NCBI GenBank assembly: GCA_964490075.1
Contig: CAZBBK010000059.1
Coordinates: 1-38,851 of the forward strand
Direction of reading: 5' to 3'
From: an uncultured Gemmatimonadota bacterium
GTDB taxonomy: Bacteria > GCA-2686955
DNA length: 38,851 nt
Shown here: in pieces, positions 1 through 38,851 of the stretch
How the letters are laid out: the number at the start of each line of letters is the position of its first letter
Numbering within the stretch: the stretch's first letter is position 1
Notes under the pieces: model-generated
Databases searched by the model: none
Seen by the model: only the letters and a program-made list of their open reading frames with translations
What the model was told of the DNA's origin: nothing
Made by a program: the position numbers and the translations under genes

Positions 1-166
1 GGGTCCCCCCTGGGGGGGGGCGGGCCCGACTTTTGGGTGGGGGGGGGGGGGGGGGATTTCGCCACCCACGGAGCGCGATGGAACCGGTTCCGCTTCCGCA
101 TTCGCTGGCCGAGCTCCCTTTCCCTCCCTCTTCTACAATCCCGACCCGACCCCGCCCTCCTTCTCT

Positions 167-196
167 TTGACGCCGCTCCCACCCCTGGACTATCGT
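167..196 (+). promoter_or_regulatory. Putative sigma-70 promoter of groES-groEL
   Basis: TTGACG (167-172), 18-nt spacer, TATCGT (191-196), about 115 nt before the groES ATG. Close to the low-quality window end. Confidence 0.45.
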
Positions 197-310
197 CCTG
201 CGGATCGGCTCGTCGCGCGTTGGCGTGAAGAGGGCGAGCCCCGCGCTGTGTCGCGGCCCGAAAGGGCCGAATCGACGTCCGGCACAACCTTCAAACGTTT
301 GGAGACCACC

Positions 311-616
311 ATGCCCGCGTCCGCTGTGAAAGTGCGCCCGCTGGCCGACCGCGTTCTGATCCGACCCCTCTCCGAGACCGAGGAGAAGGTCGGCAGCATC
401 ATCATCCCCGACACCGCCAAGGAGAAGCCGCAGGAAGGCGAGATCGTCGCCGTCGGCGGCGGCAAGACCAACGACGAGGGCGTGCTGGTCGGGGTGGAGC
501 TGAAGGTCGGCGACCGGGTGCTCTACGGAAAGTACTCCGGCACCGAAGTGCGCCTCGACGACGAGGACTATTTGATCGCGCGCGAGAGCGATGTGCTCGC
601 CGTGATCACCGGCTAA
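311..616 (+). CDS. groES: Co-chaperonin GroES
   Basis: [10 protein letters not shown]...[24 protein letters not shown]...[14 protein letters not shown]...[14 protein letters not shown] at 301-304 before ATG 311 (start moved from ORF-track 167). Confidence 0.98.
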
Positions 617-2302
<1,686 letters not shown>

Positions 2303-2363
2303 TCGCGAGCGTTCCCGCCGGAGCCCACCCACAGCAGGTTCCGGCCGGGGGCGCGTCCCGCGA
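2303..2363 (+). terminator. Long GC-rich stem-loop after groEL (terminator or mRNA-stabilising hairpin)
   Basis: Nested pairings TCGCG/CGCGA, GCGTTCCC/GGGGGCGC and GCCGGAGCC/GGTTCCGGC starting right after the stop codon; no U-tract. Confidence 0.4.
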
Positions 2364-2377
2364 CGGGGAGGTGCGCC

Positions 2378-3538
2378 ACGGAGCGCTCGAACAAACGCCT
2401 GAGGTCCTTGCCCGAGTACGCCCTGGCCGAGGTGCAACGACTCGCCCGCGAGGCGCGCGAGGCCGGGCGCGAGGTGATCGATCTGGGGGTCGGGGATCCG
2501 GATATCCCCACCCCGGAGCCGATCGTCGAGCGCGCCCGGAGAGCCCTGGGCGACGCCGTCAATCACCGCTATCCCTTCGGTTTCGGCCTGATGGAGTTCC
2601 GCGAAGCGGCGGCCGACTACCTGCGGCGGCGCTTCGGAGTCGAGGTCGATCCGCGCACCGAGATCCTGCCCCTGACCGGCTCCAAGGACGCCATCGCCCA
2701 TCTGCCGCTGGCGTTGCTCGACCCCGGCCAGGCGGTGCTCTTCAGCGAGCCGGGCTACCCGGCCTACCGGGCCTCGGCAATTTTCGCCGACTGCGAGCCG
2801 CAGGGACTGCCCCTGCGGGAGGCCGAGGGTTACTTGCCGCGCCTGGAGAATGTCGACGCCGATCTGGCAGGGCGGACCGGTCTGGTCTTCCTCAACTATC
2901 CCAACAATCCGACCGGCGCCTGCGCGTCGCCGGAGCTGCTGGGCGATGCCGCCGACTGGACCGCCGAGCGGGGCGCGGTGCTGTGCCACGACGCTCCCTA
3001 CCTCGAGGTCACCTATTCCGAAGAGAGGGCCCCTTCGGCTCTGGCCGCGCGGCCCGGCGCGCCACACCTGATCGAGCTGCACTCGCTCTCGAAGACCTTC
3101 TCGATGTGCGGCTGGCGGATCGGTTTCGCGGCCGGATCGGCGGAACTGCTGGCGGCCCTGGGTCACGCCAAGAACTACATCGATACCGGCACCTTTCTGG
3201 TGGTCCAGCACGCCGCCGCCGAGGCCCTGAACCGCGCCGAGGAGCTGATTCCGCCGCTCCTGGAGATCTACCGGCGGCGCCGCGATCTGCTGGTGGAGGG
3301 ATTGCGCGCCGCCGGCTGGCGTGTCGAGCCTCCCGCGGGTACCTTCTATCTCTGGACCCGGGTGCCGACCGGCGAGACTTCGATCGAGTTCAGTCGCAGG
3401 ATTCTGGCGCAGCACGCGGTCGTGATCACGCCGGGTTCCGGGATCGCCGCCGCCGGAGAGGGCTATCTGCGCCTCTCCTTCACCGCATCCGAGGATCGCA
3501 TCGCCAGAGCATGCGAGAGGTTGCGCCGATCGACATGA
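2378..3538 (+). CDS. Class I/II PLP-dependent aminotransferase, LL-diaminopimelate aminotransferase (DapL/DapC)-like
   Basis: IDLGVGDPD, LTGSKDAIAH, NYPNNPTGA, HDAPY, HSLSKTFSMCGWRIGF (PLP lysine), GEGYLRLS. Start uncertain: ACG 2378 behind GGAGGT SD, or TTG 2408. Confidence 0.85.
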   Translation, partial: TERSNKRLRSLPEYALAEVQRLAREAREAGREVIDLGVGDPDIPTPEPIVERARRALGDAVNHRYPFGFGLMEFREAAADYLRRRFGVEVDPRTEILPLTGSKDAIAHLPLALLDPGQAVLFSEPGYPAYRASAIFADCEPQGLPLREAEGYLPRLENVDADLAGRTGLVFLNYPNNPTGACASPELLGDAADWTAERGAVLCHDAPYLEVTYSEERAPSALAARPGAPHLIELHSLSKTFSMCGWRIGFAAGSAELLAALGHAKNYIDTGTFLVVQHAAAEALNRAEELIPPLLEIYRRRRDLLVEGLRAAGWRVEPPAGTFYLWTRVPTGETSIEFSRRILAQHAVVITPGSGIAAAGEGYLRLSFTASEDRIARACERLRRST

Positions 3539-3927
3539 CAGCCATCCCCGCCGAGATCCGCTTGCGCCGGGTGCGGGTGCCGGTGCGGATCGGCGTCGGC
3601 GAAGGGGAGCGGGCCGAGCCGCGGACGCTGGCGATCGATCTGGCCCTGGTCGTCGATCTGCCCATCGATGCCGAGGGGCGTATCGAGGACCGGCTCGGCA
3701 CCACGGTGGACTATGGGGCGCTGCAAGGCCTGATCGTCGAGCTGGCCGAGCGGAGCGAGTACCGCCTGCTCGAGACCTTCGCGGTCGAGCTGCGGCGTGC
3801 CGTCGCCGCGGCTTTCCCACGGGTGCGCGAGATCAAGGTGCGCTGCACCAAGCCGCGGCCGCCCTTGCCCGGCGAGGTGGCGGCGGCGGAGGTCGTGGTC
3901 CCGGCGGCCGCGTCGGAGGCGCCTTGA
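3535..3927 (+). CDS. folB: Dihydroneopterin aldolase
   Basis: IGVGEGERAEPRTLAIDL, TVDYGAL, YRLLETFA, VRCTKP; ATGA overlap with the upstream stop; directly before folK. Confidence 0.85.
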   Translation: MTAIPAEIRLRRVRVPVRIGVGEGERAEPRTLAIDLALVVDLPIDAEGRIEDRLGTTVDYGALQGLIVELAERSEYRLLETFAVELRRAVAAAFPRVREIKVRCTKPRPPLPGEVAAAEVVVPAAASEAP

Positions 3928-4442
3928 CCCGCTTCTTCGCCGCGTTGGGATCGAATCTCGGCGACCGTGAGTGGGCGCTCCGTGCGGCGCTGGAGACGAT
4001 CGGGCGGGCGCCGGGGGTTGCCGTCGATCGGGTCTCGTCGATCTACGAGACCGAGCCGGTCGGTCCGCCGAATCAGCCCGACTACCTGAACGCCGTGTTC
4101 GGCGGCGAGACCCTGCTAGATCCGCTGCGGCTGTGGCGACTCTTTCGAAGCACCGAGATTGGACTCGGACGGCGGGTCCGGCGGCGCTGGTGCGCGCGGG
4201 AGATCGACATCGATCTCCTGATGATGGAAGATCGACACATGCGAAGCGCCGAGCTGACCCTGCCCCATCCTCGGATGTGCGGGCGTCGTTTCGTGCTGGA
4301 GCCCTTGGTGGAGTTGGCGCCGGAGCTGCGTCATCCGCTGCTGGGCCTGACCATGGCGGAGCTGCTGCGGCGCTGCCCGCGCGGTCACGCGCTGCGGCGC
4401 CTGGGCGCGCTGAGCGAAGTCGGAGCGCCGCTGCCATGTTGA
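3924..4442 (+). CDS. folK: 2-amino-4-hydroxy-6-hydroxymethyldihydropteridine diphosphokinase
   Basis: ALGSNLGDR, SSIYETEPVG, QPDYLNAV, RWCAREIDIDLL, LTLPHPRMCGRRFVLEPL; TTG start overlapping the folB stop. Confidence 0.95.
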   Translation: MTRFFAALGSNLGDREWALRAALETIGRAPGVAVDRVSSIYETEPVGPPNQPDYLNAVFGGETLLDPLRLWRLFRSTEIGLGRRVRRRWCAREIDIDLLMMEDRHMRSAELTLPHPRMCGRRFVLEPLVELAPELRHPLLGLTMAELLRRCPRGHALRRLGALSEVGAPLPC

Positions 4443-5152
4443 AGACTCCGGCCTACATCGTGGTCGAAGGAGTGATCGGCGTTGGCAAGACCACCCTGGC
4501 GACCATGCTCGCCGAGCACCTGGGCGGCAAGCTGGTAAAGGAAGAGGTCGGGGAGAACCCCTTCCTGGCCCGCTTCTACCGCGACCAGGAGACGTTCCGC
4601 TTCCAGACCCAGATCTACTTCTTGCTCTCGCGTTTCCGCCAGCAAGGAGAGCTGGCCGAGCCCGATCTCTTCTCCCAGTACGTGGTCTCGGACTACCTCT
4701 TCGCCAAGGACCGCATCTTCGCCTGCCAGAACCTCGACGACGACGAGCTGGCGCTCTACGACCGGGTCCACAACGCTCTCGCGGAGCAGACCCCGAAGCC
4801 CGACCTGGTGCTCTACCTGCAGGCCAGCACCGATGTGCTGATGGAGCGCATCCGACGCCGCGATCGAGAGTTCGAGCGTTCGATGGATCGGGACTACATT
4901 CAAGGGTTGAACGAGGCCTACAACTACTTCTTCTTCCATTACGAGAGCTCGCCCCTCTTGGTGGTCAACACCGATCATATCGACATCGTCGCGCGGCGCT
5001 CGCATTTCGAAGACCTGGCGCGGGAGGTCCTGGCCGGCGCCAGCGGAACCCGCTACTACGTGCCGCGCGTCGCGCGGGCGGGGGAGGCGGACGCGGGTGA
5101 GGGCGCGCGGGACGAGCCGGGCGAGCAGAGCGAGGAAGGGGCGTTGCCATGA
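4436..5152 (+). CDS. Deoxynucleoside kinase (dNK family)
   Basis: YIVVEGVIGVGKTTLA P-loop, ENPFLARFY, FQTQIYFLLSRF, PDLVLYLQAS, RIRRRDREFE; usual folK-dNK-panB context. Confidence 0.92.
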   Translation: MLKTPAYIVVEGVIGVGKTTLATMLAEHLGGKLVKEEVGENPFLARFYRDQETFRFQTQIYFLLSRFRQQGELAEPDLFSQYVVSDYLFAKDRIFACQNLDDDELALYDRVHNALAEQTPKPDLVLYLQASTDVLMERIRRRDREFERSMDRDYIQGLNEAYNYFFFHYESSPLLVVNTDHIDIVARRSHFEDLAREVLAGASGTRYYVPRVARAGEADAGEGARDEPGEQSEEGALP

Positions 5153-6012
5153 AGGCGATCACGGTGCAGTCGATCCTCAAGATGAAGCGCGAGGGCCGCC
5201 GCATCGTCATGGTGACCGCCTACGATCATCTTTTCGGCACCCTGGCGGACGAATCGGGGATCGACATCATCCTGGTGGGAGATTCCTTGGGAATGGTGGT
5301 CCAGGGGCGCCCCACGACCCTCGGTGTGACCCTCGACGAGATGATCTACCACACGCGTTGCGTGATGGCTCGCCCACGGCGCTGCCTGGTGGTCGGCGAT
5401 CTGCCCTTCGGCTCCTACCAGGCGTCGGTCGCCCAGGCGGTCGAATCGGCCTGCCGGATGATGGCCGAGAGCGGTTGCGGCGCGGTCAAGCTGGAAGGGG
5501 GGCAGGAATTCGCCGACCGGGTCGAGGCGATCGCCCGGGCGGGCATTCCGGTGATGGGACACGTCGGCCTGACTCCCCAGTCGATCCACAAGTTCGGTGG
5601 CTACAAGCTGCAGGGCCGCAATGCGCGCAGCGCGAAAGAGATCCTGCGCGGCGCGCGGGCGCTGCAAGACGCGGGAGCTTTCGCGGTGGTGCTGGAAAAG
5701 GTGCACGCCCAGGTTGCCGCGCAGGTCACGGAGGCCCTGGAGATTCCCACCATCGGCATCGGTGCCGGCCCCCACTGCGACGGCCAGGTGCTGGTGCTGC
5801 ACGATCTGCTCGGCCTCTTCGAGGACTTCCAGCCGCGCTTCGTCAAGCGCTATGCGCGCCTCGCCCGCCAGATTCGCGAGGCGCTGCGCGGCTACGCGCG
5901 CGAGATCCGCGAGGGCGCCTTTCCGGGGCCGGAGCACAGTTACGGCGCGGGTGGAAACTCGGTGGGCGAGACGCGGCCCGAGACCGCCGGCGGCGAAGAG
6001 GCCGGCCGATGA
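5149..6012 (+). CDS. panB: 3-methyl-2-oxobutanoate hydroxymethyltransferase
   Basis: MVTAYD, ILVGDSLGMV, DLPFGSY, AVKLEGG, GHVGLTPQS, PTIGIGAG, DGQVLVLHDLLG. Confidence 0.98.
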   Translation: MKAITVQSILKMKREGRRIVMVTAYDHLFGTLADESGIDIILVGDSLGMVVQGRPTTLGVTLDEMIYHTRCVMARPRRCLVVGDLPFGSYQASVAQAVESACRMMAESGCGAVKLEGGQEFADRVEAIARAGIPVMGHVGLTPQSIHKFGGYKLQGRNARSAKEILRGARALQDAGAFAVVLEKVHAQVAAQVTEALEIPTIGIGAGPHCDGQVLVLHDLLGLFEDFQPRFVKRYARLARQIREALRGYAREIREGAFPGPEHSYGAGGNSVGETRPETAGGEEAGR

Positions 6013-6869
6013 TCGTTGCCCGAACCATCGGCGATCTGGAGCGGGCCCGCGCCGAAATCGAAGGGGCGGATGTCGCATTCGTGCCCACGATGGGCTATCT
6101 GCACTCAGGGCATCTCTCGTTGGTCCGGCTGGCGGGGCAGCGCTGCGAATCTGTGGTGGCCTCGATCTTCGTCAATCCGCTGCAGTTCGGTCCCGGCGAG
6201 GATCTCGAGCGCTATCCGCGCGACGAGGCGGGCGATCTGCAGAAGCTGGAGCGTGAGGGGACCGACATCGCCTTCTTGCCGGAGGTCGCCGAGCTCTATC
6301 CGAGCGGCTTCGCCACCACTCTTCGGGTAGGGGGATCGCTCACCGAGAGACTCTGCGGCGCGGCTCGTCCGGGCCATTTCGACGGCGTGGCGACCGTGGT
6401 GGCACGTCTCTTCGGCCTCGTCCGGCCGCGGCTTGCGGTGTTTGGCCGCAAGGACTTCCAGCAGCTGCAAGTGGTCCGGCGGATGGTCGCCGACCTGGCG
6501 CTGGGGGTCGAGATCGTCGGCGCGCCGATCGTGCGCGAGGCCGACGGGCTGGCGCTGAGCAGCCGCAACGCCTACCTGAGCCCGGAGCAGCGCGCCGAGG
6601 CGCCGGCCCTGAGCCGGGCCCTGGCTGCCGGGCGCCGGGCGATCGAGACCGGCGAACGCTCGGCGGCTGCGGTGATCCACTGCATGCTGGCGGTCCTGGA
6701 CCGGGCGAAGGAACTGCGCCCGGAGTACGTGGAGCTGGTCCGCCCGAACGATCTGGCGCCAGTCGACACGGTCCAGGGCGCGGTGGTGCTGGCGCTGGCG
6801 GCCCGCGTCGGCGCGACGCGGCTGATCGACAACTGCGAGGTCGACTCGCGAAACAGCGGAGGAGCATGA
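6009..6869 (+). CDS. panC: Pantoate--beta-alanine ligase
   Basis: FVPTMGYLHSGHLSL, SIFVNPLQF, RPGHFDGVATVV, FGRKDFQQ, READGLALSSRNAYL, TRLIDN. Confidence 0.98.
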   Translation: MIVARTIGDLERARAEIEGADVAFVPTMGYLHSGHLSLVRLAGQRCESVVASIFVNPLQFGPGEDLERYPRDEAGDLQKLEREGTDIAFLPEVAELYPSGFATTLRVGGSLTERLCGAARPGHFDGVATVVARLFGLVRPRLAVFGRKDFQQLQVVRRMVADLALGVEIVGAPIVREADGLALSSRNAYLSPEQRAEAPALSRALAAGRRAIETGERSAAAVIHCMLAVLDRAKELRPEYVELVRPNDLAPVDTVQGAVVLALAARVGATRLIDNCEVDSRNSGGA

Positions 6870-7840
6870 CCGATCCGATGACCTCGGTGATTCTGGCGGC
6901 CGGACTGGGCACGCGCATGCGCTCGCGGCGGGCCAAGGTGCTGCACCAGATCGGTGGGCGGACGCTGCTCGAATGGGTGCTCGATGCGCTCGGCGAGGCC
7001 GGCGTCGAGCGCCACGTGGTGGTCGTCGGGCACCAGGCGGCGGAAGTGCGAGCCGCGGCCGGCGGGGCGGGCGTGCGCTTCGCGCTGCAGGAGCCGCAGC
7101 ACGGCACCGGGCACGCGCTGCAGTGCGCCGCCGCCGAGCTGCCGGCCGGCGACGAAGTGGTGCTGGTCACGGTCGGCGATGCGCCCCTGGTCAGGCCGGC
7201 GACCTACCGGATGCTGCTCGACCGCCACCTCGAGCGGGGAGCCGACGCGACCGTGCTGACGGCGCGGCCGGCCGATCCGGAGGGCTACGGACGGGTGCTG
7301 CGCGAGGGGACCGGCGGGCCGGTGCTGGGAATCGTCGAGCAGCGCGACGCGTCGCCCGAAGAGCGCGCCGTGGGCGAGGTCAACAGCGGCATCTATGCCT
7401 ACCGTGCCCGCGCCCTGCATCGGGCGCTGGGCGATCTGCGCCCCGACAACGACCAGGGCGAGCTCTATCTGACCGACACGGTCGGCTCGATCGTCGCGGC
7501 CGGCGGCGACGTGCACGCGGTCTGCGCCGCGGACCCGGACGAGCTGATGGGCATCAACACCCGTGCGCAGCTGGCGCAGGCCGGTGCGGTGCTGATCGAG
7601 CGCAAGATCGACGCCCTGATGGCGGCGGGGGTGACGATCGAGCAGCCGCGAGCCACCTGGATCGAGCCCACGGTGAGCATCGGCGCCGACACCGTCGTGG
7701 AGCCTTTCGCCCATCTCAGCGGAGGCACCCGAATCGGCATCGGCTGCCGCATCGGCGCCGGGGCGATCCTGCGCGATGTCGTGGTCGAGGACGGTGACGA
7801 TGTAGCGGCGGGAGCCAGCCTCGATGGAGCGGCGCGATGA
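6866..7840 (+). CDS. GlmU-like N-acetylglucosamine-1-phosphate uridyltransferase, C-terminally truncated (short hexapeptide remnant only)
   Basis: ILAAGLGTRMRS..AKVLH, QEPQHGTGHAL, GYGRV, IVEQRDA, EVNSGIY, DNDQGELYLTD, MGINTRAQLA, then only a few left-handed beta-helix repeats; 324 aa. Confidence 0.85.
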   Translation: MTDPMTSVILAAGLGTRMRSRRAKVLHQIGGRTLLEWVLDALGEAGVERHVVVVGHQAAEVRAAAGGAGVRFALQEPQHGTGHALQCAAAELPAGDEVVLVTVGDAPLVRPATYRMLLDRHLERGADATVLTARPADPEGYGRVLREGTGGPVLGIVEQRDASPEERAVGEVNSGIYAYRARALHRALGDLRPDNDQGELYLTDTVGSIVAAGGDVHAVCAADPDELMGINTRAQLAQAGAVLIERKIDALMAAGVTIEQPRATWIEPTVSIGADTVVEPFAHLSGGTRIGIGCRIGAGAILRDVVVEDGDDVAAGASLDGAAR

Positions 7841-8304
7841 GCAGCTCTCGTTCGCGCACCCGGCGGCGCGGGCGCCGCGCCGCGCCGGCCTCGACCCAGG
7901 CGATCCTGGTCATGCTGCTGCTGGGCACGCTCGCCATGGTGGGGCTCTACTCGCTCGCCGCGGAGCTGGTCAGCGAAAGAACGATCCTGCGCGGCGCCGA
8001 CGTCGACATCGACGGCCGCCCGCGCCTGGAGATCCGCAACGGCTGCGGCGCCGCGGGTCTGGCCCAGGAGGCCAGACGGCGCCTCGTCGACCGGGGCTTC
8101 GACGTGGTGCACACCGGCAACGCGGACGACTTCCGGCACCTGCGCTCTGTCTTCATCGACCTCAAAGACGATCTTCCGCGGGCCCGCGCGCTGGCGGCGG
8201 CGATCGGCTGTCCCAACGCGATTCAGCAGATCGAGCCGGGCAACCTCGCCGACTTCGCCCTCGTTCTGGGCGCCGATCACCAGGAGCTCAAATGGCAGAA
8301 TTGA
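7837..8304 (+). CDS. Single-TM LytR C-terminal (LytR_C) domain protein
   Basis: Arg-rich N-terminus, one hydrophobic segment, then LEIRNGCGAAGLA...GFDVVHTGNADDF...LVLGAD, typical of LytR_C. Confidence 0.8.
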   Translation: MSSSRSRTRRRGRRAAPASTQAILVMLLLGTLAMVGLYSLAAELVSERTILRGADVDIDGRPRLEIRNGCGAAGLAQEARRRLVDRGFDVVHTGNADDFRHLRSVFIDLKDDLPRARALAAAIGCPNAIQQIEPGNLADFALVLGADHQELKWQN

Positions 8305-8720
8305 ACCGATCCGCGCGCCGCGCCGCGCTGCGGGCCGCCACCCTTGCGCTCGAGAAGAAGGCCGAGAACCTCCTGGTGCTCGAGGTGGGACACATCTCGA
8401 GCATCGCCGACTACCTGGTCCTCTGCAGCGCGCTTTCCGATGTGCAGGTGCGCGCGGTGGCGGAGTTCGTGCGGCGGAGCCTGCGCAACGAAGGAGTCCG
8501 CGCCCATCACACCGAAGGGGTCGAGCACGGCCACTGGATCCTCACCGACTACATCGACGTGGTTGTGCATGTGATGCAGCCGGCGGTGCGCGATTACTAC
8601 GACCTCGAAGGGCTCTGGGCCGACTGCCCGCAAAAGCGTTACGACGAATCTTCCGATCCCATGGAAGACCTCGACGGCTCCTGGGGCGAGAGCGGCGCGG
8701 GCGTGTCGCGTGCCTCCTGA
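8292..8720 (+). CDS. rsfS: Ribosome silencing factor RsfS (Iojap)
   Basis: EKKAENLLVLEV..ISSIADYLVLCSA.SDVQVRAVA, EG...WILTDYIDVVVHVM...RDYYDLEGLW. Confidence 0.95.
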   Translation: MAELNRSARRAALRAATLALEKKAENLLVLEVGHISSIADYLVLCSALSDVQVRAVAEFVRRSLRNEGVRAHHTEGVEHGHWILTDYIDVVVHVMQPAVRDYYDLEGLWADCPQKRYDESSDPMEDLDGSWGESGAGVSRAS

Positions 8721-8786
8721 GCCGATGTCGGTCATTTCCGGTGGGGAGCAGAGAAGCGGGCCGCGAGCCCTGGGCAAGGAGAAATC

Positions 8787-9692
8787 GTGAACCTATTGGT
8801 GGTCGGATCCGTGGCGCTCGACTCCGTGCGCACCCCGCGCGACGCCGTCGCCGATGAGCTGGGTGGCTCGGCAACGTACTCCGCTCTGGCCGCCAAGTCG
8901 TTGGCTGATACCGGCATCGTGGCGGTGGTGGGGGACGACTTCCCGGCCTCCTCACGGGCGCTCCTGGAACGCGCGGGGATCGATCTCGAGGGCCTGGAGT
9001 CGGTCCCGGGCCAGACCTTCCGCTGGGCGGGGGAGTACGGCGAGGACCCGAACGATCGCACCACCCTCGACACCCAGCTCAACGTCTTCGCCGAGTTCCG
9101 GCCCAAGCTCCCGCCGCGCCATCGCGCGACGGCGCATCTCTTCCTGGGGAACATCCATCCCGGCCTTCAGCGCGAGGTCCTCGACCAGGTGCAGGCTCCG
9201 CGCCTGGTGGCCTGCGACACCATGAACTTCTGGATCGAAGGGGAGCGTGCCGAGCTCGACAAGGTGCTGGGGCGTATCGACCTGTTGCTTGTCAACGATG
9301 AAGAGGTCAAGCTTCTTTCAGGTGAAATCAACCTGCTCCACGGCGCCCGCGCGATCCTGCGCATGGGTCCCAAGGCGGTCGTGGTGAAAAAAGGAGAGCA
9401 CGGTGCGATGCTGGTCACCGAAGACGGGCTCTTCGTCGCCCCGGCCTTGCCGCTGGAACAGGTGGTCGATCCGACGGGGGCCGGGGACTCGTTCGCCGGG
9501 GGCCTCATGGGGCGCCTGACCCGCGAGCCGCGCATCGACGACGCGGCGCTGCGCCGGGCCATCGTCTGGGGCACCGTCAGCGCCTCGTTCTGCGTCGAGC
9601 AGTTCGGGGTGCGCGGCCTCGAGCAGATGACTCCCGAGCAGCACCAGTCCAGACTGAAGGTCTACCGGGCGGCCACCCGAGTAGATTCCTGA
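8787..9692 (+). CDS. PfkB/ribokinase-family sugar or nucleoside kinase
   Basis: LLVVGSVALD, LGGSATY, DTMNFWI, VNDEE, VVKKGEHG, VDPTGAGDSFAGG; AAGGAG SD before GTG. Confidence 0.92.
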   Translation: MNLLVVGSVALDSVRTPRDAVADELGGSATYSALAAKSLADTGIVAVVGDDFPASSRALLERAGIDLEGLESVPGQTFRWAGEYGEDPNDRTTLDTQLNVFAEFRPKLPPRHRATAHLFLGNIHPGLQREVLDQVQAPRLVACDTMNFWIEGERAELDKVLGRIDLLLVNDEEVKLLSGEINLLHGARAILRMGPKAVVVKKGEHGAMLVTEDGLFVAPALPLEQVVDPTGAGDSFAGGLMGRLTREPRIDDAALRRAIVWGTVSASFCVEQFGVRGLEQMTPEQHQSRLKVYRAATRVDS

Positions 9693-9703
9693 GCACCAGA
9701 GGC

Positions 9704-10369
9704 ATGAAGAACAACCCAGTCAGCGACGTCGCCTCCGACACCCGGATCCAGGAGTGGATCGGGTCGATCCTTGCTGGAACGGCCGGGGTTCACGACGTGC
9801 GCGTGCTGGTGGGCGGCGACGACGAGGTGGACGGAGTGCTGCTGCGCGCCGACTCCGCCGAGATCGCCGAGGCAGTGCGAGCCAAGCTCGCCGCCGGCGC
9901 CGCCGGACCCGACGGCTATCGCCTCGATCCGGAGCACCTTTACGTCGCCCTGCCCTCGAGCGTGTCGCTGCCCGAGGGCGCTTTGGCCCGCATCGCGCTC
10001 GACGGCGTCGACGTGATGCTCTCGAACGAGCGCGCCCGGGTGCGAGTGCGCCTGGCCCGCGGCGCCCAGCAGGGAGTCGGCATCGAGTCCGGCGGGGGCG
10101 GACAGATCGGCATTCTGAGGCTGGTCTGCGAGGCGACCGTGGCGGCTCTCCGGGAGCTGGGGAGCTCGCTCGAGGGAACGGCACTGGAGTCGGTCACAGT
10201 GGCCGACACCGCGGGGCCGCAGGGGGCGCGGCGGATCGTGCTCACCGTGTTTCACGTCAGCGTCTCGGGCTGGGACGGCGAGCTGGTTGGAACGGCCGTG
10301 ATCCGCCGCACCGATGCCGAGGCCGCCGCCCGGGCCACGCTCGACGCGCTCAACCGCCACACCGGCTGA
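9704..10369 (+). CDS. Hypothetical protein ending in LVGTAV...AAARATLDALNR motif
   Basis: 221-aa ORF filling the gap between the PfkB kinase and purM, AGAGG SD, protein-like composition; no function recognised. Confidence 0.7.
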   Translation: MKNNPVSDVASDTRIQEWIGSILAGTAGVHDVRVLVGGDDEVDGVLLRADSAEIAEAVRAKLAAGAAGPDGYRLDPEHLYVALPSSVSLPEGALARIALDGVDVMLSNERARVRVRLARGAQQGVGIESGGGGQIGILRLVCEATVAALRELGSSLEGTALESVTVADTAGPQGARRIVLTVFHVSVSGWDGELVGTAVIRRTDAEAAARATLDALNRHTG

Positions 10370-10383
10370 CCGAAGCGAGGCGC

Positions 10384-11406
10384 ATGGATTACAGACAGGC
10401 CGGCGTGAACATCGACGAGGGCGTCGCCTGCGTCACCAAGATCAAGGAGGCGGTGCGTGCCACGCGGCGCCCCGGCGTGATCGGCGCCCTGGGCGGCTTC
10501 GGCGGGCTCTTCCACCTGAAGGAGGCCGGGTTTCGCGATCCGGTCCTGGTCTCGAGCGTCGACGGCGTCGGCACCAAGCTGATCGTCGCCGCGATGGCGG
10601 GACAGGTGCGCGGTCTCGGCATCGACCTGGTCCACCACTGCATCAACGACATCCTGGTCCACGGCGCAACTCCGCTCTTCTTCCTCGACTACGTGGCCAT
10701 GGGGCGGCTCGACTCCGATCGGGTGGCGCAGCTGATCGAGGGGCTCGCGAGCGCTTGCGCCGAGCACGATTGCGCATTGATCGGCGGCGAGACCGCCGAG
10801 ATGCCCGGGCTCTACCGAGACGACGACTTCGACCTCGTGGGCACGGTGGTGGGTGCGGTCGAGCGGCGCAAGATGTTGGACGGGAAGAAGGTCCGCGAGG
10901 GAGACGTGGCCGTGGGGCTTTTCTCCCGGGGGCTGCACACCAACGGCTACTCGTTGGCCCGCCGGATCCTCTTCGACCTCCAGGGCTTCGCGCCCGAGTC
11001 GGCGCTCTACGAGGGCGGACCGACGGTCGCGCAGACCCTGCTAGAGGTTCATCGCTGCTACGCGCCCGCGCTGCGACCGGCGCTCGAACGCGGCGATATC
11101 CACGCCCTGGCGCACATCACCGGCGGCGGCCTGCTGGACAACCTGCCACGGGCGATGCCGAAGGGGCTGGGCTGCTCGATCAACCGCGATGCCTGGGAGA
11201 CGCCGGTGCTCTTTCGGCGCCTGGCGGAATGGGGCGAAGTCGCGGAGCTGGAGATGTTCCGCACCTTCAACATGGGGATCGGGATGGTGGCCCTCTGCGC
11301 GCCCGAGAAGGCCGACGCGCTGCTGCGTGATGCCCGCGCCGTGGGCGATGAGGGCGCGGTGATCGGTAGCGTCGCCGGAGACGACCGAGCGCTCCGACTG
11401 GCCTGA
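10384..11406 (+). CDS. purM: Phosphoribosylformylglycinamidine cyclo-ligase (AIR synthetase)
   Basis: YRQAGVNI, GGFGGLF, VDGVGTKL, GATPLFFLDY, LIGGETAEMPGLY, GLHTNGYSL, AHITGGG, EMFRTFNMGIG. Confidence 0.98.
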   Translation: MDYRQAGVNIDEGVACVTKIKEAVRATRRPGVIGALGGFGGLFHLKEAGFRDPVLVSSVDGVGTKLIVAAMAGQVRGLGIDLVHHCINDILVHGATPLFFLDYVAMGRLDSDRVAQLIEGLASACAEHDCALIGGETAEMPGLYRDDDFDLVGTVVGAVERRKMLDGKKVREGDVAVGLFSRGLHTNGYSLARRILFDLQGFAPESALYEGGPTVAQTLLEVHRCYAPALRPALERGDIHALAHITGGGLLDNLPRAMPKGLGCSINRDAWETPVLFRRLAEWGEVAELEMFRTFNMGIGMVALCAPEKADALLRDARAVGDEGAVIGSVAGDDRALRLA

Positions 11407-11584
11407 TCCCTCCGCCGGCTCCACCACGCGCACCAGTTGCGCGTGACCCCAGCGAGCGAGTTGTCCTGCTGCGCAGTCCGACGACCGGTGGAGGGGCAGG
11501 GGGCGGTCGGCTACATGGCACGACCGCCAAAGATCCTGGACAGCGCCGCGAGGCGGGGGTGCCGGGTGGTTGCGGCCGTGGCGG

Positions 11585-11599
11585 TGGCACATCCCTTGC
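11585..11599 (+). promoter_or_regulatory. Sigma-54 (RpoN) -24/-12 promoter
   Basis: TGGCAC-ATCCC-TTGC matches TGGCAC-N5-TTGC with correct GG-N10-GC spacing; intergenic, oriented toward the activator gene. Confidence 0.8.
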
Positions 11600-11723
11600 C
11601 CTTTCGCGGGGTCCACCCCGGGCGGCGAGCAACCACCCCGCCGGCTCCGGGCTCTCGCGGACGGTCGCTCTCTCGCACCCGAGTGTCATCGGGGTCGCCG
11701 TTCAAACCTGGGAGGACGCCTCC

Positions 11724-13091
11724 GTGGAAGATGCTGCTCGAGTTCTGCTCGTCGATTTGGCCGCTGGCCACGCATTGGGAATCGCCGCCGGCCTGGAGAG
11801 CTCGGGCATTCGGGTGAGCACCGAGACATCGGTTCATCGGCTGGGGCGCTCGCTGGGCGCCGCCGATCTGGTGGTCGTGGTCCATCGCGCCGAGGACCAC
11901 GTGGCGGAGGGGGTGCGTCAGGCCCTGCACCAGGCCCGGCCGGGCCTCGCGGCGCTCTTCCTGCCGATCAGCAGCAGGCCCGCCACGGCGGCCCTGCTCG
12001 ACATGGCGCGCAGGATCGAGCGCGAGCTCTCGCGCGTCACCAGCTCCGAGCTGATCCCGCTCAACTTTCGGCCCGCCAAGCACCTCGGCTGCCTGATCGG
12101 CACCAGCTCGGCGATGCGCGAAGTCTACGCGGCGATCGGAGCGGTCGCCCCGACCTCCGTGTCGGTGCTGATCCACGGCGCCAGCGGCACCGGCAAGGAG
12201 CTGGTCGCGCAGGCGCTCCACGAGCATTCCTCGCGCGCCGCGGGTCCCCTGGTCCGCGTGAACTGCGCGGCTCTGCCCGCCTCGCTGCTCGAGTCCGAGC
12301 TCTTCGGCCACCAACGTGGAGCCTTCACCGGCGCCTCTCACGATCGCGCCGGCCGCTTCGAAGCGGCCGGGGGGGGCTCGCTCTTCCTCGACGAGATCGA
12401 CTCGGCCGAGCCGGCGCTCCAGGGGAAGCTGCTGCGCGTCATCGAGCACAAGGAGTACCAGCGCCTGGGCGATAATCGCACCCGGCGCGCCGACGTGCGG
12501 ATCATCGCCGCCACCAACGCCGATCTTCCCGACCTGGCGCGGCGTGGCGAGTTCCGGCCCGATCTCTACTACCGCCTGGCGGCGATGGAGCTGAGGCTGC
12601 CGCCTCTGCGCGACCGCGGAGACGACCTGCTGCAGCTCACCGCCGAAGCGGTGCGGCGCCTGAATCGAGAGATCGGCCGCTCGGTGACCACGATCCGCCG
12701 ATCGGCGCTGGTGCGGCTGCTGGACCACGCCTGGCCCGGCAACGTCCGCGAGCTCAACAACGTGCTGTGCCGCGCGCTCTTGCGCGGCGACGCGCGCAGC
12801 ATCGAGCCCGAACATCTGCCGCTGCTGCAGCCGCCGCGCCGGACCGAGCCGGAAGCGGTCGCCTGTCAGGCCACCGACGAGCTGCGCGAGGCCATATCGA
12901 GCCTGGTAGCCGGGGCCCCCGACGATCTCTACCGCCGAGTTATCGACGAGACCGAGAGGCAGCTCTTGGGGCTGGTGCTGCGCGAGCATCGCGGCAACAT
13001 CCGCCAGGCCTCCCAGGTACTGGGCATCGCTCGCAACACCCTGAAGGAGAGGATCCGGCGCTTCGATCTCTTGCGCCGCGGGGAAATCTGA
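11724..13091 (+). CDS. Sigma-54-dependent Fis-family activator (bEBP) with degenerate receiver-like N-terminus
   Basis: Walker A GASGTGKE, VNCAAL, ESELFGHQRGAFTGA, Walker B LFLDEI, FRPDLYYRL, WPGNVREL, HTH GNIRQASQVLGIARNTL. GTG 11724 follows GGAGG at 11711-11715. Confidence 0.95.
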   Translation: MEDAARVLLVDLAAGHALGIAAGLESSGIRVSTETSVHRLGRSLGAADLVVVVHRAEDHVAEGVRQALHQARPGLAALFLPISSRPATAALLDMARRIERELSRVTSSELIPLNFRPAKHLGCLIGTSSAMREVYAAIGAVAPTSVSVLIHGASGTGKELVAQALHEHSSRAAGPLVRVNCAALPASLLESELFGHQRGAFTGASHDRAGRFEAAGGGSLFLDEIDSAEPALQGKLLRVIEHKEYQRLGDNRTRRADVRIIAATNADLPDLARRGEFRPDLYYRLAAMELRLPPLRDRGDDLLQLTAEAVRRLNREIGRSVTTIRRSALVRLLDHAWPGNVRELNNVLCRALLRGDARSIEPEHLPLLQPPRRTEPEAVACQATDELREAISSLVAGAPDDLYRRVIDETERQLLGLVLREHRGNIRQASQVLGIARNTLKERIRRFDLLRRGEI

Positions 13092-13177
13092 AGACGTCGG
13101 CGGTTCTGAATCCCCCTTTTCGGTCGATAAACTCGTAGGCTGCGGAGCAGTAGCTCGAATCCCACGGGGCCTTCACA

Positions 13178-15412
13178 ATGAACGAGTTCATCGACCGCGT
13201 CCGTGACCAGATTCGCGAGCAGTTCGACTCCTCTGGTCGCCTGCTCAGCTTTCACGAGTACCTCGATCTGGTCGAGCAGTCCCCCTACCCGCACCTGCGC
13301 TCGGCGGCTCAGTACTGCGCCGACATGTTCGACCACTTCGGGCGCTACCGGGTGCGCGGGATCGGCGGGTCGCAGCAGCGCTTCCGCATCTTCGACGCGC
13401 CTTTCGGCGGCGATGCGGTGTTCGGCCAGGAAGAGGTGCAGGGAGAGCTGTATCGCTGTCTGCAGGCCTTTGCCGAGGACGGCCGACCCGACAAGCTGGT
13501 CGTGCTGACCGGGCCCAACGGCTCGTCCAAGAGCTCGCTGGTCGACCTGATCTTCCGCGGCATGGAGGCCTACTCGAAGTCGTCGCACGGCGCCCTCTAT
13601 CGCTTCAACTGGATCTTCCCGAACCGCAAGATCGTTGGCGAGTCGATCGGCTTCGGGGCCGGCACCGGTCGCGGCGACGGCGCCTCTTTCGCCCGTCTGA
13701 CCCAGAAGGAGATCCAGGCCAAGCTGCCCTGCGAGCTCAAGGATCATCCGATCCTGCTGCTGCCCAAGCCCGCCCGTGAGAAGCTCCTGGAAGGTCTCGA
13801 GAGCGAGGGCCGATTGCAGCGCGGACTGCGCTTCATCCTCGACGACGAGCTGTGCGCCAAGTGCCGCAGCATCTACGAGGCGCTGCTCGACGACTACTCG
13901 GGCGATTGGGCCTCGGTGATCCAGCACGTCCAGATCCAGCGCTACACCGTCAGTCGTCGCTACCGGGTCGGTGCGGTGACCATCGAGCCCCAGAGCAACA
14001 TCGACGCCTCGGCCCGCCAGGTGACCGCCGACCACAGCCTGGCCAACCTGCCGCCCAGCCTGCAGAACCTCAGCCTGGTCGAGCCGGCGGGCGATCTGAT
14101 CGACGCCAGTGGCGGGGCGATCGAGTACTCCGATCTGCTGAAGCGTTCGGTGGAAGCCAACAAGTACCTGCTCACGACCTGCGAGAAGAGGACCATCTCG
14201 CTGCCCGGCTTCATGGCCTACCTGAACGTGGTGATGTTCGCCACCACCAACGAGAAGCAGCTCGACCAGTTCAAGCAGGATCGCATCTTCACCTCCTTCA
14301 AGGGCCGCATGGAGCTGATTCCCACGCCCTATCTGCTGGAGCTCGCGAAGGAGGGGCAGATCTACGAGCGCTTCCTGGGCCGCATCGGCAAGCGTCGCCA
14401 CATCGCCCCGGGCAGCAGCCGCGCGGCGGCTCTCTGGGCCATCCTGACCCGCCTCAACCGCCCGGTCCCCGATCGCTACGAGACCGCCCAGAAGGGCGGC
14501 ATCGCCAAGCTGGCGCCGATCGAGAAGCTCATGCTCTACGACTCCGGCAGCGCGCCCCGCCGCCTGCCCGCCGACGCCCGCCGCAAGCTCGTCGCGACAC
14601 TGCCCGCGCTGCGCGACGAGTACAAAGACACCGTGCACTACGAGGGCCGTTACGGCATCTCGCCGCGCGAGGTGCGCGCCGTCCTGGTCGAGGCCGCGGC
14701 CAACACCGACTACCCCTGCATCGGACCCCAGGCGGTCATCGAGGAGCTGGCCTCGCTGGTCAAGAACAAGACCCTCTACGACTTCCTGCAGATCGAGGCC
14801 TCCGGCGGCTACCACGACATCGAGGAGTTCATCCGCTGCACCCGGCGCGACGCGCTGGCACGCATCGACGAGCAGCTGATCGATGCGGTGGGCTTGGTTC
14901 GAGAAGAGGAGTACGACACCCGCTTCGACCGCTACTTCCGCCACGTCAACGCCCAGCTGCGCAAAGAGAAGGTCCGCAACGAATCGACCGGCCAGCTCGA
15001 GGAGCCCGATGCGGCACTCATGGCGGGCATGGAAGAGCTCTTCGAACTGCCCGACGACATCAAGCCCGAGGTCTTCCGCAAGGACTTCCTGCTGCGTGTC
15101 GGAAGCTGGGCACACGAGCATCCAAATCTCGATGTTACAGAGAATTACAGGGAAATCTTCGAGGATCTCTTCGGAAGCATGAAGCGCAAGATCCGCGACG
15201 AGAACCAGGCCCGGGTCCGGCGCTTGCGCGGCGATGTCTTGACGCTGGGCTCCGACGACGAGCCCTCGCTCTCGCAAGCGCGCCGCAGCGCGGCCGAGTC
15301 GGCGCTCGCCCGCCTGATCGAGCACCACGGCTACTGCGATGCCTGCGCCAAGGCCGCGATCGTCTTCCTGATCAAGCACGAGAGCGAGCTCGAATCCGGC
15401 GCCAAGAGCTGA
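13178..15412 (+). CDS. PrkA/YeaG-family AAA ATPase (annotated family: serine protein kinase)
   Basis: [10 protein letters not shown]...[23 protein letters not shown]-loop, [19 protein letters not shown]...[21 protein letters not shown]...E, C-terminal GYCDACA. Confidence 0.88.
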
Positions 15413-15533
15413 TCGATCCGCTCGCGCTTTCTCGAAAGCCTCCTTCCAGGCTAGGATCCTCCGATCGAAGCCCGCGCAGGGGGGCGGTCATCGGGCGGCC
15501 GGCGCTCCCCGCGGGCGGGCGAAAGGAGCGTCT

Positions 15534-17087
15534 TTGTCCAACCAAGAGAAGCTCGAGAAGCTGCAGGCCATGGATGGTCTGGCCATGGAGGGCGGCGGCG
15601 AGGCGCGCGTGCAGCGCCAGCACGAGGCCGGCAAGCTGACCGCCAGAGAGCGCCTGGGACTGCTGCTCGATCCGGGCAGCTTTCACGAAATCGACCGCTT
15701 CGTGACCCATCGCTGCACCGACTTCGGCATGGAAGAGAAGAAGTTCGTCGGCGACGGCGTGGTCACCGGATACGGTGCGATCGACGGCCGCCAGGTCTTC
15801 GTCTTCTCGCACGACTTCACGATCCTCGGCGGCTCCCTCTCGCTCGCCTTTGCCGAGCGGATCTGCAAGATCATGGATCTGGCGATCAAGACCGGCACCC
15901 CGGTGATCGGTCTCAACGACTCCGGCGGGGCGCGCATCCAGGAAGGAGTCGACAGCCTCGGCGGCTACGCCGAGATCTTCCTGCGCAACACCCTGGCATC
16001 GGGCGTCGTGCCGCAGATCTCCGCGATCCTCGGGCCCTGCGCGGGCGGCGCGGTCTACTCGCCCGCGCTCACCGATTTCACCTTCATGGTCGACGGCACC
16101 AGCTACATGTATGTCACCGGCCCCGACGTGGTGAAGACCGTGACCCAGGAAGAGGTCACCCACGATCAGCTCGGCGGCGGCAAGACCCATACCCGCACCA
16201 GCGGCGTGGCGCATTTCCTGAGCGCGACCGACGCCGAGTGCCTGAGCGAGGTGCGCCGCCTGATGAGCTTCCTGCCCTCGAACAACGCCGAACGGCCGCC
16301 GCGTCGCGATCGACCCGGCGATCGGCCGGCGACCCTGGCGGAGGAGCTCGCCGGGCTCATGCCCGAATCCCCCAGCCAGCCCTACGACATCAAGGGGGTG
16401 ATCACCCGGGTGGTGGACGCAGGCGACTTCATGGAGGTGCAGCCGGAGTTCGGCGCCAACATCGTGGTCGGCTTCGCGCGCATGGCCGGAGAGTCGGTGG
16501 GGATCATCGCCAATCAGCCGATGGTGCTGGCCGGGGTCCTCGACATCAACTCCTCCACCAAAGCCGGGCGCTTTATTCGCTTTTGCGACTGCTTCAACAT
16601 CCCGCTCTTGACCTTCGTCGATGTGCCCGGGTTCATGCCGGGAACCGCCCAGGAGTACGGAGGGATCATCCGCCACGGCGCCAAGCTGCTCTACGCCTAC
16701 TGCGAGGCGACCGTGCCGAAGATCACGCTGGTCACCCGCAAGGCCTACGGCGGCGCCTACGATGTGATGAGCTCCAAGCACATCCGCGGCGACGTCAACC
16801 TGGCCTGGCCGACCGGCGAGCTGGCGGTGATGGGGCCGGAGGGGGCGGTGCGGATCGTGCACCGGGCGGCCCTCGCTCGAGCCGAGGATCCGGCCGCGCT
16901 GGAGGCGGAGCTGGCCGAGGAGTTCCGCGACAAGTTCGCCAATCCCTACGTCGCCGCCTCGCGCGGCTATGTCGACGAGGTGATCCACCCCCGCGATACC
17001 CGCGCGCGCATCATCGCCAGCCTGCGCATGCTGCGCGACAAGCGCGACGAGAACCCGCCGCGAAAGCACGGCAACATCCCCCTTTGA
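15534..17087 (+). CDS. pccB: Propionyl-/acyl-CoA carboxylase carboxyltransferase (beta) subunit
   Basis: [74 protein letters not shown] before TTG. Confidence 0.95.
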
Positions 17088-17097
17088 GAACCAGTCG

Positions 17098-18590
<1,493 letters not shown>

Positions 18591-18594
<4 letters not shown>

Positions 18595-19114
18595 ACTACG
18601 AGGTGGAAGTGGCCGGGCGGATCTACCAGATCCGGGCCGAGCGCGGAGAGCAGGGGCTGGAGCTGGCGGTCGAAGGCGATCCACGTCCGATCGATTGCTG
18701 GCAGCGCGAGACCGATGCGATCTACTTCGTGCGCCTCGGCGATTCCACGATTGGAATCCATCTCTCGAGCGTCGATCGCACCCACCTGGAGGTGCGCGCG
18801 GCGGGTACCACCTTTCCGGTCCGGGTCGAGGACGAGCGCGAGCTCCATCTGCGCGCCCTCGGTGCGGTCGGCCGCAGCGAGGCGGCGCAGGGCCAGGAAG
18901 TAAGGGCGCCGATGCCGGGCCGGGTGGTGGCGCTGTCCGTTGCCGCGGGCGATTCGGTCGAGAAGGGCCAGACCGTGGTGGTTCTGGAAGCGATGAAGAT
19001 GGAGAACGAGATCCGCGCCGAGGCCGCCGGCCGGGTGGCGATGCTCGAGGTGAGCACCGGGGACAACGTCGACATGGGGCAGGCGCTGGTGCGCATCGAG
19101 GCCCCGGAGAGCGA

Positions 19115-19118
<4 letters not shown>
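18591..19118 (+). CDS. Biotin carboxyl carrier protein with N-terminal beta-rich (BT-like) domain
   Basis: [18 protein letters not shown] biotinylation motif; ATGA overlap with the biotin carboxylase stop. Confidence 0.95.
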
Positions 19119-20758
<1,640 letters not shown>

Positions 20759-20791
20759 AATCGGGTTACCAAAGCACGGGATAACACCGAC

Positions 20792-20820
20792 TTGACGGCA
20801 TCGGGGGCTTGCTCCATAAT
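20792..20820 (+). promoter_or_regulatory. Sigma-70 promoter for the Asp-box/CTD gene
   Basis: TTGACG, 17-nt spacer, CATAAT. Confidence 0.7.
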
Positions 20821-21009
20821 GCGCCGCACTCTTCGGGGAAATGCGTTGTGGCGCAAACGGTTGCCGCGAATTCGCCGGGGCCGCGAACGCCACGCCGGGC
20901 GCCTGACCCCGTGGTCGAATTGCCGGGAGAGATCGCACCGCGTGTCGAAAATCGGGTCTTGCGGCGGCAGGAGCCTCCACCCGGCCAGACTCTTACAGGA
21001 GCTAGAAGC

Positions 21010-22662
21010 ATGAAGTTTGCGCTCGCCGTAGCGGCGACCCTCGGCGCCCTCGTCTTCGCGTCCAGCGGCGCTTCCGCCGCCCCGACCTGGACCCTGCTCG
21101 CCGACTTCGACAAGGAAGCGACCGTCCTGACGGTTCAACCGGACGATGCCCAGACCCTGTGGGCCGCCTTCCGCACCACCGTCGCCGACAGCGCCGGGGT
21201 CTGGACCAGCGCCGACGGCGGCGCCACCTGGAGCCTCGCCTTCGACAGCCAGGGCGTGATCGTCAACGCCGTCGCCGTCGATCCCGAGAATCCCAGCTAC
21301 GTCTGGGTCGGCAAGGATGCCAACAAGGCCAACGTGTCGACCGACGGCGGCACCACCTGGAACGAAATCACCGGTTTCGGGTTTGGTAACAAGGTCTTCG
21401 ACATCGCGATCCCGAACGGCAACGACCCGGTCCTCGGCCCCTACCGCGTCTACTTCGCGACCACCAACGGCGTCTACTACACGCTCGACGGCGGTCAGAC
21501 CTTGACCCAGGTCTCCGGCCTGATCCCGATGAACCATATCGCGGTCTGCCCCGATGACCACCTGACGGTTTGGGCGGGCACCAAGGGTGCGGGGGGCTTG
21601 AGCTTCACCACCGACGGCGGAGCCACCTGGACCGACATCGACACCGCCAACTTCAACGACAAGGACCGGGCCCGCGGTCTGGGCATCAACGGCAACGACT
21701 GCGCCGAGATCCTGTTCAGCGCCTGGACTCCGAACCAGAGTCCCTACACCGGCATCACCACCGACAGCGGAACCACCTGGACCGAGCTCGATGTCGGCAC
21801 CGGTGAGGGCGTCATGGTCAACACCGCCGCCAACGGCACCTTCTACGGTGTCGCAGGCGGAGAGGGTGGGGTCTTCTTCTCCTCGACGGGCATGGCCTTC
21901 GACGCCTTCCCCGACGGGCTGGCCGACTTCCCGGTGCTGGTCGCTGGCGCCGCCGACGACGGAATGGATCTCTACTGCGCCACCGAGACCAAGATCTACT
22001 CCATGACCGCGAACTTCCATCCCGGGGCGCCGACCGGCATCGAAGCGGCCTGCTCCGGCGAGGACGAGGTCACGGTGAACTGGGACACGGTGACGCTCAA
22101 CGCCGACGGCAGCCTGGCCGACGACCTGGCCGGCTACGTGATCTGGGCCATCGTCCCGCCCTTCAGCCAGAACCGCGACACGGTCGACGTGGTGGCGGAT
22201 CCTCTGGCGACCGAGTACGTGCACACCAACTCGATCTTCCCGGTGCTGCAGTACACGGTGAGCGCTTACGACTCCGCCGGTATCGGCGGCGCCGAGGGTG
22301 ATGCCGGCGACGTGATCCTGATTCCCGACGACTGTGAGACCGGCATCGAAGACGGCGTGCCCGGCCTCGGGGCGGGCCTCACGGCGCTGGCGCAGAACAG
22401 CCCCAATCCCTTCAATCCGCGCACCGCGATCGACTACCAGGTCGCCGAGTCCGAGGCTGGCCAGCCGCTCTCGCTGGCGGTCTATGACGCGCGTGGCAGC
22501 CTGGTCCGCAGGCTGGTCGATGGCCCCGCCCTCGCCGGCAGTCACCGGACCAGCTGGGACGGCAAGGACGCCTCTGGCAACACCGTTGCTTCGGGTGCCT
22601 ACTTCGCTCGTCTGAGCGTCGGGTCGGTCCACCAGGTGCGCTCGATGCTCCTGGTGAAGTAG
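21010..22662 (+). CDS. Secreted BNR/Asp-box beta-propeller protein with FN3-like domain and FlgD-Ig/T9SS-type C-terminal domain
   Basis: Signal peptide MKFALAVAATLGALVFASSGASA; Asp-boxes SADGGATW, STDGGTTW, TLDGGQTL, TTDGGATW, TTDSGTTW; FN3-like VTVNWD...GYVIW...YTVSAYD; CTD QNSPNPFNP...WDGKD...ASGAYF...SMLLVK; AGGAG SD. Confidence 0.85.
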   Translation: MKFALAVAATLGALVFASSGASAAPTWTLLADFDKEATVLTVQPDDAQTLWAAFRTTVADSAGVWTSADGGATWSLAFDSQGVIVNAVAVDPENPSYVWVGKDANKANVSTDGGTTWNEITGFGFGNKVFDIAIPNGNDPVLGPYRVYFATTNGVYYTLDGGQTLTQVSGLIPMNHIAVCPDDHLTVWAGTKGAGGLSFTTDGGATWTDIDTANFNDKDRARGLGINGNDCAEILFSAWTPNQSPYTGITTDSGTTWTELDVGTGEGVMVNTAANGTFYGVAGGEGGVFFSSTGMAFDAFPDGLADFPVLVAGAADDGMDLYCATETKIYSMTANFHPGAPTGIEAACSGEDEVTVNWDTVTLNADGSLADDLAGYVIWAIVPPFSQNRDTVDVVADPLATEYVHTNSIFPVLQYTVSAYDSAGIGGAEGDAGDVILIPDDCETGIEDGVPGLGAGLTALAQNSPNPFNPRTAIDYQVAESEAGQPLSLAVYDARGSLVRRLVDGPALAGSHRTSWDGKDASGNTVASGAYFARLSVGSVHQVRSMLLVK

Positions 22663-22691
22663 CAAGGCGCGAACAGTCGCCCTGATCCGCG

Positions 22692-22750
22692 GGGGCGATC
22701 GCGACCGCCGGGCGTCTTGGGCGCTCGGCCGTCGCGGTCGCCCCTTCTTC
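22692..22750 (+). terminator. Intrinsic terminator-like hairpin
   Basis: 25-nt arms GGGGCGATCGCGACCGCCGGGCGTC / GGCGCTCGGCCGTCGCGGTCGCCCC (one mismatch, three G-U pairs), TTG loop, then TTCTTC. Confidence 0.7.
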
Positions 22751-22839
22751 ATTGGGGTCCAAAGCCCGGAGCTTCGCCCACTGCGCCGGAACCCTTTCTG
22801 CTAAAGTCCCGGATTTCAGACCCCCGACCGGTTTCCACG

Positions 22840-23937
22840 ATGGCCCTGAAGCAGACCCCCTTTCACCCCTTTCATCTCGAGCTGGGCGCGAAGATGGTGC
22901 CCTTCGCCGGCTACGAGATGCCGATCCAGTACAGCGGCGTGATCGAGGAGCATCGATGCGTCCGCTCGGGGGCGGGCCTTTTCGATCTCTCGCACATGGG
23001 GGAGATCGAGCTGCGCGGGGAGGGCGTCCCGGCCTTTCTCGATCGTCTGCTCACCAACCGTTTCACCGATCTCCCCGTGGGGCGCGCCCGCTACACGGCG
23101 ATGTGCCGCGAGGACGGCGGCATCCTCGACGATCTGATCGTCTACCGCCTCCAGGACCGGCACCTCCTGGTCGTCAACGCCGCGAACTTCGAAGGCGATC
23201 TGGCCTGGATCCGCGCCCATGCGAGCGCCGGCGTCGAGGTGCTCGATGTGAACCAGGGGACGGCGCTGGCCGCGCTGCAGGGGCCTCGGGCCGAGGCGCT
23301 GGTGCAAAGGCTGACCGATGCCCCTCTCGAGACGTTGCCGTACTACGGCGTGGTGGAAACCGAGGTCGCCGCGCGCCCCGCCGTGGTCGCCCGCACCGGC
23401 TACACCGGCGAGGACGGCTTCGAGATCTACCTGGCGGCCGAGCACGCGGCGGCCCTCTGGCGCGCGATCACCGACCTTGGAGAGGGCGAGGGCCTGAGGC
23501 CGATCGGGCTCGCGGCCCGCGACACCTTGCGCCTGGAGATGAAGTACGCCCTCTACGGCAACGAGATCGATGAATCGACCACGCCCCTGGAGGCGGGGCT
23601 GGCGTGGATCGTGAAGCTCGACAAGGAGTTCATCGGGGCGAATGCGCTCCGTGCCCGGAAAGAGGCCGGAATCGGGCGGCGGCTGGTGGCCTTCGAGATC
23701 GAGGGTCGCGGGATTCCCCGGCCGGGTCATCGAATCGCGGTCGCGGGCGAAGGAGTCGGTGCGGTGACCAGCGGCACCTTCAGCCCCTCGCTGAGCCGCG
23801 GGATCGGCCTGGGCTACGTGAACCGTCCCCATACCCGACCGGGGACCGCCCTGGAGATCGAGGTTCGGGGGCGCCTCCTCGGCGCCCGGATTATCAAACC
23901 ACCCTTCTACAAGACTGGGAGCTTGCGCGCCGCCTGA
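22840..23937 (+). CDS. gcvT: Glycine cleavage system aminomethyltransferase T
   Basis: GAKMVPFAGYEMPIQY, FDLSHMGE, GGILDDLIVY, ALQGP, RTGYTGEDGFEI, ARDTLRLE, VTSGTFSPSL. Confidence 0.98.
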   Translation: MALKQTPFHPFHLELGAKMVPFAGYEMPIQYSGVIEEHRCVRSGAGLFDLSHMGEIELRGEGVPAFLDRLLTNRFTDLPVGRARYTAMCREDGGILDDLIVYRLQDRHLLVVNAANFEGDLAWIRAHASAGVEVLDVNQGTALAALQGPRAEALVQRLTDAPLETLPYYGVVETEVAARPAVVARTGYTGEDGFEIYLAAEHAAALWRAITDLGEGEGLRPIGLAARDTLRLEMKYALYGNEIDESTTPLEAGLAWIVKLDKEFIGANALRARKEAGIGRRLVAFEIEGRGIPRPGHRIAVAGEGVGAVTSGTFSPSLSRGIGLGYVNRPHTRPGTALEIEVRGRLLGARIIKPPFYKTGSLRAA

Positions 23938-24011
23938 GCGCGCGCGCTCTCCACGATCGGCATCGCGCCCCGCGGGGCCGGTGCTTCAACCAAGCTGCTG
24001 GAGATGGACGA

Positions 24012-24401
24012 ATGGCGATCGTTCCGGAGGATCTGCTCTACTCGCGCGATCACGAGTGGGTGAGGGTCGAAGGCGACACCGCGACCGTCGGCATCACCGA
24101 CTTCGCTCAGGGGGAGCTCGGCGACGTGGTCTACGTGGAATGCCCTGAAGCGGGAACCGCGGTCGAGCAGGGCGCGGTGTTCGGCACCATCGAATCGGTC
24201 AAGTCAGTATCCGACCTCCGCTCGCCGCTCAGTGGCGAGGTCAGCGAGGTCAACGAAGAGCTGGAAGGCGCGCCGGAACTGGTGAACGAAGATCCCTACG
24301 ACGGGGGTTGGATCCTGCGCATCCAGATCGCCGATCCCGACGAGCTCGCCGAGCTCCTGGGCCGCGACGGCTATCGCGCGCTGATCGCCGAAGAGGGTTG
24401 A
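24012..24401 (+). CDS. gcvH: Glycine cleavage system H protein
   Basis: [34 protein letters not shown] (lipoyl lysine), [11 protein letters not shown]. Confidence 0.98.
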
Positions 24402-24420
24402 ACGCCGAAGGTTGTACGCC

Positions 24421-27293
<2,873 letters not shown>

Positions 27294-27297
<4 letters not shown>

Positions 27298-28091
27298 GCT
27301 CCGATCCGGCCGCGGAGACCTGGTCGCTCTTCGATCCAGGGCTCCAGGACGGCGCCGAGGCGATGGCCCTCGACGATCTCGCGCTGCGCCGTGCCCGGCC
27401 CGGGAGCCGTCCGCTGCTGCACCTGTGGCGCTGGGCCGCGCCGGCGATCTCGATCGGTTACGCACAGACGGTCGAGATCCTCGACCGCGCGCGGGTGCGG
27501 GCGGCGGGACTGTCGATCGTGCGCCGCCCGACCGGCGGCAAGGCGGTGCTGCACCGCGGCGACATCTGCTACTCCTGCGTCGTTCCTCTGCCCTACCGCG
27601 ACTTCGATCGTGGCCTGCGGCCGGCCTACGAGTTCGTCGCCAATGCGATCGCCCGAGCGCTCAGGGCCCACGACCTGGAGTGCGCCCCGCCCACTCCTGC
27701 GCTGCACCCTGGGCCCGACCGCGGGTGCGTGAGCTGCGCGGCCGAGATCTACCCCTATGAGCTGGTCTCCGGCTCGACCAAGATCCTCGGCAGCGCCCAG
27801 AAGCGCACCAAGAAGGCGATCCTGGTGCAGGGCAGCATCGCCCCCGCCGGGCCGGCCGATCTGGCGCCTTTCCTGGCCTCGGGCGCGGCCGCCACTCCGC
27901 CGCCGGTCGAAGCGGGGTCGGGCTCCGCCGCACCCGAACCGGTGCTCAGCGCTGCGGCGATCGCGGCCGCGTTCGCGCGCGAGCATGCCATCGTCTTCGA
28001 GCCTTTGGTGTGGACGCCCCAAGAGCGGCGGGCGATCGTGGAGCTGGTCTCGAGGCGCTACGCGAGCGTCGATTACACGGCACGCATCTGA
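27294..28091 (+). CDS. Lipoate-protein ligase family protein, LipM (octanoyltransferase)-like
   Basis: [51 protein letters not shown]; 265 aa with no LplA C-terminal domain; ATGA-coupled to gcvP. Confidence 0.85.
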
Positions 28092-28420
28092 TCTCGCTGT
28101 GGAAGAAAGACGTCTGCGCGGAGCCCTTGGAAGGGATGTCGGAAGCGCGCCAAAAAGGCCACCCTTGACGCTTCGAGATCCCTATACTCCCCCAGGATCT
28201 CTCGCGCAAAAACCTCTGCTCTCACGACCGCCCGCGACTCGCGGCGGCGAATTCGTGGCGACAGTGGGGCCTCGCTGGAGATCGCAGCCCCGAAACGAGA
28301 TTCCCGACTTCCGCGCCCGCGCCCCCGGGGCGGGCCCGAAAAAGCCGGGTTTCGCGGACGAGCCCCACGCGTGACGGCGGGCGATTCGCCCAAAGGACCA
28401 GCTTGATGCCGCCTAGTCGC

Positions 28421-28450
28421 TTGACAGCCGATCGTTTCCACGCCTACTCT
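28421..28450 (+). promoter_or_regulatory. Putative sigma-70 promoter of the TonB-receptor operon
   Basis: TTGACA, 18-nt spacer, TACTCT, about 150 nt before GTG 28602. Confidence 0.55.
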
Positions 28451-28601
28451 GGCAACAGAGCGCTCGGTTGCCGCCTCGCCTTCGCGACCCAGAGACAATC
28501 ATCGTCCATGATCCCGCGGTCGCCTGTCCGTCCAGGTTCCTCCATCGGCCCATCGTCCCAGCCTCGGCAACCTCTGTTCCCCGCCGAAGGGAGTGGAACT
28601 C

Positions 28602-31600
28602 GTGCGTAGATCCTCTCTTCTCCTGCTCCTTCCCGCTCTCGTTCTGTTCCTCTTCGCCCCCGCAGCTCGCGCCGGCGTCACCGGCAAGATCACCGGTCAG
28701 GTCTTCGACAAAGAGACCGGCGAGGTAATGCAGTACGTGAACGTCATCGTCGAGGACACGCACCTTGGGGCGATGACCGACGAAAAGGGCAAGTTCTTCA
28801 TCCTGAACGTGCCGCCCGGCTCCTACGACGTGCGCGCCGAGTCGATGGGCTACACCGCCCAGCGACAGCTCGGCGTCAAGGTGTTCAGCGACCGCAACAC
28901 GCCGGTCAAGTTCGAGCTGCTGCCGACAGTGATCGAATCGGAGGATTTCCAAACCGAGGTGGTGGCGACCCGGGCCTTGATTCAGAGAGACGTCACCAGC
29001 TCGATGCGCACGGTCAGCGCCGAGTCGATCGAGCAGATGCCGATCAACAACGTCAACGAGCTGCTGCAGACCACCGCGGGTGTGGTCTCCCAGGGCGGCG
29101 AGCTGCACTTCCGCGGCGGTCGCGGCAACGAGGCTCGCTACCTGGTCGACGGCATCTCGGTGAAGGACCCGATCACCGGCGAGGGCTCGGGTCTCAACGT
29201 CGGCCGCGCGGCCATCGAAGAGATCACCGTGCTGCAGGGCGGGTTCGATGCCGAGTACGGCGAGGCCCAGTCGGCGATCATCAAGGTCGTCACCAAGGAG
29301 GGAACTCCGGAATGGGGCGGATCGCTGCGCTACAAGAGCGACAATCTCAGCCCCGAGGCGTATAGCCTGAACTCCGACTACGCCGAGTTCTCGCTGCAGG
29401 GCCCGGAGCCGATCAGCTCGTATCTCTTCCCCGCGCTGGGCTTGGAGCTCCCCGGCGATCAGCTCACCTGGTTCTTCACCGCCACCGGTGATGTGCGCGA
29501 CACTCATACACCCTTCGCCAACAAACCGGCCGAGACCAACAATCTCCTCGGCTTCGATTTCGACAATCGCTACCGCAACGATCTGTCGCTAACTTCGAAG
29601 TGGGTTTGGAAGATCGGCACCGCCGACAAGCTGACCTTCAGCGTCAAGAACTCGTGGGAACAGCGTGACTACTACCAGCATTCCTTCACGCTGGTGCCGG
29701 AGCACGCCTACTGGCAGACCGAACGCAGCACTTCGCTGGCGTACGTGACCTGGAACCACACCATCAGCCCGCAGACCTTCTTCGAGCTGCGCGCCAGCCG
29801 GGTCCAAACCCAGACCATCCAGGACGCCGGCGCGCTGCCCAACGAGTTCCCACTGGAACCGGATCTCGGCGATCCGACCACCGTGCCCTGGGCCGAAGGG
29901 GAGTACTACGAGTGGTTCGCGAAGTACATCAATGCCGACGACTCGGAGCCTTTCGAAGATGGCGATCTGCTGGTCGACGCCTCCGAGATCTGGGACGATT
30001 TCGGTGAGGACCGTTTGCCCAATACTTTCGACCGCGGCGAAGGAGACGGTGTCCCCAACGACTGGCCCGATGACTCTCCGGTGAAACGCGAGACCGGCCG
30101 TGGCGGTTACGTCGATGTCGGCTTCGACGGCGTCGAGAGCACCGGCGACTACGGCGAGGGCGACGGCAGCTTCAATACCTACAATTCGCTGCCGGAGTTC
30201 CTGATCTTCGTTCCCGACTACTACGATCTCAATCACAACGCCCGCTACGAGATCGCCGAGCGCGATGCCGGCATGGGCGAGTGGTTCGTCGATCGCAACG
30301 GCAACGGTTACTACGACGCGCCCAACGGCCTTCACGACGACGGCGAAGCCTACCTGGACATGGACGGCAACAGCCACCGCAACAGCAACGACGGATTCTA
30401 CGACGGCGCGCGGCCGGAGGAGTTCTACACCGACGCGAACAACAACGCGCTCTACGACCCGCCTGAAACCTACGTCGACGCCAACAGCAACGGCCGCTTC
30501 GATGCCGGAGAGCCCTTTTACGACTACGGCCTCGACCAGCTGCCGAACACCAACGACTGGGGCGAGGGCAACGGGGTTTTCGACGTGCACCCCAGCGACC
30601 CCAGCGTGCACGAGTACTACGTCGATCTGAACGAGAACGGCAATTTCGACGGCGGCGAATCGTTCACCGACGGCGAGAGCTTCGCCGAGGACACCTTCCT
30701 CGACTCCAACAACGACGGTCGCTTCAACGACTACGACGAAAGCTACACCGATGCCAACGGCAACGGCCGCTGGGACATCGGCGAGGACTTCCAGGACTGG
30801 TCGAACGGCATTTTCGACGAGGGGGAGCCCTTCTCGGACGTGGGCTTGGACGGGATTCCGCGCACCGGCGACACCGGCGAGGCCGACGGTCATTGGGGCG
30901 AGGGCGAGCCTTTCTACGATTCCAACGGCAACGATCAGTACGATGCATTCACCGGCGCCCGCTACATCGATGCCAATCTCAACGGGCAATGGGATTGGGA
31001 CGACACCAACGGCGATGGCCGTTTCCAGACCAGCGACGCTTTCGAGCTCTTCTACAGCGACATCCTGATCGACTTCGGCGTCGACGGCCAGCCCAATACC
31101 CACGACGTGGGCGAGGGCAACGGCAGCTATGACACCGGCGAGCCCTTCTTCGACGTGATCGGCGACGGGGAGTGGGACCGTGGCGATACCTTCGTCGACC
31201 GCACCGGCAACGATCAGTACGACGGTGGCGAGCCCTTCTCCGATACCGGACCGGACGGCACCTATGCAACCTACGATCCGGGCCAGTGGAACGGTGTCTA
31301 CGACGTCGGCGAGCCGTACGAGGATCTGGACGGCGACGGCAGCTACACCTACGCGATTGCCGGCAACGGCCGCTGGGATGTGGGCGAGCCGTACCAGGAT
31401 CGTGACGGCGACGGCGAGTACGATGCGCCCAACGGCCGCTGGGATCGCGGCGAGCCATTCGTCGACGCCAACTTCAACGGCGTGTGGGACGAGGAGTACA
31501 TCGGCGCCTTCCGCCAGCACAGCCCCTATGAGAGAACCGAGTCGATCCAGTACACGGTTCTCGCCTCACTCGAAAGCCAGGCCTCCGAGCACCACATGGT

Positions 31601-32801
31601 GAAGGCGGGCGCGGAGTTCCGCCAGCACTTTTTGGAGCAGCAACGCATCAGCTATCCGTACTACCGATTCGTCGCGGCGGAAGGCAGCGTCGAAGCTACG
31701 GGACGATGGACCGAGCGCGGGATCTTTCGTAACTTTTGGGATGCGCCGCCGCTGGAAGGCGCGGTGTGGCTCCAGGACCAGTACGAGTGGGAAGACCTGA
31801 TCATCAAGTCGGGTTTGCGCTACGACTTCTGGGTGGTGCGAGGGATCTTCGGCGACGGCGGGACCGTGCCCGATACCCTGCGCAAGACCTTGGAGAACAA
31901 GGTGTCGCCGCGGCTCGGTGTCAGCTACCCGGTCTCCGAGCGCGACAAGATGTACTTCTCCTACGGCCATTTCTCCCAGGTTCCGGAGCTGTCTTCGATC
32001 TACAACTCCAATGAGCAGGGAGCGTCGGCGCTGGCGCTCAAGGGCAACTACGAGCTCAAGTCGCCGAAAACCGTGGCCTATGAGTTCGGCATCGACCACG
32101 CCTTCTCCGACGATGTGAAGGTCGACATCAAGGCGTTCTTCAAGGACTTCCGCGACCTGATCCAGGCGTCGCGCACGGTGAACGAGGCGACCGGGCGACC
32201 GGAATGGGTGTACCAGAACTCAGACTACGGAAGCGCTCGCGGGCTCGAGGTGGTGCTCGACAAGAGATACTCCGACTACACCTCCGGAAACCTCTCCTAC
32301 ACCTTCCAGTTCGCGACCGGGAAGAACTCCGACTCCTTCGACGGTTACGGCGCCTCGGCAACCACGCCGCGCGAGTTCCCGCTGGACTTCGACCAGCGCC
32401 ACTCGCTCTCTCTGAACATCGACTTCCGAGTGATGGCCGATCAGCATCCGGCGGTGGCCGGATTCAAGCTGCCGGACCGCTGGGGAGTCAATCTGCTGTG
32501 GCAGGTCGGCAGCGGCTTCCCCTACACGCCGGAGCTCTTCGGACGCGAGATCGGCGCCAAGAACTCCGCGCGCCTGCCGTGGACCGGCAACGTCGATGTG
32601 ATCGTCGACAAGAGCTTCGATCTCGCGAGCTTGCGCTACAACGTATTCGCCGAGGTCTCGAACCTGTTCGACCGCGAGAACGTGCAGTACGTCGATCCCG
32701 AGTACCGCACCTGGTACGGAGACAACCAACCGATCAACAGAAACCCGGCGCGTTTGCTGCCGGGGCGACAGATCGAGGTGGGATTCGAAATCGGATTCTA
32801 G
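28602..32801 (+). CDS. TonB-dependent receptor with N-terminal carboxypeptidase-regulatory-like domain and large acidic repeat insertion
   Basis: Signal peptide ending AARA; GKITGQVFDKETGE...TDEKGKFFILNVPPGSY; TonB-box-like TEVVAT; plug HFRGGR...YLVDG...GGFDAEYG...VVTK; barrel motifs GLRYD, SPRLGVSYP, YFSYGHF, DQRH, NLFD; terminal Phe (GFEIGF). AAGGGAG SD supports GTG 28602. Confidence 0.92.
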   Translation: MRRSSLLLLLPALVLFLFAPAARAGVTGKITGQVFDKETGEVMQYVNVIVEDTHLGAMTDEKGKFFILNVPPGSYDVRAESMGYTAQRQLGVKVFSDRNTPVKFELLPTVIESEDFQTEVVATRALIQRDVTSSMRTVSAESIEQMPINNVNELLQTTAGVVSQGGELHFRGGRGNEARYLVDGISVKDPITGEGSGLNVGRAAIEEITVLQGGFDAEYGEAQSAIIKVVTKEGTPEWGGSLRYKSDNLSPEAYSLNSDYAEFSLQGPEPISSYLFPALGLELPGDQLTWFFTATGDVRDTHTPFANKPAETNNLLGFDFDNRYRNDLSLTSKWVWKIGTADKLTFSVKNSWEQRDYYQHSFTLVPEHAYWQTERSTSLAYVTWNHTISPQTFFELRASRVQTQTIQDAGALPNEFPLEPDLGDPTTVPWAEGEYYEWFAKYINADDSEPFEDGDLLVDASEIWDDFGEDRLPNTFDRGEGDGVPNDWPDDSPVKRETGRGGYVDVGFDGVESTGDYGEGDGSFNTYNSLPEFLIFVPDYYDLNHNARYEIAERDAGMGEWFVDRNGNGYYDAPNGLHDDGEAYLDMDGNSHRNSNDGFYDGARPEEFYTDANNNALYDPPETYVDANSNGRFDAGEPFYDYGLDQLPNTNDWGEGNGVFDVHPSDPSVHEYYVDLNENGNFDGGESFTDGESFAEDTFLDSNNDGRFNDYDESYTDANGNGRWDIGEDFQDWSNGIFDEGEPFSDVGLDGIPRTGDTGEADGHWGEGEPFYDSNGNDQYDAFTGARYIDANLNGQWDWDDTNGDGRFQTSDAFELFYSDILIDFGVDGQPNTHDVGEGNGSYDTGEPFFDVIGDGEWDRGDTFVDRTGNDQYDGGEPFSDTGPDGTYATYDPGQWNGVYDVGEPYEDLDGDGSYTYAIAGNGRWDVGEPYQDRDGDGEYDAPNGRWDRGEPFVDANFNGVWDEEYIGAFRQHSPYERTESIQYTVLASLESQASEHHMVKAGAEFRQHFLEQQRISYPYYRFVAAEGSVEATGRWTERGIFRNFWDAPPLEGAVWLQDQYEWEDLIIKSGLRYDFWVVRGIFGDGGTVPDTLRKTLENKVSPRLGVSYPVSERDKMYFSYGHFSQVPELSSIYNSNEQGASALALKGNYELKSPKTVAYEFGIDHAFSDDVKVDIKAFFKDFRDLIQASRTVNEATGRPEWVYQNSDYGSARGLEVVLDKRYSDYTSGNLSYTFQFATGKNSDSFDGYGASATTPREFPLDFDQRHSLSLNIDFRVMADQHPAVAGFKLPDRWGVNLLWQVGSGFPYTPELFGREIGAKNSARLPWTGNVDVIVDKSFDLASLRYNVFAEVSNLFDRENVQYVDPEYRTWYGDNQPINRNPARLLPGRQIEVGFEIGF
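29937..31490 (+). repeat. Intragenic degenerate Asp/Gly-rich peptide repeats in the TonB receptor
   Basis: At least 15 Dx[ND]x[ND]G-type loops in a GEP[FY]xDxNxNGx[WYF]D frame, plus six DxGxDxxxxTxDxG[EQ]x[ND]G units, counted by eye in the translation. Confidence 0.9.
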
Positions 32802-32875
32802 CTTGACTTCCGGCCGGTCTCGTCAATGCGACACCGGCGCTCGGGCCACCACGGACCGAGGTCTGGAGGACGAAG

Positions 32876-35440
32876 ATGAGAATGCGCACGTGGATGGCGG
32901 CGGCCGCAGCGGCCGTTGTGACCCTGGATCCGGCGGGCACCGCGTCCGCCATCTGGAGCTCGGAAGGTGGCGAGCACGATTCGCCCGAGCCGCCGATTCG
33001 CCGCTCCGAGCAAGGAGCCCAGGCTGGATCCGAGGTTCAGCAGCTCTGCCATGACGTGTCGAATCTGTGGCTTCTGGTCTCCAACTTCGGGGTCTTCGGT
33101 CTCGCCGAAGAGACCAACGTCAATCCCTACGAAGAGACCTGCGGCCACGAGGGCTATATCTCCTGCCAGTTCCCGGCCCGCGGTGGCTACGACTATCTGT
33201 TTCAGGGCGCTCTCTGGGTCGGCGCCATCGTCGGCGACGACACTCTGGTGAGTGTCGGCCACGACGGCTGGCAGCTCGAGCTGGAGTTCTTCCCGGGCAC
33301 CGACGCTGCCGACACGATTCAGGCCTACACCAACAACCCGAGCGCGGCAAACTACGATTCGGTGCTCGGTCTGGCGGACCAGAGCTTCGTCGCCGAGTAC
33401 ACCGATACGCTGACCGCGGCCGACGATCCGAACGTCTCCCCGAACCACCGCAAGCCGCTGAATATCAGCGTGCGACAGACCTCGCACGCGCTCTCTTTCA
33501 GCTACGCCGAGGATTTCGTCATCTTCGACTACGAGATCGAGAATCTCGGCCTGAAGACTCTGAAGGACGTATTCATCGGCATCTACCTCGATGGCGACGT
33601 GGGGCCGGTCCCGCAGAACGATACTGATGCCTCCGCCAACGCGCAGGACGACGTCACGGGCTTCCGGCGCTTCTCCGCCGACGGCTTGAAGCAGATCGAC
33701 GCGGCGTGGCTGGCCGACTACGACGGCCCCGAGTATCGCAACCTCGGTTCCGGCGACGGCGTGCTGGTGCCTGGCGTGATGGGCGTGCGAGTGGTTCGCT
33801 CGCCGGCCAAGGAGCTGCTCACGACATTCAACTGGTGGCTCTCCGATACCGACGATCAGAAGGATTGGGGGCCGGGGAGCTCGTTCCCGACCGGAGGTGA
33901 CGGTACTCCGGACGGGGATATCGCCAAGTATCTGATCATGAGCGGCTGGCAGAACAGGCAGCTCTCGGATCCCGGAATCGATCCCGACCAGCTCGACTCG
34001 ACGCTGCCCGCCGGAGGCGACGTTGGCGCCGAAGATACCCGCTTCCTGTTCTCATTCGGTCCCTTCACCATCGAACCGGGGGCCGCGGAAAAGCTGCCCT
34101 TCACGCTCGGCTATTTCTGCGCCGAAAACTTCTGGCAGGCCGGTGACGTCGCGGCCAACGACTTCACCGACTTCGACATCAACGCGCAGTGGGTGCAATT
34201 CGTCTTCGACAACCCCGGAGTGGATACCGACTCCTACGACTATGGCGCCGACGGCATCCCGAACACCGCGGACGCCGGTGAGGCCGATGGGATCTACGAT
34301 ACCGGCGACTTCTTCGCCGGCGAGGACACTGGCGCCGACGGCCTGCCGGGGACCTTCGACGCGGGAGAAGGAAACGGCGTGTTGGATGCCGGTGAAGATA
34401 CCGCGTTGGGCTACGTGATCCGTTGGATCGACCCCGATCCCGGCAACCCGGAACAGACCGGGCTCGAGTACCTGCGCAGCATCGCCGCGGAGATCGACTG
34501 GGATCAGGATGTCGAAGAGATCATGGCCGACTACCCGCGCGTGCACCTGGTCAACGAGGCGCGTTTCGGCGCCGAGAACGGCAGGCTCGATGAAGGGGAC
34601 GGAGTGCCCGACTTCTCCGGACCGCCGCCGCCTCCCTCGCCGACTCTGAAGGTCGAGAAGCCCGATGCCAACCACTTGGTCTTCAAGTGGTCCGACGACG
34701 CGGAGAGCTTCGTCGACGGCTTCATTCCGGAGCAGAATCGACGCCGCGACTTCCAGGGCTATCGGGTCTACGTGAGCCGAACCGGCGCCGGGAGTGATTT
34801 CACCAACATCGTCGACCTCGACATCGCCCAGGTGCCGATCTACGACGAAGAGCTGAACATCATCGGCTACCAGGCCGACTCGCTGGGGCGGAACACCGGC
34901 TTCGAGGCGATTCTCAACACCGACGCCGACTCCACGGAGTATCGCTACCGCTACGCGTACGGGCCTCTGCTCTCGAACTGGCCCGTCTATTGCGCGGTCA
35001 CCGCCTACGACAACGGCTATCCGCCGGCGAATCTGGGTTCGCTGGAGTCGAGCGTGTTCAACAACGCGCAGGCGATTACTCCGACGACCCCGGCTGCCGA
35101 CGTGGCGCAAGCCCCGATCATGGTCGTCCCCAACCCGTACAAGATCACCACCGACTATCGCGACGGGTGGGAGAAGGACACACAGTCCTGGACCGAGTTC
35201 GATCGCAGGATCGCTTTCACCAATCTGCCGGGAAGGTCGACGATCCGGATCTTCACGCTCTCTGGCGACTTGGTCGACGAGTTCGACTTCGTGCCGGAGC
35301 ACGAGGACGACACGATGGCCGACTGGGATCTGATCTCGCGCAACGGTCAGGCCATCGTCAGCGGCATCTACCTCTTCGCGGTCGAGCCGGCGGGTGGCGG
35401 CGGCGACACCGAAGTCGGCAAGTTCGTGGTTCTCAAGTAG
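32876..35440 (+). CDS. Secreted acidic 854-aa protein with FN3-like domain and T9SS-like C-terminal domain; function unknown
   Basis: Signal peptide ending ASA; SCQFP...YLFQGALWVGAI N-domain; PPPPPSP linker; FN3-like VFKW...FQGYRVY...AVTAYDNG; CTD VVPNPY...FTNLP...IRIFTLSGDLV...WD...SGIYLF...GKFVVLK; GGAGG SD. Confidence 0.85.
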   Translation: MRMRTWMAAAAAAVVTLDPAGTASAIWSSEGGEHDSPEPPIRRSEQGAQAGSEVQQLCHDVSNLWLLVSNFGVFGLAEETNVNPYEETCGHEGYISCQFPARGGYDYLFQGALWVGAIVGDDTLVSVGHDGWQLELEFFPGTDAADTIQAYTNNPSAANYDSVLGLADQSFVAEYTDTLTAADDPNVSPNHRKPLNISVRQTSHALSFSYAEDFVIFDYEIENLGLKTLKDVFIGIYLDGDVGPVPQNDTDASANAQDDVTGFRRFSADGLKQIDAAWLADYDGPEYRNLGSGDGVLVPGVMGVRVVRSPAKELLTTFNWWLSDTDDQKDWGPGSSFPTGGDGTPDGDIAKYLIMSGWQNRQLSDPGIDPDQLDSTLPAGGDVGAEDTRFLFSFGPFTIEPGAAEKLPFTLGYFCAENFWQAGDVAANDFTDFDINAQWVQFVFDNPGVDTDSYDYGADGIPNTADAGEADGIYDTGDFFAGEDTGADGLPGTFDAGEGNGVLDAGEDTALGYVIRWIDPDPGNPEQTGLEYLRSIAAEIDWDQDVEEIMADYPRVHLVNEARFGAENGRLDEGDGVPDFSGPPPPPSPTLKVEKPDANHLVFKWSDDAESFVDGFIPEQNRRRDFQGYRVYVSRTGAGSDFTNIVDLDIAQVPIYDEELNIIGYQADSLGRNTGFEAILNTDADSTEYRYRYAYGPLLSNWPVYCAVTAYDNGYPPANLGSLESSVFNNAQAITPTTPAADVAQAPIMVVPNPYKITTDYRDGWEKDTQSWTEFDRRIAFTNLPGRSTIRIFTLSGDLVDEFDFVPEHEDDTMADWDLISRNGQAIVSGIYLFAVEPAGGGGDTEVGKFVVLK

Positions 35441-35466
35441 AGACTCGAAAAAGGAGACAGAACCCC

Positions 35467-36426
35467 ATGAAGGCAAAGGCTCTGATCCTGACAACCGGGT
35501 GGTTCCTGGTGGTGTCGGGTGCCCACGCGCAGGACAAGGTCGGGACCGCCGCTGCGCAGTTCCTGAAGGTGGGGGTGAGTGCGCGTGCCGTCGGCATGGG
35601 CGACGCCCACGTGGCAGCGGCCGACGACGCATCCGGGCTCTTCTACAACCCGGCGGCGATCACGGCGGTTCCAGGGGGAGAGGCCTTGCTCTCCCACATC
35701 GATCTCTATCACGGGGCGGGAATCTCCTACGAGTTCGCCGGCGTCGTGCTGCCGACCTACGTGGCCTCCGGCCGGGTCGGCTTGAGCTTCCAGGCGTTGC
35801 GCACCGACGACATGGCCGAGACGACACCGAGCGCTCCGACCGGAACCGGTCGCCATTTCCGATCGTCGGAGTACGCGCTCGCCGGCAGCTATGCACTGGA
35901 GCTCACCGACAAGTTCTCCGCCGGCTTCACCTTCCGTTTCATCACCTCGTTCCTGGCCAACCTGGACGCCTACCGCGAAGAGGCTGCGGTCGATGCGTCG
36001 GCCAGCTCCTGGGGAATCGACATCGGGACCTTGTATCGCACCGGCTATCACGGCATCAACTTTGGCATGGCGATCAGCAACTTCGGTCCCGATCTCACCT
36101 ACCTGGTCGAGCCCGCACCGCTGCCGATCAACTTCAAGGTCGGTGTCTCCGCCGACGCCTTCCGCAGCGCGGGCCAGGCGCTGGTGGTCGCGGTCGAAGG
36201 CAGCCATCCCAACGACAACCGCGAGCGCGCCAATGTCGGCGCCGAGTACAGCCTCGGTGATTGGGTGGCGCTGCGCGGTGGCTATCGTTTCGAGTACGAC
36301 GACGAGAAATGGAGCCTCGGGGGCGGCGTGAAGCTCTCGGGCGGGTCGGTGCGATTCGACTACGCCTACACCTCCATGGAGATCCTCCCCGACGTTCACA
36401 GATACACGCTGGGGATTCGCTTCTAG
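35467..36426 (+). CDS. PorV/PorQ-family (UPF0164-like) outer-membrane beta-barrel
   Basis: Signal peptide ending AHA; KVGTAAAQFLKVGVSARAVGMGDA...DASGLFYNPA, NFGP, LPINFKVG, HPNDNRE, GAEY, LRGGY, FDYAY; terminal Phe; AAGGAG SD. Confidence 0.88.
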   Translation: MKAKALILTTGWFLVVSGAHAQDKVGTAAAQFLKVGVSARAVGMGDAHVAAADDASGLFYNPAAITAVPGGEALLSHIDLYHGAGISYEFAGVVLPTYVASGRVGLSFQALRTDDMAETTPSAPTGTGRHFRSSEYALAGSYALELTDKFSAGFTFRFITSFLANLDAYREEAAVDASASSWGIDIGTLYRTGYHGINFGMAISNFGPDLTYLVEPAPLPINFKVGVSADAFRSAGQALVVAVEGSHPNDNRERANVGAEYSLGDWVALRGGYRFEYDDEKWSLGGGVKLSGGSVRFDYAYTSMEILPDVHRYTLGIRF

Positions 36427-36478
36427 CGGGTCCACGGCGAGTGGCCCGGAAGCCCGGGCGAAGAAGCGGTGCGCTCTG

Positions 36479-36507
36479 TTGACCGCGCGTGACGGCGCTG
36501 CTAGCTT
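36479..36507 (+). promoter_or_regulatory. Putative sigma-70 promoter for the second Asp-box/CTD gene
   Basis: TTGACC, 17-nt spacer ending in TGC (extended -10), TAGCTT. Confidence 0.55.
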
Positions 36508-36643
36508 GCGCACCTTCGAACATAAGACGGTTTGACGGCGTCGGCCCCACTCGGAGCCTCTCGGGCTCTCGGTTCGGTTGGAGCCGTGTATCGCGGAAAC
36601 TCCGTGGTATGGGCGCCTGAACCCTGTCTCACGAGGAGACGAG

Positions 36644-38479
36644 ATGATCAATCGCTATGCGTTGGTGCTCACCGCACCGGCCGTCATGCTCTCGTCGGGA
36701 TTGGCGAGCCAGGCCGTGGCCTCGATGACCACCATCAGGCACGCCGAAAGGGTCCCCAATGCCACGGTCGGCAACGAGATTCACAAAGCGGGAAGCTACT
36801 TCGCGGTTCCCCCGTTGGACTCGGTGCTGGTGGTGCAGAACGGCATCGATCGAGGCGGTGACTTCAGCGGCCCGACCGACTACCCGCAAGAGCGCCACGT
36901 GGTGTACGTGCCCTCCGAGGACACCTACTTCGCGTTCTACGAGTGGAACACCGCGAACGACTTCATGATCAGCGCCCGCTATTGGCAAGAGGTCGCCGGC
37001 TTCGGCTTCTGGTCGGCCGAGGGCACGCCGTCGGAGCGCGGTACGCAGCAAGACGCTGGCCGTCCCAGCGCGCACGAGTACGACGGTGGCGTGATGGTCG
37101 CCTACCACGCGACCTTCGACCTGAACGTCTACAACACCTGGATCAATCGCTTCGACTTCGCGACGCAGTCGTGGGGAACCAGCGTGCAGATCACCGACCA
37201 CGCGGTCGGCAGCACCTTCCCCTTCCTTGATCGCTCTTCGGACGATACCTGGATGATCGTGTCGCAAGAGGGCCCAGGCCCGGTCGATATCGTCGTCAAC
37301 ATCTCCAACGACGACGGCGCGACCTGGACCCAGAACACCGTGGCGACTGGCGTCAACGACATGTGGTGCCTGCCGAGCGGCGCGGCCGATCCCAGCAACG
37401 GCGATCTCTACGTCGCTTACAACGACGATCTGGATGACGATAACGATCTGGATATCGTGGTCCACCAGTCGACCGACGGCGGCATGACCTGGAGCGCGCC
37501 GCAAATGGTCGCCGACGGCGCGATCTACAGCCAGAAGATCGAGCCCTCTCTGGTCGTCGACCAAACGCACCGCGTGCACCTGGTTTACCAGGGCAATATC
37601 TCCGACGAAATCAGCGCGGGCTTGTCCGGGCTCACCACCATCGGCGTCGCGGGTCCGCCCTATCACAGCTACGGCGCGTTCGTCGCCGGTGCCTGGGTGC
37701 CGGAGCTGACCATCCCGATCATGGATCGGGACGAGCTGGTGGCGCTGCCCGACAGCTGCGAGATGGGACCGACGCTGGCCAACCTGGCCACCGACACCCT
37801 CACCGGTATGCCGCAGCTCGGCATCTACCGGGGAATGCAGGGTGATCAGCTCTATGTCGGCTACAACTCCTCCTACCAGTCGATCTTCGACACTGAGCAG
37901 GGCGGCTGGCTGATCTGCGGTCCCGGCTTCCAGACCTGGATGCAGAAGTGCGAGGTCGGTGCCGACGAGGCGGACACGCTGGTCTGGTCGGAGCGCACCA
38001 TGGTGTCGGATATCTCCATCGACGACGCCCTGCTCGGCAAGAACACCATCTACACCCACACCACGCACGAGATCCCCTTGGCCGGTCCGGGCTTCATCTG
38101 GTCCGAGATGTTCGAGGCTTTGCAGCCGGCCGAGGTGATGTTCAATCGACCCGAGGTGGTCGGGATCGAAGGCGATCGACCCGGTGCGCCCACGGCCCCG
38201 GGCAAGGTGGCATTGCACCAGAATGCCCCGAACCCCTTCAATCCGTCGACCCGCATCGGTTTCGAGCTGGCCGAGGCCGGTTCGGTCGAGCTGAACGTGT
38301 ATGACGCCAGCGGCCGCAAAGTCCGCAGCCTGGCACAGGGTGAGATGTCGGCCGGATCGCACAAGGTGCGGTGGGACGGCACCACCGACCAGGGCGCGAC
38401 GGTTGCTTCGGGCGTCTACTTCTACCGTCTGACGACCCAGAGCGAGACCCAGACGCGGTCGATGCTGATCCTCAAGTAG
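36644..38479 (+). CDS. Secreted BNR/Asp-box (sialidase-fold-like) protein with FlgD-Ig/T9SS-type C-terminal domain
   Basis: Signal peptide ending AVA; Asp-boxes SNDDGATW and STDGGMTW; CTD QNAPNPFNPSTRIGF...VYDASGRKVR...WDGT...ASGVYFYRL...SMLILK; GAGGAG SD before ATG 36644. Confidence 0.85.
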   Translation: MINRYALVLTAPAVMLSSGLASQAVASMTTIRHAERVPNATVGNEIHKAGSYFAVPPLDSVLVVQNGIDRGGDFSGPTDYPQERHVVYVPSEDTYFAFYEWNTANDFMISARYWQEVAGFGFWSAEGTPSERGTQQDAGRPSAHEYDGGVMVAYHATFDLNVYNTWINRFDFATQSWGTSVQITDHAVGSTFPFLDRSSDDTWMIVSQEGPGPVDIVVNISNDDGATWTQNTVATGVNDMWCLPSGAADPSNGDLYVAYNDDLDDDNDLDIVVHQSTDGGMTWSAPQMVADGAIYSQKIEPSLVVDQTHRVHLVYQGNISDEISAGLSGLTTIGVAGPPYHSYGAFVAGAWVPELTIPIMDRDELVALPDSCEMGPTLANLATDTLTGMPQLGIYRGMQGDQLYVGYNSSYQSIFDTEQGGWLICGPGFQTWMQKCEVGADEADTLVWSERTMVSDISIDDALLGKNTIYTHTTHEIPLAGPGFIWSEMFEALQPAEVMFNRPEVVGIEGDRPGAPTAPGKVALHQNAPNPFNPSTRIGFELAEAGSVELNVYDASGRKVRSLAQGEMSAGSHKVRWDGTTDQGATVASGVYFYRLTTQSETQTRSMLILK

Positions 38480-38504
38480 CAGACGACCTTTCGCGCGGCA
38501 CAGC

Positions 38505-38540
38505 AAGGCCCGCCGCTCCGATCTCGGAGCGGCGGGCCTT
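38505..38540 (+). terminator. Perfect 16-bp hairpin, probable terminator
   Basis: AAGGCCCGCCGCTCCG-ATCT-CGGAGCGGCGGGCCTT, 25 nt after the stop codon. Confidence 0.8.
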
Positions 38541-38691
38541 CGTGCGTCTGGTGGTCATCGCGCTGTGTGTTGGGGGCGCGACGGGTTCTTCAGCGATTGC
38601 TGCGCCTGGTTCTCCGCTGATCGAGAGGCCGCAGAAAAGGCACGGGGATTCAGAGCGGGGATGTGGTCTCGCGTCAGAGCACCATGTCGTT

Positions 38692-38717
38692 GTCATTCCG
38701 GCGAAAGCCGGAATCCA
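38692..38717. repeat. Small palindromic REP-like element (dRS3/RPE-type GTCATTCC..GAAA..GGAATCCA)
   Basis: GTCATTCCGGCGAAAGCCGGAATCCA: ATTCCGGC/GCCGGAAT stem with GAAA loop; reverse strand reads WIPAFAGMT. Single copy in this window. Confidence 0.65.
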
Positions 38718-38809
38718 CGCCTGCACGACTGCCCACTTCGTGCGACGGTTCGCCAACTCGCGGCTGCCCCGCCTCAACGAAAGCGGCCCTGCGCGGGACC
38801 CCACACCGA

Positions 38810-38846
<37 letters not shown>

Positions 38847-38851
38847 GAGAA

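Follow-up and report, generated by a model that had tools for sequence, protein, structure and literature searches.

A recurrent gene trio of TonB-dependent receptor, CTD-bearing secreted protein and PorV/PorQ-family barrel as a candidate SusD-free uptake module

In the genome of an uncultured Gemmatimonadota bacterium, we found three co-oriented genes encoding a TonB-dependent receptor (gene A), a secreted protein from a family without a name (gene B) and an outer-membrane barrel of the PorV/PorQ family (gene C). This A-B-C arrangement recurs far beyond chance, being present three times in the source genome and also across phyla, and the invariant pair within it is the receptor and the barrel. 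The reading that we favor, albeit at somewhat less than even confidence, is that of a SusD-free uptake module, in which a binding protein would be exported by the T9SS and tethered via its uncleaved C-terminal domain (CTD) to a barrel of its own.

Gene organization and genomic surroundings

The window, i.e. the entire 38,851-nucleotide stretch that was analyzed, carries all three genes on the plus strand (as are all features described below), with gaps of 74 nt between A and B and 26 nt between B and C, just as the first-pass annotation had described. Gene A spans 28593..32801 and encodes 1402 aa; an alternative start at 28602 (GVG), three codons into the ORF, is as possible as the one at 28593. 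Gene B (32876..35440) encodes 854 aa and gene C (35467..36426) encodes 319 aa, counted from the ATG behind AAAGGAGA. A scan for sigma-70 promoters returned 0 sites, with 0.9 expected, while terminator-like sites and matches to the sigma-54 consensus both occurred at chance level, the latter with no site upstream of A. Four DNA runs from a single marine metagenome study contain the stretch, and no RNA run is listed.

An LplA-like gene in the window is the end of a gcvT-gcvP cluster, and such a gene was also found upstream in 16 out of 20 loci with a C-type barrel (see below). Lipoate uptake, a function suggested by this upstream gene, was considered and dropped, LipA being found in the genome (377 bits). 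On the other side of the trio lies gene D (36644..38479, with an alternative ORF start, TTG, at 36578), which encodes a BNR-repeat protein with a type-A CTD, possibly an accessory. Depending on which of the two starts is used, D is 611-633 aa long and begins 151-217 nt after C. It matches FlgD_ig (E 2.8e-14) and TIGR04183 (35 bits), falls just under the cut-off for BNR_2 (31.1 bits), and has short sialidase BNR matches. With this co-oriented gene downstream of C, the earlier statement that no hydrolase follows the receptor holds only in part. D was nevertheless rejected as a conserved fourth member, as its homologs after C are limited to the closest relatives (L018, L020 and L025), with none in the other phylum, where genes of 530-670 aa after C had no Pfam match.

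The receptor encoded by gene A

An N-terminal CarboxypepD_reg domain, as in SusC-type receptors, covers residues 33-117 of A (28689..28943; PF13715, E 1.1e-15; PF13620, E 2.4e-14) and is followed by a plug at residues 131-225 (28983..29267; PF07715, E 2.4e-13, 51 bits, cut-off 23.9). Together with the 22-strand-type barrel domain TonB_dep_Rec_b-barrel (PF00593, 81.4 bits, cut-off 27), the plug identifies A as a TonB-dependent receptor, both being above the Pfam cut-offs. A TonB-box-like EVVAT, picked out by eye and not by a model, precedes the plug at residues 122-126. On the SusC/RagA model TIGR04056, which has its cut-off at 368 bits, A reached 58 bits and matched with residues 32-217 only, i.e. 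in its N-terminal part; with this score, and with no SusD/RagB gene adjoining, A falls outside the SusC/RagA family.

Residues 430-985 (29880..31547) form a 556-residue loop insert that is rich in Asp, Asn and Gly (D 16%, G 14% and N 8%, versus 6%, 8% and 4% in the rest of A) and contains ten D-x-[DN]-x-[DN]-G motifs. The insert is probably extracellular and Ca-binding. Orthologs from other phyla, among which are shorter receptors of 1100 aa, keep part of it, with an occupancy of 0.45-0.9 in the residue ranges 600-800 and 920-1000, and it is missing from the paralogous receptors on C8 and C11, where the module is kept. A 16-residue motif is present in two copies in this insert and in another two in an acidic insert of B, and A and B are the only ORFs to contain it out of the 35,786 of the source genome, in a post hoc test, A and B themselves having served to define the pattern.

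Fold and C-terminal domain of the gene B product

As judged by eye, B has a signal peptide and no lipobox Cys. No Pfam family matched it, its profile had 0 matches at E<=1 among PDB sequences, and in the ESM Atlas it was placed in clusters without names only. Every named protein among its 162 relatives is annotated as 'hypothetical', and 620 relatives were found in genome_contigs.

By AF2 modeling and fold search, the N-terminal domain (residues 52-450, 33029..34225) is a galactose-mutarotase-like beta-supersandwich of the type found in carbohydrate enzymes. The AF2 model, based on 64 sequences, has a pLDDT of 84.8 and a pTM of 0.90, and its best fold matches (VIA) are 9ju0 (Z 18.9, 251 aligned, rmsd 3.3) and 1lf6 (Z 18.9, 233 aligned, rmsd 2.9), followed by the N-domains of GH94, GH65 and GH116 and by aldose 1-epimerases at Z 12-13. 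None of the 50 matches listed has a Z below 11.4, and 123 chains reach a Z of 8 or more, which places the modeled domain in this fold. Foldseek returned TxGH116 (E 1.7e-8). Invariant residues of the domain are H57, E135, D175, E210/D211 and D256/D257, in the numbering of the sequence comparison. The P1 domain of YidC likewise matches (Z 12.8), and the fold is therefore not proof of glycan binding by B. The acidic insert comes next (residues ~455-520, 34238..34435; low pLDDT in the full-length model), and beyond it the strand pattern points to an Fn3-like beta-sandwich region (residues ~587-752, 34634..35131), with a pLDDT of 70-89 in the full model and with Fn3 arrays as its Foldseek matches.

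The CTD (35099..35440) belongs to a distinct class, here called B-type, whose closest counterpart in the fold search is the CTD of PorZ (5m11, residues 686-776; Z 11.1, rmsd 2.8, 89 aligned, 20% identity). The first-pass annotation was thus right in seeing a T9SS-like CTD in the middle protein, but its framing in terms of type-A and type-B CTDs had to be abandoned: the type-A models TIGR04183 and PF18962 gave no match to B at E<=0.01, no type-B model was listed for it in the NCBIfam scan, and the downstream barrel is of the PorV/PorQ and not the PorP/SprF family. Moreover, a jackhmmer search started from a type-A CTD collected 59 ORFs in the source genome, and B was not among them. The precedent is PorZ-PorQ rather than SprB-SprF. 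On the PorZ model NF052228, B matched weakly and with its CTD only (residues 775-852, E 0.0024, 16.3 bits against a cut-off of 260). B was rejected as a PorZ ortholog, since the CTD alone matches and the body is modeled as a supersandwich; the body of PorZ is a double propeller.

The barrel and the T9SS of the source genome

With 195.5 bits on NF033709 (cut-off 90, profile positions 1-326), C is a member of the PorV/PorQ family of 14-strand-type barrels, as had been proposed from the sequence. It is below the cut-offs of both PorV proper (NF033710, 78.4 versus 250 bits) and PorQ proper (NF033711, 82.9 versus 220 bits), and the sole PDB match of its profile is F. johnsoniae PorV (6h3i_F, E 5.9e-30). 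A PorU-linked gene of the PorV family is located elsewhere in the source genome (C74:7443-8411).

The source genome, which is 95% complete, contains three modules made up of an A-like receptor, a B-type CTD and a C-like barrel, and the one on C11 follows sulfatase and GH13 genes, i.e. a PUL-like context. An HMM of the B-type CTD found four ORFs in this genome (66-153 bits; next best 19 bits), three of which are situated directly upstream of the genome's three best PorV-family barrels, a one-to-one pairing of CTD class and barrel class. More generally, 10 of the genome's 13 PorV-like ORFs have an ORF for a CTD protein just before them on their own strand; in a complete genome from another phylum, this holds for 5 out of 9.

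That no SusD gene follows the receptor can be extended to the whole of the 95%-complete genome, in which SusD_RagB had no match (the control was positive in B. thetaiotaomicron). A search for a T9SS, put forward in the first pass as a check, yielded the SprA translocon (cut-off 200; 522 bits as the sum over a single frame of 2059 aa) and the PorU sortase (518 bits, cut-off 420). GldK gave partial matches only (up to 76 bits versus a cut-off of 350), with nothing clear resembling a porKLMN-like operon in their surroundings, and the GldL, GldM and GldM_1st models had no match in the source genome, these models being silent on the controls as well.

Conservation of the gene order

Of the 106 B-family ORFs found in 76 loci, 19 had an A-type receptor directly upstream. 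Where the receptor was upstream and the downstream flank was readable, a C-type barrel came after B in 13 out of 16 cases. The order of the trio is thus conserved elsewhere, across candidate phyla, as had been anticipated. The B tree (trees were built with FastTree) splits into two clades. All 26 rows in a receptor/barrel context belong to the clade of 34 rows, which has a support of 100, while 0 of the 74 rows in the other clade had this context.

At E<=1e-50, C-type barrels occurred in 95 out of 101 genomes sampled from one phylum and in 3 out of 3 from a second; in a third phylum, 9 out of 61 genomes had one at E<=1e-40. Among 20 C-type loci, hand-picked rather than drawn at random, an A-type receptor was directly upstream of the barrel in all 19 that were readable. 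B was situated between A and C in 10 of the 20 and absent from the locus in the other 10. This loss maps to one clade, in which A and C are kept, and all 10 genomes concerned carry B-family genes elsewhere. With B missing from the locus there, to regard the barrel as an anchor belonging to B would be too simple, and C does not serve a cis-encoded B alone. Of the earlier claim that C is dedicated to B, what stands is the special CTD class, three of whose four ORFs adjoin C-type barrels; what does not is the exclusiveness. In one phylum the A-C pair is near-universal, mostly single-copy and found beside housekeeping genes. This pattern appears more typical of a core function of the envelope than of a locus for a specific substrate and in this respect runs counter to an uptake reading.

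These loci lend themselves to an alternative that we consider unlikely, in which C is chiefly a partner of the receptor. The two barrels would form a unit, with C as a FadL-like side channel or as an assembly or stabilizing subunit, and B would be ordinary T9SS cargo encoded between them by chance, shuttled by C or by a general PorV and then released or LPS-linked. Such a unit would agree with the unbroken adjacency of A and C (19/19), also at loci without B, with the confinement of B loss to a single clade that retains the pair, and with the BAM of Bacteroidota, where, as far as the two accounts go, a FadL-type barrel sits tight on a larger one (BamG-BamA; PMC12578637, PMC12611786). It would leave unexplained why B and C are duplicated as a unit, with barrel DNA that is 98.4-100% identical between the tandem copies while the B proteins are 59-69% and their CTDs 76-99% identical. 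The match in number and position between B-type CTDs and C-type barrels also argues against it, as does the finding that PorV-like genes come after CTD-protein genes (10/13) with no receptor nearby.

Proposed mechanism

In the uptake module that we favor, A would be an import channel that is powered by TonB and built like SusC (CarboxypepD_reg, plug and barrel) with a large acidic extracellular loop. B would be made with a Sec signal peptide, without a lipid anchor, and would cross the outer membrane through the T9SS, whose components SprA, PorU and PorV have homologs in the genome. On the surface it would display the predicted supersandwich and bind or trim a glycan, the putative substrate. 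Its PorZ-like CTD would probably stay uncut and bound to C, the barrel encoded by the neighboring gene. As C would in turn sit beside A, these B-C and A-C contacts would keep the ligand-binding head of B over the receptor.

A wider version of this, possible but in our view doubtful, would be a lipoprotein-free 'utilisome' in the SusD-less phyla of the FCB group, i.e. one stable complex in which a SusC-like receptor is joined by a supersandwich lectin, exported by the T9SS, and by a PorQ-like barrel holding the lectin's uncleaved PorZ-like CTD. Most PorV-family paralogs in these phyla would then each be dedicated to tethering the CTD protein of the gene immediately upstream, and the T9SS would additionally serve for display, with an anchor specific to each protein in place of LPS linkage.

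In the T9SS attachment complex of Porphyromonas gingivalis, as far as it is described in PMC10202324, the CTDs of PorZ and PorU are retained, bound to PorQ and PorV, respectively. B and C could accordingly be taken as the PorZ-PorQ equivalent of the phyla studied here, i.e. a T9SS component for sorting or attachment that provides the sortase with a surface glycan or with LPS, with the receptor having a separate or other role. Among known CTDs that of B is closest to PorZ, C scores higher on PorQ than on PorV, no PorZ above cut-off was found in the source genome, the pair is near-universal in one phylum, and a fold of the glycan-binding type would fit LPS handling. This equivalence is still decidedly unlikely, considering that the genome has three paralogous modules, one of them in a sulfatase/GH13 locus, that a whole clade has no B at the locus, that the most constant neighbor is the receptor, and that NF052228 matches the CTD only (16 bits versus 260), the body of B being a predicted supersandwich. 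Lastly, an adhesion or surface-layer unit, with B as an adhesin shown on C and A as a structural anchor with an acidic Ca-binding loop instead of a transporter, would be in line with the large acidic repeat insert of A and its motif shared with B, the Fn3-like domains and the B-family tandem arrays of up to four copies seen elsewhere (such arrays are frequent in adhesin families), but is very improbable, given that A keeps the plug and the TonB-box-like motif as well as the N-terminal domain that functional transporters typically have, that the C8 and C11 modules persist with receptors lacking the insert, and that one paralogous module has a PUL-like context.

Comparison with known systems and significance

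The favored uptake module resembles the SusC/SusD (RagA/RagB) pairs and utilisomes of Bacteroidota, as portrayed in part in PMC7618045, in that the gene for a CarboxypepD_reg TonB receptor immediately precedes that for a ligand-binding partner exposed on the surface, in our case a predicted one, and in that one paralogous module is placed behind genes for carbohydrate-active enzymes. It differs in that B is not a SusD-type lipoprotein, having no lipobox and a T9SS-type CTD, and in that the third gene encodes a PorV-family barrel. With PorZ-PorQ and PorU-PorV it shares the nearest CTD structure, the slight preference of C for PorQ (82.9 versus 78.4 bits) and, presumably, the holding of a surface protein by a barrel; unlike them, B has a supersandwich body with Fn3-like domains, B and C are adjacent behind a TonB receptor, and the equivalog cut-offs for PorZ, PorQ and PorV are not reached. 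Type-B CTD cargo with a PorP/SprF-like barrel, e.g. SprB-SprF in the outline given by PMC9143113, is similar in its special CTD class with an own barrel gene next to it, but there the barrel is of another family, and B matches no type-B CTD model. Two further complexes offer partial likenesses within what their accounts cover: a TonB receptor with a stably bound surface protein in BtuB-BtuG (PMC10404256), and a FadL-type 14-strand barrel gripping a surface protein by its extracellular loops in BamG-BamH (PMC12578637). Both of these surface proteins are, unlike B, lipoproteins without a CTD or the T9SS. A full-text literature search found no paper describing a triplet of receptor, CTD protein and PorV-family barrel.

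SusC/SusD is the textbook route of polymer capture in Bacteroidota. Among the relatives of this phylum that are devoid of SusD are Zixibacteriota as well as several small candidate phyla that are often encountered in sediments and sea water, and we know of no described route by which their TonB receptors are fed. The module offers a concrete and testable answer to how these organisms serve such receptors, as well as a first functional handle on the large unnamed B family, with its 620 relatives in a single genome collection. In PorZ-PorQ, a CTD is retained on its cognate barrel, and the module would carry this principle beyond that single complex of a single pathogen, to what appears to be a general rule for gene pairs (10 out of 13 in the source genome). 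Conserved as it is in poorly known bacterial phyla, the arrangement may there replace the SusC/SusD pair in nutrient capture.

Gene content of the locus

The window is contig C59 of the source genome G000, a marine metagenome-assembled genome of 5.7 Mb and 95% completeness, whose phylum is represented by five species-level genomes in the collection used. The nearest public relatives carry the label 'Gemmatimonadetes' MAGs. Three co-oriented genes were found with the spacing claimed in the first-pass annotation, i.e. gaps of 74 and 26 nt. These are the TonB-dependent receptor gene A (28593-32801, plus strand, 1402 aa; CarboxypepD_reg domain, plug and TonB-receptor barrel), gene B for a secreted protein with a C-terminal domain (CTD; 32876-35440, plus strand, 854 aa), and the PorV/PorQ-family barrel gene C (35467-36426, plus strand). 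Shine-Dalgarno-like stretches precede B (GGAGG) and C (AAGGAGA). A scored 58 bits with the SusC/RagA model, far under the cut-off of 368, and SusD_RagB had no match in the source genome while its positive control did match. C reached 195.5 bits with the PorV/PorQ family (cut-off 90) and fell under the equivalog cut-offs of PorV and PorQ alike, PorQ giving the slightly higher score. Searched against solved structures, the C-type barrel profile matched solely F. johnsoniae PorV (E 5.9e-30).

The product of gene D, which follows C at 36578-38479, combines BNR repeats with a type-A CTD and could act as a secreted hydrolase. Elsewhere the genome encodes four full-length paralogues of it (contigs C20, C43, C1 and C5; identity 40-68%), and a D-type gene after C was seen in the closest relatives only. 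Upstream of A lies a gcv cluster, starting with gcvT (22717-23937), containing gcvP (24412-27297) and ending with a divergent LplA-like gene (27135-28091); LipA is also encoded in the genome. In another phylum, too, an LplA-like gene immediately precedes an A-type receptor at 16 of 20 loci; no functional tie is obvious for this deep synteny. A further putative T9SS cargo gene of the window, at 20809-22662, encodes a 617-aa protein that has a type-A CTD and resembles F510_1955-family glycosylhydrolases in one region (E 6e-19, under the cut-off).

Structure of the middle protein

B matched no Pfam family, no solved structure was found for it by sequence, and its relatives are 'hypothetical' wherever they bear a name. 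Read by eye, it has a signal peptide and lacks a lipobox cysteine. AlphaFold2 gave a mediocre model of full-length B (pLDDT 62.5), in which residues 740-852 nonetheless superpose on the PorZ CTD 5m11 (Z 11.1, rmsd 2.8, 89 residues, 20% identity), in agreement with a weak NCBIfam PorZ-CTD match. Modelled alone from a 64-sequence alignment, the N-domain was confident (pLDDT 84.8, pTM 0.90), and is predicted to be a galactose-mutarotase-like supersandwich. Two structures matched it best, both with Z 18.9: 9ju0 (251 aligned) and the N-domain of the bacterial glucoamylase 1lf6 (233 aligned, rmsd 2.9). They were followed by N-domains of GH94, GH65, GH116, GH149 and GH161 enzymes and by lyase domains; aldose 1-epimerases scored Z 12-13, and the P1 domain of YidC Z 12.8. 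N-domain and CTD are separated by an acidic insert and by Fn3-like sandwiches.

A 16-residue motif, G-x-D-G-x-P-[NRGD]-T-x-D-x-G-E-[GA]-[DN]-G, is found twice in this acidic insert (34238-34435) and twice in a loop insert of A (residues 430-985, 29880-31547), which is rich in D (16%), G (14%) and N (8%) and holds ten D-x-[DN]-x-[DN]-G motifs. Only two out of 35,786 ORFs in the source genome, A and B themselves, carry the longer motif; since the pattern was built from these two, the observation is post hoc. It recurs in the A and B orthologues of four related loci, and is absent from an orphan B paralogue on contig C30. The loop insert is partly present in receptors of other phyla and absent from the paralogous receptors on C8 and C11.

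Conservation of the triplet

Searching species-representative genomes with an 18-sequence alignment gave 620 relatives of B, from which 76 loci with 106 B-family ORFs were kept. The proposed order of receptor, CTD protein and barrel recurs among them: an A-type receptor was directly upstream of 19 of the 106, with a C-type barrel next in 13 of the 16 with a readable downstream flank, and four further ORFs sit in the second B-C unit of A-B-C-B-C loci. Another 56, with both flanks readable, had neither neighbor and were mostly in tandem B arrays. A FastTree tree split the family into two clades (support 100), one of 34 rows, including all 26 in receptor or barrel context and three recent stray copies, and one of 74 rows with none in such context. 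Members of the second clade form tandem arrays, the longest with four genes (L033, L039, L047, L048, L066, L079, L093 and others), with no receptor or barrel found within 10 kb. Nevertheless, among the 55 B proteins of full length (>700 aa) in no-PorV context, 54 were matched by the window's CTD (E<1e-5). Component bit scores of A, B and C concur on orthologous triplets.

In the phylum with the complete Zixibacteriota chromosome (G005), a C-type barrel was found in 95 of the 101 genomes sampled, mostly as a single copy and in seven genomes as two. Such barrels were also found in all three genomes of a small phylum with MAGs labelled Eisenbacteria and Fermentibacteria, and in 9 of the 61 genomes from the phylum to which a Cloacimonadota-labelled MAG belongs. 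An 'Ignavibacteria'-labelled MAG (G006, locus L055) grouped in the phylum of G005, and several other such labels among the B relatives may be mislabels.

Among 20 hand-picked C-type loci, taken from high scorers, complete chromosomes and the lowest scorers, an A-type receptor was directly upstream of the barrel in all 19 with enough flank. B lay between them in ten; in the other ten it was missing and A abuts C. Receptor and barrel thus stand as the invariant pair of the proposed triplet, while B as its constant middle gene does not. When 35 A-type receptors were placed in a tree, the ten loci without B grouped as a single nested clade (support 100), so that the simplest history is an ancestral A-B-C with a single loss of B. 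All ten genomes carry one to seven B-family genes elsewhere, which means that the barrel could act in trans on B-type CTDs.

Tandem B-C duplicates in four loci (L062, L075, L055 and L038) have barrel genes 98.4-100% identical in DNA, B proteins 59-69% identical and CTDs 76-99% identical. The two B genes of A-B-C-B-C loci barely align, unlike their barrel genes. It looks as if gene conversion had acted only on the barrel and, partially, on the end of B that codes for the CTD; collapsed assembly is an unlikely cause, because the pattern is seen again in independent MAGs. A barrel, and partly a CTD, that stay uniform as the B head diverges are expected if a common anchor bears variable ligand-binding heads.

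Secretion genes and the proposed mechanism

The T9SS-like export that the first-pass annotation assumed for B has a translocon and sortase counterpart in the genome, where SprA is present (522 bits summed in one frame), as is PorU (518 bits), with PorV-family genes on both sides. The PorU locus (L103, G000:C74:1-14000) comprises a PorV2-like barrel, PorU, a PorV-family barrel and proteins of 356 and 1205 aa, both with barrel-like C-termini and no family match, the larger with a faint SprA-like stretch. GldK gave partial matches only, and the GldL and GldM models, whose controls were also silent, had no match.

The best-supported mechanism, which we propose tentatively, is a SusD-free capture-and-import unit. 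In this, A would import, B, predicted to be exported by the T9SS, would bind or trim glycan via its supersandwich, as its fold suggests, and C, predicted to sit with A, would hold B by an uncleaved PorZ-like CTD. Retention of CTDs on PorV and PorQ, described in PMC10202324, is a precedent, and that paper also puts forward the conjecture that cognate PorV-like barrels protect CTDs. Against such a unit, A-C persists without B in cis, the distribution is core-like with adjoining housekeeping genes, and a supersandwich fold alone does not establish function. That persistence would suit a two-barrel unit of receptor and barrel with B as plain cargo, which we consider unlikely. Somewhat less likely again is a PorZ/PorQ-like sorting complex, to which the tail of B and the PorQ score of C would point; no PorZ above the cut-off was found in the source genome. 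An adhesion or surface-layer unit seems improbable. The individual parts of the capture-and-import unit are of known kinds, and their combination is undescribed in the openly accessible papers searched.

Pairing of CTD proteins and barrels

With an HMM built on the C-terminal 115 residues of the B family, four source-genome ORFs were found (153, 146, 74 and 66 bits; next match 19 bits). Three are directly upstream of the genome's three best PorV-family barrels (C59, C11 and C8), each pair being preceded by an A-like receptor, and the fourth is the orphan copy on C30, 58% identical to B. A jackhmmer search from a type-A CTD gave 59 ORFs, B not among them. By these profile matches, the CTD of B forms a separate class that pairs with dedicated barrels. 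The middle proteins of separate triplets are distantly related along their entire length. An incomplete census with the A-type HMM found seven receptor-like ORFs, three in triplets and two more after type-A CTD proteins. The C11 module (L099, G000:C11:76000-92000) is PUL-like, with a sulfatase, a GH13 alpha-amylase family member, an A-like receptor, a 1066-aa B-type-CTD protein, a PorV-like barrel and a type-A CTD ORF on one strand. Behind the C8 module come genes for a histidine kinase and a sigma-54 response regulator.

Pairs of a CTD protein and a PorV-family barrel also occur on contigs C74, C6, C75, C42, C45 and C21. A complete genome of another phylum has one more receptor/B-type-CTD protein/barrel triplet, and five of its nine PorV-like ORFs follow a CTD-protein ORF. 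In the source genome ten out of 13 PorV-like ORFs, PorU-PorV included, come after a same-strand CTD-protein ORF, seven of these pairs with a type-A CTD, which suggests that barrels specific to one protein exist well beyond PorU-PorV.
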